Sequence record: PQ351811
From: Shigella phage SSG23
Reading direction: 5' to 3' (one strand)
DNA length: 64,000 bases
The notes under the pieces are model-generated. The model made no database searches and was not told the origin of the DNA. It worked only from the letters and a program-made list of their open reading frames with translations. The position numbers were made by a program, and so were the translations under genes. This document shows positions 1 to 64,000 of the stretch, one piece after another; the first letter of the stretch is position 1; every line of letters begins with the position of its first letter.

Positions 1-4
1 ATCT

Positions 5-115
5 ATGACTGAACAGGAACGAATGATGTTGATAGGTGGACCGGAGTTCACTAAATTTGATGCAATTCTTATTGCGTTGGGGTTTCTTATGATCTGTTGT
101 ATGGTGGCGCTATGA
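5..115 (+). CDS. small hydrophobic protein (36 aa)
   Basis: ATG at 5, stop TGA 113-115 overlapping next ATG (ATGA coupling); hydrophobic C-terminus; below track size cutoff. Confidence 0.3.
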   Translation: MTEQERMMLIGGPEFTKFDAILIALGFLMICCMVAL

Positions 116-333
116 GTAGCATAAAATATTTTGCTTTCTTGTGTTTTATGATGTTCTTTACATTCTTAGCATGTGTATTCTTTACATGGCTTGCTCATGT
201 TGATAATGCAACCGGACCGTTTTACTTCTTTTGTGTGCTGTCGGTGTTGACTGGTGCTCTTGTTACGTGGATGATTCGAGATTGTTACGGAATGTATAAG
301 TTTGAAAAGACTCGACCGAAATGGGGCAAATGA
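112..333 (+). CDS. small membrane protein
   Basis: Track ORF 97..333, ATG at 112; strongly hydrophobic (2 predicted TM segments). Confidence 0.45.
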   Translation: MSSIKYFAFLCFMMFFTFLACVFFTWLAHVDNATGPFYFFCVLSVLTGALVTWMIRDCYGMYKFEKTRPKWGK

Positions 334-515
334 TGAAACTATTTGCGTGGCTAATTATTTTAAATGTAATTATTAAGACTGTTCTCGCTGGTTTACTGAT
401 GATACATAGCACGGAACCAGAAGAAGCATTAACGTATTGTGTTGCTTATGTGTTGGGATTCTTGCTTACTGCGTGGATGTGTGATGAATATCGAAGAATT
501 GAGGTAAAACCATGA
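321..515 (+). CDS. small membrane protein
   Basis: Track ORF; hydrophobic; start overlaps upstream stop. Confidence 0.45.
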   Translation: MGQMMKLFAWLIILNVIIKTVLAGLLMIHSTEPEEALTYCVAYVLGFLLTAWMCDEYRRIEVKP

Positions 516-730
516 AGATGACTTTTTATATCTTAGCAAGTATCATGCTTGTGATCTCTTCTGCACTATTTGCATTTCTTACCGTTTGGGGGATCTGCAC
601 TGATGCGAAGCCGTGGGATATCGTAGAAAACACTGTTATGTTTATTATCAGTCTCATGTGTCTGTTTGATGCATTTAACTCTATCAAAGAAGAAGATCAA
701 AAACGTCGCGAAAGAAAGCTATATAAATAA
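512..730 (+). CDS. small membrane protein
   Basis: Track ORF; ATGA overlap with upstream ORF; hydrophobic N-terminal two thirds. Confidence 0.5.
   Translation: MKMTFYILASIMLVISSALFAFLTVWGICTDAKPWDIVENTVMFIISLMCLFDAFNSIKEEDQKRRERKLYK
722..729 (+). promoter_or_regulatory. T4-late-type promoter motif TATAAATA
   Basis: Exact TATAAATA overlapping stop codon of ORF 512..730; gp55 late sigma gene is present in window. Confidence 0.4.
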
Positions 731-734
731 TAGT

Positions 735-906
735 GAACTAAAACAGCGCGGTTAGAATGATTTGGACGTCACCTAGCCGCATTTATTGCAGCGTATGGGG
801 TTAATCCGGTACGCTAAAGCATTCACTTGCTAGGCCGCTAGCAGGTTGGAGACAAGGAAGATTCGCTACCTTCCCTATAAGCCACTCTTCGGAGTGGCTT
901 TTTTAT
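735..906 (+). ncRNA. candidate structured noncoding RNA (about 170 nt)
   Basis: No ORF over 15 codons and no SD; three internal hairpins (e.g. TGCTAG-GCCG-CTAGCA); bounded by late-promoter motif and intrinsic terminator. Confidence 0.3.
880..906 (+). terminator. intrinsic terminator
   Basis: AGCCACTC-TTCG-GAGTGGCT stem-loop followed by TTTTTT. Confidence 0.65.
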
Positions 907-932
907 TGCCTAAAATTTTTTAAAAAAAGTTG

Positions 933-961
933 TTGACACCAAATCGTGCCTATAGCATAAT
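933..961 (+). promoter_or_regulatory. sigma70-consensus early promoter (PeSL-like cassette)
   Basis: TTGACA, 17-bp spacer, CATAAT; followed by conserved leader ACACCCATCGAAACGAAACAC and GGAG SD. Confidence 0.7.
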
Positions 962-1007
962 ACACCCATCGAAACGAAACACACTTTCTTAAACGGAGAA
1001 TCAAATT

Positions 1008-1193
1008 ATGGCACGTCGCATCACTAAAGCACTGAAAGCAGTAAGCAAAGAAAACGTAGTAGCTATTCTGGTAATCTGGGGTTATAACGAAGAATCCGCT
1101 AAACAGAAAGTTGAAGCGGGGTTTGAACTGGCAGTAAAAGCAATGCCGAATGATGACTCTGTAGGGCTGGCAAATTATATCGCATATTTCTGA
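1008..1193 (+). CDS. hypothetical early protein
   Basis: Track ORF directly downstream of promoter and GGAGAATCAAATTATG initiation region. Confidence 0.55.
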   Translation: MARRITKALKAVSKENVVAILVIWGYNEESAKQKVEAGFELAVKAMPNDDSVGLANYIAYF

Positions 1194-1201
1194 TAAAAGT
1201 G

Positions 1202-1231
1202 TTGACAGGGGGAGGATAACTCCCCTACAAT
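1202..1231 (+). promoter_or_regulatory. sigma70-like early promoter
   Basis: TTGACA then inverted repeat GGGGAG..CTCCCC in spacer then TACAAT; conserved leader CATCAACGAAACGGGAGAATCAAAATG. Confidence 0.6.
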
Positions 1232-1260
1232 ACAACCATCAACGAAACGGGAGAATCAAA

Positions 1261-1482
1261 ATGATCAACTTTAAAGAAGCAGCGAAAGAAATTATCGACT
1301 TTGAGCGCGAATTGTTTGAAATGGAACCAAATATGAGCAAACTGGAACTGGCTAACCAGATCTGGTACTCTAAAATGAATCCATCTGATCGCCTAGAAGT
1401 TATGAACATTGTAGGCGAAGTGAAAGGTAGTGCACTAATGAAACTCCGCGCTTGCCACGCTTACATCGCTGATCAACTGTAA
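1261..1482 (+). CDS. hypothetical early protein
   Basis: Track ORF after promoter with GGAG SD. Confidence 0.55.
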   Translation: MINFKEAAKEIIDFERELFEMEPNMSKLELANQIWYSKMNPSDRLEVMNIVGEVKGSALMKLRACHAYIADQL

Positions 1483-1493
1483 GAGGGTATATT

Positions 1494-1682
1494 ATGGGGG
1501 AGAAACCATTAGTACAACTAAGAGTACGCTATAACCAGATTTTAGCATTACTTAAGGCTGAGGGTGTAGATCCATCGGACCGCGAGGCTGTAAAAGCGTG
1601 TCTATCTGATACGGTACAACCAAAACAAAACTATGCTTGTTATATGTACTTTCAAAATCGATTGAATAACGTTAAGTGTTGA
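1494..1682 (+). CDS. hypothetical protein
   Basis: Track ORF; SD GAGGG upstream; tiles with neighbours. Confidence 0.5.
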   Translation: MGEKPLVQLRVRYNQILALLKAEGVDPSDREAVKACLSDTVQPKQNYACYMYFQNRLNNVKC

Positions 1683-1691
1683 GGTGATACT

Positions 1692-1880
1692 ATGGAAGAC
1701 AAAATTGAACAATTACGCGAATCCGCTAAAGAGCATGGTATGAGCGAAGAGTTTGTAGAATGGTTTATTTCTAAAAAGGCTGATTCCTGCGGGTGCTTTA
1801 ACTTCATTACTATGTCCATTATGTGGGAAGGTTGGAAAGGTGCAGTAGAAACTGCTCTAGAAATTATGAAAAAAGACTAA
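1692..1880 (+). CDS. hypothetical protein
   Basis: Track ORF; SD GAGGTG upstream. Confidence 0.5.
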   Translation: MEDKIEQLRESAKEHGMSEEFVEWFISKKADSCGCFNFITMSIMWEGWKGAVETALEIMKKD

Positions 1881-1887
1881 AAAAGTT

Positions 1888-1916
1888 GTTGACAATGGGT
1901 CGGGTGTATAGCATAA
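1888..1916 (+). promoter_or_regulatory. sigma70-consensus early promoter (PeSL-like cassette)
   Basis: TTGACA-17-CATAAT; 8-bp inverted repeat GGGTGTAT/ATACACCC straddling -10; conserved leader. Confidence 0.7.
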
Positions 1917-1959
1917 TACACCCATCGAAACGAAACACGAACTACTAAGGAGTATCAAA

Positions 1960-2286
1960 ATGAAACCAGTATCTGTTAAAGTTATCTTCTCTGAATCTTC
2001 TGTATTCGCTAACGCAAACGAAGTATTCCACTTCGAAGACTTCGAGCGTAAAGCACTGGACGCGGCAGCAAAAGCCTATGAAAGCGAATATGACAAAACT
2101 CAAATCGAGGTTACATTCGAAGACGGCACTACTTACGCTTGCCGCCTTGACCTGGGTGATCGTCTGTCTGGCTTCCGTCACCATGTAGAGAAGACAATCG
2201 CTTTCTCTAAAACCGAAAAAGGAAAACACTACTTTTCTGTATTCGGTACTGAAAATCTGGATTTCTTGAAAACGGTTTCTTTCTAA
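1960..2286 (+). CDS. hypothetical early protein
   Basis: Track ORF after promoter and AAGGAG SD. Confidence 0.6.
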   Translation: MKPVSVKVIFSESSVFANANEVFHFEDFERKALDAAAKAYESEYDKTQIEVTFEDGTTYACRLDLGDRLSGFRHHVEKTIAFSKTEKGKHYFSVFGTENLDFLKTVSF

Positions 2287-2294
2287 GGTATATT

Positions 2295-2477
2295 ATGAAA
2301 AAGATTAATTGGTTAGCGAACATAGGCGCGGTATGCGCCTTTAACATCCTCGGATGGATAATGTTACATTTTGATGATCGCGTTTCAAAATGTGAAGGTG
2401 GATTGATTCTAGGATCTGCTAGTGTTTTCATTATGCTGTATGCAATTATAGTTGACTTAAACCGCGAGGATTGTTAA
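2295..2477 (+). CDS. small membrane protein
   Basis: Track ORF; hydrophobic; SD AAGG upstream. Confidence 0.5.
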   Translation: MKKINWLANIGAVCAFNILGWIMLHFDDRVSKCEGGLILGSASVFIMLYAIIVDLNREDC

Positions 2478-2478
2478 T

Positions 2479-2679
2479 ATGAAAATTAATAATAGTGCCA
2501 TCAGATTTTCGAGCGTATATGCTAGTTTCATTGCGCTGGTCTGTATGTTTGTTTTTATTCCTGTTGTACTTCTTGGATATTGTGATATTGAAGTAGCATT
2601 GATTGCTGGGATCTATATGTGGGTTGCGGTCTTTGTTCTTTCAATTGTAATGTGCAAGATTATTGACTATACTGATTAA
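2479..2679 (+). CDS. small membrane protein
   Basis: Track ORF; two hydrophobic segments. Confidence 0.5.
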   Translation: MKINNSAIRFSSVYASFIALVCMFVFIPVVLLGYCDIEVALIAGIYMWVAVFVLSIVMCKIIDYTD

Positions 2680-2697
2680 CTGTGTGAGGATTATATT

Positions 2698-3018
2698 ATG
2701 AGCAAACTGTTTGAAACTCCGCGCGAAATTCTGATTGATAAACTGAAAGAGCGTGGTTTTAAGATCAAAGATGCAACCAAATACAGCAGAATTGATGAAA
2801 TTAAGTTGCATTCTCTTGATGAACTGGTAGAATATGTTGCGGCAGTGGCTGATCCGCAGTTTGATGTTATTGTAGGTGACGTTGAATATCTCGATAATGT
2901 ATATTCATTCTTCACTTATGGTAAAATTGTGTCTGTGAAAATTTCATTCTGTGAAAATGTGGAGGTACTTGCTAGTGAACCAGAAGAACCAACTAACAAC
3001 GGTCCTACGGCAGCGTAA
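2698..3018 (+). CDS. hypothetical protein
   Basis: Track ORF preceded by GAGGATTATATTATG initiation cassette. Confidence 0.55.
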   Translation: MSKLFETPREILIDKLKERGFKIKDATKYSRIDEIKLHSLDELVEYVAAVADPQFDVIVGDVEYLDNVYSFFTYGKIVSVKISFCENVEVLASEPEEPTNNGPTAA

Positions 3019-3289
3019 CAAGGAAGACCGCCTGATTTATGCGCTGGCTGTTATCCTAGAAAAAGAATTACCGGATCTTGAGGTAGTCTTTACTGACAGA
3101 CCAGTAGGCCAACGTTACGGCGGATATGATAGCCTAGTTTATCCTTCATATAGCCTTGAAATGTGGGTAGAAGATTTTAAAAACCTGGCTGATACATCTA
3201 AACCGCTTTATCTATGGGATGTTGAGTATAATTGCGATCCTAACTGGCCTGGTATTAATGTTTATGCGTCTATGACTTTGAAGGTGTGA
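2951..3289 (+). CDS. hypothetical protein (start uncertain)
   Basis: Track ORF in +1 frame overlapping upstream ORF by 68 nt; no SD at annotated start; AAGGAAG at 3020-3026. Confidence 0.3.
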   Translation: MKMWRYLLVNQKNQLTTVLRQRNKEDRLIYALAVILEKELPDLEVVFTDRPVGQRYGGYDSLVYPSYSLEMWVEDFKNLADTSKPLYLWDVEYNCDPNWPGINVYASMTLKV

Positions 3290-3291
3290 TA

Positions 3292-3450
3292 ATGATTGAA
3301 CAAATGTTAACTGCAACGGTAATGGCTTTCTGTATGGTTGTTGTTATGATTGCAATGATCCCTAAAGAGAGAATGAGTCTTCTTGTCGCTGTCTGTGTGG
3401 GTGTTGTTTGCGGATGGTTTGGAATCGCTTTAGAACAAGCTCTGCGTTGA
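3292..3450 (+). CDS. small membrane protein (52 aa)
   Basis: ATG 2 nt after upstream stop; highly hydrophobic; below track cutoff. Confidence 0.4.
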   Translation: MIEQMLTATVMAFCMVVVMIAMIPKERMSLLVAVCVGVVCGWFGIALEQALR

Positions 3451-3511
3451 TTAACAAAGCGGGTAGGGGAATGTACTACCCGCACTAAATTAGCTAACTG
3501 GAGGGCTTTCT

Positions 3512-3700
3512 ATGGCGTTTTATCTATGGTTGATTATAGTATGCTTTGTGCTGGGGTTGTGCTTCTATACTGGCGTATTCTGTTTGATTGGCTGGATAAA
3601 CGGAGGATTCTCTAGTATCATTTTGCTTGCCGGATCAATCGCCTCGTTTCTGTTGATATGGCTTTTTTCTTATTTGTTTGGTGAATGGGATTTATTATGA
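3512..3700 (+). CDS. small membrane protein
   Basis: Track ORF; SD GGAGGG upstream; hydrophobic. Confidence 0.5.
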   Translation: MAFYLWLIIVCFVLGLCFYTGVFCLIGWINGGFSSIILLAGSIASFLLIWLFSYLFGEWDLL

Positions 3701-3876
3701 ACAAATATATGTTTTGGGCGATCCTTGCCTATGTTGTGATTGCGGTAGTCTGGGGACTCTGTGTTATTGTCGCTTCCCTGATCTGGTGGGAATCACTTGG
3801 CGTGGGTTGCTTGATTAGTGGTGCATCCTCTCTTATTATGGGTGTGATTGTTGGGTTTCTTGTGTCGGGGGATTGA
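3697..3876 (+). CDS. small membrane protein
   Basis: Track ORF 3685..3876; ATG 3697 in ATGA overlap with upstream stop; hydrophobic. Confidence 0.5.
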   Translation: MNKYMFWAILAYVVIAVVWGLCVIVASLIWWESLGVGCLISGASSLIMGVIVGFLVSGD

Positions 3877-3878
3877 CA

Positions 3879-4094
3879 ATGGTTTTCTTCGGTCTTATTA
3901 TAATGGTGCTTAATGTCATTTGTGGCGTTGCTATGTTAGCTATGGCCTTTACTGTTCCTATGTCTGTTGATAGCGCCGCATCCGTAGGCGTGTTGGGAAT
4001 TGTAAACCTGTTTACCGCCCTAGCATGTTGGATCACCGGACGAGATGAGGTAATGTATTACTTTTATAAACGTAAACAGAGAAAAGGAAAATAA
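3879..4094 (+). CDS. small membrane protein
   Basis: Track ORF 3873..4094 (TTG); first ATG at 3879; hydrophobic. Confidence 0.5.
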   Translation: MVFFGLIIMVLNVICGVAMLAMAFTVPMSVDSAASVGVLGIVNLFTALACWITGRDEVMYYFYKRKQRKGK

Positions 4095-4095
4095 T

Positions 4096-4287
4096 ATGAG
4101 ATTTGCATTTGGTTTTACCGTGATGTTGATTATTGCTCTGAGTATGTGTACCGGAATGCTTGTATTTGGTCTTGCAAACGGATTTAGCATTTATAATGAT
4201 CCGTGGGTTGATTGGGGGATGGTTGCTGTTAATGCGATCCTGATTGGTGCTAATACAAGAACTCTATGCAGGATCACAGGAATCTAA
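4096..4287 (+). CDS. small membrane protein
   Basis: Track ORF; SD AAAGGAAAA upstream; hydrophobic. Confidence 0.5.
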   Translation: MRFAFGFTVMLIIALSMCTGMLVFGLANGFSIYNDPWVDWGMVAVNAILIGANTRTLCRITGI

Positions 4288-4315
4288 ATATTATCACTCA
4301 CAAAGGGGGTGAATA

Positions 4316-4705
4316 ATGTTTAAATTATCTAAAAGAAGCAAAGATCGGCTTGTTGGCGTACATCCAGACCTGGTAAAAGTCGTTCATCGTGCATTAGAAC
4401 TGACTCCGGTCGATTTTGGTATTACGGAAGGTGTGCGTAGTCTAGAAACGCAAAAGAAATATGTTGCGGAAGGTAAATCTAAGACTATGAAATCTCGTCA
4501 TCTTCACGGTTTCGCGGTTGACGTTGTAGCGTATCCTAAAGATAAGGATACATGGAACATGAAATATTACCGCATGATCGCTGATGCATTTAAACAAGCT
4601 GGTCGAGAATTGGGTGTTCCTGTTGAATGGGGTGGAGATTGGACCAGTTTCAAAGATGGTCCTCATCTACAATTGCCACACAGCAAATACCCAGATCCAA
4701 AATAA
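4316..4705 (+). CDS. peptidase M15-type endolysin (L-alanyl-D-glutamate peptidase / VanY-like)
   Basis: SRHLHGFAVDV (SxHxxGxAxD zinc motif) and C-terminal DGPHLQL His; SD AAAGGGGGTG; sits where T4 has lysozyme e. Confidence 0.8.
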   Translation: MFKLSKRSKDRLVGVHPDLVKVVHRALELTPVDFGITEGVRSLETQKKYVAEGKSKTMKSRHLHGFAVDVVAYPKDKDTWNMKYYRMIADAFKQAGRELGVPVEWGGDWTSFKDGPHLQLPHSKYPDPK

Positions 4706-4767
4706 AATATTAACCATCAACGGGGAGACAATCTAAGGATCTCTCCCCGTTCACTGGAGACTTTACC

Positions 4768-5253
4768 ATGAATATTGATGTAAAATTAGAAAGTAAAGAT
4801 TTGATTTATGCTGCGTGTGTATCTGCCGTAAATGGCATCATAGAACGCCGTAAGCGACGCAATTTTGCTGATGACCTAGATTCCATAGTCTCAATCAATT
4901 TAGGCCGTCAGACAGGGCATACAGACGCTACAATCAAGTTATATGACCATTATACGCGAAAAGGCTATAGTGTCTTTATCGTTTCAACGACGCGGGAACA
5001 TGCCAAAACGATCCGAGATCGCGGTCGCGGTGAAAATGTCAACATTTCAAATGTAGATTGCACGTCGATCCGAACTTTCCTGAATCCGATCACTTGGCGA
5101 GGTCGTAGTCTTGACAAAACAATTTTTATCCTAGATACTACCATGCGCGGATTTACTGACAGCGTATTGCAGTTTTTAGAGTTAAATCGACTTAGTGTTG
5201 GGATGGGTAATGTAGAAGACCAACCTATTTTCATTGGCTTAGGTATCAACTAA
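4768..5253 (+). CDS. hypothetical protein
   Basis: Track ORF; SD GGAGA upstream. Confidence 0.55.
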   Translation: MNIDVKLESKDLIYAACVSAVNGIIERRKRRNFADDLDSIVSINLGRQTGHTDATIKLYDHYTRKGYSVFIVSTTREHAKTIRDRGRGENVNISNVDCTSIRTFLNPITWRGRSLDKTIFILDTTMRGFTDSVLQFLELNRLSVGMGNVEDQPIFIGLGIN

Positions 5254-5390
5254 TGAAAAATAAAGATAGCGTAGCTCGTCGATTCCGTGCTACAATCAAT
5301 AAGAATCGTAAAGTCCAACCTGATAAACTCTATGGGGTTTTGGTTGGAAAAGTTAATGACGAACGTCCTGATCTATAAAAGAGGTGAATT

Positions 5391-5807
5391 ATGGAATTTA
5401 AAGCAATTCAAATCATGAAAGGTGAGCATAAAGGTACTATTATTGGTGGACACTTCGCGCCTATGATTCTGGTATCCGAACCGAAAGCACTGATCGGCGC
5501 TAAAGTAATTGTTAGTAAAACTTTCGCAGAAGACCATGTGATCACCGCAGAAGACGTCGATTCGCTGGAACTGCACACAACTAGCTTCCGTCCTGTTGTT
5601 GTAGATAATGGTGCTCCGGTTGTCGAAGGTGGTCAACACCTAAATGTTAACGTATTGTTACGAGAAATGTTGCTGGACGCGGTTGAACATCCTGAGAAGT
5701 ACCCGCAGCTTACAATTCGCGTTTCTGGTTACGCAGTGCGCTTCAATAGTCTGACTCCAGACCAGCAGCGTGACGTGATCGCGCGTACCTTTACCGAATC
5801 TCTCTAA
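5391..5807 (+). CDS. grcA: autonomous glycyl radical cofactor GrcA/YfiD-like protein
   Basis: C-terminus [49 protein letters not shown] with glycyl-radical motif RVSGYAVRF; SD AGAGGTG. Confidence 0.85.
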
Positions 5808-5817
5808 TTTTTCATCA

Positions 5818-5846
5818 AGCCAATCCGAAAAGGGTTGGCTTTTTCT
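5818..5846 (+). terminator. intrinsic terminator
   Basis: AGCCAATCC-GAAAA-GGGTTGGCT stem-loop followed by TTTTTC. Confidence 0.6.
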
Positions 5847-5893
5847 TTATAGTGTGATACGATGCAATCTCTTAATCAACTGAGGGTTTAATT

Positions 5894-6592
5894 ATGCATA
5901 CAATGGTTAAAATGGTCTTTGGATCTCACTTATACGGCCTTGATACTGAAAATTCCGATAAAGATTATCGTGGTATCTTTGTTCCAACTGCGAAAGAAAT
6001 TATCTTAGGATCGATGAAAGAACACTATGACCAAAGCACTAGCGGTCAAGGTATCAAGAACACCAAAGACGATATTGATGTTAATATGTTCAGTCTAAAA
6101 AGGTTTATCAACCTGGCATGTAAAGGTGATATTGGCGCTATTGACATTGTGCACGCGCCTAGTAACATGTTGATTGAATCCTCCAGAGAATGGGAATACA
6201 TCCGAACACATCGCGATAAATTCTATCATGTTGGTATGTGGGGTTGTTCTGGCTATCTCAAAAAGCAGGTAGCCAAATCTGAAAAGTATTTCAGTAACTG
6301 GAAAGATCTTTCTCATGCTCTGCGTGTTGGTTATCAGCTACTTGAAATCTATCAGACAGGTGATCTACAATTCCCACTCGCTCGACGTTCTTCTATTTTA
6401 GCGTGTAAGTTAGGAGAAAGAACCTTTGATAATGTGCGGGAAGAATTGAAAGATCTCTACGAACGTGTTAAACTCGCGCGTGAAGAGGCAAAGAAAAACG
6501 GGATGCCAGAAGAACCAGATGTTGACTTTTGGAAAGATTTATTAGAATATATTCATCTGACCGTTGTTCTTGAACACTATACCCGTGGTTAG
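5894..6592 (+). CDS. minimal nucleotidyltransferase (pol-beta superfamily fold)
   Basis: N-terminal FGSHLYGLDTENSDKDYRGIF matches hG[GS]x(9-13)DxD NTase motif; downstream DIDV acidic residue. Confidence 0.7.
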   Translation: MHTMVKMVFGSHLYGLDTENSDKDYRGIFVPTAKEIILGSMKEHYDQSTSGQGIKNTKDDIDVNMFSLKRFINLACKGDIGAIDIVHAPSNMLIESSREWEYIRTHRDKFYHVGMWGCSGYLKKQVAKSEKYFSNWKDLSHALRVGYQLLEIYQTGDLQFPLARRSSILACKLGERTFDNVREELKDLYERVKLAREEAKKNGMPEEPDVDFWKDLLEYIHLTVVLEHYTRG

Positions 6593-6613
6593 TTAATATA
6601 GGAGATTAATAAA

Positions 6614-6808
6614 ATGCAAGTTTATACCAATAGCAATAAAGGACAAGATATTACGCCCGGAAAGATGTATGATTTTACCCCGGCACGAGACGACGAAAAT
6701 CCACCGACAATCGGTTACATCAAAGATGATATAGGTTATCGTATTACGATACTTCTTGATGGTGGATGTTCTCATCTTCGCGGTGATAAATGGGAGTTAG
6801 TACCATGA
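6614..6808 (+). CDS. small protein, tandem paralog 1
   Basis: Track ORF; shares GK(M/L)Y.FTP...GYIKDD.GY motif with next ORF. Confidence 0.5.
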   Translation: MQVYTNSNKGQDITPGKMYDFTPARDDENPPTIGYIKDDIGYRITILLDGGCSHLRGDKWELVP

Positions 6809-7050
6809 TGTATGTTATGACACCTTATAGTAGTAGATCTTACATCACCCCAAATAAACTGTATAAGTTTACGCCAGATGAAAGAATGTCTACCTACGGT
6901 TACATCAAAGATGATAAAGGATACGAACTTTTTATTTCTCTGAAAAGTTGTGCATACCTTGATGACCGTCCGTGGACACTGATCGAAAAACCAAAACAAC
7001 CTGAGAATAAAGGTCTTTGGAATGTGCTAAAAAAATTCTTGAAAAAGTAG
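6805..7050 (+). CDS. small protein, tandem paralog 2
   Basis: Track ORF 6790..7050, ATG 6805 after GGGAG SD; paralog of 6614 ORF. Confidence 0.5.
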   Translation: MMYVMTPYSSRSYITPNKLYKFTPDERMSTYGYIKDDKGYELFISLKSCAYLDDRPWTLIEKPKQPENKGLWNVLKKFLKK

Positions 7051-7079
7051 TTGACAGCATGAAACGGGGGTAGTAATAT
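7051..7079 (+). promoter_or_regulatory. sigma70-like early promoter (PeSL-like cassette)
   Basis: TTGACA-17-TAATAT with inverted repeat GGGGGTA/TACCCCC; conserved CATCGAAAC leader. Confidence 0.65.
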
Positions 7080-7110
7080 ACCCCCATCGAAACAACAACG
7101 GAGTATTAAA

Positions 7111-7449
7111 ATGAGTGTTAAAGAAGTGTTTGTTTATACCGACTATGACGGGTGCGCCTATATCACCGCCGGAAAACTTTACCGATGTGAAATTATTCAT
7201 GGTACATTAGGTCGAATTATGTGCGATCCGGTTACAAAATTGTGGAAAAGCAATCCTAGTGAGCGAGAAACTCTTATTAACCTAGATCCAGACGGTTGTT
7301 CACATTTGGACTATAGAAAATGGCATATCGTGACACATGATGCTTATGGTATTCATCTTGCTACTAAAGAATTAACTATAGAGAAATTCAAGTTTAAAGA
7401 AATCCCGTTTGTATACTGGCTTCGCAATTTGTTCAAGAAAGGAGAATAA
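7111..7449 (+). CDS. small protein, tandem paralog 3
   Basis: Track ORF after promoter; GKLY....DPDGCSHLDYRKW resembles paralogs 1 and 2. Confidence 0.55.
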   Translation: MSVKEVFVYTDYDGCAYITAGKLYRCEIIHGTLGRIMCDPVTKLWKSNPSERETLINLDPDGCSHLDYRKWHIVTHDAYGIHLATKELTIEKFKFKEIPFVYWLRNLFKKGE

Positions 7450-7450
7450 A

Positions 7451-7873
7451 ATGGAAACAATTAATGTACATGTTCGTCGTAGCAAGCTGCGTCGATTCTT
7501 CGAAACTGAAATGCGCAAAACTAATGCACAGATCAAAGAAAAGTGCTTGAATGATGGTTACGGTGAGTATATTTTCATTCGCTTTAGTCCGCATATGATC
7601 GACCGTCTAACCGATCGTCATATCGATGAACATAAGACAATGGAACTATTCAATAAGGTAGAAACTCGTTTACCTGAGATCTTCAAGTTCTTGAAAATGG
7701 AAGACCGACCTAACCGACTAGAAATCACTGACGGTAACATGTGGATCGGGATGACAGTAGATCTAATCGAAGACGGTAAACCGTATTACGGGCTATGCTG
7801 CCGAATGATTATAGAGAATCCAAAGCGACTGGCGGGTAAAATGTCGGCGGTTGTTTTGAAAGTGGACCAATAA
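7451..7873 (+). CDS. regB: RegB-like site-specific endoribonuclease
   Basis: METINVHVRRSKLRRFFE..RLEITDGNMWIGMTV..CRMIIENPKRLAGK matches remembered T4 RegB; SD AAGGAG. Confidence 0.75.
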   Translation: METINVHVRRSKLRRFFETEMRKTNAQIKEKCLNDGYGEYIFIRFSPHMIDRLTDRHIDEHKTMELFNKVETRLPEIFKFLKMEDRPNRLEITDGNMWIGMTVDLIEDGKPYYGLCCRMIIENPKRLAGKMSAVVLKVDQ

Positions 7874-7894
7874 TGGAAATTGGTTAAATTAATG

Positions 7895-7924
7895 CTTGAC
7901 TTTCTGGTGATAGGGCTATATTAT
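7895..7924 (+). promoter_or_regulatory. sigma70-like promoter
   Basis: TTGACT, 17/18-bp spacer, TATTAT upstream of 7959 ORF. Confidence 0.5.
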
Positions 7925-7958
7925 GGAATCAGAAAGTTAAGCCAAACAGGAGAAATTG

Positions 7959-8549
7959 ATGTTAAAAGTTCTAAAAGCGATAGTATTGAGTCTGTCACTA
8001 GCCGTTGGTGCTACACACGCATCGACTAGCGCACCGATCAAAAAAGCGCCGATAGACAACTTTACAGCACACCAACTAGATAATTTACATTTCGCCTATC
8101 AATACGGTGAGCAATTCGAGAAAAGCGGTAAGTTGAAAAATGACCATCCGAATATTCGCTATAACGGAAAGGGTTTAGGTCACATCCTGGCGGGTATCGC
8201 ATGGCAAGAATCAAGCGCGGGTGCAAACTTAGCACCAAAGAAAAATCATCATGCTTATGGATTATTTCAAAATTACCTTAAAACGGTGAAAGCGAAAAAT
8301 GCAAAGCGCGGTGTTAAAATGAGTGATCGCCAGACTATCAACTTTATCATGAATCGCGAGGTTTCTGCATTCTACGCGATGGATGAGTTAGCATACTGGC
8401 TGGATGTTCGAAACGGTAATATTCGACTCGCGCTAGCTTCTTACAATGCAGGATGGAACTATAAAGCCGGGTTAGGTTATGCTGATGACGTACTAAAAAA
8501 GGCTAACCATCTAAAGAGTAAAGGCATTCTTAAAACTAAACGCTATTGA
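7959..8549 (+). CDS. secreted soluble lytic transglycosylase (SLT domain) with signal peptide
   Basis: N-terminal signal peptide MLKVLKAIVLSLSLAVGATHA; SLT motifs AWQESS, GLFQ, SYNAG. Confidence 0.75.
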   Translation: MLKVLKAIVLSLSLAVGATHASTSAPIKKAPIDNFTAHQLDNLHFAYQYGEQFEKSGKLKNDHPNIRYNGKGLGHILAGIAWQESSAGANLAPKKNHHAYGLFQNYLKTVKAKNAKRGVKMSDRQTINFIMNREVSAFYAMDELAYWLDVRNGNIRLALASYNAGWNYKAGLGYADDVLKKANHLKSKGILKTKRY

Positions 8550-8556
8550 GGAATCT

Positions 8557-8916
8557 ATGAAAAAGTTGACAGTAATTGCTATGATTGCTATGATGCTCTC
8601 GGCTGGTGCGCTTGCTAGTAATGAGCGCCCTTATCCAAAGTTCGAATACAAAGGGTTTGAGATCAACAAAAAGATCATTAAAACCTTCTGTGATAATGAT
8701 AACATGTGTAGCGATTTTATCGCACTTGAACTTGACGAAGCGTACAAACAAGGTCGAGACGAAAAACGAAAAAATCGAGCGTGGGATCTAAGTATTGCCA
8801 GCTTTGCTAAAACAAAACGTAACTTGTGTGATACTGCCCCGGATAAGCAATTGTGTTTTGCATATCGTGACACACTGTTAAGCCGTTTTATGGCTGGGTT
8901 GTCTTCCCGTGACTAA
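8557..8916 (+). CDS. secreted/periplasmic small Cys-containing protein
   Basis: Signal peptide MKKLTVIAMIAMMLSAGALA; four Cys; no lipobox. Confidence 0.55.
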   Translation: MKKLTVIAMIAMMLSAGALASNERPYPKFEYKGFEINKKIIKTFCDNDNMCSDFIALELDEAYKQGRDEKRKNRAWDLSIASFAKTKRNLCDTAPDKQLCFAYRDTLLSRFMAGLSSRD

Positions 8917-8931
8917 TTAGAGGTTTATATT

Positions 8932-9387
8932 ATGATTATTGATACTGTAAAGGGCGATCTCATCGCCCTGTTTAAACAAGGAAACGGTCATTTAATTCAT
9001 GGTTGTAATTGTTTTCATACTATGGGCGCTGGTATTGCTGCGGATATCGCAAAAGAGTTCCCGCAAGCGTTAGAGATTGACAAGCAAACTTCTCGCGGTA
9101 AGGTAGAAAAGCTGGGTGGGTTTAGTGTCTGGACGCATCAAGTTAATGGTTATAACTGGTGTGGGGTGAATCTCTATACCCAATTCCGACCGGGTCCAAA
9201 TGCTGAATATAGTGCTATCCTGAAAGGATTTGAGTCTCTCAATGATGTTTTTGAAGGTGCTATACAGCCTTTCTATATTCCTAAAATCGGTTGCGGTATC
9301 GGTGGCCTTGAGTGGGAATGCGTAGAAGAAATCATTAATATTGCTACTCCAGATATCAATATTGTGGTGGTTGAATATGGCAAATAA
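8932..9387 (+). CDS. macro domain protein, TARG1/DarG-like
   Basis: Motifs HGCNCFHTMGAGIA and IPKIGCGIGGLEWE match TARG1-type macro domain signature; GAGG-TTTATATTATG start. Confidence 0.75.
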   Translation: MIIDTVKGDLIALFKQGNGHLIHGCNCFHTMGAGIAADIAKEFPQALEIDKQTSRGKVEKLGGFSVWTHQVNGYNWCGVNLYTQFRPGPNAEYSAILKGFESLNDVFEGAIQPFYIPKIGCGIGGLEWECVEEIINIATPDINIVVVEYGK

Positions 9388-9571
9388 AAATGATCTATAT
9401 TCCGGCGATTGGGTTAAACGTCAGACTGTAGAAAACGTAACTTGTTTTCGTTGTTTCACTGAATACAATATAAAAACCGCTCCTGTTAGTGTTCCAAAGA
9501 CAGACGGGTATTATATTAAAGAACCGCATTGCCCTAAATGTAAATGTCGATTATATTGGAGTCATCTATGA
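9377..9571 (+). CDS. small Cys-rich (zinc-ribbon-like) protein
   Basis: Track ORF 9341..9571, ATG 9377; CFRC...CPKCKC. Confidence 0.5.
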   Translation: MANKNDLYSGDWVKRQTVENVTCFRCFTEYNIKTAPVSVPKTDGYYIKEPHCPKCKCRLYWSHL

Positions 9572-9786
9572 AGAAGCCTAATACCGCTCACATGAAGGAA
9601 AACTGCCGATGTGGTAGATGTGGTTGGCCTATTATCTTCACTTGCTGTAACGACGATATGCAGCGTTTACCGTGGGGAATGTGGGATTGGTGGATGTATT
9701 GCAGCAATAAAGGATGTATTCACCATGAAGGCGAAGGAGTGTTTCAAGAAACGCCTGATTGGGTGGAGGTGATAGAAAATGCTTGA
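9568..9786 (+). CDS. small Cys-rich protein
   Basis: Track ORF 9544..9786, ATG 9568 after GGAG; CRCGRCGW..CCND..C..C. Confidence 0.5.
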   Translation: MKKPNTAHMKENCRCGRCGWPIIFTCCNDDMQRLPWGMWDWWMYCSNKGCIHHEGEGVFQETPDWVEVIENA

Positions 9787-10072
9787 GACTATCATTAACC
9801 TTGTTATGTGGACTTTTAATTTCGTTATTGTTATTATTGCGGGTATTGAGATCGTCAAGCAATATCTGTTACAATCCAGAAATAAACATGTTGTAATTGA
9901 TATGGATTCTCAAGGAAATAAGCTGATCCTGCTAGAAGACGGTCGGGAATATTGGGTAGGTTATCCAAAGACACTACGCGGATTTATCTTTGCTATGGGT
10001 GTTTGCTTCTTTTTCCTTTGTATCTGGGTTTATGTTGGTTTAGGTCTTGCTGGATTTTTGGAGATTAATTAA
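9779..10072 (+). CDS. small membrane protein
   Basis: Track ORF; two hydrophobic segments. Confidence 0.5.
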   Translation: MLETIINLVMWTFNFVIVIIAGIEIVKQYLLQSRNKHVVIDMDSQGNKLILLEDGREYWVGYPKTLRGFIFAMGVCFFFLCIWVYVGLGLAGFLEIN

Positions 10073-10668
10073 TGGCTCAACTATATTTCTACTATGCATC
10101 TATGAACGCTGGCAAATCAACTTCCCTGCTACAAAGTGCTTATAACTATACCGAACGTGATATGCGAGTATTAATTCTTAAACCAGCGATTGATAATCGT
10201 GATTCAGATAGTGAAGTTGTTTCCCGAATTGGTCTAAGTGCTCCAGCGATCACCTTCACTAAATCGGATGATCTTTTCGATTTGGTTTATCGTGAATCAC
10301 TGGGTAAGCGTAGACCAGATCGCTGGCGTCCTGATGCTGTATTTGTAGATGAAGCCCAATTTATGACTAAAGAACATGTTTTAGGCTTATGTGCACTGGT
10401 TGATGATGCCAATATCCCTGTTTTGTGCTATGGCCTTCGCACTGACTTTAAAGGCAATCTATTTGAGGGATCTGCGGCATTAATGGCATTGGCTGATAAA
10501 CTGGTTGAAATGAAGGGTATTTGTCATTGCGGTAAGAAAGCAACTATGGTCCTTCGCGTAGATAAAGATGGTAATGTTATTCGCGATGGTGCTCAAATAG
10601 AAGTTGGTGCAGAGGATAAATATGTTTCTGTGTGCCGTAAACATTTTATTGACGGAACTACCAACTAA
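10072..10668 (+). CDS. tk: thymidine kinase
   Basis: Walker A ASMNAGKST, DEAQF, C-terminal Zn Cys cluster CHCGKKAT...CRKHF. Confidence 0.9.
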   Translation: MAQLYFYYASMNAGKSTSLLQSAYNYTERDMRVLILKPAIDNRDSDSEVVSRIGLSAPAITFTKSDDLFDLVYRESLGKRRPDRWRPDAVFVDEAQFMTKEHVLGLCALVDDANIPVLCYGLRTDFKGNLFEGSAALMALADKLVEMKGICHCGKKATMVLRVDKDGNVIRDGAQIEVGAEDKYVSVCRKHFIDGTTN

Positions 10669-10695
10669 GAGTTAATCATAAATAAAGCCCCAGAT

Positions 10696-10703
10696 TATAA
10701 ATA
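10696..10703 (+). promoter_or_regulatory. T4-late-type promoter motif TATAAATA
   Basis: Exact TATAAATA 34 nt upstream of rI-like ORF, inside loop of CCCCAGATT/AATCTGGGG inverted repeat. Confidence 0.5.
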
Positions 10704-10736
10704 TAACTGAATATTTTCAATCTGGGGGAATGACTT

Positions 10737-11039
10737 ATGTCATTTATTCGTAAAACTCTAACAGCGGCAATATGCTTGACTGCGGTCGGAAGTGTCAGTG
10801 CTGATCAATATGATCCAACTGGTGACTTTACTGATTATTTCGACGGTGCAATGATAGTATATGTAAACAAAATATCTCCTTCCATTGAAACCAGCCAGAA
10901 ATTTCATGCCCATATTATGAAGATGTATGCTCGTAGTAAATGTATGGATTCTAAGCAGTGTTTTATTATGGGGGAATATGCCGCAAAACAATTTGTTATG
11001 TTGTATAATGTGGAGAATCGAGAACATGAAATTCAGTGA
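10737..11039 (+). CDS. rI: RI-like periplasmic antiholin
   Basis: Signal/anchor sequence; C-terminal Y..S.C.DS.QC...GEYAAKQF resembles remembered T4 RI; adjacent to tk as in T4. Confidence 0.6.
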   Translation: MSFIRKTLTAAICLTAVGSVSADQYDPTGDFTDYFDGAMIVYVNKISPSIETSQKFHAHIMKMYARSKCMDSKQCFIMGEYAAKQFVMLYNVENREHEIQ

Positions 11040-11424
11040 TTTTCGAAAGACGTCCGAAGAGGGGAAAGCTAATAAAGTTGACCGCTTTATCGGTGAATGT
11101 CTGATGAGTGTTACTTATATGCATTCTGCGCATTTTGGGGTGACTGGTCCAGGATCTTATGCAAAACATAAGGCTCTAGAAGAGTTCTATCTTGAAATGC
11201 AAGAATTGGTTGATAATTTCACTGAAACCAATATTGGGATCACTGGTCGTTATCAACCAACGTTGGTCGTCCGCAAGGAGATTAGCGAAATTGCCTATTT
11301 GCAAGAGTTAACGCAAATGGCTAGTGAGATTTATAATGATGTTGATAGCTCGTTACAGAGCGTTTTAGATGATATCAAAGTTCTATGCTTTAAAACAATT
11401 TATAAACTCACTCGACTGGCTTAA
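11026..11424 (+). CDS. hypothetical protein
   Basis: Track ORF 10927..11424, ATG 11026 after GGAGAATC SD. Confidence 0.5.
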   Translation: MKFSDFRKTSEEGKANKVDRFIGECLMSVTYMHSAHFGVTGPGSYAKHKALEEFYLEMQELVDNFTETNIGITGRYQPTLVVRKEISEIAYLQELTQMASEIYNDVDSSLQSVLDDIKVLCFKTIYKLTRLA

Positions 11425-11445
11425 TGTCAGTCACAAGGGGGATAC

Positions 11446-13593
11446 ATGCCAGCAGAAATTAAAAACACTACAATTAACTCTCAAATTTGGCTTCCTCATA
11501 CTTTTGAATGTTCGATTGTTGCCGAGTCGGATGACCCGGAGAAAAGACGAAAAGGATATTTATGGAAAAAGAACGATAAGTTGATCACAATGACCGATGG
11601 TCCGTCTTTTCCGCTAAAGTCTGTTAAAGAGGAAGATAAAACAGGTTGGTCTGTTAATGTTCGTGGTTTTGCTCAAGATGATGAAAATCTTTCTGGCGAA
11701 TCCGTAGATATCGGTACGGAAAACTTCACCTTTGAACTTTTTGATAATCCATATGTGGAACATGTATACCCGCCTACGTCTTTTAATATTGGTGATGAAA
11801 TCAAGGCAAAGATTGTTTTTCGTAGTCATATCCAGCCTAATATTTCGGTTGACCTTTATTATAATGATGGTTTGGTTGATTCCGTTGACGGTGATCTGGG
11901 GTTAGACCATCGTGAATTTAAAATTGCAAAATTCGCGTGGCCTGAATTTTCCGGTACATATAAAATGGAATTGAGTGATGAACATGGTGAGGTTAAGTTT
12001 GTATATCCTTTCTATGCAAATATCACTGAAAATAAGGAAGTATTCAACGTACAAAAATATGCACCTGCCTATTTTACAGTAGAGGATGATGCACCGAATC
12101 AGGCGGAATATACTATTGTCCGATATCGACTAGAGCGCAATGATGGTAGTTTGGTTTATGAGTCTAAAGATAAGACTCTATACGTGACTAAACACGCTCA
12201 ACCGTCCGATGCTGGGGTTTATATTGCTTTTGTTCGTGCATATAAGGTTGTTAATGGACCTGGTGCTGGGACCGAATATGTGGATGGTGAAAAACATCGA
12301 TTCACAGTTAACGTAAAAGAAAACGAATTTTTTAGCCGTGATTTTAGTGCTATTGATTTTCGTTATCCTTCTGGGTCTACTGTAAACCTTGATATGCCAG
12401 TGATGCAAGCCGATAGCTCATGGAATCGTCATTATGGTATGCTTACTAACAACGTTTACTTTACGTGGATGCTTGGCGGTAAGAAACTACAAAGTAAAAA
12501 ATATGGTGATGAAGGATATGACCGAATCACATTATCTGGATTGCAATATGATAACAGCGTTGCGCTTCAATTGTTGGTTGCTCCTGCCAATCCAGCGGGT
12601 GAACAGGTGATTCCTAACGGTCGCCCATTATTTTATGATCGTCGTATGCTTGAGATTTATGATAAAGAGTATGATTATCGTAATATTGAAGTGGGTGAAC
12701 CGATTGTTCTCAAGATCGTAGATCCTGAACCGCCAGCTAGTGATGATCCTGAACAAACGCGAACTTTGGTTATCACCAAAAACGACGTTAAAGTAACGGA
12801 ACTTCCACTAGGTACTAAGGAATATAAGATCACCGACTCTGCGGACCGAGACCATAACGGCATCTGGGCGCATGAATATCGTGATAGTCCGAGTAAAGAT
12901 CCATTTAGTGCACATACTGATTTTGATATTGCTGGTCGTTCGACCTATCATGTTGAAGTAGTGCCGAATATGGAGTTTGACGGTCCTCATCCTGTGCAGG
13001 TGACGGAGGGTGATACCCTGACGCTAGAAGCAACCATGCTAAAACCGCCAGCCTCATATGTTCCGACTTATGAGTTTAGTAAAAACGGTGTTAAAATGGA
13101 AATGGAAGACCCAAGAAGTCCGATTTACCGTAAAGCAAACGTTACGCTAGAGGATGCTGGTGTTTATCGATTTGTTGCATTTGCTGATAAAAACAGCAAC
13201 GATGAACTAGATCCTGGCGAGATTGTCGGGTATACAAAATATGTTCAGGTTGTAGTTAATAAACGTCCTGTGCGACCGGATGAACCTAGACCGGAAGTTA
13301 AAATTGTTACTATGTTTAACGAGTTTAGCAAAGGTCGATTTAGTCCGTGTCCGTATTGGGTAATTGATGAGCTTGTCGAATTGATGGAAGACCCGCATGG
13401 CTGGATGGATAAACTTGAAGATTCTGTCTACTATGACTGGCAAATCACTATCTTTAATGAGTTCCTAAAAGGCAAGGATTTGTATCTTCAAGATTCGTGT
13501 AATGGTTACTGGGCGATTGTCCGCCAGAAGGATATGTCTATTGAAACTGGCTATGGTCGATTCAAACACTACTATACAAATGGACGTGAATAA
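11446..13593 (+). CDS. large Ig-like-domain protein (715 aa)
   Basis: Repeated Ig-like signatures DAGVYIAFVRAY and DAGVYRFVAFA; candidate virion decoration/adhesin-like protein. Confidence 0.65.
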   Translation: MPAEIKNTTINSQIWLPHTFECSIVAESDDPEKRRKGYLWKKNDKLITMTDGPSFPLKSVKEEDKTGWSVNVRGFAQDDENLSGESVDIGTENFTFELFDNPYVEHVYPPTSFNIGDEIKAKIVFRSHIQPNISVDLYYNDGLVDSVDGDLGLDHREFKIAKFAWPEFSGTYKMELSDEHGEVKFVYPFYANITENKEVFNVQKYAPAYFTVEDDAPNQAEYTIVRYRLERNDGSLVYESKDKTLYVTKHAQPSDAGVYIAFVRAYKVVNGPGAGTEYVDGEKHRFTVNVKENEFFSRDFSAIDFRYPSGSTVNLDMPVMQADSSWNRHYGMLTNNVYFTWMLGGKKLQSKKYGDEGYDRITLSGLQYDNSVALQLLVAPANPAGEQVIPNGRPLFYDRRMLEIYDKEYDYRNIEVGEPIVLKIVDPEPPASDDPEQTRTLVITKNDVKVTELPLGTKEYKITDSADRDHNGIWAHEYRDSPSKDPFSAHTDFDIAGRSTYHVEVVPNMEFDGPHPVQVTEGDTLTLEATMLKPPASYVPTYEFSKNGVKMEMEDPRSPIYRKANVTLEDAGVYRFVAFADKNSNDELDPGEIVGYTKYVQVVVNKRPVRPDEPRPEVKIVTMFNEFSKGRFSPCPYWVIDELVELMEDPHGWMDKLEDSVYYDWQITIFNEFLKGKDLYLQDSCNGYWAIVRQKDMSIETGYGRFKHYYTNGRE

Positions 13594-13605
13594 AACATAA
13601 TCAAA

Positions 13606-13636
13606 AGCCATCCGAAAGGGTGGCTTTTTCGTTTTT
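13606..13636 (+). terminator. intrinsic terminator
   Basis: AGCCATCC-GAAA-GGGTGGCT followed by TTTTTCGTTTTT. Confidence 0.65.
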
Positions 13637-13641
13637 AGGTG

Positions 13642-13670
13642 TTGACAACCGGATCGTGGTATAGCATAAT
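13642..13670 (+). promoter_or_regulatory. sigma70-consensus early promoter (PeSL-like cassette)
   Basis: TTGACA-17-CATAAT; leader CACATCGACAACAAAAGGAGAACCAAAATG. Confidence 0.7.
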
Positions 13671-13700
13671 GCACACATCGACAACAAAAGGAGAACCAAA

Positions 13701-13910
13701 ATGATTAATCCCGTAGCCGCAGCACTTGCTTCCGAAGAAACTTTGAAGTATATGGTAGAACACGCAGCAAAGAAGGGAGAAATTGTTACTGCCGATGAGA
13801 TCGTAGAAACCATGCTTCGCGATCCGAAGGGTAACACAGCAAAGTTTTTCGGTGATCATCTTAAGCTGGCTTACAAAACAATTATGGAGACCGTAAAGAA
13901 TGCAAAATGA
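13701..13910 (+). CDS. hypothetical early protein
   Basis: Track ORF after promoter, GGAG SD. Confidence 0.55.
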   Translation: MINPVAAALASEETLKYMVEHAAKKGEIVTADEIVETMLRDPKGNTAKFFGDHLKLAYKTIMETVKNAK

Positions 13911-14238
13911 TGTAATTGAAGTTATTATGAATCAATATCAAAACCGGATTAAATCGGGGCGAATCACCGAAGAAAAGGCGAAACGGATCATCGAAAGATA
14001 CGCCGAAGCAACTAAAGGCGCGCCATCAGCTAACAGAATCATGATTCTTAAATGTCTGGTGCTTTCTGGTGACGATATGCCTATTCATGCAAAGAGTGCA
14101 ACCGATTTTCATAAGACCTATCGCCAGTGTGATGTAATTTTTACTTCTGGCTTAGGTAGTTATGACTCTATTATGTGGAATTTAATGCACCTTGATCCGA
14201 TTATCTGGGATGTACTTTCAGAGGAGGGCTACAATTGA
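13900..14238 (+). CDS. hypothetical protein
   Basis: Track ORF overlapping upstream stop. Confidence 0.5.
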   Translation: MQNDVIEVIMNQYQNRIKSGRITEEKAKRIIERYAEATKGAPSANRIMILKCLVLSGDDMPIHAKSATDFHKTYRQCDVIFTSGLGSYDSIMWNLMHLDPIIWDVLSEEGYN

Positions 14239-14585
14239 ACATTGATATTCAGCGATTAATTGATCATCTTCATGCGGGAATACCTTATCATGGCGACGTT
14301 ACCCGCGATATTCTTGATGTTCTGGGATATACCCAGCAAGTGATCAACGAAAAGCAAGCATTAGAATCACGGATCGACGAGGCAATAGGAAACATTGCAA
14401 CCGAAGATGAATTAGATAATCACTTTGGACCTGTTCTCGATGCTCTTATGGCTGCGCGTGATACTAAGCTGAAACAAGATAAACAAGAATTTATCCTTGA
14501 TGGTTTAGCTCGTTATCACAATGCAATTGATATTATGAATAACCAGCATGATTATGCTATTAGTGTTTTGAGGGGTATGGCATGA
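14235..14585 (+). CDS. hypothetical protein (TTG start)
   Basis: Track ORF; GAGGAGGG SD 6 nt upstream of TTG. Confidence 0.45.
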   Translation: MNIDIQRLIDHLHAGIPYHGDVTRDILDVLGYTQQVINEKQALESRIDEAIGNIATEDELDNHFGPVLDALMAARDTKLKQDKQEFILDGLARYHNAIDIMNNQHDYAISVLRGMA

Positions 14586-14866
14586 AAGACACAAACGAAT
14601 TTAACGGCATTCAGGTAAGCCCGAATTTTATTGTTCCGTCACTGGTGACTAAGCTGAATGGTCATATGGTCGCTTTGTCTTCCACACCGCCAGAATCAGG
14701 AAAGTTTATTACTATCGTAGTTTATGCAGGGCAAATTTTCTCTCATGATTGCTGCATGAAAAATGGTGAACTGATGGTTGCAAATTATGACTACGGCGAC
14801 CTTGATTGGGAAGTTTTAGGTCTGGCTAAAGGTGCTGAAATTCTGGGCTATCTTCGATTAGTTTAA
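14582..14866 (+). CDS. hypothetical protein
   Basis: Track ORF; SD GAGGGG; ATGA overlap. Confidence 0.5.
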   Translation: MKDTNEFNGIQVSPNFIVPSLVTKLNGHMVALSSTPPESGKFITIVVYAGQIFSHDCCMKNGELMVANYDYGDLDWEVLGLAKGAEILGYLRLV

Positions 14867-14884
14867 AAATTTTCTTAGAAAGTG

Positions 14885-14913
14885 TTGACAGCGATCCGGT
14901 GTTATTGCATAAT
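14885..14913 (+). promoter_or_regulatory. sigma70-consensus early promoter (PeSL-like cassette)
   Basis: TTGACA-17-CATAAT; conserved leader ACACCCATCGAAACGAGATACAC. Confidence 0.7.
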
Positions 14914-14954
14914 ACACCCATCGAAACGAGATACACTTTCTAGGAGAATCAAAA

Positions 14955-15176
14955 ATGGCAACTGTTAAAATTATCAAATCTTCCGCTGGCTTCGGTTTCA
15001 TGCGTGGTGCTAAGTACCCGATGATTATTGAAAACGTTGCCATCGAAGATGGTATGGCTAAAGTGACCAGCCGTCAATTGTTCGAAGCTGGTGTTAAAAC
15101 TGCTGAATCATGGGCGCTTCGCTATCCTAACAAAACATGGTCTTTCTTCCTGAATGGTGAAGCTGAGATCATCTAA
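14955..15176 (+). CDS. hypothetical early protein
   Basis: Track ORF after promoter, AGGAG SD. Confidence 0.55.
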   Translation: MATVKIIKSSAGFGFMRGAKYPMIIENVAIEDGMAKVTSRQLFEAGVKTAESWALRYPNKTWSFFLNGEAEII

Positions 15177-15193
15177 GTAATATTATCAATCAA

Positions 15194-15216
15194 TGCCCCT
15201 TAATTGGGGCTTTTCT
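15194..15216 (+). terminator. intrinsic terminator
   Basis: GCCCC-TTAATT-GGGGC followed by TTTTCTT. Confidence 0.55.
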
Positions 15217-15230
15217 TGTGAGGAAACTTT

Positions 15231-16010
15231 ATGGCAATTAAAGCAGGTTGGGTCGGATCATCGGCTGTGTCCGAGACTGGTCAACGGTGGATGAGCGCCG
15301 CAATGCAAGCTGTACGCTTAGGCCGTCCGGCGTATATGTCAGCGATGGTCGGACGCTCTAAAGAGATTCATTATAGCATTGGCGCTAGTAACTCTTACAA
15401 TAAAGACACTCTTATTAACTGGATGAAAGCACAAGGATCTACTCCGGTAGTAATTACTATCACAGGTAATATTGTTTCCCAATCTACTGGCGTTCCTTGT
15501 CTTGATTTCCCTAGCTCACTAACAAATGAATATGTAACACTCATTATTAACTCTGGTGTTCATGTCTGGGGGCGTGGTGGTAATGGTGGCAATAACTCCG
15601 CTGGTGGTGCTGGTGGTAATGCAATTAACAACGGTATAGGCACACGCTTGCGCATCACAAATAACGGCGCTATTTGCGGTGGCGGTGGCGGCGGTGGCGG
15701 CGGGTATTATTCTCCTTTTTCACAAATGAAATTGACTTTTGGTGGAGGGGGCGGTCGTCCATTTGGTGCTGCTGGTGGGTCTGCTAATATGGAACAGGGT
15801 GCTACTGCTGGTACTATTTCCGCGCCAGGTAAAGGGTCTGTCAACGGTGTATATAATGGCGGTAACGGTGGTGATGCTGGTGGTGCTGGTGGTAAATGTA
15901 ATATCCGTGGACAGGGGTCGGAATATAATGGCGGAGCGGCTGGTAAGGCTGTTACTGGCAATGCCCCTCGCTGGGATAAAGTAGGCACGATCTACGGTGC
16001 TCGTGTGTAA
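15231..16010 (+). CDS. gp38-like receptor-recognizing adhesin (T2-type, glycine-rich motifs)
   Basis: N-terminus GWVGSSAVSETGQRWMS, NEYVTL, GRGGNGGNNSAGGAGG, poly-Gly GGGGGGGGGYY and further GGNGG blocks as remembered for T2-type gp38. Confidence 0.75.
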   Translation: MAIKAGWVGSSAVSETGQRWMSAAMQAVRLGRPAYMSAMVGRSKEIHYSIGASNSYNKDTLINWMKAQGSTPVVITITGNIVSQSTGVPCLDFPSSLTNEYVTLIINSGVHVWGRGGNGGNNSAGGAGGNAINNGIGTRLRITNNGAICGGGGGGGGGYYSPFSQMKLTFGGGGGRPFGAAGGSANMEQGATAGTISAPGKGSVNGVYNGGNGGDAGGAGGKCNIRGQGSEYNGGAAGKAVTGNAPRWDKVGTIYGARV

Positions 16011-16046
16011 TTTTATGGGCTATCCTTCGGGGTAGCCTTTTTTGTT
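16008..16046 (+). terminator. intrinsic terminator
   Basis: GGGCTATCC-TTCG-GGGTAGCC followed by TTTTTTGTTTT. Confidence 0.65.
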
Positions 16047-16053
16047 TTGGGTG

Positions 16054-16081
16054 TTGACAAAGATAATCACAATGCTATAAT
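16054..16081 (+). promoter_or_regulatory. sigma70-consensus early promoter
   Basis: TTGACA-16-TATAAT; leader with AAGGAGAATCAAAGATG. Confidence 0.7.
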
Positions 16082-16110
16082 GCACGCATACCAACTAAGG
16101 AGAATCAAAG

Positions 16111-16401
16111 ATGACCACTGAACAATTAATCAAACATATCCGCAACATTATTTGGGATCTGTCTGGTGATAAAGAGGAACAAGCTGAACGCATTTTAGCT
16201 AAACTCTATAAGCGCCGTGACCGTGGAGTATCAGCAAAGAAAGTGGAAACTTTCAAAGAGTTATCTTTCATCGAAGCTAAAAGGGATGGATTGATTTATC
16301 AGTTGACAGATGGTTACTGGTGCTATGATAATACTCGTTATGACACAGCAACTGATGCATTAAAAGCATGTAATGACCATCTTCGCAAAACTACCATTTG
16401 A
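16111..16401 (+). CDS. hypothetical early protein
   Basis: Track ORF after promoter. Confidence 0.55.
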   Translation: MTTEQLIKHIRNIIWDLSGDKEEQAERILAKLYKRRDRGVSAKKVETFKELSFIEAKRDGLIYQLTDGYWCYDNTRYDTATDALKACNDHLRKTTI

Positions 16402-16411
16402 GGATTATATT

Positions 16412-16609
16412 ATGAAGGTTAAAACATTGGCTGATATGGATGAGATCGAGACTCAAGTACACGCGGCGTTAGTCGGTTATGAGTTCGGTCGATTCCTTAA
16501 TAAGTTCCATGATTATAAATGTTTAAATTGTGGTGCTCATAACGCAATTGGTGCTTGCTGTATTAATCCTGTTATAGTACCATATAAAAGAAATGAAACA
16601 GAAGAGTGA
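16412..16609 (+). CDS. hypothetical protein
   Basis: Track ORF 16373..16609, ATG 16412 after GAGGATTATATTATG cassette; Cys pairs. Confidence 0.5.
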   Translation: MKVKTLADMDEIETQVHAALVGYEFGRFLNKFHDYKCLNCGAHNAIGACCINPVIVPYKRNETEE

Positions 16610-16619
16610 GGAATATAGA

Positions 16620-17054
16620 ATGAAAAAGTTGATGGCGACCTTTCATGATATGCGAGATCTACCAGGTTTAGAACATGTCGATTTTCCTGTTACTATGGAA
16701 GTGTCGGAATATGACGGTTATCATGATATTCTGTTTATTAAAAACACTGAGTTTATCCGCTTATGCGCTAAACCTGCTGTGCTATACCCAGAAGGAAACC
16801 GGACAGCGGTCAGAAAAACAAATTCTGTTAAATTAGCATTTAGTTCAGATGTTGACTTGGAACCAGCTTTCGGATATACTCCGGTCGAGATCACAAAATC
16901 GAATACTTCATTCGTGAAAGTTGGAGAGAAAACGCATATTTCAACTATGCAAGACGGTACACAATACCTATGGTCCGATTTCTGCCAGCGTTATGAGCGT
17001 TTATCATGGGCTACCCGCTTATGGCGTGTTGAGTATAAGGAGATCACAAAATGA
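16620..17054 (+). CDS. hypothetical protein
   Basis: Track ORF 16593..17054, ATG 16620 after GAGGAA SD. Confidence 0.5.
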   Translation: MKKLMATFHDMRDLPGLEHVDFPVTMEVSEYDGYHDILFIKNTEFIRLCAKPAVLYPEGNRTAVRKTNSVKLAFSSDVDLEPAFGYTPVEITKSNTSFVKVGEKTHISTMQDGTQYLWSDFCQRYERLSWATRLWRVEYKEITK

Positions 17055-17305
17055 TCACCGGATATATTCCATATTCAACGACAAAACACATTGTCGGTTT
17101 TGAAAACATAGAAAAGTCTTGCTTTCCTCTCAAGGTTGAAGTAGACTTTATTACAGCGAACGGATGGGCTTACGTTACCGTGGAAGAGATGAAACGCTTA
17201 GGGTGGGAAAATTGCATACACCTACCGCATCTTATCCTAGATGTTCGCGCTGGTGAGATTGATATTGATGGAAAGATCTATGGAGACAATGTAAATGAAA
17301 ATTGA
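17051..17305 (+). CDS. hypothetical protein
   Basis: Track ORF; AAGGAG SD; ATGA overlap. Confidence 0.5.
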   Translation: MITGYIPYSTTKHIVGFENIEKSCFPLKVEVDFITANGWAYVTVEEMKRLGWENCIHLPHLILDVRAGEIDIDGKIYGDNVNEN

Positions 17306-17555
17306 AATTATTGACCGTGCTGGGTATACTTTCATGGAAAAAGTTAAACTTCCTATCATTGTTGAAGGTCGCCCCTACTATCAAGGATTCTTTATAACGA
17401 CCAGAGAACTACGAAAGGCTGGTGTTCCTGTTGAATCCTGTTTCTGTGATGATTATGAATGGTGTTTCAGTGGCTTACGTGCGTGCAAAGCCAAAGAAGA
17501 AGCACGAAAAACATCATGGTTTACTCGCTTTAATAACTGGTTGAGGAAGCTGTGA
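17295..17555 (+). CDS. hypothetical protein
   Basis: Track ORF; GGAGA SD. Confidence 0.5.
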   Translation: MKIEIIDRAGYTFMEKVKLPIIVEGRPYYQGFFITTRELRKAGVPVESCFCDDYEWCFSGLRACKAKEEARKTSWFTRFNNWLRKL

Positions 17556-17893
17556 TGAACGAACCGAAAATGTATTTGTTGCTGAATGATTCAGGATATA
17601 CCTTTCTACAAGGTGTCGAGCGTGATTCCCGTCCGATTGTATATGGCAAGGAACATCCGACCATTCCTGGGGTCATTCTTGTTACGACAACATCACTGCG
17701 TCGAGTGTCGGAAAGTCCATACCTACAAAACGTAAAGCAAGACCGAGAATGGGCTTTCGAGTTAGGTAAAGATCTTGTTGAGTGGGTAAACTGTGAAGAC
17801 AAGAACCAACGAAATCATGAAAAGAAGATTGCACGACTTGAACATAGAAGAAAACTTGATGAAATCAAAAACAGGATTCTACAATCAATGTAA
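17555..17893 (+). CDS. hypothetical protein
   Basis: Track ORF 17552 (GTG), ATG 17555 after GAGGAAG SD. Confidence 0.5.
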   Translation: MNEPKMYLLLNDSGYTFLQGVERDSRPIVYGKEHPTIPGVILVTTTSLRRVSESPYLQNVKQDREWAFELGKDLVEWVNCEDKNQRNHEKKIARLEHRRKLDEIKNRILQSM

Positions 17894-18113
17894 CAGGGTA
17901 TTCATTGTCCTTCTGGATTCAGAAAACTATCCAGAACTCTCTAAAACGCGTTTTCCGTGCGTTGTTGAAGCACACAAGGCATATGCACCAGATAAACAGT
18001 TTATCGTGATGGCGAGCGAAATAGAGCGGTTAGGGGCGATTCCTAAACATGATGAATATGTGTTTCGTAAGGCGTTCTCTGTGCCTCATTTTGGTGTAGA
18101 GTTAATTCACTAA
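17859..18113 (+). CDS. hypothetical protein (start uncertain)
   Basis: Track ORF 17793..18113 overlapping upstream gene; most 3-prime in-frame ATG chosen. Confidence 0.35.
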   Translation: MKSKTGFYNQCNRVFIVLLDSENYPELSKTRFPCVVEAHKAYAPDKQFIVMASEIERLGAIPKHDEYVFRKAFSVPHFGVELIH

Positions 18114-18129
18114 AATCATAAAAAAGTTG

Positions 18130-18158
18130 TTGACAGGGGATCGCCGATCCCCTATACT
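18130..18158 (+). promoter_or_regulatory. sigma70-like early promoter (PeSL-like cassette)
   Basis: TTGACA then palindromic spacer GGGGATCGCCGATCCCC then TATACT; conserved leader. Confidence 0.7.
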
Positions 18159-18199
18159 ACACACATCAAAACGAAACACACTTTTTAAGGAGAATCAAA

Positions 18200-18478
18200 A
18201 TGAGCAACCTGTCTTTCGCTAAAGTAGAAATTTCTAAAACTCGCGGTGGCATCAAAATCAAAACTTCCAATATCACTTCCTGCCGTGGTTGCGACCAGTT
18301 TGCGCGTGACCTTGCTGTGAAGCTGGGTATGAAAACCTTTACGGTGGAGAGCGGATCTAACTGGACCACTCTGATTGTTACTGCCGCTTGGATCAATGGC
18401 GAGTATGTAGAAAAAGCATACTTTGACATTTTCTATGACTATGAAGAAAAATGCTTTTACGCACTGCAAGACATGTAA
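18200..18478 (+). CDS. hypothetical early protein
   Basis: Track ORF after promoter and AAGGAGAATCAAAATG. Confidence 0.55.
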   Translation: MSNLSFAKVEISKTRGGIKIKTSNITSCRGCDQFARDLAVKLGMKTFTVESGSNWTTLIVTAAWINGEYVEKAYFDIFYDYEEKCFYALQDM

Positions 18479-18488
18479 GGAGGATAAT

Positions 18489-18797
18489 GTGACAACACAA
18501 GATATTGTTAATGTGCTTTATATTTGGCCTACTGGTGCAATGATCTCGTATCTTATATTCTGCTTGTATGCCAGATTCGACAAGAACACGAAAGAGATCG
18601 ATACAGGAGCATTTTGTATTGCTGCAATCATCTGGCCTATAACGTGGACCGTAGTTTATGTTGTTATGTGTTATAAAGGGCTGAAATGTTTTGGTTTGAT
18701 GATCGCGGGTAAACCGGAAGCGAAGCCGCGCAAGCATACCGGATTTACCCCAAAACAAGAAGACGACGGTCGATATAAACCGGAAGAAGATTTTTAA
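18489..18797 (+). CDS. small membrane protein (GTG start)
   Basis: Track ORF 18423..18797; AAGGAGG SD 7 nt upstream of GTG 18489; two hydrophobic segments. Confidence 0.45.
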   Translation: MTTQDIVNVLYIWPTGAMISYLIFCLYARFDKNTKEIDTGAFCIAAIIWPITWTVVYVVMCYKGLKCFGLMIAGKPEAKPRKHTGFTPKQEDDGRYKPEEDF

Positions 18798-18805
18798 AAA
18801 AACAG

Positions 18806-18834
18806 TTGACATGAAAATGCGGTTATCCTATAAT
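18806..18834 (+). promoter_or_regulatory. sigma70-consensus early promoter
   Basis: TTGACA-17-TATAAT. Confidence 0.7.
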
Positions 18835-18868
18835 AGCCGCATCAAATGAACGATGTGAGGATTATATT

Positions 18869-19177
18869 ATGTTTATCTCTTCTGCTACTCCAGTTAAAGT
18901 TTATGGCGAAACTGTGTATCTTCCGGCTGGCTATCGCTATGTTATTGTTGACCGTTACGGTGTAGTATATGCTTTTAAAGGCCGTCCGGTTGAGATTGAT
19001 GCTGAATATTGTACATGGGGATATAAAGCCGCATACATGGATATTCCTGATCTTGGAGTGCGCTTAGGAAGATTTGATAATGATGTTAAACCATGCTTGA
19101 TTAAGTATGCATCCTATGGTAAAACTGTTAAACCAAATAGCGTCGGCTGGATTGATGACGGCGTTAACGTGAAATAA
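18869..19177 (+). CDS. hypothetical protein
   Basis: Track ORF after promoter and GAGGATTATATTATG cassette. Confidence 0.55.
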   Translation: MFISSATPVKVYGETVYLPAGYRYVIVDRYGVVYAFKGRPVEIDAEYCTWGYKAAYMDIPDLGVRLGRFDNDVKPCLIKYASYGKTVKPNSVGWIDDGVNVK

Positions 19178-19191
19178 TGTGAGGTGAATTT

Positions 19192-19485
19192 ATGTTGTCT
19201 ACTCGTAAAATGGTTGTTGGTGTCGCTGAAAATGCTTTAGAAATCGCTGATGAGGCTTTGACCGTCGCTTATGTTCGACGTGAAGAACTGCTACTGAAAC
19301 ACGCGGACCTGTTGGCTGAAATGAAAGAGACTGCGAAAGCTGGTAAAAGCACGCTCGCGATCGCCATTAAACTTGCTGGTAGTGAAGATGAGATCGTGGA
19401 TATCCACACTAAGATCAAGGAAGTGGAAAAACACTATGAAATGCTGCGACACAATCTTGATGAACTTGGGGTAAATCATGGCTAA
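19192..19485 (+). CDS. hypothetical protein
   Basis: Track ORF; SD GAGGTG. Confidence 0.5.
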   Translation: MLSTRKMVVGVAENALEIADEALTVAYVRREELLLKHADLLAEMKETAKAGKSTLAIAIKLAGSEDEIVDIHTKIKEVEKHYEMLRHNLDELGVNHG

Positions 19486-19699
19486 GTTACGATCTGGACG
19501 AGTTTTAACTCTGGTTGAATTGAGAGAAAAGGGATTAGACCCCGATTCTGTCGGTATTAGACCTATTAATTACATTCTGTTTCTAGAGGGTAAACTCTTT
19601 ACTAATGCTCATTCAGCATTAAATGCACCACATTTTTATAAGTGCAATGACTTTAACGGCTATATCGTTCCAGAATATTTCTTAGAATTTGATGATTAG
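19478..19699 (+). CDS. hypothetical protein
   Basis: Track ORF overlapping upstream stop. Confidence 0.45.
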   Translation: MAKLRSGRVLTLVELREKGLDPDSVGIRPINYILFLEGKLFTNAHSALNAPHFYKCNDFNGYIVPEYFLEFDD

Positions 19700-19985
19700 T
19701 ATAAAACACTCACCGACCGGAAAGGGGTCGGTGATCTTTAATGACGATAAGCCGTTAATCTTAATTCGAAATGGTGACTGGACATTACATGATACCCGTG
19801 TTACTATCCATTCACCGCCTAAAGAGATTCAACGGGAATTGGTTAGGATTGCCCTAACCGACAAGCATAAAGATGCGGTAGGTTATTCTCTTCTGAAATT
19901 GGGTGTTGACTTTCCTTTCGAGTATACGCTAACATTCAGAGAGCAGTCAGTGAAGCTAACAGAGATTCTATTCTCTGAGATATGA
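19692..19985 (+). CDS. hypothetical protein (start uncertain)
   Basis: Track ORF 19689..19985; no clear SD; hairpin CACCGACC..GGTCGGTG near 5-prime end. Confidence 0.4.
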   Translation: MISIKHSPTGKGSVIFNDDKPLILIRNGDWTLHDTRVTIHSPPKEIQRELVRIALTDKHKDAVGYSLLKLGVDFPFEYTLTFREQSVKLTEILFSEI

Positions 19986-19995
19986 GGATTATATA

Positions 19996-20424
19996 ATGGT
20001 TTATCCAACTCCTAGTAAGATTTACATTGATGATACCCATTTTATGGTTGATATGATGGGTATAAAGTTTAGTGGTAATGTTAAAATTGTAGAGTGGGAA
20101 TTGCACGGTCAACCTGTCATCGATTATGACCATTACATTCCTTTTTTGGGTGATGACAATTTTGTCTCGTTTGACCATGAAGGTTACATGATCTTTGAAC
20201 AGTCTGACGTACCTTTGTATCTGGCAATGATGCAAATTCCTACGAAGGTTTCTGTTGTTGAGGGTGATTGCGATTGCTGCGGTTGGTATACTGTAACAGA
20301 TATTAAGTTGCCATCCGGTAAAGAACTCTACAACGAAGACCATTTTGGAAACTGTAACTTTCCGTGTGATTGGGATGAATTTTTCGAACTGGTAGAAACT
20401 GAAAGAACTTATTTAAGGAAGTGA
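19996..20424 (+). CDS. Cys-rich hypothetical protein
   Basis: Track ORF after GAGGATTATATAATG; GDCDCCGW and C..C motifs. Confidence 0.55.
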   Translation: MVYPTPSKIYIDDTHFMVDMMGIKFSGNVKIVEWELHGQPVIDYDHYIPFLGDDNFVSFDHEGYMIFEQSDVPLYLAMMQIPTKVSVVEGDCDCCGWYTVTDIKLPSGKELYNEDHFGNCNFPCDWDEFFELVETERTYLRK

Positions 20425-20426
20425 TA

Positions 20427-21239
20427 ATGAAGAAAGTATTAGGTTTAATTCCCTATACTGGCAATAAAGAAAAGTTATTACCGACAATTAGTAAGTATTT
20501 CCCTAAGCACTACAAACGCTTTGTTGATGCCTTTTGTGGTGGCTTGAGCGTGTCTCTGTACGTCGAAGGTGATGTGCTGGCTAATGACTATGATCACCAA
20601 TTAATTGACGCTTACAAGGCCATTGACGAGTGTCCTGATCCGGTTTCTACGATCAAGCGGATTATTGCCGAAAATGGTTTGTCTCGCGAAGATAAAGACG
20701 CTTACATGACATTCCGTAAGAAGTATAACGAGAATCCAGATCCGCTATCGCTGTTTGTGTTGATTCAGCATAGTTTTAGCAACATTAACCGCCATAACCG
20801 GAAGGGCGAATTTAATGCTAATTTTGGTCGCCGGACTTTTAACGAAAACGCGGTAGAGCGTGTCCTGAATTTTAAGGAAGAAAACAAAGACGGTCGAATC
20901 ATTTTTACTTCTGGACGATATGACGAGATCGAGATCTTGCCAGGTGATTTCGTTTATTTGGACCCGCCGTATCTTATCACTTCTGCGGAATATAATAAGT
21001 TCTGGAGTGACGAGGAAGAGATTAAATTCTATCAGTGGGTAGAATCTATTATGGCGCGTGGTTTTCAGTTTGGTATCAGTAATGTCACGCATCATAAGGG
21101 AAAGGTAAATGATCATCTTCTTGACTTTATCAAGCGGAATGATCTAAACTGCGTCCTGTTGAATAAGACCTATTGCCTAGATCGTTCAGGTGGCAAGTCT
21201 TCTGATACGCAAGAAGTTTATGTAACTAACGTAGATTGA
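20427..21239 (+). CDS. dam: DNA adenine methyltransferase (Dam, N6-adenine GATC-type)
   Basis: Motif I FCGGLSV and motif IV DPPY; close to remembered T4 Dam along full length. Confidence 0.9.
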   Translation: MKKVLGLIPYTGNKEKLLPTISKYFPKHYKRFVDAFCGGLSVSLYVEGDVLANDYDHQLIDAYKAIDECPDPVSTIKRIIAENGLSREDKDAYMTFRKKYNENPDPLSLFVLIQHSFSNINRHNRKGEFNANFGRRTFNENAVERVLNFKEENKDGRIIFTSGRYDEIEILPGDFVYLDPPYLITSAEYNKFWSDEEEIKFYQWVESIMARGFQFGISNVTHHKGKVNDHLLDFIKRNDLNCVLLNKTYCLDRSGGKSSDTQEVYVTNVD

Positions 21240-21247
21240 GGTATAAT

Positions 21248-21529
21248 ATGGTAGAAATTTTTGGTTTTGAAGGTTACAACTGTAAGTATTGCCAGAATGC
21301 AAAGCGCCTTTGTGAATCGCGTAAGATCCCTTACATCTACATTCCGGTTAATGATGGTGTAGACGAAAACGGTCGTCCGGTAAAGATTGATTCTATCATT
21401 GCCGACATTCAGGATCGCGCAGGGGTAGAAGTTATTGCCACCATGCCGCAGATTTTCTATAATGGTGATTATATAGGTGGTTTTGATGAGTTCAGATCCT
21501 TTGTAGTCAAAAACAAGATTAATGGTTAA
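21248..21529 (+). CDS. nrdC: glutaredoxin/thioredoxin (NrdC-like)
   Basis: Active-site C..C (CKYCQNA) in glutaredoxin-sized 93-aa protein; GAGGTATAATATG start; between dam and gene 49. Confidence 0.7.
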   Translation: MVEIFGFEGYNCKYCQNAKRLCESRKIPYIYIPVNDGVDENGRPVKIDSIIADIQDRAGVEVIATMPQIFYNGDYIGGFDEFRSFVVKNKING

Positions 21530-21553
21530 ATACCTTCTTTGGAGGGTGAATTT

Positions 21554-22027
21554 ATGTTACTGACTGCTAAGAGTGCTAAAGAGTACAAACAAGAACTATT
21601 CGAAAAACAAGGGGGCATTTGCCCCCTTTGTCAATTACCACTTTTTGAGGATATGAGCAAAAACCATCTTGACCATGATCATGATCTAGATGGGAAAGGG
21701 CAAGGCCGCGTAAGGGGATTGCTTCATTCGTGTTGCAACCGCCTAGAAGGATCGTTGACCGGAGACTTTAAACGGTTTGGTGTTGGTGCTTTAGGTGCTG
21801 ATTTCGTTGTTTGGGCTACAAACTATGTTAATTACATCAAAGGAGACTACACCAACAATCATTTACATCCTCAATATGCTGTTGATAAAGTAAAACGATT
21901 TTCACGCTTGACACGCGCGGAGATGGTTGCTATTATGGACGCAGAAGGTTTCGATTACTGCGACGCTGATACACGAGAAGAAATCACGAAGAAGTATAAG
22001 AAACAATTCATACAAAGATTAAGATAG
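21554..22027 (+). CDS. 49: recombination endonuclease VII (Holliday junction resolvase)
   Basis: MLLTAKSAKEY...CPLCQ..NHLDHDHDL..GKGQGRVRGLLHSCCN matches remembered T4 gp49 zinc/H-N-H region. Confidence 0.85.
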   Translation: MLLTAKSAKEYKQELFEKQGGICPLCQLPLFEDMSKNHLDHDHDLDGKGQGRVRGLLHSCCNRLEGSLTGDFKRFGVGALGADFVVWATNYVNYIKGDYTNNHLHPQYAVDKVKRFSRLTRAEMVAIMDAEGFDYCDADTREEITKKYKKQFIQRLR

Positions 22028-22030
22028 TAG

Positions 22031-22059
22031 TTGACAATAAGAAATGGGAGTAGTAAAAT
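22031..22059 (+). promoter_or_regulatory. sigma70-like early promoter (PeSL-like cassette)
   Basis: TTGACA-17-TAAAAT with inverted repeat GGGAGTA/TACTCCC. Confidence 0.65.
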
Positions 22060-22090
22060 ACTCCCATCTAATCAAGAAGGAGAATCAACA

Positions 22091-22351
22091 ATGCGTAAGA
22101 TGTTTAAAGCTGGTGTGGCCTATGTTTTTAAATCTGAGCAAGCACATAAAGACTTCTTAGATGATGAATACGAAGGGGTGAAAGATACCTACGAAGTCAT
22201 CAAGAATGGGTTTACTGTTCTTAAAGTGTCACCTGTTGGTTATGTAAGTGAAATAGCGGTTGATGGGAAAACATACACCGCTAAAGACTTTGACCCGCGT
22301 TGGGAATTTATGCTGCTTCCGTGTGAGCGCATTCTGTTCCGTGCTGTTTAA
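22091..22351 (+). CDS. paralog family B member (single N-module)
   Basis: Track ORF 22031..22351, ATG 22091 after AAGGAGAATCAACAATG; GFTVLKV..DGKTYTAKDF module. Confidence 0.55.
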   Translation: MRKMFKAGVAYVFKSEQAHKDFLDDEYEGVKDTYEVIKNGFTVLKVSPVGYVSEIAVDGKTYTAKDFDPRWEFMLLPCERILFRAV

Positions 22352-22377
22352 TTAGTGAAATGATAGAGGATTATATT

Positions 22378-22938
22378 ATGGTACAGAAAACGTATAAATT
22401 GTATCCGGCTAAGTCTTCAAATGATGCTGTTTTTGAACGAGGTCGTTATTACACTTTCCGTAGTGCAGAAACAGCCGCAGAATTTATCAAACGATGTCCG
22501 CAACATAATAAGTTCTTGTATGACGTGCTTTGTAACGGCTTTAAAGTTCTCACTGTTGATGCGATGGGGCGTGTGTATCTGGTAGAAACTCATGGGTATG
22601 AAGGTGCATCTGTTCTGATTGCTGCAAACGAGCGCAAATACTTTAAACGCATCACTAAAAAGCAGTTTGAAGAAATGAAACCAGTTAAGAAAGAAGAATC
22701 TCTGGAAGATCTGATTAACTTGTTTGGTAAAGTTCGCTCTATCTCCTTTGCGATTGAAGATGACATTACCGACAATAAAATCTTTGTCAAGAACGCGGAA
22801 GACCTGAAAGAGTTCCTTATTGAAAATAGATCTCGACTGGAAACCTTTCTTGAAAGTGAAATTATTCGACATGATACCTACGCTAAATTCAGCGCCGAGA
22901 AAGTGGAAGAACTGAAAGAGATTAAAAAGTCACTTTAA
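22378..22938 (+). CDS. paralog family B member
   Basis: ATG after GAGGATTATATTATG; GFKVLTVD..NERKYFKRI.. plus helical C-module LEDLINLFG...LKEFL. Confidence 0.55.
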   Translation: MVQKTYKLYPAKSSNDAVFERGRYYTFRSAETAAEFIKRCPQHNKFLYDVLCNGFKVLTVDAMGRVYLVETHGYEGASVLIAANERKYFKRITKKQFEEMKPVKKEESLEDLINLFGKVRSISFAIEDDITDNKIFVKNAEDLKEFLIENRSRLETFLESEIIRHDTYAKFSAEKVEELKEIKKSL

Positions 22939-22941
22939 CGC

Positions 22942-22970
22942 TTGACATGATGAAACGGGAGTAGTAAGAT
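22942..22970 (+). promoter_or_regulatory. sigma70-like early promoter (PeSL-like cassette)
   Basis: TTGACA-17-TAAGAT with GGGAGTA/TACTCCC inverted repeat. Confidence 0.65.
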
Positions 22971-23001
22971 ACTCCCATCTAAACAACGAGAGGATTATAT
23001 T

Positions 23002-24180
23002 ATGGCTAAATTCTTTGAAGGTCATTACTATGCATTCCGTGAAGGCGGTAAAGATGAGTTTCTAGACTTTTCTCGCTATTCAATTATTCTGACCGATGCT
23101 TCGCGCCGTGGTCATATTCGAGTTGCTGAAATCGTAGAAAAGGGCTTTAAAGTATTAGAAAAAGATGACCACGGTCATGTTATTACTATTGAAGCTGGAG
23201 ATGTAGTTTATTCCGCTGAGGATATCGTTTATTATTGGTCTACTATGATTATGCACAATGAGCGCAAATACTTTAAACGTATCTCAAAAGAGGCATACGA
23301 AGCGATGAACAAGAAAGAGGATGCAATGCCGACTTACTTTGAAAAAGGTAAATGTTATTCGTTTACCCCAGAAGGTTTGCAAGAATTTAAGCGATTCTGG
23401 GGAGAGCATGACCCAGAACACAAAGAAGCCATGAAACTTGCTGATTTTGTCGAATATGGCTTTTTGGTTGAAGAAGAATTGCACGGATCAGCTACCATGA
23501 TCACCGCGAAAGGTGAAACCGTTAAGGCAGATCGTTTTTGTGATCAATGGGCTTGTGTGTTTGACGGTGGCGAATTTGAATACTTCGCGGAAATCACCAA
23601 CCATCAATTTCATTCTATGCAAGCGGAAGGTCAGCGATTTAAAGTAGGCGAACGCTACAAGCCAAATCAGCATAATTTGCCTCATTGGTTTAACACTGAA
23701 ACCGTATCCAGCCATGTTATTGAAATTGTTCAAAAGCTGGAACATGGATTTAAGGTAACTAAAGTAGATCCTTTCGGAAGTGTTGACGCGGTTGAAGTTG
23801 ATGGTGTAGAATATACTCCCAAATCTTTCGGGCTTTGCTGGTATCATCTGATCAGCAATGATGAACGTTATAACTTTGTTGAACTGCCATCTGAACCGGA
23901 AGAAGCACTAGAGGATCATGATCATCTATCTGAACTGGTTAAGCTGTTTGGTGATCTGCCGGATGGTGTAGGGGTGGCGGTAATGGGTGAAGGTGCGGTT
24001 ATCCGAAACCTGAAAGACTTTAAAAAGTTCTTGATTGACATGCTGCCTAAACTTGATGATAATCTCGATACAGATATTCAGAATCGCAAAGAAATTGTTA
24101 AAGAGACTGAAAAAGAGATCGAAGCGATTCGAGCAATTCGCCAGAAGGTGAAAGCAGTAAAGAAAAAAGTTCGTGCTTGA
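23002..24180 (+). CDS. paralog family B member (multi-module, 392 aa)
   Basis: Repeated GFKV..D..G.V...V.G..Y modules, NERKYFKRI, C-terminal LSELVKLFG..LKDFKKFL helical module. Confidence 0.6.
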   Translation: MAKFFEGHYYAFREGGKDEFLDFSRYSIILTDASRRGHIRVAEIVEKGFKVLEKDDHGHVITIEAGDVVYSAEDIVYYWSTMIMHNERKYFKRISKEAYEAMNKKEDAMPTYFEKGKCYSFTPEGLQEFKRFWGEHDPEHKEAMKLADFVEYGFLVEEELHGSATMITAKGETVKADRFCDQWACVFDGGEFEYFAEITNHQFHSMQAEGQRFKVGERYKPNQHNLPHWFNTETVSSHVIEIVQKLEHGFKVTKVDPFGSVDAVEVDGVEYTPKSFGLCWYHLISNDERYNFVELPSEPEEALEDHDHLSELVKLFGDLPDGVGVAVMGEGAVIRNLKDFKKFLIDMLPKLDDNLDTDIQNRKEIVKETEKEIEAIRAIRQKVKAVKKKVRA

Positions 24181-24205
24181 CATGCGAAGGGAGTATGCTA
24201 TAATA
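24177..24205 (+). promoter_or_regulatory. sigma70-consensus early promoter
   Basis: TTGACA (overlapping upstream stop), spacer with GGGAGTAT/ATACTCCC repeat, TATAAT. Confidence 0.7.
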
Positions 24206-24234
24206 CTCCCACTTAACAACGAGAGGATTATATT

Positions 24235-24729
24235 ATGTGGGTACAAGATGTTTGGTATACTGTAACTAAAGAAAACCTTGACGCATTCAGCGACCAATCT
24301 TGCGCTAATAGTTCAATTGCTGGTATCCTTACTGATGTGTTTGGTGGTGTTGATAAAATTCGTTTTAAAGTTGTTGTTGGTTCGATGGGGGGTGTAAAAG
24401 ACCTATACACCGAAGATAAAGACCTTGATCTTGAACTTCGTCTTCGTATTGATAATGCAAGTCTAGGTTATTGGTTTGAAGATAACGAATATGAATACTT
24501 CACCCCAGCAATTAAAGTTTTTGCGACTAAACTGGAAGCTGTACTAAATATCCGACCAATTAATGTTGACGGTTATATTATCAAAAATATTCAGGATTGG
24601 GAGTTGTATCTAGATCAGATTATCCGAAATAGTAAGCAGGAAGCCGCTAATAAGAAGCGACAAGAGATTAAACAGCTTAAGGCTGAACTGGAAGCTAAAG
24701 AAAAAGAATTAGCAGAACTGGTAAAATAA
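24235..24729 (+). CDS. hypothetical protein, paralog-family-like
   Basis: ATG after GAGGATTATATTATG; WFEDNEYEYF motif; coiled-coil C-terminus. Confidence 0.55.
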   Translation: MWVQDVWYTVTKENLDAFSDQSCANSSIAGILTDVFGGVDKIRFKVVVGSMGGVKDLYTEDKDLDLELRLRIDNASLGYWFEDNEYEYFTPAIKVFATKLEAVLNIRPINVDGYIIKNIQDWELYLDQIIRNSKQEAANKKRQEIKQLKAELEAKEKELAELVK

Positions 24730-24737
24730 CTATCAAC

Positions 24738-24760
24738 GAGCGGGAGAAATCCCGCTTTTT
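24738..24760 (+). terminator. intrinsic terminator
   Basis: AGCGGGA-GAAA-TCCCGCT followed by TTTTTC. Confidence 0.65.
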
Positions 24761-24773
24761 CATAGGTGATACA

Positions 24774-26636
24774 ATGGAAAAACTAATCAAAGACATTACA
24801 GAGATCGCAACGGGTAAAGAAAACGAAGTAAGCAAAGAGAACGCGAACAAAGACGCGCGAACATTCCCGACACGTCGAGATCTGATTGCTGGTGCTGTGT
24901 CTAAACAGATTGCTAAAACCGTGTTACCTGAGCACATCTATAAAGCGCATGTAGACGGTGATATTCATTATCATGATATGGATTATGCACCCGCTATGCC
25001 GTTTACTAACTGCTGTCTTGTTAATCTCAAAGACATGTTAGAGAATGGTTTTAAATTGGGTAGCGCACAAATCGAAAGTCCTAAATCGATCGGCGTTGCT
25101 TGTGCTGTAACCGCTCAAATTATCGCACAGGTGGCAAGTCATCAATATGGCGGGACCACAATTGCAAACATCGATCAGGTTTTAGCGCCATACGTTGAGA
25201 AAACATATCATAAACACCTTGCTGATGCAGAAACCTACGGAATCAAAGCTGATACTCTCTATGCACAAGAGAAGACAGAAAAAGAAACGCTAGACGGATA
25301 TCAGGCGTTGGAATATGAGATCAACACTTTGTTCTCTACCAACGGTCAAACACCTTTTGTGACTTTAACCTTTGGTATGGGTACTAGCTGGGAAGAAAAA
25401 CTGATTCAGAAAGCGATCCTGAAAGTTCGAACTAAAGGTTTAGGTAAAGATGGTATAACTCCGGTGTTTCCTAAGCTGGTGATGTTCTTAGAAGAAGGAT
25501 TAAACCTTAAACCGGAAGATCCGAACTACGACATTAAGCAACTTGCATTGGAATGTTCTAGTAAGCGTCTTTACCCTGATTATATCTCTGCGAAGAATAA
25601 CCGTAGTATCACTGGATCTAGTGTTCCGGTTAGCCCGATGGGTTGTCGTAGCTTCCTGGGTGTGTGGCATAATGAGAAAGGCGAAGAAGTATTAGATGGA
25701 CGTAATAACTTAGGTGTTGTGACTCTGAATCTTCCGCGTATTGCACTTATTGCCGCGCGTCGTGCTGGTAAAGCGTCTGTAATGCGCAGAATTGAGCTAT
25801 TCGAACAAGAGCTAGCTAATCGTCTGCCTATTTGCTTTGATGCGCTCATGAGTCGCGTAGACGCTTTAAAAGGGGCTAAAGCCAATGTTGCTCCTGTACT
25901 GTATACCGAAGGTGCATTTTTCCGTATTCATCAAAACGATGAAATTTTGGAAGTGCTGAAAGATGGTCGCGCTAGTATCTCTCTTGGGTATATTGGTTTA
26001 CATGAAGTGTTGAGCGTCCTGTTTGGTGTTCATCCGTTTGATTCGGAAGATGCGCAGCGATACGGTAAACATATTCTTAAAATCCTGCGTCATTATACTG
26101 AAAAATGGAAGGACGAAACCGGACTTGGGTTTAGTCTTTACGGCACGCCAGCCGAGAGCCTTTGTTATCGATTTAATCGACTGGACCGAGAGCAATTTGG
26201 TATTGTTAAGGGTGCTACCGATAAAGACTGGTACACCAACTCATTCCACCTTGACGTAGACCGGAAAGTTACACCGTTTGAGAAAATCGACTTTGAGAAA
26301 GACTATCACTGGCTGGCGTCTGGTGGTATGATCTCTTATGTTGAGTTCCCGGACATGAAAAACAACATTAAAGGGCTTGAAACTGTAGTAGACTATGCAA
26401 TGGATAAATTGCACTACTTCGGTGTTAATACTCCTTCTGATGTATGTCATGTATGCGGATCTACTAAGGAAATGAGAGCGACCGAGTCTGGTTTTGTTTG
26501 CCCTGATTGCGGCAATGACAATCTGGAAAAGATGAATGTTATCCGTCGCGTTAGTGGATATCTTGGATCTGTTGACCTGCGTCCATTCAACCACGGGAAA
26601 CACTCCGAGATGGTAAACCGCGTTAAACACATGTAA
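24774..26636 (+). CDS. nrdD: anaerobic ribonucleoside-triphosphate reductase
   Basis: 620 aa; C-terminal Zn site CHVCGS..CPDCG and glycyl-radical motif RVSGYLG. Confidence 0.92.
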   Translation: MEKLIKDITEIATGKENEVSKENANKDARTFPTRRDLIAGAVSKQIAKTVLPEHIYKAHVDGDIHYHDMDYAPAMPFTNCCLVNLKDMLENGFKLGSAQIESPKSIGVACAVTAQIIAQVASHQYGGTTIANIDQVLAPYVEKTYHKHLADAETYGIKADTLYAQEKTEKETLDGYQALEYEINTLFSTNGQTPFVTLTFGMGTSWEEKLIQKAILKVRTKGLGKDGITPVFPKLVMFLEEGLNLKPEDPNYDIKQLALECSSKRLYPDYISAKNNRSITGSSVPVSPMGCRSFLGVWHNEKGEEVLDGRNNLGVVTLNLPRIALIAARRAGKASVMRRIELFEQELANRLPICFDALMSRVDALKGAKANVAPVLYTEGAFFRIHQNDEILEVLKDGRASISLGYIGLHEVLSVLFGVHPFDSEDAQRYGKHILKILRHYTEKWKDETGLGFSLYGTPAESLCYRFNRLDREQFGIVKGATDKDWYTNSFHLDVDRKVTPFEKIDFEKDYHWLASGGMISYVEFPDMKNNIKGLETVVDYAMDKLHYFGVNTPSDVCHVCGSTKEMRATESGFVCPDCGNDNLEKMNVIRRVSGYLGSVDLRPFNHGKHSEMVNRVKHM

Positions 26637-26641
26637 ATTTC

Positions 26642-26674
26642 AGCCGATCCGAAAGGGTCGGCTTTTTCGTTTTG
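26642..26674 (+). terminator. intrinsic terminator
   Basis: AGCCGATCC-GAAA-GGGTCGGCT followed by TTTTTCGTTTT. Confidence 0.7.
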
Positions 26675-26679
26675 GGGTG

Positions 26680-26707
26680 TTGACAACATGATTAGATAAT
26701 GTATAAT
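26680..26707 (+). promoter_or_regulatory. sigma70-consensus early promoter
   Basis: TTGACA-16-TATAAT; leader CACATCGAAAACAACGAGAGGACAACATG. Confidence 0.7.
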
Positions 26708-26739
26708 GCTCACATCGAAAACAACGAGAGGACAACATG

Positions 26740-27276
26740 ATGATGTTTTGTGTACTGAGCAAAGAAGTTAAACTTCGTAAACTGGAAATTGGCGATGGTG
26801 TTGTTGTTAAAATGCACGCTAGCACATTGACTAGTTTTAATTTAAAGGAAAGTTTTTTTATTAGAGGAACGGTGGTTAATATCTGCTGGAGTAAAGGCGA
26901 AGGAATCCGTAGCTTTTGCGTAATTGACGATGATAATAACCTGTATGTGATTCGCTATCATAATAATTCTATATTGGTCTATACCGACAATTCACGAGAA
27001 TTGTATACTCTTGAATTTGTTAAGCGTACTGATTGCGATCGATTTGTTCGTGCTTATGAAGAAGATGGCTGTTTTGCGACTGAAACAGAAACACATGAAT
27101 ATGTTCCTATGGAAGTAGGAGCCGAAATTAAACACAAGATCACGGATCGTATTTTTAAGGTTGTGGCGGTTGCTCATACTCAATTTGTAGCGCAAGCGCC
27201 GGATGAAGAATTTATTATCTACAATATTGGTAATGCAAGTTCTCACTTTCATAATGTACAATATCGCGATCTTTGA
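26740..27276 (+). CDS. hypothetical protein
   Basis: Track ORF 26737..27276; GAGAGGA SD 7 nt upstream of second ATG. Confidence 0.55.
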   Translation: MMFCVLSKEVKLRKLEIGDGVVVKMHASTLTSFNLKESFFIRGTVVNICWSKGEGIRSFCVIDDDNNLYVIRYHNNSILVYTDNSRELYTLEFVKRTDCDRFVRAYEEDGCFATETETHEYVPMEVGAEIKHKITDRIFKVVAVAHTQFVAQAPDEEFIIYNIGNASSHFHNVQYRDL

Positions 27277-27293
27277 AATAATGTGAGGTGACT

Positions 27294-27839
27294 ATGAAAT
27301 CATTAAACCGTAAACGTAAAGCACAACGACACATGGAACACGCAAAATCAATTAATGTTGATATGACATTAGAACATATTGATGATGATTCATGTTATGA
27401 TGATGAACCAACAAATAAGATCCCTGTATGGATGGTTACGGTAAGAATTGACAATAAACAGATCGAAGAGACACACGATGCTTTAGCCTTGTTTCACGAA
27501 TGGCATCCGGTTAATATCGGGTGGGAGGAAAACAAAGCAAAAGGTCAATACTTCCTCACCTGTTCGTGTGGTGTAGCCGGATGCGCTGGGTATTGGGAAC
27601 CTGTTGTGATTCGGGTTAAAAAGGATACTGTACAATGGTCTGTGCGTAAAGAGCAGGGATACAGCAAAGGTGTGATCGGTACTGGCGAGAATGTGATTTA
27701 TCTTAAACGTAAAGATTACGAAGAGTGCCGGAAGTTTATTTTGAATATGCTGCGTTCTTATCCAGATGACAATTTCATGTTTGCCGGAGAGTACCTACCA
27801 GGCCGCCTGTGGTTGAAATCTCTCGAAAAATTTAAATAA
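27294..27839 (+). CDS. hypothetical protein
   Basis: Track ORF 27288 (GTG), ATG 27294 after GAGGTG SD; CSCGVAGCAGYW Cys cluster. Confidence 0.55.
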   Translation: MKSLNRKRKAQRHMEHAKSINVDMTLEHIDDDSCYDDEPTNKIPVWMVTVRIDNKQIEETHDALALFHEWHPVNIGWEENKAKGQYFLTCSCGVAGCAGYWEPVVIRVKKDTVQWSVRKEQGYSKGVIGTGENVIYLKRKDYEECRKFILNMLRSYPDDNFMFAGEYLPGRLWLKSLEKFK

Positions 27840-27843
27840 ATGC

Positions 27844-27872
27844 TTGACGGGGATCGCGAGATCCCCTATACT
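27844..27872 (+). promoter_or_regulatory. sigma70-like early promoter (PeSL-like cassette)
   Basis: TTGACG then palindromic spacer GGGGATCGCGAGATCCCC then TATACT; conserved leader. Confidence 0.65.
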
Positions 27873-27914
27873 ACACACATCAAGACGAGATACAACTTTA
27901 CAGGAGAATCAAAT

Positions 27915-28067
27915 ATGTGGACTTTACTGATTTGGGAAACTGAAAACGCACAAGTAGAAATCCGTGAATACGAATACCTAAGCCCAGCTTATCTATTGGC
28001 ATCTCGCGGCGGTTACTATAAAGCGCAGATTGTAAACGAGTTCGGGGTAATTGAATATGAGTTCTGA
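27915..28067 (+). CDS. small hypothetical early protein (50 aa)
   Basis: ATG after AGGAGAATCAAATATG; within track ORF 27840..28067. Confidence 0.45.
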   Translation: MWTLLIWETENAQVEIREYEYLSPAYLLASRGGYYKAQIVNEFGVIEYEF

Positions 28068-28560
28068 TACATACGGCAAACTACGCTATGCCGATATTAA
28101 AGATTGTGATATGGTTAATGGTGAGGGAGTGAGAGTCTCCCTTTACGTTACCGGATGTTCACACGCATGTGATGGTTGCTTTAATTCCAGTATACTCAAT
28201 CCTAAGAACGGGGAACCATTCACCGATGATACAATGGGATTGATTCTGGATCTGCTTAGACCTGATTTTATTCAGGGGCTAACATTCTTAGGTGGAGATC
28301 CACTGTATAAACGCAATTTAAAGGGTGTACAGCGGATCATCGATGAAGTAAAATCATGGATGCCAAATAAAGATATTTGGCTATGGTCCGGTTATACCCT
28401 TGACCAATTGAATGATGAGCAAAGAAAAATTGTAGAATCGGTTGACATGTTCATCGATGGGCGTTATATTAAAGATATGCCAACGAAGAAGCCGTGGCGG
28501 GGGTCTGACAATCAAGTACAATACAAGATTGTTAATAGTATTCCCGTGAAAATTATTTGA
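28057..28560 (+). CDS. nrdG: anaerobic ribonucleotide reductase activating protein (radical SAM)
   Basis: Cys cluster GCSHACDGCFN (CxxxCxxC-type); track ORF 28051 (TTG), ATG 28057. Confidence 0.88.
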   Translation: MSSDTYGKLRYADIKDCDMVNGEGVRVSLYVTGCSHACDGCFNSSILNPKNGEPFTDDTMGLILDLLRPDFIQGLTFLGGDPLYKRNLKGVQRIIDEVKSWMPNKDIWLWSGYTLDQLNDEQRKIVESVDMFIDGRYIKDMPTKKPWRGSDNQVQYKIVNSIPVKII

Positions 28561-28570
28561 GGTGATTATT

Positions 28571-29098
28571 ATGGAATGGGAAGTTGGTAAAACTTACAAG
28601 ATTGAATGCGAAGCGTCGAAAGCCGAACTGACTAAATTTTCGTCGTCTATTAACAGATGTATTGTTGACTTGTTGGCTGGTCGCCCGTTTAGGGTAGAAG
28701 ACCTTGACGATGATGGTGATGTTAGAGAAATTACTATTATTGGTAGTAATTTCGACTCTATGACGTTAAAAGAATCCCCTATTGGTTGTTCTGGTGTGTG
28801 GTTTTGGTCGGGTGAGCGTCGTTTCTTTACCGAAGTTACTATTGAACCTAAGATTCCAGAATCGGAAGAAAAAGAAGAAGACCTAACTTTAGAACGTCTG
28901 GGTCTGCTTATGGAAGCCTACGACATTCAGTTGATCGATAAGACAGGATTGCACAATAGCATTGCTAAAATCACTACCCTAGAAGGTATTAAGAGCGTAC
29001 TGGATGGTATGCCTAGCCGGATCGGTGCTATCCGCGAATACAAGCAAACGCGCGACCGTATGATCCAATTAGAATCACGTATCAAAAATGAGAGATGA
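28571..29098 (+). CDS. paralog family A member 1
   Basis: MEWEVGKTYK...RPFRV..WFWSGERRFFTEV module plus helical C-module; GAGGTG SD. Confidence 0.6.
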   Translation: MEWEVGKTYKIECEASKAELTKFSSSINRCIVDLLAGRPFRVEDLDDDGDVREITIIGSNFDSMTLKESPIGCSGVWFWSGERRFFTEVTIEPKIPESEEKEEDLTLERLGLLMEAYDIQLIDKTGLHNSIAKITTLEGIKSVLDGMPSRIGAIREYKQTRDRMIQLESRIKNER

Positions 29099-29102
29099 TA
29101 AT

Positions 29103-29588
29103 ATGAAATGGGAAGAAGGTAAGACCTATAAGTTGGGTGGAGAATACGAAAAGAGTATTTTGCGTGATTGTTGGCGTTACGAACGAAGACCTAATATTGA
29201 TGGTATGTTTACATATCTCGATAAACCATTTATTGTTGCTACGGTAGACCGTTGGGGTAATGTACGTTCAATCTATAATCACGAAGGGGATTATATTAGT
29301 TCTATCGATGTTGGTGATAATATATGGTTTTCCGATGGCGACCGAGCGTGCTTCAAAGAAGTTTTATTGCCTGGTCATGAGCATGATCTAATTGATCTTC
29401 TCAAATTGGCGATGGATAATTATAAAATTCGCTTTGAATGCAAATCACATGCGGCTATCGGTGCTAATGCATTGCGTCATATCTCCAGTTTTGAAGAGTT
29501 GAAAGATTTTCTTGACAAAATGCCGGAAAGAGTGCAAGCTATACAGGAAGCAGAGAAAGCATTAAACGAACTTGATAAAATCGGTTAA
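29103..29588 (+). CDS. paralog family A member 2
   Basis: MKWEEGKTYK...KPFIV..WFSDGDRACFKEV; C-module FLDKMPERVQAIQEAE. Confidence 0.6.
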   Translation: MKWEEGKTYKLGGEYEKSILRDCWRYERRPNIDGMFTYLDKPFIVATVDRWGNVRSIYNHEGDYISSIDVGDNIWFSDGDRACFKEVLLPGHEHDLIDLLKLAMDNYKIRFECKSHAAIGANALRHISSFEELKDFLDKMPERVQAIQEAEKALNELDKIG

Positions 29589-29600
29589 GGGGAATATATT

Positions 29601-30425
29601 ATGAAATGGGAAATTGGTAAAACTTACACTTGGAAAGATGAAAAAGCTAAAACTGAGTTTATTACTAACGGTGAAGGTGTTCTTTCTCCACTTAACAGCG
29701 ATATTAGTGCAGCTATTGGTGACAAGCCATTTACCATCATCGAGATCGAGGGTAATGGTTGGATTGATGTAATAGAACTCGATGGGGTTGAGCATACGGC
29801 GAAAACTGCTACAGGAAAAGACATTTGGACTGCAACATATTTCTTTAGTCCATTCGATAGAAAATTCTTTCGTGAAGTTGAAGAAGTTCCCCAGAAATGG
29901 GAGGTTGGTAAAACTTATACTTGGAAAGATGCGAATGCTATGACCGACTTCTGTCATTATGCTGAAAACGTATCTAATCTTAATTATGTTATTGCACGAG
30001 CAATAAATTATAGACCTTTTACTGTTAAAAATGTTCGTCCATGTGGGCAAATTGATGTAATTGAAATTGATGGTAAAGACCATACTCTAATGAGTGCAAC
30101 CGAAGATAGCGACCATAAAGGAACTAGCTGGTTTATTGATTCTGATAGAAAATTCTTTCAAGAAGTAGAAGAATTGGAAGTTATAACCACTGATTCTAAG
30201 ATCGTTGGGCAATTGAAGCGTCTGTTTAGTAGTCGTTATGGCCTAACAATGGTTAAATTTGGCGAAGCAAATGAAGGTAAAACCTTTGAACGTTTCGATG
30301 ATTTCATCACAGCACTTGACAAGATGGACGAAATCATGCAAGATCGACAGAAGATTAAAGACCTTCAAGAAGACATTAACCGTCGTGAAGTTGAATTTTT
30401 GATTGGTAAAGAGCGAGGATGGTAA
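29601..30425 (+). CDS. paralog family A member 3 (internally duplicated N-module)
   Basis: Two copies of WE.GKTYTWKD...RPFT...IDVIE.DG...FDRKFF.EVEE (residues 1-95 and 97-190) plus C-module. Confidence 0.65.
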   Translation: MKWEIGKTYTWKDEKAKTEFITNGEGVLSPLNSDISAAIGDKPFTIIEIEGNGWIDVIELDGVEHTAKTATGKDIWTATYFFSPFDRKFFREVEEVPQKWEVGKTYTWKDANAMTDFCHYAENVSNLNYVIARAINYRPFTVKNVRPCGQIDVIEIDGKDHTLMSATEDSDHKGTSWFIDSDRKFFQEVEELEVITTDSKIVGQLKRLFSSRYGLTMVKFGEANEGKTFERFDDFITALDKMDEIMQDRQKIKDLQEDINRREVEFLIGKERGW

Positions 30426-30426
30426 T

Positions 30427-30909
30427 ATGTTTGTTGCTGGCGTGACCTATCAGTGGAAAGATAAGAAAACGAGAGAAGATTTTGCAAACTTTAGCGTTGC
30501 AAATGATGCAATAGCAGAGTTTATCGGCGACCGTCCATTTAAAGTTATTGCATTTGATCACCATGCATCGGATGTGGATTATGTTTCTGTGATTGAAATT
30601 GATGGCAAGGTGTACACCTGCTGCAATGTTGATGATGTACGGGAATACGCGCACAACTGGTTTTTGCAATCAGAAGAACGTCATTTTAAAGTGGTATCGG
30701 CAGAACTGACCACTGATGCAATGTTGGAACAATTTTTTAACAACTACGAAGTTTCTGTACGTCGATATGGTGAAGAGGAAGTATTTAAAATTGATGACTA
30801 TAATCAGTTTAAACGAGTATTCGCCACTAAGATCCAACGTGATATTGAACGCGAGAAGCGCATCAAGGAACTGGAAGAAGAACTGGAAAGATTAAAGGCT
30901 GAGAAATGA
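30427..30909 (+). CDS. paralog family A member 4
   Basis: Track ORF 30403..30909, ATG 30427 after GAGCGAGGATGG; VTYQWKDKK...RPFKV..VIEIDG..WF; coiled-coil C-terminus. Confidence 0.55.
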   Translation: MFVAGVTYQWKDKKTREDFANFSVANDAIAEFIGDRPFKVIAFDHHASDVDYVSVIEIDGKVYTCCNVDDVREYAHNWFLQSEERHFKVVSAELTTDAMLEQFFNNYEVSVRRYGEEEVFKIDDYNQFKRVFATKIQRDIEREKRIKELEEELERLKAEK

Positions 30910-31175
30910 TCGAGATATACGGCATACCGAAAGAGGCTTATCATTGTTATGGTTGTATTGGTGCAATGAAGCTACTGGATGATCTGGGTATTCCGTATAC
31001 ACTTAAACCAGTATTCAAGCAGGTCGGGGTTGACATTATTCCCGACCGTGATATGATTGAAGAACTGGCGGGGAGGCTGAACTCAAAGAGCCTCCGGTTT
31101 GTATACCCCCAGATATTCATTGACAACGAGCACATTGGAGGCTATAAAGAACTGAGGGCGATTTATGATTATTGA
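30906..31175 (+). CDS. glutaredoxin-like protein (NrdH-like redoxin)
   Basis: CYGC active site at N-terminus of 89-aa protein; ATGA overlap; position corresponds to T4 nrdH. Confidence 0.7.
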   Translation: MIEIYGIPKEAYHCYGCIGAMKLLDDLGIPYTLKPVFKQVGVDIIPDRDMIEELAGRLNSKSLRFVYPQIFIDNEHIGGYKELRAIYDY

Positions 31176-31323
31176 GAATTTAGTTTCGGTGTTCATTATT
31201 GCTTTATTTGCTATAATGGCTTTACCGTTGAATAAGTGTAAACACTGTAACGGAACAGGATTGCGTGGTGATGGGTGTTGCGCTCATTGTCATGGATCTG
31301 GTAAAGTAAGTATCATTAAGTAA
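31165..31323 (+). CDS. small TM protein with CxxC-x11-CCxxC tail (52 aa)
   Basis: GAGGG SD 6 nt upstream; hydrophobic N-terminus then CKHC...CCAHCHG; overlaps glutaredoxin stop. Confidence 0.35.
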   Translation: MIIENLVSVFIIALFAIMALPLNKCKHCNGTGLRGDGCCAHCHGSGKVSIIK

Positions 31324-31344
31324 TTCTTGAGCGAGGAATATATT

Positions 31345-31632
31345 ATGTTAGTACACAATGCAATCGCACACATGGTTTACTCTCGATTTGGACGCATGGA
31401 AGAAATCAGTATTACCGATGCAGATTTAGATCTGATGCAAGTAGAAGGTCAGACATATCTGAAAAATAACGGCGTGAATATCGGTAAAGCGCGTGTGCGT
31501 GAATTGTTGGTTGAATATATTCTCTCTGAATTTGGCATTAGTGCTTTCGGTGTGAAAGAGATTGCACCAAAGCGAGAAATCTCTGATAAGATGATCAAGA
31601 AATGCCAGAAAGCACGACGTAAGGGTTTCTAA
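31345..31632 (+). CDS. hypothetical protein
   Basis: Track ORF 31327 (TTG), ATG 31345 after GAGGAATATATTATG. Confidence 0.5.
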   Translation: MLVHNAIAHMVYSRFGRMEEISITDADLDLMQVEGQTYLKNNGVNIGKARVRELLVEYILSEFGISAFGVKEIAPKREISDKMIKKCQKARRKGF

Positions 31633-33101
31633 TGAAGATTGAAACATTAATCGCATTGCCAGCGGCGGGGAAAACTGATGCTATACTTTCCCACGTCCTA
31701 GAGACAAAAGAAAAAGCGGTTATTGCTTCGCCATCTCGTGTTTTAAGTGAACAATCTTACAATAAGTTTAAAAGAATGGGCGGTCGTGCTGTCTTGATTG
31801 ATAGCACAAGACTAAGAAGCCTTAAGACAGTGCAAGCGTCGATAATGCAATCAGTTAAAGACGGCGCTGATGTGATATTCATTACACACACCGCGTTATC
31901 TAATATGGAACGTTCAAAAATGTTTGGTGAATATGCTCTTTACATTGATGAAGTTCCTCAACTGGTCGAATTTAATGAATATCCGTTTAAGTCTAATCTT
32001 GAACTTATCACGAAGCATTGCGAACCAATCGCCGATGAATCAGAATGCCTACAGAACCTAGTTCTAAAAGATTCTGAGAAGTCCGCTATCAAAGAAAAGA
32101 TAGAAAGTGCGAAGGATGGTACTGATATGATCGATTCTTCGCTTAGAGGGCTTTATGAGGCGTTATTAGAGAAGAAAATCAACGTTATGGTAAAACATAA
32201 CGAAGGACACCGGAAGAATGGGTCGAAAATTGTTTTCTTGAACGATAACAAACACGGTACGTGGGGAGACTTTAAAAAGGTTACGATAGCATGTGCAAAT
32301 CTCTTTGATACATACAGCGGAAAGTATCTACGATACTATGCAAATTGCGATTTTGTTCCTAGTGCGCTAGAATCGCGGTTGTATTTTAAAGAATACAAAA
32401 ATACCGATAGAGTTAATATCGTGCTAATGACCGATTCTGAAAGATGGTCCCGTCATCAATCAGAAACAAATAATACCTTTGAACGTTTGGTTGATATGGT
32501 TAAAGATGAATGTGGTGACAATTTCATATATACCGTTAACCGCGACCGAGAGGCGTGCACAAATGGTATTGGTGAGCGGATACCATACGGATCATATGGC
32601 CTTAACTCTTACATTCATCATAAAAATGTTGCTGTGATGTTCAGCTTTAACCCTCAACGGTGGGAGATTGACATTTTAAAAGGATTGGCGCATAGTTGCG
32701 ATCTCCCGACAAATGAGTTTTTGAAAGCGCGTCATGTTTCTGACTATCTGGAACCAGCATTTCAATTATGTTTGCGTTGCAACCTTAGAGACAACGAGAG
32801 CAAAGAGAAGGTTAATTTATATGTTCCTGATTGGGCGTTAGTGGACTATCTAAAAACTTTTCTTCCTAACGCCAATGTTATAACAGACCGCATGATCTCT
32901 TTAGAATGTGGTGAGCGCAAAGGTCGAAAATCGTTTAAGAAGATGTTCGATTTTAACGAGAAGGAGAACGCCAGATTTAATGGATTCAAGCACCGCATGA
33001 AGAAAAAAGGAAAAACTCTTGATCCGTCTGATGGTGAATCGGTAGAGATGGTTAGAGTGTGGATAACTAAGCAAAGAAAGTATAATAGTAATGGGGAATA
33101 G
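31632..33101 (+). CDS. P-loop NTPase of unknown function (489 aa)
   Basis: Walker A LPAAGKTDA and Walker B-like LYIDEV; occupies T4 alpha-gt slot between nrdH-like and gene 55. Confidence 0.6.
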   Translation: MKIETLIALPAAGKTDAILSHVLETKEKAVIASPSRVLSEQSYNKFKRMGGRAVLIDSTRLRSLKTVQASIMQSVKDGADVIFITHTALSNMERSKMFGEYALYIDEVPQLVEFNEYPFKSNLELITKHCEPIADESECLQNLVLKDSEKSAIKEKIESAKDGTDMIDSSLRGLYEALLEKKINVMVKHNEGHRKNGSKIVFLNDNKHGTWGDFKKVTIACANLFDTYSGKYLRYYANCDFVPSALESRLYFKEYKNTDRVNIVLMTDSERWSRHQSETNNTFERLVDMVKDECGDNFIYTVNRDREACTNGIGERIPYGSYGLNSYIHHKNVAVMFSFNPQRWEIDILKGLAHSCDLPTNEFLKARHVSDYLEPAFQLCLRCNLRDNESKEKVNLYVPDWALVDYLKTFLPNANVITDRMISLECGERKGRKSFKKMFDFNEKENARFNGFKHRMKKKGKTLDPSDGESVEMVRVWITKQRKYNSNGE

Positions 33102-33141
33102 CCCGAAAGGGTTATTTCCTAAATAATAGCGAGGGTGCGAA

Positions 33142-33675
33142 GTGTCTGATTATGTAAACAATAAAGAGCTTTACGAAGAAATTTGTCGTTGGAAACAACG
33201 AATTGCAGCCGAAGGTCGACAAGTGCCAATGAGCAACCAAATCGGCCTAGCAATTATGCAAATCTCTAAAAATCTATCACGGCGTTTTAACTTTTCTGGC
33301 TATAGTCAAACGTGGCGCGAAGAAATGATCGACGATGGAATCGAAGCGGCGGTCAAGGGTTTGATTAATTTTGACGAGACAAAGTATAAAAATCCTCATG
33401 CTTACATTACGCAAGCGTGCTTTAATGCCTTTGTACAGCGCATTAAAAAAGAAAGAACAGCAACCGCCGCAAAATACAAATATTTTGTGCATCATGTGTA
33501 TGACGAACGCGACGCTGATATGTGCCAGATTGCGGATGAGGCATTCATACAGGACATTTACGATAAGATCAACAACTACGAGGAATCGGTCAATAAACCG
33601 AAAGCGCCAAAGGTTGAAGATGTATTGACCGAGGAATTGCCTAGCCTGGACCAATTTTATGAGATTGAAAATTAA
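33142..33675 (+). CDS. 55: late-transcription sigma factor gp55
   Basis: GTG start after GAGGG; [66 protein letters not shown] matches remembered T4 gp55. Confidence 0.9.
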
Positions 33676-33892
33676 CATTTCCCGTTTGCTGGAAGAAGCA
33701 GAGTTTGAAACTGACCTTGTGCCGTATTTCTCCAAATTATTTTTGAGAGATTGCGGCGTTCCGGTGATTATCGATCCGTGTAATATCAAGTCACCGGATC
33801 TTGAGGTCTTGACGGGTACAATCTCACATAGCTATAATGTATCAGAAGATGAATTTTCTTTAATCATCGACTATATCCCAGAAGGAAAATAA
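33659..33892 (+). CDS. hypothetical protein (overlaps gene 55 end)
   Basis: Track ORF; ATG inside 3-prime end of gene 55 in +1 frame; no SD. Confidence 0.35.
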
Positions 33893-33893
33893 T

Positions 33894-34181
33894 ATGACTC
33901 ACAATGAACAACATGAGCAAATTGCTGTGAATGAAGTAGACAAAGTTCAAGCAGACCTAGAGGCGAAAGCCGCTAAAAAGGCTGGAAAGATCCTGCGTAA
34001 GAACGCGCGAGAGATTGAACGCCTTAAATTGTGGGCTGAAAAGGCTATCATCGATGATAACCGTGATGCGTATATCTACGCTATCGGAAAGTTACGTGAT
34101 ATCTACAAACAGCCACACACGCCAGAACTGCTTTCTGCTATGTGGATTAGTACACGGCAAACGGTATTAAGTATGCTGTAA
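33894..34181 (+). CDS. hypothetical protein
   Basis: Track ORF; SD GAAGGAAAATAATATG. Confidence 0.5.
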   Translation: MTHNEQHEQIAVNEVDKVQADLEAKAAKKAGKILRKNAREIERLKLWAEKAIIDDNRDAYIYAIGKLRDIYKQPHTPELLSAMWISTRQTVLSML

Positions 34182-34192
34182 TGGCTTTATAA

Positions 34193-34228
34193 GGGAGACT
34201 CCGAAAGGGGTTTCCCTTTTTATTTTTC
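34193..34228 (+). terminator. intrinsic terminator
   Basis: GGGAGACTCC-GAAA-GGGGTTTCCC followed by TTTTTATTTTTC. Confidence 0.65.
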
Positions 34229-34271
34229 TATGATATAGTGAGAGCATCGAAAACGAAGAGAGGAAGAGACT

Positions 34272-35297
34272 ATGAAAATTTTGCTTTTGGGTGATCTGCA
34301 TACTGGTATCGGTGGCGATGATCCGTGGGTGCATGAGTATATTTTAGACACGATCAAGAAAGCGGTTGATTATTCTAAAGAAAATGGTATTAAGACATGG
34401 ATTCAAACAGGGGATTGGTTTGATTGCCGCAAGGCGATAACTCATGAAACCATGAAGTTTAACCGTACTAAGGTCATCCCATTACTGGAAGAGGCTGGAA
34501 TTACTTGTTATATCACGGTCGGGAATCATGATATGTTTAAACGAAACAAGATCCAGCCTAACGCACCGCGTGAAGTGTTAAGCCAGTATGATTGCATTAA
34601 GGTCATCGATAAGCCGGAAACAGTTACCTTTGATGGTGTATCGTTTGATCTGTTCCCGTGGTTTTGTGATGATAATAAATCAGAGGTTTTAGAGTTTATT
34701 CAAAATTCATTCAGCGAATATTGTGTAGGCCATTGGGAATTGTCTGGTTACTATTTCTATAAAGGTCTAAAATCCGAAGGTTATAGCGCGGACTTCCTCA
34801 AGAAATACCGTGAAGTGTTTTCCGGTCACTTTCATACTATCAGTGATGGCGGTAACGTAACGTATATTGGCACACCATACACACTAACGGCGGGTGACGA
34901 AAACGATCCGCGTGGTTTTTGGGTATTCGATACCGATACACACAAAAAAGAGTTTATCCAGAATGATAAAACATATCATGTGCGTATCACTTACCCGTCA
35001 GATGATAAAATCGACGTAGAACGCTATAAGGGGCTTAGTGTGCGTCTTATCGCAACGGTCGCTGATAATGGGTTAACTAAGTTAGAAAGCGCGTTAGAAG
35101 CCGTTGTGCATAAGCTAAAAGTGGTCCATAAGCTGGAGAGTAGCGCATCACAGGAAACAGGTGTTATTGAAGTTAAAAGCACTATTCAGATGGTCTATGA
35201 ATATCTGGAAGAACAAAACCTAGAACCGGAAGAACTTGCGGCAGTTAAGCGCATCTCTGATGAACTTTTAGCCGAAGTAAATAGCGCAAAAAGTTAG
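34272..35297 (+). CDS. 47: recombination endonuclease subunit gp47 (Mre11/SbcD-like)
   Basis: Phosphoesterase motifs LLLGDLHTG, GDWFD, GNHD, GHWE, GHFH; close to remembered T4 gp47. Confidence 0.9.
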   Translation: MKILLLGDLHTGIGGDDPWVHEYILDTIKKAVDYSKENGIKTWIQTGDWFDCRKAITHETMKFNRTKVIPLLEEAGITCYITVGNHDMFKRNKIQPNAPREVLSQYDCIKVIDKPETVTFDGVSFDLFPWFCDDNKSEVLEFIQNSFSEYCVGHWELSGYYFYKGLKSEGYSADFLKKYREVFSGHFHTISDGGNVTYIGTPYTLTAGDENDPRGFWVFDTDTHKKEFIQNDKTYHVRITYPSDDKIDVERYKGLSVRLIATVADNGLTKLESALEAVVHKLKVVHKLESSASQETGVIEVKSTIQMVYEYLEEQNLEPEELAAVKRISDELLAEVNSAKS

Positions 35298-35326
35298 TTG
35301 ACGCGGGGAGAAATCCCCGTTATACT
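35298..35326 (+). promoter_or_regulatory. sigma70-like early promoter
   Basis: TTGACG then spacer with CGGGGA-GAAA-TCCCCG hairpin then TATACT. Confidence 0.6.
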
Positions 35327-35350
35327 CTCTAAAAATTGATGGAGGTTATT

Positions 35351-35602
35351 ATGATTACTGATGCACTGAAAGAATTTAACGCAAGTTTAGAGAAGTTCAC
35401 TAAGATCCGAGTTTTTGAGGTTGTTCGGAATGGTCAACATATGCTATCCTTCCGTTCTAACTACGGGATGTGGACACATGACGAAATCCCGTTTGATCGT
35501 GATAATATCACTAGACTGGAACTAGCAACCATTGTATCCCGTAAGATTGCTGATATTACCCAGAATGTTATTGCGCGTGGGTCTATGGAGTCTGTACGAT
35601 GA
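35351..35602 (+). CDS. hypothetical protein
   Basis: Track ORF 35336..35602, ATG 35351 after GGAGGTT SD. Confidence 0.5.
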   Translation: MITDALKEFNASLEKFTKIRVFEVVRNGQHMLSFRSNYGMWTHDEIPFDRDNITRLELATIVSRKIADITQNVIARGSMESVR

Positions 35603-35916
35603 AAACACTTGCACAAAAAGTAATGGAATTTAATGCAGCGTTGCCTATGTTCGCTCGACGTAAGGGGATCTCCGTTGATGTATGGTATTCCAAAGAGCAT
35701 GAAGAAGTTCGGATGATGCTCGAAAAGCGACTCACTGACACTACCGTTAAGTGTAAGATTCGTTCTATTCCTCGCGAGGAAATAGAATTTGATGAAAGCT
35801 ATTACTTTACGCTGCGTCATGTGCTGAAACAAGCAATGGATGAACTTTTAGAAGACCTGAAACAATATGAGATTGAAGGGGGAACATATTATGAATATGA
35901 CTATGGTCGAGGCTGA
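35599..35916 (+). CDS. hypothetical protein
   Basis: Track ORF; ATGA overlap. Confidence 0.5.
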   Translation: MKTLAQKVMEFNAALPMFARRKGISVDVWYSKEHEEVRMMLEKRLTDTTVKCKIRSIPREEIEFDESYYFTLRHVLKQAMDELLEDLKQYEIEGGTYYEYDYGRG

Positions 35917-36463
35917 TTCTGATTCGCTGGTAATGGAACATTTTATTGAATTGGTACACACATACACAATAAAACAATCATATCACAAGAATCCGATCTA
36001 TGGCTATCTGAAAGCGCGTATTGCTAAAATGTGGGGTCAGCCAGTGGTTAAGATGTGGTATGATGACGGTTATCGTCGTTACCTTAAAGTTATTCATCCA
36101 CAGGATTTGATGGTAACTATGGACATTGGCGACTTTGTAAAAGACAAAGTAGAATCCATTATTAAGAGTGTGGTTGGTGAATATAATCCGATTGTATATG
36201 GTGCTTTCGTCCAGTGGATACAATCCAGCAAGTATTATTTTCCGAATACTCCATTGACGCTAACAGGTTGGATCTCTGTCATGCATAGCGGTGTATTCCT
36301 GGAAGCGTCAGAGACAATGTACAAGGGATATATTCTCCCGCATCGACTGGTGAAATGTGATCACCGCTTGACTGTAGGTGAATTTCGCGATATTCTGGAA
36401 CAGCAAGCGGAAGACCTGCAAGGTGAAATTGAAGAATTTTTAGAGGAACATAAACTAAAATGA
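35891..36463 (+). CDS. hypothetical protein
   Basis: Track ORF 35867..36463, ATG 35891 after AGGGGG SD. Confidence 0.5.
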   Translation: MNMTMVEADSDSLVMEHFIELVHTYTIKQSYHKNPIYGYLKARIAKMWGQPVVKMWYDDGYRRYLKVIHPQDLMVTMDIGDFVKDKVESIIKSVVGEYNPIVYGAFVQWIQSSKYYFPNTPLTLTGWISVMHSGVFLEASETMYKGYILPHRLVKCDHRLTVGEFRDILEQQAEDLQGEIEEFLEEHKLK

Positions 36464-36723
36464 TTCTATCGATGACCTACCTTAGACATAGGGTTATAGA
36501 AGGTCTTCGCGAATATCTGGCATTGAATAAAGGGATTTACATTGATCCCTTTATGACATATGATCCGGCGACACTGGATTATGTGGTCATGTTGCCAGAT
36601 CGCAGAGACACACTAGTTAAAGTGAAGGCGGCAAGTGTTTACAACATTGATGAAGATGTGTTAGCATTTAATATTATGGAATGTGTGATCGCGGAGTGGA
36701 TTAATGGCAAAGTTAAATTTTAA
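36460..36723 (+). CDS. hypothetical protein
   Basis: Track ORF; ATGA overlap. Confidence 0.5.
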   Translation: MILSMTYLRHRVIEGLREYLALNKGIYIDPFMTYDPATLDYVVMLPDRRDTLVKVKAASVYNIDEDVLAFNIMECVIAEWINGKVKF

Positions 36724-38386
36724 AACCTTGCGCTATCAGAATATAATGAGCGTAGGTGCTGAACCTGTAGAGATTCAGCTAGACGGATTCAAAAAGACAC
36801 TAATCACTGGTGTTAACGGTGCTGGTAAATCAACAATGATCGAGGCGCTTTGCTTTGTATTGTTTGGTAAACCGTTTCGTAGTATCAAGAAAGGCCAATT
36901 GATTAACAGCGTCAACAAAAAGAAACTGTTAGTCGAAGTCTGGTTTGAACTGGACGGGAAAGAATTTTATATTAAACGTGGTCAAAAGCCGGAAGTATTC
37001 GAAGTGCATCGCGACGGTCAAAAGATCGACGAGAGCGCGAGCACCAAAGACTTTCAGGAATATTTTGAAGGTATCATAGGCATGAACCTAGCCAGCTTTA
37101 AGCAGATTGTTGTTTTAGGCACTGCTGGTTATGTTCCGTTTATGAGTCTTCCGGCAGCGGGTCGCCGTAAGCTGGTCGAGGATTTGCTTGATATTGCCAC
37201 ATTAGGAGAAATGGACAAGCTGAATAAAGCGTATGTGCGCGAGATTACCCAGAATATCCAAATGCAGGAAATGAAAGCTAATCACGTTCAGCAACAAATC
37301 AACACTCATAAAAAGTACATAGAAGACGCTAGCAAGGCGAGTGCCGAGAATCTCCAGCGTTTACAGAATATGTATGATAAAGAGGTAGAATCGGCTAAAG
37401 CATTTAAAGCCGAAGAAACGCGCTTGACCGATGAGCTATTGGCTGTTGTTATGCCGGAAGATCCCAGCGCGGCATTGGCTAAAATTAATACGGCTATCGC
37501 ACAGATTGGTGCACAGATCCAGAACTTTGACCGTGTTATCCATATGCACGAGAAAGGCGGGGTTTGTCCTACGTGTACACAACCGATCATTCAGGGTAAT
37601 GATCATGCTGTACGCGAACAAAAAGCACAAGCAGAACATAAGCTGTCTCTGATTGACGAGAAACGCGTAGAATACGCAGAGAAAGCCAATTCTTTCCAGA
37701 CAGCACAAACTAAGGTCTTGGAAATTAAACGCGCTATAGAGTCACAGAGAGCGAATTTAACGGCATCTGTAGGTCGGGCTAAACAGATCCAGAAAGCAAT
37801 TCAGGAATTACAAAAAGAAAGGGTTGACAATTCCGAAGAACTTGCTAAACTGGAGCACGAACTGGTAGAGATTACCAATGAAAAATCAAAACTAGTTCTT
37901 GAAAAATATCATCGTGGATTTGTAACAGAAATGTTGAAGGATTCCGGTGTTAAGGCGTCTATCGTCAAGAAATATATTCCATATTTCAATGATCGAATTG
38001 CTTATTATCTGGAGATCATGGAAGCGGATTATATCTTTACGCTAGATGAAGAGTTTAACGAAACAATCAAATCACGGGGGCGTGAATCGTTTTCGTATAC
38101 ATCATTCAGTCAAGGCGAAAAAGCACGTATTGATCTTGCGATGCTCTTTACATGGCGTGATGTTGCTGGTAAAGTATCTGGTACTAATATCTCTTTGTTG
38201 GTACTCGATGAAATTTATGATGGGGCTACTGACGTTCAAGGCGTAAAAGCACTTGATTCCATCATTGACAAGTTAGATGATAACGTGTATATTATCAGCC
38301 ATCGTGACCATAACCCTGATGATTTTAGCCGTCATCTCAAGATGGTTAAACGTGGGCGATTCACTGAAATGAATGTTAACATTTGA
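36704..38386 (+). CDS. 46: recombination endonuclease subunit gp46 (Rad50/SbcC-like ATPase)
   Basis: Walker A GVNGAGKST, coiled-coil with CPTC zinc hook, signature FSQGEKARIDLA, Walker B LVLDE. Confidence 0.92.
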   Translation: MAKLNFKTLRYQNIMSVGAEPVEIQLDGFKKTLITGVNGAGKSTMIEALCFVLFGKPFRSIKKGQLINSVNKKKLLVEVWFELDGKEFYIKRGQKPEVFEVHRDGQKIDESASTKDFQEYFEGIIGMNLASFKQIVVLGTAGYVPFMSLPAAGRRKLVEDLLDIATLGEMDKLNKAYVREITQNIQMQEMKANHVQQQINTHKKYIEDASKASAENLQRLQNMYDKEVESAKAFKAEETRLTDELLAVVMPEDPSAALAKINTAIAQIGAQIQNFDRVIHMHEKGGVCPTCTQPIIQGNDHAVREQKAQAEHKLSLIDEKRVEYAEKANSFQTAQTKVLEIKRAIESQRANLTASVGRAKQIQKAIQELQKERVDNSEELAKLEHELVEITNEKSKLVLEKYHRGFVTEMLKDSGVKASIVKKYIPYFNDRIAYYLEIMEADYIFTLDEEFNETIKSRGRESFSYTSFSQGEKARIDLAMLFTWRDVAGKVSGTNISLLVLDEIYDGATDVQGVKALDSIIDKLDDNVYIISHRDHNPDDFSRHLKMVKRGRFTEMNVNI

Positions 38387-38603
38387 CAGAGTAACGCAGC
38401 CGGAGTTAGAATTGTATACATTAATCAATCTATATTCCGGTGAAGAATATGTAGTTAGTATGGGGGATATGAAAAACAGCATATACAGCGATGCAGACAT
38501 AACAAAAATGTTGTCTTGTCGTCATCATGAGTTTATGCTGGTCCCCAACTTTGATAAACTTGATTACCCTGATGCTGGGGTTGCAACAAACTTTAGAACG
38601 TGA
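38373..38603 (+). CDS. hypothetical protein (start uncertain)
   Basis: Track ORF overlapping gene 46 end; alternative internal ATG after GGGGG. Confidence 0.3.
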   Translation: MLTFDRVTQPELELYTLINLYSGEEYVVSMGDMKNSIYSDADITKMLSCRHHEFMLVPNFDKLDYPDAGVATNFRT

Positions 38604-38633
38604 TATACTGATTTTATTTTGGAGATTAATATT

Positions 38634-39011
38634 ATGACTACTTCCGCAAACCTGGCTAAAATTACCGTAGCAGACATTCAGAACAAGAAAACCAGTCTCG
38701 AATTTGACCGAGCAATGAACAAGATCCGTAAAGCGTGGGTACTTCAAATGCCGGAAAGCGAGAAAGCTAAAATGAAGGTTATCCCACAGCAAGCACGCTT
38801 TGAACTATACGCGCATATTGATGATATGGTGCAAAAAGAATGGATCGCGGCAATGCGCAAGTATTACGATGATTCAATTGCTAAAGGCGCTAAAACTATT
38901 CGAGGTAAAGATATTCTCGAAAAGGGTTATCAGATTGACACTGATGAACTGCTGATTGAAGCCGCTAGCGCAGTAGTAACTCGTCTAATCGCAATTGCTG
39001 ATGGGAAGTGA
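38634..39011 (+). CDS. rpbA: RNA polymerase-binding protein RpbA-like
   Basis: Track ORF 38619..39011, ATG 38634 after GGAGATTAATATTATG; position between 46 and 45 as T4 rpbA. Confidence 0.55.
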   Translation: MTTSANLAKITVADIQNKKTSLEFDRAMNKIRKAWVLQMPESEKAKMKVIPQQARFELYAHIDDMVQKEWIAAMRKYYDDSIAKGAKTIRGKDILEKGYQIDTDELLIEAASAVVTRLIAIADGK

Positions 39012-39015
39012 TAGA

Positions 39016-39393
39016 ATGAAACGTATGAGCCTAAAAGAACAATTAATGTTTATCGAACTTGACTATAAACTATTCCCGATACCGTTTGATTATGTCAAAC
39101 GTGGCAGTGTGGTTAATTTTGATATTGGAACCGATAGCAACATTTGGCATTTTGTTGTTGATGAGTTTGTTGATAATGTGATTCGTCGTAAACTTGCTTT
39201 TGAACCTTGCGGTGATCTGGTATATCTCGAAGGCAAGAAGACCGCAAAGAACCCTGTTACTGTCTATGCTCTGCAACAATACTTGACAGCATATATTGGA
39301 TTCAGATATACTCATACTATTGATGAGAAAGCTGCGGAAAACTTCCAAAACAAAATGCTCAAGATTCGTAACGAACACGAAGTAAACCCGTAA
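39016..39393 (+). CDS. hypothetical protein
   Basis: Track ORF 38995..39393, ATG 39016 after GGAAGTGATAGAATG. Confidence 0.5.
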   Translation: MKRMSLKEQLMFIELDYKLFPIPFDYVKRGSVVNFDIGTDSNIWHFVVDEFVDNVIRRKLAFEPCGDLVYLEGKKTAKNPVTVYALQQYLTAYIGFRYTHTIDEKAAENFQNKMLKIRNEHEVNP

Positions 39394-39423
39394 TTAATTG
39401 ATTAACATGATAAAGGTGATTTG

Positions 39424-40110
39424 ATGAAACTGACTAAAGAAACTATTGCTACTCTGAAAAACTTTTCCGCTATTAACCCAGGTATCATCCTGAAAAAAGG
39501 AAATGTGCTGATCACCAAAAACATGACAAACGTTGTATATGGTGAAGCGACTCTGAATCAAGAACTGGAACACGAAATTGGGATCTATGATCTTAACTCT
39601 TTCCTGGGTATTCTGAATCTGGTAGGCGATGAAGCAGATATTACGGTTGATAACCGCACTGGAAACATTCGTGTGTCTAACGATCGTCTGAAAATTAACT
39701 ATCCTGGTGCTAGTGCTGCCGCTATCGTATCACCGAAAGGCCGAGTTACTCCACCTGCAAGCGATGTAGATTACGAACTGAGCAACGACGATCTGAAACA
39801 GCTTATGAAAATGAGCAATCAGCTTAAAGTGGACCGCCTTGAATTTCTACCGATTGATGGTCGTCTGATGATCAAAGGCTGGGAAGAGATTGACAAAAAC
39901 AATCCTAATGAGATGTTTTGTCTTGACATGGGCGAATATACCGGAACCGCCGACTTCCATTTCTTTATTCGTAAAGACAACATGAAACTGGTTGCTACTG
40001 ACTTCGGCGATTACAAACTGAGCTTCACTCGCCGTAAGGCTGTATGGCTGGCAAGTGAAACCGTGTCTTACATGATCGCGTGTGACCTTGACTCCAGCTA
40101 CACCGACTAA
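39424..40110 (+). CDS. 45: sliding clamp gp45
   Basis: MKLTKETIATLKNFSAINPGIILKKG... matches remembered T4 gp45 N-terminus; 228 aa; SD AAAGGTGA. Confidence 0.9.
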   Translation: MKLTKETIATLKNFSAINPGIILKKGNVLITKNMTNVVYGEATLNQELEHEIGIYDLNSFLGILNLVGDEADITVDNRTGNIRVSNDRLKINYPGASAAAIVSPKGRVTPPASDVDYELSNDDLKQLMKMSNQLKVDRLEFLPIDGRLMIKGWEEIDKNNPNEMFCLDMGEYTGTADFHFFIRKDNMKLVATDFGDYKLSFTRRKAVWLASETVSYMIACDLDSSYTD

Positions 40111-40123
40111 TATAATGTTTGTG

Positions 40124-40146
40124 GGGAGTGTAAATACTCCCTTTTT
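40124..40146 (+). terminator. hairpin plus T-run (candidate attenuator between genes 45 and 44)
   Basis: GGGAGT-GTAAAT-ACTCCC followed by TTTTTAATG. Confidence 0.4.
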
Positions 40147-40174
40147 AATGATGTAATTTGTGAGAGGTGATTAT

Positions 40175-41149
40175 ATGCTGAGTGTTAATGAAAATGAGTT
40201 TCAGTGGGAACAGAAATACCGTCCGAAATCAATTTCTGAATGTATTCTGCCGGAAGCAGATAAAAAGATCTTCGCGCAGATCGTTAAACAAGGCCGAATC
40301 CCTTCAATGATTCTGCATAGCCCATCGCCGGGTACTGGTAAAACAACCGTTGCTAAGGCGCTTTGTGAAGATGTGGGTGTTGATTATCTGTTTGTTAACG
40401 GCGCAGATTGTAAGATTGACTTTATCCGCGATGAGATTACACGCTTTGCGCAGAGTGTATCACTCGATGAAGAAAAACGAGAAAAAGGCAAAGTTGTTAT
40501 TATCGATGAGTATGACCGAGCGGGGCTGGCTGATGCTCAAAGACACTTGCGTAGTTTCTCTGAGGCATACTCAAACAATGTGACATTCATTATCACAGCA
40601 AACGATCTAGAAGGTATTATCCCAGCGTTGAGATCTCGATTTGATCCAATCACGTTTGGATCTCCGACTAAAGATGATCAGCTTCGCATGATGAAAGAAA
40701 TGATCGTCCGGTGTAAAGCAATTCTTGATAAAGAAGGTGTTCCAGTAGAAGAAATGCGCGTATTGGCGGAACTGGTTAAGCAGAACTTCCCAGATTTCCG
40801 GCGCGTAATGAAACTTTTGGACCGTTACGCAAAACACGGTAAAATTGATGCTGGCGTATTGAGCATGGTTATCGAAAGTAGCAATACCGAAGTAACCGAT
40901 GTGGTGGAAGCACTTAAAACTAAACAGTTTGCTAATGTGCGTAAACTTGCGCCACGATATACCAATACATACGCTCAATTTGTCAAGAAACTTTATAATG
41001 AGTTGTATACTCAAGTTAAGCCAGCGTCGATTATTCGTCTCACTGAGATCATCGGTGAAAATAATCAGATGTTTGCACACGCGGCTGATAAAGAGATTCA
41101 CATTGTCTTTTTGTTAATGCAATTAATGGTTGAATTGGAGTTCGTATAA
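40175..41149 (+). CDS. 44: clamp loader large subunit gp44 (AAA+)
   Basis: Walker A SPSPGTGKTT, Walker B VVIIDEYD; ATG 40175 after GAGAGGTG. Confidence 0.9.
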   Translation: MLSVNENEFQWEQKYRPKSISECILPEADKKIFAQIVKQGRIPSMILHSPSPGTGKTTVAKALCEDVGVDYLFVNGADCKIDFIRDEITRFAQSVSLDEEKREKGKVVIIDEYDRAGLADAQRHLRSFSEAYSNNVTFIITANDLEGIIPALRSRFDPITFGSPTKDDQLRMMKEMIVRCKAILDKEGVPVEEMRVLAELVKQNFPDFRRVMKLLDRYAKHGKIDAGVLSMVIESSNTEVTDVVEALKTKQFANVRKLAPRYTNTYAQFVKKLYNELYTQVKPASIIRLTEIIGENNQMFAHAADKEIHIVFLLMQLMVELEFV

Positions 41150-41727
41150 TGTTAGGTCAATTTTTCGGTGAAGATGATACACAATTAAACGAGCATGAAA
41201 TTGCATGGCGCTCTCGTGATTGGGAAAAGGTGTCTGAACTAGCGGACACATTCACCGAGAAAACCGACAATGCATTATTTGCTCTGATGGATCATATCAC
41301 CTTAGATAAACAGCGCGTTAATGTGGGAAACAATTCTGCATATAACCAGAGATGGATTAACACCGCTCTTTCCCAGCACGCAGATTGTCTATATAGCGCG
41401 TATGTGATGAATTTAATCGGTCATGGCCTCCCAGATCAAATGCATTTTGATTATCTCTTACAGAGTATTTCTAAGGGGAAACGATACGGTAAATGGGCTA
41501 AACTAACAGAAGAATTGGACCAAAAATTGGTTTTAATGGCAGTGGCGAAAGCATATTGTGTAAATATGGATGACGCCCGGTTTTATCTCGATTTGGCTAA
41601 TGAAAAGGGATATATGGACAAGTTATTGAAGCACATTAAACCGTATGCGACCGATGAACTTTTGGCGGGTGTTACTAAGAATCAGACAGAAAGGAAACGA
41701 CTTAAAAAGATTATAGAAAGGTGGTAA
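41149..41727 (+). CDS. 62: clamp loader small subunit gp62
   Basis: ATGA overlap with gene 44 stop; position and size match T4 gp62. Confidence 0.8.
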   Translation: MLGQFFGEDDTQLNEHEIAWRSRDWEKVSELADTFTEKTDNALFALMDHITLDKQRVNVGNNSAYNQRWINTALSQHADCLYSAYVMNLIGHGLPDQMHFDYLLQSISKGKRYGKWAKLTEELDQKLVLMAVAKAYCVNMDDARFYLDLANEKGYMDKLLKHIKPYATDELLAGVTKNQTERKRLKKIIERW

Positions 41728-41728
41728 A

Positions 41729-42091
41729 ATGATTGAAATTAATTTGATTAATCCTGAAAACTTCCTTAAAATTAAGGAGACTTTAACCCGCTGCGGCATT
41801 GCCAACAATCGAGACAAGACGCTGTATCAGTCTTGTCATATTCTCCAGAAGAAGGGGCGTTATTACATCGTTCATTTCAAGGAGTTGTTGAAATTAGATG
41901 GTCGTAGTGTTAAAATGACGTGGGAAGATGAATTACGCCGTAATAACATTGCAAAACTTCTTGCGCAGTGGAATCTATGCACCCTGATTGATAGTGATTT
42001 TGAAACTACCGAAGTTAATAATTTCCGCGTACTGTCTTTTAAACAGAAAGAAGAGTGGACGCTGATCGAGAAATATCAGATCGGACGCTAA
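41729..42091 (+). CDS. regA: translational repressor RegA
   Basis: KETLTRCGIANNRDKTLYQSCHILQKKGRYYIVHFKE..NNFRVLSFKQKEEW matches remembered T4 RegA. Confidence 0.88.
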   Translation: MIEINLINPENFLKIKETLTRCGIANNRDKTLYQSCHILQKKGRYYIVHFKELLKLDGRSVKMTWEDELRRNNIAKLLAQWNLCTLIDSDFETTEVNNFRVLSFKQKEEWTLIEKYQIGR

Positions 42092-42112
42092 GATACTGAT
42101 GGGATAGGGGTG

Positions 42113-42141
42113 TTGACAAACTAGTTCGACTCCCCTATAAT
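42113..42141 (+). promoter_or_regulatory. sigma70-consensus promoter upstream of gene 43
   Basis: TTGACA-17-TATAAT. Confidence 0.7.
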
Positions 42142-42173
42142 GAGTGTCTTTCGTAAGTGAAGGAGTTTATATT

Positions 42174-44852
42174 ATGTATTTTCTGTCATGTGAGCGAGTA
42201 GGTGATAAGATCTACGAGCGTTATATTGATGATGCTGGACAAGAACAAGAGCGTTACGTTGAATATACGCCAACATTATTTCATCATGCCGCGCCTGGTA
42301 TGGTTACTAATTATAAAGATATCTATGGCAAGCCTTGCATTGCTAAAAAATTCCCATCTATGAACGAGGCCAACAAATGGCGTAAAAAGATGGGGGAAAT
42401 GGGGCAAGAGGCACTAGGGATGGATGATTTTATCATCTCCTATCTGTCTGATACATATAAAGGTGAGATTCGATATGACCGAAATAAAATCCGTGTAGCA
42501 TGGGTTGATATTGAGGTCACTGCACCGGAATTTCCTAAACCAGAAGAGGCGAAATATCCTATCGATGCAATTACGCATTATGACTCCGTACATGATCGTT
42601 TCTTTGTATTTGATTTGAAAGGAAAAAACGGTGAAATCTGGGAAGCAAGAAAGTCTATTCTTCGACCTGATATTGTAGAGCGCGTTGTTTATAACGTCTA
42701 TGATACAGAAGATGAATTGCTATTAGAATACATCCGATTCTTTGAGGAAAATCGACCAGTTGGCTTCACTGGCTGGAACACAGAAACATTCGATATCCCG
42801 TATATCATTAAGCGTATCAGTAATAAGTTTGGAAGTCGAACGGCAAACCGTTTAAGCCCGTGCGGTAAGATTAAATCCCGAATCTCACAGGATGATTTTG
42901 GCAACGAGCGTGAAGCATTTACGATCATGGGGATCGAAAGCCTTGATTACATTGACCTGTACAAGAAATTTAGCTTTACGACTCAACCAACATATGCATT
43001 AGATTATGTTGCTGAATATGAGACAGGAATCGGTAAGGTTGATTATGATGGTCCGTTAAAGAAATTGCGTGATGACAACCATCAACTTTACATCGATTAT
43101 AACATCGGCGACGTTGACCGTGTGCTGGCGATTGATAAAAAACGTGGTTTTATTGATCTGGTGTATAGCCTATGTTTCTATGCAAAAATTAAATTTAACC
43201 ATGTTTATAATCCGATGAAAGTATGGGATGCTATTATCTTCGGATCTCTGAAAGCAGAGGGTAAAGTAGTACCGGAAAATAAGATACAGCCTAAGCAGAC
43301 TTATCCCGGCGCATTTGTAAAAGAACCTGTGCCGAATGCTTACCGTTGGATGATGAGCTTTGACTTAACAAGTCTTTATCCATCTATTATTCGACAGGTT
43401 AATATTTCGCCGGAAACTATCGCTGGGTCTTTTGATGCTGCACCGATGCACGAGTATATCAATAAAACTGCCCCGCGTCCGAGTGATGAGTATTCTTGCT
43501 CGCCTAACGGATGGATGTATCGAAAAGATATTCATGGTATCGTACCGATTGAGATTAAAAAGGTATTCGACCAGCGTAAGCAGTACAAAAACATGATGTT
43601 GGCATGTGATCGCAATGCTGAACTCTGTAAAGCGATTCTACACGATGAAAATCATGTTTATGGGGGAACCATTAGCTATAGCGTTGAAGTTCGTCATGAC
43701 TTCGATGAAGCGTTTAAATCTATGCTTTCGGAATTGAGCAAAGATACCCTAGAAAAATTGCTGGAAGAATGTAAAGACGAGTCGATCTTGTGCAACACAA
43801 ACCAGCTTTCTCGAAAAGTTTTGATCAACTCCCTTTATGGTGCGTTGGGGAATCCTAAATTCCGCTTTTATGATCTCCGTAACGCTAGTGCGATCACATT
43901 GTTTGGTCAGCTTGCAATTCAGTGGATTGAGCGTAAGATTAACGAATACTTAAACGAGCTTTGCGGAACAACTGATTTTGCATATGTTCGTTATTGTGAT
44001 ACTGACTCCGTTTATGTGCTGGTTAACAATGTTGTTGATAAGGTTGGCGGGGAAGACCGTTTCGACGATACCGAAAAACTTGTTGACTTCCTTGATAATT
44101 TCGGTAAGCATAGAATGGAACCGATTATCGACAAGGGATATCGCGAGTTATGCGAGTACATGAACAACTATGAGCACTTGATGTTTATGGACCGTGAGGC
44201 AATTGCCGGACCGCCTTTGAAGTCTGCGGGTATCGGTGGATTCTGGACTGGTAAAAAGCGTTATGCTCTTAATGTTTGGGATATGGAAGGAACGCGCTTT
44301 GCTGAACCTAAGCTAAAAATCATGGGCTTGGAAACACAACGTAGTTCTACTCCTAAAGCATGTCAGAAATCACTGAAAGAATGTATTCGTCGTATGTTGC
44401 AGGAAGGTGAAGAGTCATTGCAGGAATACTACGGTATTTTTGAGCAAGAATTTAGAAAACTTGACTATCTTGAGGTTGCTGCGGTATCATCTGCAAACAA
44501 CCTACAGAAATACAGCGATTCAAACGGGTATCCGATTAAGGGTTGTCCGTATGCGGTTAAGAGTGTATTGTGTTATAATCGTAATGCTCGAAAATTCGGA
44601 CTAGATCCGATTCGTGAGGGCGAGAAAGTTATGATCGTACCGCTCAAAGATCGAAATCCGTTTGGAGAAATCTGTTTTGGTTGGTTGTCTGGTACTCGTA
44701 TTCCGCCAGAAATTGAATCAGAAGTGTTAAAGTGGTTAGACTGGCCTTTGTTGTTTAATAAGACTTTCGTCAAACCACTGGAGAACATTACCACGGCTGC
44801 AAAGCTGCAATATGAAAAAGTTGCTTCTCTGACTGACCTGTTTGACATTTAA
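42174..44852 (+). CDS. 43: DNA polymerase gp43 (family B)
   Basis: Exo motifs VAWVDIEV and YNIGDVD; pol motifs DLTSLYPSII, CDTDS; ATG 42174 after AAGGAG (track start 42144 is GTG). Confidence 0.95.
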   Translation: MYFLSCERVGDKIYERYIDDAGQEQERYVEYTPTLFHHAAPGMVTNYKDIYGKPCIAKKFPSMNEANKWRKKMGEMGQEALGMDDFIISYLSDTYKGEIRYDRNKIRVAWVDIEVTAPEFPKPEEAKYPIDAITHYDSVHDRFFVFDLKGKNGEIWEARKSILRPDIVERVVYNVYDTEDELLLEYIRFFEENRPVGFTGWNTETFDIPYIIKRISNKFGSRTANRLSPCGKIKSRISQDDFGNEREAFTIMGIESLDYIDLYKKFSFTTQPTYALDYVAEYETGIGKVDYDGPLKKLRDDNHQLYIDYNIGDVDRVLAIDKKRGFIDLVYSLCFYAKIKFNHVYNPMKVWDAIIFGSLKAEGKVVPENKIQPKQTYPGAFVKEPVPNAYRWMMSFDLTSLYPSIIRQVNISPETIAGSFDAAPMHEYINKTAPRPSDEYSCSPNGWMYRKDIHGIVPIEIKKVFDQRKQYKNMMLACDRNAELCKAILHDENHVYGGTISYSVEVRHDFDEAFKSMLSELSKDTLEKLLEECKDESILCNTNQLSRKVLINSLYGALGNPKFRFYDLRNASAITLFGQLAIQWIERKINEYLNELCGTTDFAYVRYCDTDSVYVLVNNVVDKVGGEDRFDDTEKLVDFLDNFGKHRMEPIIDKGYRELCEYMNNYEHLMFMDREAIAGPPLKSAGIGGFWTGKKRYALNVWDMEGTRFAEPKLKIMGLETQRSSTPKACQKSLKECIRRMLQEGEESLQEYYGIFEQEFRKLDYLEVAAVSSANNLQKYSDSNGYPIKGCPYAVKSVLCYNRNARKFGLDPIREGEKVMIVPLKDRNPFGEICFGWLSGTRIPPEIESEVLKWLDWPLLFNKTFVKPLENITTAAKLQYEKVASLTDLFDI

Positions 44853-44913
44853 GATAAAGTGTGTATAATGGCGGGTGTTGGGTGACGATACCCGCCAATG
44901 TGAGAAATATACT

Positions 44914-45102
44914 ATGAGAGACATTGAAAAGATTAAACGTGAACGAGAGGAAGGTATAGAGCATTTCAAGAAAGTTCACGGAAATCACAGCAACGAAGTA
45001 TTTGTGACGATCGATGTTGATGCGATGAAAAAGTTAATTCAAGAGCACTACAAAGATCGAATAACAATGAAGCAATTAAAGTATTACGGATTAACTGAAT
45101 AG
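44914..45102 (+). CDS. small hypothetical protein
   Basis: Track ORF 44875..45102; ATG 44914 chosen; only ORF in the 43-uvsX gap. Confidence 0.45.
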   Translation: MRDIEKIKREREEGIEHFKKVHGNHSNEVFVTIDVDAMKKLIQEHYKDRITMKQLKYYGLTE

Positions 45103-45113
45103 AGGTATTAATA

Positions 45114-46184
45114 ATGTCTGTACTGGAAAAACTGAAAAAGAACTCTACCCTGAAAACTACTGCGGTACTGTCTAAATCCAGCTTCTTTAACGAAAAAACA
45201 AATACTCGCACTAAGATCCCGATGCTGAATATTGCGTTTTCTGGTGATCTTAAAAAAGGCTTTCAATCTGGTCTGATTTTCTTTGCTGGTCCGTCTAAGC
45301 ACTTTAAATCAAACATGGGATTAACTTGTGTTAGTGCATACATGAAACAGAATCCTGATGCGGCTTGCTTGTTCTTTGATTCTGAGTTTGGTATTACTTC
45401 CGCATATCTGGAATCTATGGGAGTAGATCCTGATCGCGTGGTGCATGTTCCAATCAAGAACATCGAAGAACTTAAATTTGAAATCATGAACCAGCTTGAG
45501 CAAATTACCCGCGAAGATAAAGTGATTATCTTTATTGACTCAATCGGTAACTTAGCAAGTAAAAAAGAAGTTGAAGACGCGATTAATGAGAAATCCGCGC
45601 AGGATATGACGCGAGCTAAAGCACTTAAAGGCTTGTTCCGTATGGTTACGCCATATCTGACTATGAATGATATCCCGTGCATCGCCATTAACCACACTTA
45701 CGAAACGCAAGAAATGTTTAGTAAGACCGTTATGTCCGGCGGTACTGGCGCGATGTATTCAGCCAATGAAGTTTTCATTATCGGTCGTCGTCAGCAGAAA
45801 GAAGGAACCGAAATTACTGGTTATGATTTTATCCTGAATGCGGAAAAATCACGAACCGTTAAAGAAAAATCTAAGTTCCCGATTAGCGTAACCTTTAGCG
45901 GTGGTATCGATCCATATTCTGGCTTGCTGGAATTGGCTGTAGAGTTAGGTTGGGTAGTGAAACCGTCAAACGGCTGGTATTCTCGTTCCATCCTGAATAC
46001 AGAGACCGGAGAGATGGAAACCGAAGAACGCAAGTTCCGTGCTAAAGAAACCAATAGTATTGAGTTCTGGAAACCACTTCTGACAAACGATAAGTTTAAC
46101 GAAGCAATCAACGATCATTATAAGCTGGGACAAGTGATCAGCAATGAAGCAGTTGACAAAGAAATCGAAGATATGTTAGCATAA
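45114..46184 (+). CDS. uvsX: recombinase UvsX (RecA-like)
   Basis: Walker A GPSKHFKSN, Walker B IIFIDS; 356 aa; SD GAGGTA. Confidence 0.92.
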   Translation: MSVLEKLKKNSTLKTTAVLSKSSFFNEKTNTRTKIPMLNIAFSGDLKKGFQSGLIFFAGPSKHFKSNMGLTCVSAYMKQNPDAACLFFDSEFGITSAYLESMGVDPDRVVHVPIKNIEELKFEIMNQLEQITREDKVIIFIDSIGNLASKKEVEDAINEKSAQDMTRAKALKGLFRMVTPYLTMNDIPCIAINHTYETQEMFSKTVMSGGTGAMYSANEVFIIGRRQQKEGTEITGYDFILNAEKSRTVKEKSKFPISVTFSGGIDPYSGLLELAVELGWVVKPSNGWYSRSILNTETGEMETEERKFRAKETNSIEFWKPLLTNDKFNEAINDHYKLGQVISNEAVDKEIEDMLA

Positions 46185-46194
46185 CAATGGTAGT

Positions 46195-46217
46195 AAAGGG
46201 GCTACTTGCCCCTTTTT
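46195..46217 (+). terminator. intrinsic terminator
   Basis: AAGGGGC-TACTT-GCCCCTT followed by TTTC. Confidence 0.55.
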
Positions 46218-46239
46218 CATATCTAGAGAGGATTATATT

Positions 46240-46557
46240 ATGGATAAGAAACCAACAAGTTTAGAAGAAGCACACGGCTTGATTCAAGAAGCAATGAAGA
46301 CAGTTATTCAGGAATTGATAATTGTTGATGAAGAGGGAGAGCATCATATTGTCTATATTCATAATGTTGAATACGATCCAGACACTAAAGGTATTGTGGT
46401 CGACTACTCCACGCCGTCAGATCGTGATGTGGTATATCCTCACGTCATTAAGGCGTTAACCGCGCAGATCAAAGAAGCAGAAGAAAAGTTGAAAAAGGAA
46501 ACTTTCTGGTATAAACTCAAGACCTTTGTTATGCGTGTAGTCGGGGGCTATGTATGA
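46240..46557 (+). CDS. 40: gp40-like head vertex assembly chaperone
   Basis: 105-aa ORF between uvsX and gene 41 as in T4; GAGGATTATATTATG start. Confidence 0.55.
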   Translation: MDKKPTSLEEAHGLIQEAMKTVIQELIIVDEEGEHHIVYIHNVEYDPDTKGIVVDYSTPSDRDVVYPHVIKALTAQIKEAEEKLKKETFWYKLKTFVMRVVGGYV

Positions 46558-47966
46558 TTAAAACTATCTTTTCACAGTTGATTTACAATGGCGCATTCTT
46601 TACGAATGTATGGCCTCACCTTAAAGCGGACTACTTCACCGAAGACGAAGAAAAACTGATTTATAAGCTGATTAAAAAGCACGTAGACGAATATTCTAAT
46701 ATTCCTACGCCAACTGCATTACAGATTGCTTTAGACAAGGAGAGAGGCAATCAGACAACATATGAAGGGGCTAAAACTCTTCTCGATTCGCTGGAGAATA
46801 CACCGGAAGACCTTGATTGGTTAATGAAGGAAACCGAAAAATTTATCCGCGACCGCGCTATGTATAATGCAATGTCACGGGCGCTAGAGATTCAGGCGAA
46901 CGCACAACTACCAAAAGAGAAACAGAATAAGAAATTGCCAAGTGAAGGCGCTATTCCTGAGATCATGCAGGAAGCACTATCCATTACGTTTGATTCTGAT
47001 GTAGGTCATGACTGGTTTAATGACTTTGAAAAACGATTCTTGTTATATCAGACTAAAGCGAATAAGATCCCGTTTAAGCTGTCTATTCTGAATAAAATCA
47101 CGAAAGGCGGGGCAGAGAAAAAGACATTGAATGTTTTACTTGCTGGTGTAAACGTTGGTAAATCGTTGGGATTGTGTTCTCTTGCTGCGGATTATATGGA
47201 ATGTGGTTATAATGTTCTGTATATCTCAATGGAGATGGCAGAGCATGTCGTAGCCAAACGTATTGACGCAAATTTGCTTGACATTACCTTAGATGAATTG
47301 GATGATGGCAATGTTTCCTTTGCTGAATATTCCGCACGCATGAAACGCGTCAAGAATAAGAAAGCTGGAGAACGTCCAATCGGCAAGCTGATGATCAAAC
47401 AGTATCCGACTGGTGGCGCGAACTCCAATCACTTTGAGGCGTTAATGAATGAATTGCGACTCAAGAAACAGTTTAAACCTGATGTTGTGATTGTTGACTA
47501 TCTGGGGATTTGCGCATCGTCTCGCTTGCGTGTATACTCTGAAAATAGTTACACACTAGTTAAGGCTATTGCGGAAGAACTTCGCGGATTTTTTGTTAAG
47601 TGGGATGTTGTTGGTTGGACTGCGGCACAGACTACCCGCGCGGGTTGGGATGCTTCCGACCTTAACATGAGTGATACCGCTGAATCAGCAGGTCTTCCGG
47701 CTACAGCCGATTTTATGTTGGGTGTAATTGAGACCGAAGATCTTGCAAAAATGGGTGTTCAATTACTCAAGCAGATTAAATCTCGTTACGGTGATAAGAA
47801 CTATTATTCACGGTTTAACGTTGGTGTGAAAAAAGGCAATCAGCGTTGGTATGAAGTCCCAAACCAGATCGCAGATCAGGAGAATGCACAAGTTAAACCA
47901 CAAAGCGCACAGCAAGCCGAGAAACGAGAAAAACTCGACGAGCTAGCAAATAACATGACTTTCTAA
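46554..47966 (+). CDS. 41: replicative DNA helicase gp41 (DnaB-like)
   Basis: Walker A GVNVGKS, Walker B VVIVDYLG; 470 aa. Confidence 0.92.
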   Translation: MIKTIFSQLIYNGAFFTNVWPHLKADYFTEDEEKLIYKLIKKHVDEYSNIPTPTALQIALDKERGNQTTYEGAKTLLDSLENTPEDLDWLMKETEKFIRDRAMYNAMSRALEIQANAQLPKEKQNKKLPSEGAIPEIMQEALSITFDSDVGHDWFNDFEKRFLLYQTKANKIPFKLSILNKITKGGAEKKTLNVLLAGVNVGKSLGLCSLAADYMECGYNVLYISMEMAEHVVAKRIDANLLDITLDELDDGNVSFAEYSARMKRVKNKKAGERPIGKLMIKQYPTGGANSNHFEALMNELRLKKQFKPDVVIVDYLGICASSRLRVYSENSYTLVKAIAEELRGFFVKWDVVGWTAAQTTRAGWDASDLNMSDTAESAGLPATADFMLGVIETEDLAKMGVQLLKQIKSRYGDKNYYSRFNVGVKKGNQRWYEVPNQIADQENAQVKPQSAQQAEKREKLDELANNMTF

Positions 47967-48016
47967 TAAAATGCGCCCTACGGGGCGCTGGTGAATGATT
48001 TGATAGGAGATATAAC

Positions 48017-48652
48017 ATGATCGCTAATGCTTTACCGCCAAAATGGATCGTAAGTCGTTTTTATACTCTCAAGGAAGGTAACGCACCTGATGGTCGTCCG
48101 ATCCGAGATCTGTTTCTGGAGATGACTACAGCCGAAGCACAGTTTTATAATGATCTGACAGACGATAAGCCATTTCTCGTAAATTCGGTGGACCTTGATG
48201 GTAATGTTACGTCAATTATCGCACATGGTGGGGAAGTGAAAAATATTACTTCCTTGCGTGATCACGGTTGGGAAATTGCTTGTGTATTTCCTGCGGATGT
48301 ACGCGGATTCTTTGATGAGGTATCTGATATTAAAGTAAATGCACTGGAACCATATGACGAGAACCCACCACTGAAAGAAGAAAAAGAGTTGACACCGGAA
48401 GATGTAGGCAGTATACTACAACCCGACCTGTTTAAAAAGATTAGCGGTTTATGGACTATTACCCTGTATCCAACCGCATTAGGTTTAGAATTGGGTATGC
48501 CAACTTATTCTGATATTGATAATTGGACTAAGCACATTGATAAAGATGTTGAAAAACAGCGAAACAATGCTAAACTACAGTTGAAAGAGAAACGCAAAGA
48601 TCTTGAACGACAACTGAAAGAAACAAAACATTTGCTTTCTACGTTCGCTTGA
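48017..48652 (+). CDS. hypothetical protein with paralog-family-A-like module
   Basis: KPFLVNSVDLDGNV...GWEIACVFPADVRGFFDEV resembles modules at 28571-30909; coiled-coil C-terminus. Confidence 0.55.
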   Translation: MIANALPPKWIVSRFYTLKEGNAPDGRPIRDLFLEMTTAEAQFYNDLTDDKPFLVNSVDLDGNVTSIIAHGGEVKNITSLRDHGWEIACVFPADVRGFFDEVSDIKVNALEPYDENPPLKEEKELTPEDVGSILQPDLFKKISGLWTITLYPTALGLELGMPTYSDIDNWTKHIDKDVEKQRNNAKLQLKEKRKDLERQLKETKHLLSTFA

Positions 48653-48682
48653 TCTATAATGAAACTCTAAGGAGACTATATT

Positions 48683-49057
48683 ATGAAAAATATGATTACA
48701 CCGGAAGATGTAGCATTTAAAACCGCAAATAACGGAGACATTCTTATCTTTATTAACGGTAAACATGCTGGTATGGTTGAACCGGAAGGACGCTGGGGAG
48801 TCGCCGAACTTTATGATGTGGCTGGTGTAGATCCGAAAACTGCAATTGTTTTTCTGGCTGATAAAGATCAAATGCGTCGAAAAATTGCTGCGCTCTATAA
48901 TGAAGCAGTATATTTCTACGAACCGTTTCATCGTATTAAAACGATCTCCCGCGTGACTCGAAAAGATGTTAACGCTTGTATTATCAAGATTGTAGAGAAT
49001 CAGGATAAACTGACGAAAGACCAGATCGTTGACTTACTGAAAGAGATTATTCTATGA
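48683..49057 (+). CDS. hypothetical protein
   Basis: Track ORF after AAGGAGACTATATTATG. Confidence 0.55.
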   Translation: MKNMITPEDVAFKTANNGDILIFINGKHAGMVEPEGRWGVAELYDVAGVDPKTAIVFLADKDQMRRKIAALYNEAVYFYEPFHRIKTISRVTRKDVNACIIKIVENQDKLTKDQIVDLLKEIIL

Positions 49058-49230
49058 TTGGCTTTAAACAGTTTGTTGAAGAAAATAAACTCAAAGAAGA
49101 TATGACCGCTGGCGATGCTGGCGGCAATCCTGAGAAGATCGCAGCAGGGGAAACGAGCGGATCTATTACCAATCGTGGACCTAGCGTAGTGGGTAAAGAA
49201 AAACGCAAGAAGGAGAAAGACGGTGCTTAG
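49054..49230 (+). CDS. small hypothetical protein (58 aa)
   Basis: ATGA overlap with upstream stop; Gly/Lys-rich; below track cutoff. Confidence 0.3.
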   Translation: MIGFKQFVEENKLKEDMTAGDAGGNPEKIAAGETSGSITNRGPSVVGKEKRKKEKDGA

Positions 49231-49381
49231 TATCATCATGTTTATCGTTGGCTTGCTGTCCGCTATTATCGGTGTTGTTGTTTTCGGATTATCTGGACAC
49301 AAAACAAAAACAGAAAAGTTATCCGAGATCACAATGTATGTTGGTGTAGTTCTCATTCTGTTATCGGTGGCGCTTAAATGA
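49223..49381 (+). CDS. small membrane protein (GTG start)
   Basis: AGGAG SD 7 nt upstream of GTG; single TM helix; ATGA overlap with next ORF. Confidence 0.35.
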   Translation: MLSIIMFIVGLLSAIIGVVVFGLSGHKTKTEKLSEITMYVGVVLILLSVALK

Positions 49382-49581
49382 TTACGATGAAATGTCTTAA
49401 AAGCACATATGCACTTTTTGAAGCCGGAAAAGAATATGAATTTACAGAACTTGATCCGGTAGGCCGTTTTCGTGTATTCTCTTACACATCGCCAGATGGT
49501 AGTGTCTACAAATTTGGCTTAGATGAGAACGGAGAGAATGAAAATGAAAGTGTTGGAACTTTCATGAAATTTGAGCTATAA
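49378..49581 (+). CDS. small hypothetical protein
   Basis: Track ORF. Confidence 0.45.
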   Translation: MITMKCLKSTYALFEAGKEYEFTELDPVGRFRVFSYTSPDGSVYKFGLDENGENENESVGTFMKFEL

Positions 49582-49590
49582 GAGGTTATT

Positions 49591-50619
49591 ATGATTTACT
49601 ACGCAGATTATGAAATAGCGGAAAAAGCCATATACGGCGAACGAAATTTTAAACGGTTGCATACTAGCTCATTTACGCTGGTCTGTAGTTGTCCGATCTG
49701 CGGTGACTCAAAGAAAAATCATACTCAAGCGCGATTCCGTATCTATACCTATAAGGATAGTTTGCGTTGTGGTTGTTTCAACTGTAACTACAATCAGCCG
49801 TTAGGTGAATTTCTCAAACAGTATAAGCCGGACCTATTCAGGGAATGGCTTATGGAACGACGGAAGGAACAAGGCGACCACAAGAACACCACGTTCAAGC
49901 CACTGAAAAAGGTAGAAAAGCCGGAGATTAAGAAAGTGCAAACATTGCCTTTCTGCGAGAGATTAGATACTCTTCCGGCTAATCATCCTATAATAAAGTA
50001 TGTCAGTGATCGTTGCATTCCCAACGATAAATGGGATCTTCTGTATTTCACGAGAGAATGGCAAAAGGTAGCAAATCACATTAAAGCGGATACCTTCAAG
50101 AATCCGCAACCTGAACCGCGTTTAGTGATTCCTATCTTTAACCGTGAGAACAAGATAGAATCCATTCAGGGGCGAGCATTGAGAAAGGATTACGGAAAGA
50201 CCAAATATATGACGATTAAAACTCATGAGTTAGCGAGTAAGGTCTACGGTCTTGAACGTGCTGATCCGAGCAAACCAGTGTACTTCTTAGAGGGTCCGAT
50301 AGATTCCCTGTTCATTGATAATGGATGTGCTATCACTGGCGGTACTTTGGGATTGGATGAAATTCCTTTCCCTGATCAGCGAGTGTTTGTACTTGACGCC
50401 GAACCACGGTCAGCCGATACAATGCACCGACTGGAAAAGTTTATCAATGCAGGGGAAAAGATTGTATTGTGGGATCGTTGCCCGTGGCATTCTAAAGACG
50501 TTAACGCCATGATTCAGGACGAGGGCGCTACACGCGACCAGATCATGGAATATATCAAAGAGAACACCGTACAAGGTCTGATGGCTAAAATGCGGTTTAT
50601 GAAATATTGTAAATTTTAA
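49591..50619 (+). CDS. 61: DNA primase gp61
   Basis: N-terminal zinc ribbon CSCPICGDS...CGCFNCNY, TOPRIM-like EGPIDSLF and VLDAEPR; close to remembered T4 gp61. Confidence 0.9.
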   Translation: MIYYADYEIAEKAIYGERNFKRLHTSSFTLVCSCPICGDSKKNHTQARFRIYTYKDSLRCGCFNCNYNQPLGEFLKQYKPDLFREWLMERRKEQGDHKNTTFKPLKKVEKPEIKKVQTLPFCERLDTLPANHPIIKYVSDRCIPNDKWDLLYFTREWQKVANHIKADTFKNPQPEPRLVIPIFNRENKIESIQGRALRKDYGKTKYMTIKTHELASKVYGLERADPSKPVYFLEGPIDSLFIDNGCAITGGTLGLDEIPFPDQRVFVLDAEPRSADTMHRLEKFINAGEKIVLWDRCPWHSKDVNAMIQDEGATRDQIMEYIKENTVQGLMAKMRFMKYCKF

Positions 50620-50633
50620 TTAATGAGGTGAAT

Positions 50634-51152
50634 ATGTCAGAATTTAATTCTTGCGCTGGTCTGGTTAGCGACGAAACTATGTCTAAAGCTGGTATTGCGT
50701 ATTCCGAGGCAATCACTAGCGGCAAAGATCCGCTGCAAGTAATGTTAGATATGCAAAAAGGCTTACAGGTCGCACTAGCTGATAAATTTGAGTGGGTGCC
50801 GCATCCTGATAAGCTGGAAACTTGCGGGGAGATCCTTGATTGGATGAAGTTGTGGGATGACGCAATCGACGACGAGACACGAGAACTTTATGTTGCCCTG
50901 GGTGGCATGTCAAATGGCAAAGATGCAAGCGCAATTACTAAAGTGTGGAAGAAGAACCACGGCGAAGCACGAGCGCGTAAATTTGCTGATCTGTCAGATG
51001 ACGATAAAATCGAAATTGCGATGGAATTGATCGATATCTGGCATTTCGTGCTGATTAAAATGCTGGGCTTAGGTTTAACCGCTAAGGATATCTTCAAGCT
51101 GTACTACCTGAAAAATGCTGAAAATTTCGCCCGTCAAGAACGCGGCTACTAA
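50634..51152 (+). CDS. 56: gp56-like dCTP/dUTP pyrophosphatase (MazG-like)
   Basis: KDPLQVMLDMQ, HPDKLET, ELIDIWHFVL, KLYYLKNAENFARQ resemble remembered T4 gp56; adjacent to gene 61 as in T4. Confidence 0.65.
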   Translation: MSEFNSCAGLVSDETMSKAGIAYSEAITSGKDPLQVMLDMQKGLQVALADKFEWVPHPDKLETCGEILDWMKLWDDAIDDETRELYVALGGMSNGKDASAITKVWKKNHGEARARKFADLSDDDKIEIAMELIDIWHFVLIKMLGLGLTAKDIFKLYYLKNAENFARQERGY

Positions 51153-51159
51153 AAATTAG

Positions 51160-51188
51160 TTGACACTACTCTATAATGGTTTTATTAT
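51160..51188 (+). promoter_or_regulatory. sigma70-like promoter with leader hairpin
   Basis: TTGACA-17-TATTAT; leader GCCTCC-CGTCGAAAGATT-GGAGGC + TTTTTATT sequesters the SD. Confidence 0.55.
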
Positions 51189-51220
51189 GCCTCCCGTCGA
51201 AAGATTGGAGGCTTTTTATT

Positions 51221-51724
51221 ATGCAATTCACACCAGAAGAACTTAACATCATTGATGAAGTGATGAACTCTAAAGAAAATATCGATATGTCGATCCTTAA
51301 TGGATTGATTGAAAAGACTGAACGGTTAGTGCATCACGAAGCCTTGTATCGCGGTGTGAGCAAAAGAGAAGGCCGTAAGCTGGATACCTTAATTGTGGGT
51401 GATTCTTTCGTTGTAGAGCGTCCTATGAGCTTTACGCCACTACAATCAACAGCAGAGGACTTTGCAACCGATGTTTATGCAACAGGAAAGATTATTGCAG
51501 TAAAACCTACCAAGCCTTGCATGAATTATTACGAACATGCTATAGACCGAGTGGTGTCTAAAGAGTATGACAATCCGACTACTCGACTGTCTTTGTATGC
51601 TATGTTGGCTGATGAGCGCGAGTGCATATACAAGACAGGGACGACCATGATCCTTGATGAGATCGAGGAAGTTTACGCGTGCAATGGCGACCTGATAGAG
51701 ATTTACAAATTTTCTTTAATTTAA
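51221..51724 (+). CDS. candidate ADP-ribosyltransferase (ModA/ModB-like)
   Basis: Possible R-S-ExE triad: ALYRGV, SFTPLQST, DEIEE, with ART-like spacing; position matches T4 modA/modB region. Confidence 0.4.
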   Translation: MQFTPEELNIIDEVMNSKENIDMSILNGLIEKTERLVHHEALYRGVSKREGRKLDTLIVGDSFVVERPMSFTPLQSTAEDFATDVYATGKIIAVKPTKPCMNYYEHAIDRVVSKEYDNPTTRLSLYAMLADERECIYKTGTTMILDEIEEVYACNGDLIEIYKFSLI

Positions 51725-51727
51725 GTG

Positions 51728-51756
51728 TTGACAGCACAAACCAGATAGACAATAAT
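51728..51756 (+). promoter_or_regulatory. sigma70-like early promoter
   Basis: TTGACA-17-AATAAT; leader ACACACATACCAACTAAGGAGAATCAATTATG. Confidence 0.65.
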
Positions 51757-51785
51757 ACACACATACCAACTAAGGAGAATCAATT

Positions 51786-52541
51786 ATGAAACTGTTTGCT
51801 TTTAAATCTAACGAAGAATTGGCGCTGGTTGTTTTCCGTTTGAACTCTATCATGGCTGGCGCTTCTCGTCGTAACAAAGACTTCTCTATGAGCTTAGTCA
51901 CTGTGCGTAACATCTATCGCCAGACTCATTGCGCATATTCAGGTGAGGCGTTCGGTGAAGGTGATGATGGACTCTCCTTAGAGCGCATTGATTGCAATCT
52001 GGGCTATGTTGATGGCAATGTGATTCCGGTTAAACTGAAATACAATTCTTTCCGTGGTAATCACACTATCGAATCTCTTAAAGAGATCCAGGAACTAGGA
52101 ACTAACGGTAAACTTTCTGATGATGAGATCGCCCTACGTGCAAAGTACATCGAGTGGATCGAACTTAACGAGAATCGCATCAAGAATCAGGAAATGGCGA
52201 TTGAAGAAAAGAAATTAGCGGTAGAACGCCACAAAAAGCACAATGAACCGGAGAAAGCAGAGGCAGCAGAGAAAGCAATTAAAAACACTCTCTTCCGTAT
52301 GGAAGAACGTTATCAGAAAATTGCAGATCTCAAGCAAGCCCTTAGCGAAATCAACAAGAAAGAGGAAAAACTTAAGGCTATTGCAAATAATACCGAAATC
52401 GTGCTAAAATATACCAGCGTTTTGATTGAATCTCTTTCTAAGTATGAGAACTTAACGCCAGCACAAAAAGAACGCGTGAAATACGGGCTTCCGATTGATG
52501 CGTCGTGGATTGAATTGATGAAAGCGAAGGTAGGTTTATAA
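51786..52541 (+). CDS. hypothetical protein with degenerate HNH-like motif and coiled-coil tail
   Basis: HCAYSGEAF...LERIDCNLGYVDGNVIPV..N resembles HNH_3-type motif lacking some catalytic residues. Confidence 0.55.
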   Translation: MKLFAFKSNEELALVVFRLNSIMAGASRRNKDFSMSLVTVRNIYRQTHCAYSGEAFGEGDDGLSLERIDCNLGYVDGNVIPVKLKYNSFRGNHTIESLKEIQELGTNGKLSDDEIALRAKYIEWIELNENRIKNQEMAIEEKKLAVERHKKHNEPEKAEAAEKAIKNTLFRMEERYQKIADLKQALSEINKKEEKLKAIANNTEIVLKYTSVLIESLSKYENLTPAQKERVKYGLPIDASWIELMKAKVGL

Positions 52542-52855
52542 TGCATGTATTTGCTGTATGTTATCGTGATAAAGACGGATTCTTTCAATACTCAGTGGAC
52601 GCGAAAGGTCGCGTCCTAACTTGCGAAACACATGATGCAGCGTTAGCGTCAATGTGTGATCAGATAGATTATTGTGAGAGTCTATTGGCAGGTGAACCGA
52701 AATACAAGGTTGTGCCTAAACGAAAATTTGGTATAATCCGGTCTTCTGAAATTGTTCGGGATGGTGTAGAATACAAAATTCCAGACTATGAAAAAGAGCG
52801 GGTACGACGAGAACTCAATACTATCTGTGTTCGCAAGGTGAGGATTTTAGGATAA
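52541..52855 (+). CDS. hypothetical protein
   Basis: Track ORF; ATGA-type overlap with neighbours. Confidence 0.5.
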   Translation: MHVFAVCYRDKDGFFQYSVDAKGRVLTCETHDAALASMCDQIDYCESLLAGEPKYKVVPKRKFGIIRSSEIVRDGVEYKIPDYEKERVRRELNTICVRKVRILG

Positions 52856-54246
52856 TGAGCAGAGTATTAACTTTCGATATGTTGACAGACGGACAAAAAC
52901 ATGCTTTCGATGTTCTGATGAAACGCATTGAACAAAAGAAACATACAACTGTCCGAGGTGCGGCGGGTACTGGTAAAACCGCAATGATGAAATTCATTGT
53001 TCAGGAAATGGTCCGCCGTGGTGTAACTGGTGTGGTTTTGGCAACGCCTACCCACCAGGCTAAAAAAGTTTTGAGTAAGGCGGTAGGTCGTCAAGCATTT
53101 ACTTTACATGCTTTATTGCGTCTTAATCCGACCAATTATGAAGATACTCAAGTATTTGAACAAAAAGATACTCCTAAGCTAGATGATGTTCAGATCATCA
53201 TTGTTGATGAAGCGAGTATGGTCGATAAGAAGTTATTTGATATTCTCATGAAGAGTATCAACGGGCGAATTGTTATTATTGCCGTGGGTGATCCGCACCA
53301 GTTACGACCAGTTGATCCGAGCGGTGCAACGTCAATTTCTCCTTTCTTCACGGTTGAAGAGTTTCAGAACGTGGAGTTAACAGAAATTAAAAGGTCTAAT
53401 GCACCAATAATTGATGTGGCGACCGCTGTCCGTAACGGTAAATGGGTATTCGAAAAGCAGTGCGGTAACGAGGGTGTATTCCATAGCTCAACTCTACCGG
53501 AGTTTATGACTCGTTATTTTGAAGCAGTGAAAACGCCGGAAGACCTTCTAGAAAACCGTATTCTGGCTTACACTAATAAGAGTGTCGAAAAACTCAATGA
53601 AATTGTGCGTAAGCGCATTTACAATACAGAAGATCCGGTCATTGTAGATGAAATTCTGGTTACTCAGGAACCGTTGATCGAATATCTGCGAGATGAACGC
53701 GGGAAGAAGATTCCTAATGTGATTTTTAACAACGGTGAGATGATCCGAGTTAAAGAGGTTATACCGCGCGAATTTACATTACGTTGCACGGGGGTAGATC
53801 CGCAACCAGTTTTAGGGTATACTCTTAAAGTCGAAAGCGTCGATAATGACGAAGACAAAGAGATCCTGAATCAGAAAGTTGGTTTAGATGCAGTCGGAAT
53901 CACTACCGACAAACCGGATTTAGTAGAAATCAATATTCTGACAGAACAACGACAGAAGAACATTTTCTCTATCTACCTGAATACGGTAGCCGGACAATAT
54001 CGCGAAATGAAGAAAGAGAATCCAAACTTTAAACCAGATTGGGATTCTTTCTGGACGATGAAACGTATGTTCCTTAATGTAAAAGCATTACCAGCTTGCA
54101 CTATTCATAAGTCACAAGGGATCAGCGTAGACCGCGTGTTCCTGTATACTCCTTGCATGTGTACAGATAATGTTGACTTTGAACTGGCAATGCAGTTATT
54201 ATATGTGGGTGTTACCCGTGCACGTTATCGGGTAGACTATATTTGA
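52855..54246 (+). CDS. dda: DNA helicase Dda (SF1B)
   Basis: Walker A GAAGTGKT, Walker B IIIVDEASM, C-terminal LYVGVTRAR; close to remembered T4 Dda. Confidence 0.92.
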   Translation: MSRVLTFDMLTDGQKHAFDVLMKRIEQKKHTTVRGAAGTGKTAMMKFIVQEMVRRGVTGVVLATPTHQAKKVLSKAVGRQAFTLHALLRLNPTNYEDTQVFEQKDTPKLDDVQIIIVDEASMVDKKLFDILMKSINGRIVIIAVGDPHQLRPVDPSGATSISPFFTVEEFQNVELTEIKRSNAPIIDVATAVRNGKWVFEKQCGNEGVFHSSTLPEFMTRYFEAVKTPEDLLENRILAYTNKSVEKLNEIVRKRIYNTEDPVIVDEILVTQEPLIEYLRDERGKKIPNVIFNNGEMIRVKEVIPREFTLRCTGVDPQPVLGYTLKVESVDNDEDKEILNQKVGLDAVGITTDKPDLVEINILTEQRQKNIFSIYLNTVAGQYREMKKENPNFKPDWDSFWTMKRMFLNVKALPACTIHKSQGISVDRVFLYTPCMCTDNVDFELAMQLLYVGVTRARYRVDYI

Positions 54247-54256
54247 GGAAACTATT

Positions 54257-54424
54257 ATGATTATGCGAAATATCCCCGAATTTGACGAAGTGACGGTACG
54301 CCGTCACAATGGAACTGTTACCATGTGTTTTAGTTGGGGTCATTATGGATGGAACGTGTCCGGCGACAGTGAAGCTGAATGTATCAATAAAATGATCGAA
54401 CATTTCACTAAGCGAGGTTTTTGA
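54257..54424 (+). CDS. small hypothetical protein (55 aa)
   Basis: GAGGAAACTATTATG start; below track cutoff. Confidence 0.4.
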   Translation: MIMRNIPEFDEVTVRRHNGTVTMCFSWGHYGWNVSGDSEAECINKMIEHFTKRGF

Positions 54425-54425
54425 T

Positions 54426-54668
54426 ATGGTTGTTATTAACGATATCTCTAAGGTAATTCATCTTGAATCAATTGTCGCGTGGAACCGTCAAAAGATTCAT
54501 TGTGACTATGCACAACATGTAATGAATTTTAACAACAAGGTACGCGCATACATGGCAACGGACCGACTGTTAACCGATAATTACGGTAAAGGAATTATTG
54601 ATTGTAGCGGTTTCATTCTGGACAAAAACGATCTTGAGTTGTTCCGGCATATAGCGGAGGATATTTAA
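54426..54668 (+). CDS. hypothetical protein
   Basis: Track ORF. Confidence 0.5.
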   Translation: MVVINDISKVIHLESIVAWNRQKIHCDYAQHVMNFNNKVRAYMATDRLLTDNYGKGIIDCSGFILDKNDLELFRHIAEDI

Positions 54669-54669
54669 A

Positions 54670-55338
54670 ATGCTTCCAGTGGATTTAATGATTGACTTTG
54701 AAAGTTTAGGTTATCCGCCTGATGGGGCGGTAATCAATATGGCGGCAATCGGATTTAAAGAAGATCCACACAATCCACCGACATTTAAAGAACTGGTTGA
54801 TAATTCCTTTCTGGTAAAATTTGATATTCCTTCCCAGAAAGGTGTAAGGATCTTTGATCATGGTGTGGTTGAATGGTGGAAGAATACCGCCTCAGAAGGC
54901 ATGAGAAAGCAATTAATCACAAATGGGACGGAAGTATCAACCAAAGAAGGTTTAGCGCGTTTTAACGCATTCTGTGAATCCGTGGGAGTAGATCCGGTTA
55001 AATCCGTAATGTGGTCACGCGGTAATGCGTTTGATATTCCGTTGCTAGTTGATATGATTCGACGCGCTCATAATACCCGTGAGACGTTCACTCTTGAACC
55101 TGTGCGATTCTGGAACATCCGAGATGTTCGCACCGCCATTGAGCGTACATTAATGCATCGTGGTATGTGTGAGTGTCCGCTACCAATGGGTACATTAGAC
55201 GGATTCATCGCACATGATGCAATTCACGATTGCGCTCGCGATATTCTTATGCTAATCTATGCACAACGTTATGCTATGGGTCTGGAAGACCTGCCAGAAA
55301 ATCCAGACCCAAATTCAGTTAAGAAACAAAGGGGATAA
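54670..55338 (+). CDS. dexA: exonuclease DexA-like (DEDD 3-prime-5-prime exonuclease)
   Basis: N-terminal LMIDFESLG (Exo I D-x-E), later HDAIHDCARD; position next to dda as in T4. Confidence 0.7.
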   Translation: MLPVDLMIDFESLGYPPDGAVINMAAIGFKEDPHNPPTFKELVDNSFLVKFDIPSQKGVRIFDHGVVEWWKNTASEGMRKQLITNGTEVSTKEGLARFNAFCESVGVDPVKSVMWSRGNAFDIPLLVDMIRRAHNTRETFTLEPVRFWNIRDVRTAIERTLMHRGMCECPLPMGTLDGFIAHDAIHDCARDILMLIYAQRYAMGLEDLPENPDPNSVKKQRG

Positions 55339-55339
55339 T

Positions 55340-55513
55340 ATGCCATTATACGATTATTCTTGTGAAGAACACGGTCAATTTCAGAAAATCCGCAAAATTT
55401 CCGAGCGTGAAAAGGCAGAATGTCCTGAATGTGGGAAAGAATGTAAACAGGGATTAACTGCCCCGCGCGGTATTAATGGCGGGTATTACGATAAAAATGT
55501 GCGCGTGTCATGA
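55340..55513 (+). CDS. FmdB-family zinc-ribbon protein
   Basis: MPLYDYSCEEHGQF...CPECGK matches FmdB-type zinc ribbon; track ORF 55259 has upstream extension. Confidence 0.55.
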   Translation: MPLYDYSCEEHGQFQKIRKISEREKAECPECGKECKQGLTAPRGINGGYYDKNVRVS

Positions 55514-55612
55514 GTCATATACTTGACAATCACTCAATTTTTAATATGATTGTTGCAGCCGTCTTTGTGGCGGTTGCAGTAAGTTATGGTTATGTTATGA
55601 AGAGGTTTAATA

Positions 55613-57436
55613 ATGAGTGAGTTCCGCATTTTATCGGATCGTGAACATGTCCTTAAGCGTGCAGGAATGTACATAGGATCAACTACTTATGAAGAACATC
55701 AACGTTTCCTGTTCGGTAAGTGGACAAAAATTTCATACGTTCCTGGACTGGTTAAAATCATTGATGAGATCATCGACAACTCTGTAGATGAGGCGATCCG
55801 CACTAACTTTGAATTTGCCAATGTGATTAGCGTCGATATCCAAAACAATATTGTTACGGTAACAGACAATGGTCGCGGTATTCCTCAACATATGGTTACT
55901 ACTCCAGAGGGTACGCAGATTCCGCAACCTGTAGCCGCATGGACACGAACAAAAGCCGGGTCTAACTTTGATGATACCAATCGATTAACGCAAGGGATGA
56001 ACGGCGTAGGATCGTCGTTGTCAAATTTCTTTAGCGATTGGTTTACTGGTGTAACCTGTGACGGTGAAACAGAAATGACCGTTCAATGCACAAATGGTGC
56101 TGAAAATATCACATGGTCATCAAAACCATCAAAATTAAAGGGAACAAAGGTTACATTTTGTCCAGACTTCGATCACTTCGAAGGTTATATGATGGACAAC
56201 TCTGTTTTAGATATCGTTCATGATCGTCTGCAATCATTGAGCGTAATATTTCCGAAGATCACGTTTAAGTTTAATGGTAAACGTATTGTTAGTAAGTTCA
56301 AGGAGTATGCTAAACTCTATAATGATGATCCGTTTGTCATTGAAGATAAAAACTTTTCACTTGCCCTAGTTCCTGCGGTTGAGGGTGAAGGTTTTAAATC
56401 TGTATCCTTTGCTAATGGTCTGTTTACCAAAAACGGGGGAACACACGTTGATTATGTGATGGATGATCTTTGTGAAGAGATTGTAAAACGAATCAAGAAA
56501 GAATATAAGGTTGATGTTACTAAAGCTGCGGTTAAGTCTGGTTTGACCTGTATCCTTATTGTTCGTGAATTGCCTAACCTTCGTTTTGATTCACAGACAA
56601 AAGAGCGATTGACTAACCCGACTGGTGATATCAAGCGTCATATTGATCTGGACTTTAAAAAACTGGCTAAGGTCATTGCTAAGAAAGAAAACATTATCAT
56701 GCCTATTATTGCTGTAGTTCTAGCACGCAAAGAGGCAGCAGATAAAGCGGCAGCGACTAAGGCAGCAAAGGCAGCAAAACGGGCTAAGGTTGCAAAACAC
56801 GTTAAAGCTAACCTTATTGGAACTGACGCAGAAACTACCCTGTTTCTGACGGAAGGTGATTCCGCAATCAACTATCTGATTTCTGTACGTGATCAAGATT
56901 TACATGGCGGTTTCCCGTTGCGAGGTAAAACTCTTACAACGTGGGAACAACCGGAGGCAAAGATCGTTAAGAATGCCGAAATTTTTAACATCATGGCGAT
57001 CACTGGCTTGCAATTTGGTGTTGATGCATTGGAAGTTATGCAATACAAAAATATTGCGATTATGACTGACGCGGATACTGACGGGATCGGATCTATTAAG
57101 CCTAGTCTGATCTCTTTCTTTGCACGTTGGCCTGAATTGTTCGAAGATGGACGAATCCGGTTTATCAAAACACCTATTATCATTGCAGAACCAAAGAAAG
57201 GTGATGATGTTCGATGGTATTATGACCTAGAAGATTTCGAGAACGACCGAGATAATATCAAAGGTTATAACATTCGATATATCAAAGGGTTAGCATCGCT
57301 TACAGAATCAGATTATCATCGCGTGATCAATGATCCTGTCATGGAGATCATCACGTTACCGGAAAACTATAAAGAGCTATTCGATTTGCTCTATAGCGAA
57401 GATTCAGACCGCCGTAAAGAGTGGATGTGTAGCTAA
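55613..57436 (+). CDS. 39: DNA topoisomerase II large subunit (gp39, apparently fused with gp60 region)
   Basis: GHKL ATPase motifs DNSVDEA, DNGRGIP, GMNGVGSS; TOPRIM LFLTEGDSA and MTDADTDG; 607 aa. Confidence 0.9.
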   Translation: MSEFRILSDREHVLKRAGMYIGSTTYEEHQRFLFGKWTKISYVPGLVKIIDEIIDNSVDEAIRTNFEFANVISVDIQNNIVTVTDNGRGIPQHMVTTPEGTQIPQPVAAWTRTKAGSNFDDTNRLTQGMNGVGSSLSNFFSDWFTGVTCDGETEMTVQCTNGAENITWSSKPSKLKGTKVTFCPDFDHFEGYMMDNSVLDIVHDRLQSLSVIFPKITFKFNGKRIVSKFKEYAKLYNDDPFVIEDKNFSLALVPAVEGEGFKSVSFANGLFTKNGGTHVDYVMDDLCEEIVKRIKKEYKVDVTKAAVKSGLTCILIVRELPNLRFDSQTKERLTNPTGDIKRHIDLDFKKLAKVIAKKENIIMPIIAVVLARKEAADKAAATKAAKAAKRAKVAKHVKANLIGTDAETTLFLTEGDSAINYLISVRDQDLHGGFPLRGKTLTTWEQPEAKIVKNAEIFNIMAITGLQFGVDALEVMQYKNIAIMTDADTDGIGSIKPSLISFFARWPELFEDGRIRFIKTPIIIAEPKKGDDVRWYYDLEDFENDRDNIKGYNIRYIKGLASLTESDYHRVINDPVMEIITLPENYKELFDLLYSEDSDRRKEWMCS

Positions 57437-57441
57437 AACAC

Positions 57442-57469
57442 TTGACATACAAGGGAGATTCTCTATAAT
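57442..57469 (+). promoter_or_regulatory. sigma70-consensus promoter
   Basis: TTGACA-16-TATAAT followed by GGGAGTCTCCC hairpin and T-run. Confidence 0.6.
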
Positions 57470-57503
57470 GGGAGTCTCCCTTTTCTTTTATGAGGATTTA
57501 ATA

Positions 57504-57803
57504 ATGAGCAAAAAGAATAACATGATGATGAGCATGGCAAAGTTCATGGAAGCAGACCTGATCAAAAATACAGTACAGCATGAACGTCAGCGAGAAGCCG
57601 CAGTGATTGCAGAACAAGGTTTTCAGGTTATCCGCAATCCACCTAAAGACACGGTTAAATCGAAATACAGAGACGATTTGAAAGACCATGAAGTACGGGA
57701 ACTGGTTAATGATCTGCGTGACATTGCTATCAAATATCATGGTTATCAGTGCTTAAGAGAACTGATTGCAGAGCGAGTAATGGATGCACTGAAAAAAGAT
57801 TAA
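57504..57803 (+). CDS. hypothetical protein
   Basis: Track ORF 57330..57803 runs through promoter; ATG 57504 after GAGGATTTAATAATG. Confidence 0.5.
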   Translation: MSKKNNMMMSMAKFMEADLIKNTVQHERQREAAVIAEQGFQVIRNPPKDTVKSKYRDDLKDHEVRELVNDLRDIAIKYHGYQCLRELIAERVMDALKKD

Positions 57804-57810
57804 AAAGTTG

Positions 57811-57839
57811 TTGACGCTGGATCGGGGATATAGCATAAT
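57811..57839 (+). promoter_or_regulatory. sigma70-like early promoter (PeSL-like cassette)
   Basis: TTGACG-17-CATAAT; inverted repeat GGGGATAT/ATATCCCC straddling -10; leader CATCGAAAAC. Confidence 0.65.
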
Positions 57840-57860
57840 ATCCCCATCGAAAACAAAAGG

Positions 57861-58064
57861 TTGACTTATATGAAACCGTTTAAGAATGAAGAAACTCAAA
57901 AATTTTGTGAAAAAATTGCAGAAATCTACTTGACAGGAGAGAAGGAAAAGGCTAATATTATGTTCAAAGAGGCAGTTTCCTTGATGAAAGTAGCACGCTG
58001 GGAACTGATTGCAATGCAAGACCAAATTCGTTATCTAGTAACAAAGGAGAATCAAAATGCGTAA
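57861..58064 (+). CDS. hypothetical early protein
   Basis: Track ORF after promoter. Confidence 0.5.
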   Translation: MTYMKPFKNEETQKFCEKIAEIYLTGEKEKANIMFKEAVSLMKVARWELIAMQDQIRYLVTKENQNA

Positions 58065-58251
58065 CCATTACATCGAACTGGCAAGCCGTAAAGTTTCCGA
58101 TCTGAAAGGCGTAATTGCTTACTATGAAGAAGTCCTGAAAAACGAAATTGCTGATTGGGAACGTAAAGAATACAGCAAGTGCTTAGAGAAAAGCCGCGCT
58201 GAATTGGTTGACGCAGAAGCCCATCTGCAATGGGTGATTGAAAATGTGTAA
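58057..58251 (+). CDS. hypothetical protein
   Basis: Track ORF; AAGGAGAATCAAAATG start. Confidence 0.5.
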   Translation: MRNHYIELASRKVSDLKGVIAYYEEVLKNEIADWERKEYSKCLEKSRAELVDAEAHLQWVIENV

Positions 58252-58261
58252 GGAGTAGAAA

Positions 58262-58519
58262 ATGAGTCGAAGTTTTGATTTTATGTTCGCCAAGTATCAT
58301 CGAGACAAGAAATCGATGGACCTGTTTATGGAATGTTTGAGGTATGAATATGCTCACCTTCGGAAGAACAAAATTGATCCGCAAGTTTCCTACGAAAACA
58401 TCAAGAAATATGCGAAAGAAGTGATTGACAATAATTGCACCGTGACATATAATGCGTTTATTGATTTATGGGCGTGGGATGTAATCTACGCAGAGATGGA
58501 CAAAGAAGATTTTAATTAA
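58262..58519 (+). CDS. hypothetical protein
   Basis: Track ORF; AAGGAG SD. Confidence 0.5.
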   Translation: MSRSFDFMFAKYHRDKKSMDLFMECLRYEYAHLRKNKIDPQVSYENIKKYAKEVIDNNCTVTYNAFIDLWAWDVIYAEMDKEDFN

Positions 58520-58533
58520 GTGAGGATTATATT

Positions 58534-60642
58534 ATGAAAATGCATATTGATAATGAAGAAGTATTTGGCAGTGACCTGAGCGGTGCGGTTGATTTTTCAC
58601 TGAAAGCAAGTAGCAAGGCTTTTATGGTGCTTTCTAAGAACACATATCAATATTGTGAGCGTGCTTGCGTCCGTGAGTATTCGTGCAATGCTACCGACAC
58701 TCACAAAGAAGCCGGAACCTTAGATCGTCCGTTTGATATTCATTTGCCGACTGCAATCGAACCGTATTTCTCTGTACGTGATTATGGTACTGGTATTCCA
58801 TCTAAGAAAGAATTAGAACAACTGTTTACGGTTTACTTTGAATCAACCAAAGACCAGACTAATGACTATATCGGATCTTTTGGTTTGGGTGCGAAGTCTG
58901 CTTATAGCTACACCGACACCTTTACAATCGTGAACTATTACAATGGTCGCGCTTATGGCTTTACTGCATTCGTGCAAAACTCTATGCCGAAAATGGTGCA
59001 GATTTTCGACGAACCAACCTATGAAGACAATGGTCTGAAAATCACTATTCCGGTGAAAGAGAAAGATATTCAGACATGGCATCGAGAAGCACAATTTGTA
59101 CTGCGTCATTTTGGGGAACATAAACCGAATATCAACGCAATCGAAATTAATTATTTCCCTAGCTTTGATAATTATTATGTGTGTAATGGACGTGATAACG
59201 ATTCCTATGTGGTATATGCAATCATGGGTAAGATCCAGTATCCGATCCCGTATGAATATGTTCGCGGAACATGGTTAGAAGCTGTAAACCGCCAGCACCA
59301 GACCATTTACATTAATTTTGAGTTGGGTGATCTGGACCTGATGCCATCGCGTGAAGAAGTTCACTTGTCAATTGAGACTAAAGCGAACATCGAAAAACGT
59401 ATTGCAGAAATCAATGAAATGATGTTGGAAAAGGTTAAAGAGAAGATCGCCAGCATTGAAACGGAGCGTAAACTCGCGCAATTTATGAGCGAGTATTCAT
59501 CGACTCAACGCAATATTATTAGCAAGATGGGTAAGATCGGACAATGGGACGATCCGGTAGCAATCTATAACAAGTTTGTAAATGCTGGTAAAGATTCGCC
59601 TAATGACGTAGAAGGTCAAGTGTATACTCTGTATCGTACTCGACACACAATCAGCAAATTGCGCCCTGCTTTCGTTAGCAGTCAATACAACATTACGCAC
59701 TTTGTATGGATTCATAAAGAAGATATTCTATGTGTAATTGATGATACGGATAAACCGAAACTGCGTGCACTGACTCTTAACGGCATGGTCCAGGAATACG
59801 GCATCAATAAAAAGGTACTGGTGTTCCGTCAGAGCAACGAAAAACACATGGAGACTTTCGAGTACATCAAACAGTATTATGATGAATCGGAAATGACCGT
59901 GATTAAGGTATCCGAGGCCGATGATCTGCGTGCTAAAGCAGTTAAGCCGGAGAAGACCGAACGTGCACAGCGTGAAGCTACTCCTAAGCTGCCTAACGTG
60001 TATATCATGGAAAAGATTGGTGACAGTTGGCATAAAACCAGCCATCATATGAAAGCGGCAGAGATTCGCGAGTTATCAGGCTTGCACATGTTCCGCGTGG
60101 GTGATGCATTCGAAAGCCGTAGCCGTCAATCGATCTATAGTGAAGATACCTTACACACGGCGCTTGACTACTTCGGGGTAACAAAGTATATTATTACCAG
60201 AAACGAGACACAAAAATATCTCGTTGACGAACAACTGGAATGCGCGCTAGAATTTGTTCGCGGTAAGCTGGCTGGTCTGGCTAAGAAGGTTAAGACCAAT
60301 CATCTGGGGTATGGCGAATATCTGGGTGTGATCACTATGTTGTTTCATGACGATGAATTAGAACGCTGTATTCCAGAATTTATTGACAGACTCTATGGTC
60401 GTCATTATAATAAAGAGGTTTCCAAGTTGCTCCTTCGTACTCGTTGGATTATGGACGAAGAAACTAAGAAGATCTGCGATGAAAAATTCACGGCAGCAAA
60501 CGAACGAATTAAAGCAGTTTGTGCGAAGTTTAAAGAGAATAGCCCGTTACTGTATGATATTGTAGATAACTGGTATCGTATTCTGCATAATGACAAACGC
60601 GCACAAGACTTTATGAAACTGGTTAAGAATGTTAAATTTTAA
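58534..60642 (+). CDS. rIIA: rIIA protein (GHKL-type ATPase fold N-terminus)
   Basis: 702 aa; DYGTGIP and GSFGLGAKS ATP-lid motifs; precedes rIIB as in T4. Confidence 0.8.
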   Translation: MKMHIDNEEVFGSDLSGAVDFSLKASSKAFMVLSKNTYQYCERACVREYSCNATDTHKEAGTLDRPFDIHLPTAIEPYFSVRDYGTGIPSKKELEQLFTVYFESTKDQTNDYIGSFGLGAKSAYSYTDTFTIVNYYNGRAYGFTAFVQNSMPKMVQIFDEPTYEDNGLKITIPVKEKDIQTWHREAQFVLRHFGEHKPNINAIEINYFPSFDNYYVCNGRDNDSYVVYAIMGKIQYPIPYEYVRGTWLEAVNRQHQTIYINFELGDLDLMPSREEVHLSIETKANIEKRIAEINEMMLEKVKEKIASIETERKLAQFMSEYSSTQRNIISKMGKIGQWDDPVAIYNKFVNAGKDSPNDVEGQVYTLYRTRHTISKLRPAFVSSQYNITHFVWIHKEDILCVIDDTDKPKLRALTLNGMVQEYGINKKVLVFRQSNEKHMETFEYIKQYYDESEMTVIKVSEADDLRAKAVKPEKTERAQREATPKLPNVYIMEKIGDSWHKTSHHMKAAEIRELSGLHMFRVGDAFESRSRQSIYSEDTLHTALDYFGVTKYIITRNETQKYLVDEQLECALEFVRGKLAGLAKKVKTNHLGYGEYLGVITMLFHDDELERCIPEFIDRLYGRHYNKEVSKLLLRTRWIMDEETKKICDEKFTAANERIKAVCAKFKENSPLLYDIVDNWYRILHNDKRAQDFMKLVKNVKF

Positions 60643-60653
60643 GAGGTGATATT

Positions 60654-60785
60654 ATGACTAAACTGACCGCTATCCAGAAAGAAACTATTCGTAAACAATA
60701 CGCTCGCGGCTTGACTAAAGGCGAACTGGCACGAATCTATAATGTATCAGACCGCACAATCCGCAAGGTTGTCGAAGCAAAATAA
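60654..60785 (+). CDS. small HTH protein paralogous to rIIB N-terminus (43 aa)
   Basis: AGAGGTG SD; ELARIYNVSDRTIRKV resembles ALAAAFGVSRRTASRVL at rIIB N-terminus. Confidence 0.45.
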   Translation: MTKLTAIQKETIRKQYARGLTKGELARIYNVSDRTIRKVVEAK

Positions 60786-60846
60786 TTCTGGTATAATGAT
60801 GTGAATCGGGCGGCGATAGTCGCCCACTAATAGAGGAATGAATACT

Positions 60847-61839
60847 ATGACTAAAGCAAAAATCACCGTCTCTGACCGTAACGTTCAATGCCTGGACTCT
60901 GCGAAACAAATCAAACTGGCTAAACAGTGGGGCGAAGGTAAGTTTACTACCCGCGAAGCACTTGCGGCAGCATTTGGTGTATCTCGTCGCACTGCCTCCC
61001 GTGTATTACTGATTCAGAAAGACGCAGTAGCGGAAGGTCGCAAGGCACTGGAAAACCGTAAAGCACGCCGTAAAACCAGTAAAGGAAAAGGCGGTGAACG
61101 CGCAAAAAAGCCCGTGACTACTTCCTCAAAAATCGTAGCAATAGCCTCATCTAAATTCATTACTATTACATGTGGTGACATTGTTTATACTGCTGACCCA
61201 TCACATGTTAACTTTAATGAAGCACTGGAAGCGATTAAACAAAATGATTTCATCAAAGCTATTACGCTGATTGACATTAAGAAAGCGGTTGAAGTATATT
61301 ATCACGGCGCTTTCCGTATCGAAAATGGCATTGTGTATTATCATAATATTGTTCTTGATAATAATCTGACTCGTCGAGTTGTTGAGTCGATTAAAGAGAA
61401 TAAGCCATATACGCACTATCTGAACTTCTTTGAGAAGTGCAAGAAAAACCCTAGCCGTAAGGCGGTAGATCGTCTGTTTGACTTCTTAGAGCACAACGAC
61501 ATTGAGATCGGGGAAGATGGTTGTTTCTATGCATGGAAACGTGTTGATGTTGATTATAAAGATTTCTTTACGCATACGTTTGATAATAGCCCAGGGCGCA
61601 CGGTTAAAATGAAGCGTAAAGACGTGGACCCAGATGATGACCGCACTTGCTCTAATGGCCTCCATGTTGCAGCGAAACACTACATTCCGCACTATGGCGG
61701 TGGACGAGGCCGAATCATTAAATGCAAAGTTGATCCGCGTCACGTTGTAAGTATTCCGAAAGATTATGCGAATGCCAAAATGCGCTGTCATCGTTACTAT
61801 GTGGTTGAAGATGTAACCGAAGGTTTTAGCCATTACTAA
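60847..61839 (+). CDS. rIIB: rIIB protein
   Basis: SKKAVDRLFDFLEHNDIEI..DGCFYAWK..NGLHVAAKHYIPHYGG..PRHVVSIPKDYANAKMR matches remembered T4 rIIB; ATG 60847 after GAGG. Confidence 0.88.
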   Translation: MTKAKITVSDRNVQCLDSAKQIKLAKQWGEGKFTTREALAAAFGVSRRTASRVLLIQKDAVAEGRKALENRKARRKTSKGKGGERAKKPVTTSSKIVAIASSKFITITCGDIVYTADPSHVNFNEALEAIKQNDFIKAITLIDIKKAVEVYYHGAFRIENGIVYYHNIVLDNNLTRRVVESIKENKPYTHYLNFFEKCKKNPSRKAVDRLFDFLEHNDIEIGEDGCFYAWKRVDVDYKDFFTHTFDNSPGRTVKMKRKDVDPDDDRTCSNGLHVAAKHYIPHYGGGRGRIIKCKVDPRHVVSIPKDYANAKMRCHRYYVVEDVTEGFSHY

Positions 61840-61853
61840 CAGAGGAATTGATT

Positions 61854-62171
61854 ATGATTGATATGAAGGTTACTTGCGAAAGTGCACATGTTGAAGTAGA
61901 ACAGGTATTATATCCATCTCAACGCGTTACGGTGACTTTAGACGAGGTGGATCTGGCTAATAGTGTTACCGTTGAAGATATTGCTAACGAGTATGACCAT
62001 GATGAACTGTTAGATGCAATCCCTGAACATGTTGTCATTCAGCATGTAGTAAGCAATAATGATCCATCGACTTTCATTAAAGAATATGGCGCTGATGAAA
62101 TGCTCGATGAAATTGGCGAAAAGATTGTTATTGCATGGCTTGAAAACAACGGTTATACTGTAGAACAATAA
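61854..62171 (+). CDS. acidic hypothetical protein
   Basis: Track ORF 61848 (TTG), ATG 61854 after AGAGGAA. Confidence 0.5.
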   Translation: MIDMKVTCESAHVEVEQVLYPSQRVTVTLDEVDLANSVTVEDIANEYDHDELLDAIPEHVVIQHVVSNNDPSTFIKEYGADEMLDEIGEKIVIAWLENNGYTVEQ

Positions 62172-62178
62172 TCAACAT

Positions 62179-62200
62179 AGGCCGCTTTGCGCGGCCTTTC
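62179..62200 (+). terminator. intrinsic terminator
   Basis: AGGCCGC-TTTGC-GCGGCCT followed by TTCTT. Confidence 0.5.
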
Positions 62201-62216
62201 TTAGAGGGAATATATT

Positions 62217-62510
62217 ATGACGGTCACGATTATTACCAAATACGACGACGAAAATGTGATTTACGGTGATGTGGTTGTTGTTCACGGTCGTAGCATGAAA
62301 GTTACTGGTAATTGTAAAGATGGTGCTATTATTTGCGGTGAACTTGTGCGAACCGTCAATCCTATCACCGACGAACAAAAGCGAGACATTATCAGAAAAT
62401 TTAAAGACAGCGGATATTGTAACGTTGTGGTGATTCAAGAAAAATTTGAAGTAGGACACCTATACACAAACCAGAAAACAATTCCAGTATCAATGATGAA
62501 AGGCGGTTAA
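62217..62510 (+). CDS. hypothetical protein
   Basis: Track ORF after AGAGGGAATATATTATG. Confidence 0.5.
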   Translation: MTVTIITKYDDENVIYGDVVVVHGRSMKVTGNCKDGAIICGELVRTVNPITDEQKRDIIRKFKDSGYCNVVVIQEKFEVGHLYTNQKTIPVSMMKGG

Positions 62511-62512
62511 TA

Positions 62513-62875
62513 ATGCTAGGTCATTCTAAAATAGAAGATTGCTCATTCAGAGCAATGAAAGATGATTTTTCTGTCCTGTATGCGTCTATCCGAGAATTGT
62601 TTGTAGATTTTAAGCAATTCAGGGAATACAAAGGCGTTAAGATGCGGGAGTGGGTATTCTGGCCTTTCTATATCATTACTCTGTTTTCTATGGTATTTTG
62701 TTTTGTCGGGATCACTATCGCTAGCTTTGTCACTTGCGTTTTCCTGATTATCCGGTGTATCATGTTTGCTTTGATTGCTGCCCCGTTTATTGTTTCAATC
62801 CTTCCGTTAAAATGGCTATTGGATTGGGCTGATAAATCTGATAAAGTAAAGAATGTGATTTGTAAGCGTGTATGA
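62513..62875 (+). CDS. membrane protein
   Basis: Track ORF; two strongly hydrophobic segments. Confidence 0.5.
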   Translation: MLGHSKIEDCSFRAMKDDFSVLYASIRELFVDFKQFREYKGVKMREWVFWPFYIITLFSMVFCFVGITIASFVTCVFLIIRCIMFALIAAPFIVSILPLKWLLDWADKSDKVKNVICKRV

Positions 62876-62882
62876 GGTGAAG

Positions 62883-64000
62883 ATGGATAAAATTAGTCAA
62901 ATTATAAACACAATTACTTACCGTAGCCTTGAAAGCATTGTACACAATGAAGCTAAGGAATATGCGATCTATTCTGCCGAGGAACGCGGGATTCCTCAAT
63001 TAGTAGATGGGCTTAAACCAGTGCAACGCTTTGTTATGGAATGTGCTTTGCAAAAGAGTAAAGGCGACCGTAAGAAATTCCGTAAGATGGCAGATATTGG
63101 ATCTGGTGTTGCTGAGTTGGGGTATCACCACGGGGAAACTAATGCCGTAGAAGCTGGATCACTCATGGCGAATACATGGAGCAATAATACTCCACTGCTT
63201 GACGGTCAAGGTAACTTTGGATCGCGTTTAGTCCAGAAAGCGGGGGCAGCACGTTATATCTTTGCTCGTGTGCATGAAAACTTCTTTAAAATCTATAAAG
63301 ATATGAATTGCGCACCTAAGCACGAAGATCTGGAACACATCCCGCCAGCATTCTACTTGCCAGTCGTGCCAATGGTATTAGCTAATGGTATTAGTGGTAT
63401 TGCTACAGGGTACAAAACTGACATTTTACCGCATTCACTGGAAAGCCTCATTGAATGCACAGAGCTAGCACTTGCCGGAAAACTGGATAAAGAACCTACT
63501 GTTCAATTCCCGAAATTCACGGGTAAAGTTATCCCGCGAGATGATCGCGATGGTGTGATTCTTGAGGGTACATATGAACTAAACGGCAAGACTAAGCTGA
63601 CAATAACGGAAGTTCCTTATAAGTTCGACCGTGAAGAATATGTAGCGGTACTGGATGCGCTGGAAGAAAAAGATCTGATTGTATCGTATAATGACCGTTG
63701 CTCTAAGGACGGATTCAGATTTGAAGTAACCCTGAAACGCGATTATTTCAAAAGTGAAGATGAATCCGCTCGACATGAGCAGATCATGAAGGATTTTAAG
63801 TTAACGCAGCTAGTAGCACAGAATATCGTAGTAGTTAACGAACGTGGTTTAGTTGAAGTATTCGAGAAAGCGAGCGATCTGATCCGTCGATTCGTCGAAA
63901 TCAGATTAGGCTATGTAGATAAACGCATTGAATTGATGCAAGCCGAAACACTGGAAGCATACAATTATGCAATGGCTAAAGCAGAATTTATCGACCGCGT
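62883..64000 (+). CDS. 52: DNA topoisomerase II medium subunit gp52 (partial, runs off window)
   Basis: ATG after GAGGTG; GLKPVQRFV, GYHHGE, LLDGQGNFGSR, RYIFARV match GyrA/ParC-like gp52; no stop before window end. Confidence 0.85.
   Translation, partial: MDKISQIINTITYRSLESIVHNEAKEYAIYSAEERGIPQLVDGLKPVQRFVMECALQKSKGDRKKFRKMADIGSGVAELGYHHGETNAVEAGSLMANTWSNNTPLLDGQGNFGSRLVQKAGAARYIFARVHENFFKIYKDMNCAPKHEDLEHIPPAFYLPVVPMVLANGISGIATGYKTDILPHSLESLIECTELALAGKLDKEPTVQFPKFTGKVIPRDDRDGVILEGTYELNGKTKLTITEVPYKFDREEYVAVLDALEEKDLIVSYNDRCSKDGFRFEVTLKRDYFKSEDESARHEQIMKDFKLTQLVAQNIVVVNERGLVEVFEKASDLIRRFVEIRLGYVDKRIELMQAETLEAYNYAMAKAEFIDR

Follow-up and report, generated by a model that had tools for sequence, protein, structure and literature searches.

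Between the genes rIIA and rIIB of an RB49-like phage lies a 43-codon open reading frame (ORF), which is followed by a promoter-like element and a hairpin. The locus raises the question whether the small ORF is a gene, how it came to lie beside rIIB, and what its product might do there. The stretch of 64,000 nucleotides from Shigella phage SSG23 that was analyzed (PQ351811; the window in the following) belongs to a Krischvirus, i.e., an RB49-like "pseudo-T-even" phage of the T4 type. Its positions 60300-61300 are 100% identical to Shigella phage SFHK24 and share at least 95% identity with 57 other records. In GenBank the small ORF is annotated as "hypothetical protein", in phage Phi1 it is ORF274, and its entry in PHROGs, phrog_15481, is listed with function unknown; the phrog_15481 protein was found in 58 of 58 matching Krischvirus records. 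The features of the locus are, in their order along the window:

55613-57436, upstream of rIIA: gene of topoisomerase subunit gp39, with gp60 apparently fused (607 aa)
between gp39 and rIIA: four small ORFs
58425..58453, plus strand: perfect match to a sigma-70 promoter upstream of rIIA, TTGACA-17-TATAAT (12/12), putative promoter
58534..60642, plus strand: rIIA, 702 aa (phrog_612 RIIA, E=5.9e-188; annotated as RIIA in relatives)
60383..60411, plus strand: perfect TTGACA-17-TATAAT inside the 3' end of rIIA (12/12), 271 nt before the small ORF, putative promoter
60643..60649, plus strand: Shine-Dalgarno (SD) sequence GAGGTGA of the small ORF, directly behind the rIIA stop codon (60640-60642), with 4 nt between it and the ATG
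60654..60785, plus strand: 43-codon ORF for a predicted free-standing tri-helical helix-turn-helix (HTH) protein (phrog_15481; homologous to the rIIB N-terminal module)
60769..60797, plus strand: predicted promoter of the PeSL type (see below), TTGTCG-17-extended -10 TGGTATAAT, 10/12 consensus positions plus TG
60808..60825, plus strand: predicted stem-loop GGGCGGC-GAUA-GUCGCCC, 7 pairs including one G-U, loop GAUA
60833..60836, plus strand: SD sequence GAGG of rIIB
60847..61839, plus strand: rIIB, 330 aa (phrog_609, E=2.2e-106)

The rIIB start at 60847 (MTKAK...) matches the GenBank annotation of relatives, and an alternative ATG at 60838 directly adjoins the SD sequence with zero spacing. 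Small ORFs lie 3' of rIIB, and in the relative kaaroe the gene of topoisomerase subunit gp52 comes next (L001 5594-6940; relatives are designated by such numbers in the following). In this clade, the rIIA-rIIB pair lies between the genes of both large subunits of topoisomerase II, gp39 and gp52, and the order gp39/rIIA-rIIB/gp52 was also seen in L003, L008, and L010.

The 43-codon ORF with a good SD sequence that the original prediction had described is indeed present. It extends from the ATG at 60654 to the TAA at 60783-60785 and encodes MTKLTAIQKETIRKQYARGLTKGELARIYNVSDRTIRKVVEAK. Only 11 nt separate the rIIA stop codon from its ATG, and the SD sequence abutting this stop codon would allow translational coupling of the small ORF. 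An SD sequence precedes the ORF in all relatives (GAGGTGA, GAGGTAA, or TGGTGA). Protein searches and context look-ups yielded eight variants of 43-45 aa from six divergent lineages, down to 69% identity, and every variant whose contig extends that far lies between rIIA and rIIB. Among the lineages, synonymous sites are near saturation (pS 0.52-0.86 versus pN 0.05-0.26); of the 15 pairs, five are saturated, and the other 10 have a computable dS and a dN/dS of 0.03-0.31. The C-terminal 24 residues of the small proteins are invariant (TKGELAR[IV]YNVSDRTIR[KR]VVE). The stop codon is also kept in all lineages, so that the product is not covalently joined to the C-terminal body of rIIB. Because the length is kept in six lineages and dN/dS is low at near-saturated synonymous sites, the ORF is, judged by its conservation, a real gene of RB49-like phages under purifying selection. 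L010, a more distant T4-type relative with a 53% identical rIIB, has no small ORF in its 83-bp rIIA-rIIB spacer, and the gene therefore characterizes the Krischvirus-like clade.

The product had been proposed to be a paralog of the segment ALAAAFGVSRRTASRVL at the rIIB N-terminus. A direct BLASTP comparison of the small protein with its own rIIB revealed no significant similarity (E=26), and an alignment of this pair by eye would not exceed chance similarity. In contrast, the family profiles are significantly similar and in the same register: hhalign aligned residues 3-42 of the small-ORF family with residues 15-56 of the rIIB family (98.4%, E=1.1e-14). Paralogy is therefore upheld by the profiles and not by the pair. 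The best tblastn matches outside Krischvirus among 50,697 phage records were N-termini of rIIB proteins of T4-type phages of Klebsiella, Serratia, Enterobacter, and Escherichia, with at most 52.5% identity over 39 aa. The small-ORF HMM matched the N-terminal region of 117 of 121 rIIB proteins, with the well-scoring matches at about residues 5-45, and the alignment with rIIB N-termini of related phages that the original prediction had suggested (MAFFT, 45 rIIBs) places residues 1-43, i.e., from Met to stop, onto rIIB residues 1-45 or so. The shared start MTK, which had been cited as well, holds in the RB49 group only. In relatives the small ORFs start with MSK, MAK, MVK, or MK and the rIIBs with MPRIG, MKRTG, or MSVQV; as a signal of homology, the MTK start was discarded as a coincidence specific to the RB49 group.

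An exhaustive HMMER search of 1.8 billion representative proteins gave C-terminal HTHs of homing-type nucleases as the top single-domain matches (at most 48.8 bits). They belonged to the HNH (NUMOD4/HNH_3), GIY-YIG, and T5orf172 classes, and multi-HTH proteins were found as well. Because of these nuclease HTHs a specificity control was built, namely, an HMM of 106 rIIB N-termini from T4-like phages outside the clade. The small ORFs scored 43.6-53.5 bits against this HMM, the resident rIIB N-termini of the clade 26.8-31.4 bits, 200 shuffled sequences at most 4.9 bits, and the 148 best non-rIIB HTHs from the 1.8 billion proteins had a median of 26.1 bits. The canonical rIIB N-terminus is thus matched better by the small protein than by the N-terminus of its own rIIB. 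Among the 148 non-rIIB HTHs, a single one reached the score of the small ORF of the window, which makes the small protein specifically rIIB-like. On this profile evidence, the predicted product is a free-standing paralog of the extreme N-terminal HTH module of rIIB. When the ORFs in all six frames of the window were scanned with an HMM, no further convincing copy of the module emerged, and other free-standing mini-HTHs found in the global search (P0253, P0197) were encoded on short unrelated contigs and not beside rIIB.

The AF2 model of the small protein is a three-helix bundle (pLDDT 84.8) with helices at residues 6-18, 22-28, and 33-41. The solved structures closest to it in fold are DNA-binding HTHs, namely, those of IstA, Hin/gamma-delta resolvase, CENP-B, and LuxR/NarL, with a TMq of about 0.6-0.8 (about 0.75-0.82 for IstA, Hin/resolvase, and CENP-B) and E-values that are weak owing to the shortness of the domain. 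Sequence searches of the PDB yielded neither an rIIB structure nor any protein closely related to the small one. For rIIB the mean pLDDT is 88.5, with 92-98 in the blocks covering residues 11-70. A short N-terminal extension is followed in the model by the resident HTH with helices at 18-29, 36-42, and 47-56, a long helix at 58-77, a disordered basic linker at 82-92, and the C-terminal body. Most 10-residue blocks of this body (61100-61839, residues 95-330 approximately) have a pLDDT above 90. A Foldseek search of the PDB with the full rIIB model gave spurious matches only (TM at most 0.2) and no mechanistic lead for the body.

The third, recognition-type helices of the two modules differ. The sequence SDRTIRKVVEA is invariant in the small proteins, while the resident helix GVSRRTASRV[LI]L is kept among rIIBs that are only 59-62% identical. 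In the models, both copies of the module look functional. Two conserved but different third helices argue for subfunctionalization, and neither for decay nor for direct competition. The original prediction had raised the possibility of such competition, or of a regulation of rIIB, at a DNA or protein target common to both; the small HTH protein would then be a dominant-negative or titrating paralog. Such a role would be in line with the location of two members of one module family in adjacent genes and with their separate promoters, by which the ratio of small protein to rIIB could be set independently. However, the divergence of the third helices (SDRTIRKVVEA versus SRRTASRV[LI]L, each conserved in the clade) argues for separate targets and not for a common one, the two proteins show no direct pairwise similarity, and no conserved DNA site accompanies the two modules. 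We therefore regard competition as unlikely. The small protein keeps the canonical module while the third helix of the resident one is shifted, so that the small protein might supply an ancestral activity in trans and would not be a competitor of rIIB.

The nuclease HTHs mentioned above bring up another origin, namely, that an HNH or GIY-YIG homing endonuclease was once encoded between rIIA and rIIB and that its DNA-binding domain survives in the small ORF, domesticated or in decay; the ORF would then not be a copy of the rIIB module. The highest single-domain scores of the global search, to NUMOD4/HNH_3, GIY-YIG, and T5orf172 HTHs, are compatible with it, and T4-type phages carry many homing endonucleases between their genes. 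The module class is broad, and 40 residues hold little phylogenetic signal; the small protein scores 26.0 bits against Pfam CENP-B_N (PF04218), above the cut-off of 21.2, and 21.1 bits against Sigma70_r4 (PF04545), below the cut-off of 24.1. Yet the fit to the rIIB N-terminus profile was equaled by just one of 148 such HTHs, and most nuclease-linked HTHs lie C-terminal to the nuclease, whereas the small ORF corresponds collinearly to an N-terminus. The 11 nt between the rIIA stop codon and the ATG leave no room for remnants of a nuclease, and strong purifying selection and constant length do not fit a decaying domain. A descent from an endonuclease is thus distinctly improbable.

The spacer between the small-ORF stop codon and the rIIB ATG comprises 61 nt, and the extended -10 element and the GGGCG..CGCCC hairpin that had been noted in it were both recovered. 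The extended -10 TGGTATAAT is at 60789-60797, and the -35 TTGTCG lies 17 bp upstream within the last codons of the small ORF (60769-60774) and matches the consensus at 4/6 positions only. A transcription start would be expected near 60804-60805. The hairpin has 7 pairs; the spacer has a minimum free energy of -17.9 kcal/mol (z = -2.58), and 3 of 200 shuffled sequences fold as well. No U-tract follows the stem (the next sequence is ACUAAUAGAGG), and therefore it is not a canonical intrinsic terminator; it was also absent from the list of the terminator scan. An Rfam scan of 60300-61100 matched no family. Stems located behind the -10 would be separated by 3-4 nt from the start of the rIIB transcript and might also serve as 5' stabilizers.

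Across the lineages, the small-ORF stop codon is followed by a spacer of 52-78 nt with a hairpin and, in five of six lineages, a promoter. Despite saturated synonymous divergence, TTCTGGTATAAT of the promoter is identical in L003, the 69%-identical relative. The promoters of the relatives are TTGACA-17/18-TATAAT, TACAAT, or TATTAT; in L008, the spacer contains the hairpin and no promoter site at the scan threshold of 10/12. Every relative has a GC stem of 7-9 bp in its spacer (folding energy -14 to -19 kcal/mol), and the stem sequences are unrelated. The position of the stem differs as well: it follows the -10 in three lineages (window, L003, L008) and lies around it in the others (L004, L006/L007, L012). 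The upstream stop codon is found in an AT-rich stretch before the -35 in L004, L006/L007, and L012, a PeSL feature that is absent from the window. The rIIA-rIIB spacer of L010 (3418-3500) contains a GGGAG-ttcg-CTCCC hairpin and then GTTTAC...TATAAT, with a T4-early-like -35, so that a hairpin and a promoter before rIIB also exist in a relative without the small ORF.

PeSLs (promoter-early stem-loops) have been described as strong sigma-70-like early promoters with a GC-rich stem-loop, followed by an SD sequence and a start codon (PMC2839356). About 50 of them are present per RB49-type genome, and the stem-loop can be found in five positions, i.e., between the boxes, overlapping either of them, upstream of the -35, or just downstream of the -10 (PMC2839356). 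With lacZ reporters, promoter activity was found for one PeSL and strong termination for one stem-loop (PMC2839356). ORF274/273 and rII are absent from the main text of that study. By its sequence, the promoter with the hairpin before rIIB fits an ordinary PeSL regulatory cassette of the kind already described.

The window contains 46 near-consensus sigma-70 sites (13.4 expected), 43 of them on the plus strand, in keeping with a long array of early genes interspersed with numerous PeSLs. At several sites a GGGG...CCCC stem separates the boxes, e.g., at 18130, 27844, 35298, and 57442-57482. The latter, on the plus strand just after gp39, is a textbook PeSL with TTGACA-16-TATAAT, a 13-bp stem AAGGGAGATTCTC...GGGAGTCTCCCTT with the -10 hexamer in its loop, and a T-rich tail behind. 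A promoter-like site of 10-12/12 is present in the last 400 bp or so of rIIA in all six lineages (window, L003, L004, L007, L008, L012), at the same codon only within the pairs window/L007 and L008/L012, and the varying position suggests promoter turnover with retention of function. In T4, rIIB likewise has promoters inside rIIA.

The inverted repeat could also be read as DNA, i.e., as the palindromic operator of the small protein, which would be an autoregulatory repressor at the rIIB promoter. The arms flank the -10 hexamer in L004, L006/L007, and L012, the position of a classic operator. However, they are unrelated between lineages (GGGCGGC, GCGCC, CGTCCTGA, GCGTCCC, GCGCCC, GCGTCCTG), and the same type of GC stem is found in dozens of PeSLs elsewhere in the genome. 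The operator was rejected because the arms change between lineages while the third helix is invariant, and we judge it very improbable.

Scarcely credible is the reading in which the ORF would not be expressed on its own, being a chance ORF or being joined to rIIB by ribosome bypassing as in gene 60: the GCA AAA TAA at the ORF end (60777-60785) and the GCA AAA at rIIB codons 4-5 (60856-60861), two GCAAAA repeats at a distance of 76 nt that flank a hairpin and an SD-like GAGG, superficially resemble the layout of T4 gene 60, but bypassing was rejected because matched take-off and landing codons are not conserved in relatives (L003 and L007 lack them), rIIB is provided with an SD sequence, an ATG, and a promoter of its own, and a chance ORF is ruled out by dN/dS far below 1 together with an SD sequence in all lineages.

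How a copy of the rIIB module may have come to stand alone is indicated by other phages. The rIIB of the metagenomic relative L003 (4685-6064, 459 aa) contains three tandem HTH modules (residues 1-43, 56-112, and 144-196) in addition to the small ORF upstream, and two to three modules were found in two further of 120 rIIB clusters (three in the rIIB of Aeromonas phage phiAS5, P0082; two in P0098). Duplication of the module does happen at the rIIA-rIIB locus. In Jiaodavirus, rIIB begins directly after the rIIA stop codon, and the small ORF occupies this canonical position of rIIB. The 5' end of rIIB might thus have been duplicated and inserted, or a tandem-HTH rIIB might have been split by a stop codon and a regulatory cassette; under both scenarios the PeSL cassette would now mark the junction between the small ORF and rIIB. 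We infer that the gene arose by one of these two routes.

Taken together, we hold it to be moderately probable that the small ORF is a free-standing gene for an rIIB-type HTH, which originated by duplication or fission with a PeSL at the junction, and whose product is an in-trans accessory of rIIA/rIIB. The competition, endonuclease-remnant, operator, and bypass readings are ranked lower than this in-trans reading. The consensus early promoter at 58425 would give a joint transcript of rIIA and the small ORF, and the consensus promoter inside rIIA at 60383 might be a second source of transcripts. Translation would start from the strong SD sequence that abuts the rIIA stop codon. The extended -10 promoter before the hairpin would restart transcription for rIIB, and the GC hairpin might attenuate read-through or stabilize RNA ends. 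The last and weakest step is that the small protein may supply in trans the binding of nucleic acid or of a partner that the rIIB N-terminus ancestrally performed.

The start of T4 rIIB is reportedly dispensable for growth on K-12(lambda), as is said to follow from the r1589 deletion and the frameshift work of Crick and Brenner; no relevant source for this was found in the open-access literature. If the start is dispensable, the role of the module may be subtle or conditional.

On the basis of its HTH, rIIB has been treated as a possible transcription factor (PMC7824862). It has also been treated as an anti-RexAB protein that is toxic in E. coli, and it is known as a trigger of bacterial gasdermin/CARD immunity (PMC10312443). 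A more far-reaching proposal would be that the free-standing module is a working third component of an rIIA/rIIB anti-defense module, to which we assign a low probability. It could take one of three forms. The small protein could provide the ancestral N-terminal binding of rIIB in trans and thereby free the resident module for a new specificity; it could be a decoy for host sensors that detect RIIB, e.g., gasdermin/CARD-NLR systems (PMC10312443); or it could be a sequence-specific protein that recognizes PeSL stem-loops and promotes the shuffling of cassettes, a protein on which Arbiol et al. have speculated (PMC2839356).

Even after some 70 years, how the rII proteins work biochemically has not been explained. 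The occurrence of the module as a separate, strongly conserved protein of 43 aa offers a clean handle on the rIIB N-terminus, because work on the small gene, from its deletion or tagging to purification of the module and its supply in trans, would leave the rest of rIIB untouched. In addition, the "hypothetical protein" phrog_15481 gains a functional annotation, and split gene 43, the first case of a PeSL at a junction of gene fission or duplication, is joined by a second one. The novelty is modest: the promoter with hairpin is an element type that is already known, and what is new is a re-annotation and a small case of domain duplication or fission at a famous locus, not a new kind of system.

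The closest known counterpart of the small protein is the N-terminal module of rIIB (PF26926/phrog_609). Their collinearity begins at the initiator Met and extends through helix 3, and they share the predicted three-helix fold and the locus directly after rIIA. In contrast to that module, the small protein is free-standing and is not tethered to the rIIB body by a basic linker, and rIIB itself has retained a second, diverged module beside it. The tri-helical fold is also shared with the HTHs of IS21 IstA, Hin/gamma-delta resolvase, CENP-B, and homing endonucleases (CENP-B_N, HTH_7, and Sigma70_r4-like), and the motif KLT..Q...I...Y..G.T..ELA..Y.VS..TI..V is common to them and the small protein. 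However, those HTHs bind DNA within larger enzymes, whereas the small protein has no catalytic or other domain, and membership in this broad HTH class says nothing about its target.

With the PeSLs of RB49 and Phi1 (Arbiol et al., 2010, PMC2839356; Comeau et al., 2014, PMC4122927) the rIIA-rIIB spacer shares the intergenic early promoter of the sigma-70 type and the GC-rich GGGC...GCCC stem-loop, followed by the SD sequence and the start codon of the next gene. Both of its arrangements belong to published subclasses, the stem being downstream of the -10 in the window and "overlapping the -10" in some relatives. It differs from the published examples in its sub-consensus -35 (TTGTCG) inside the upstream ORF, in the stop codon between the two hexamers, and in its downstream gene, which is the named, conserved rIIB and not an ORFan. 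PeSL-like sequences have also been found between the split DNA polymerase cistrons g43A and g43B of T4-type phages of Aeromonas (PMC2839356). In both cases two cistrons stand for what is usually a single chain, with a PeSL-like element at the junction. Unlike in split gene 43, the larger cistron, rIIB, retains its own copy of the module, which points to duplication plus fission and not to simple fission.
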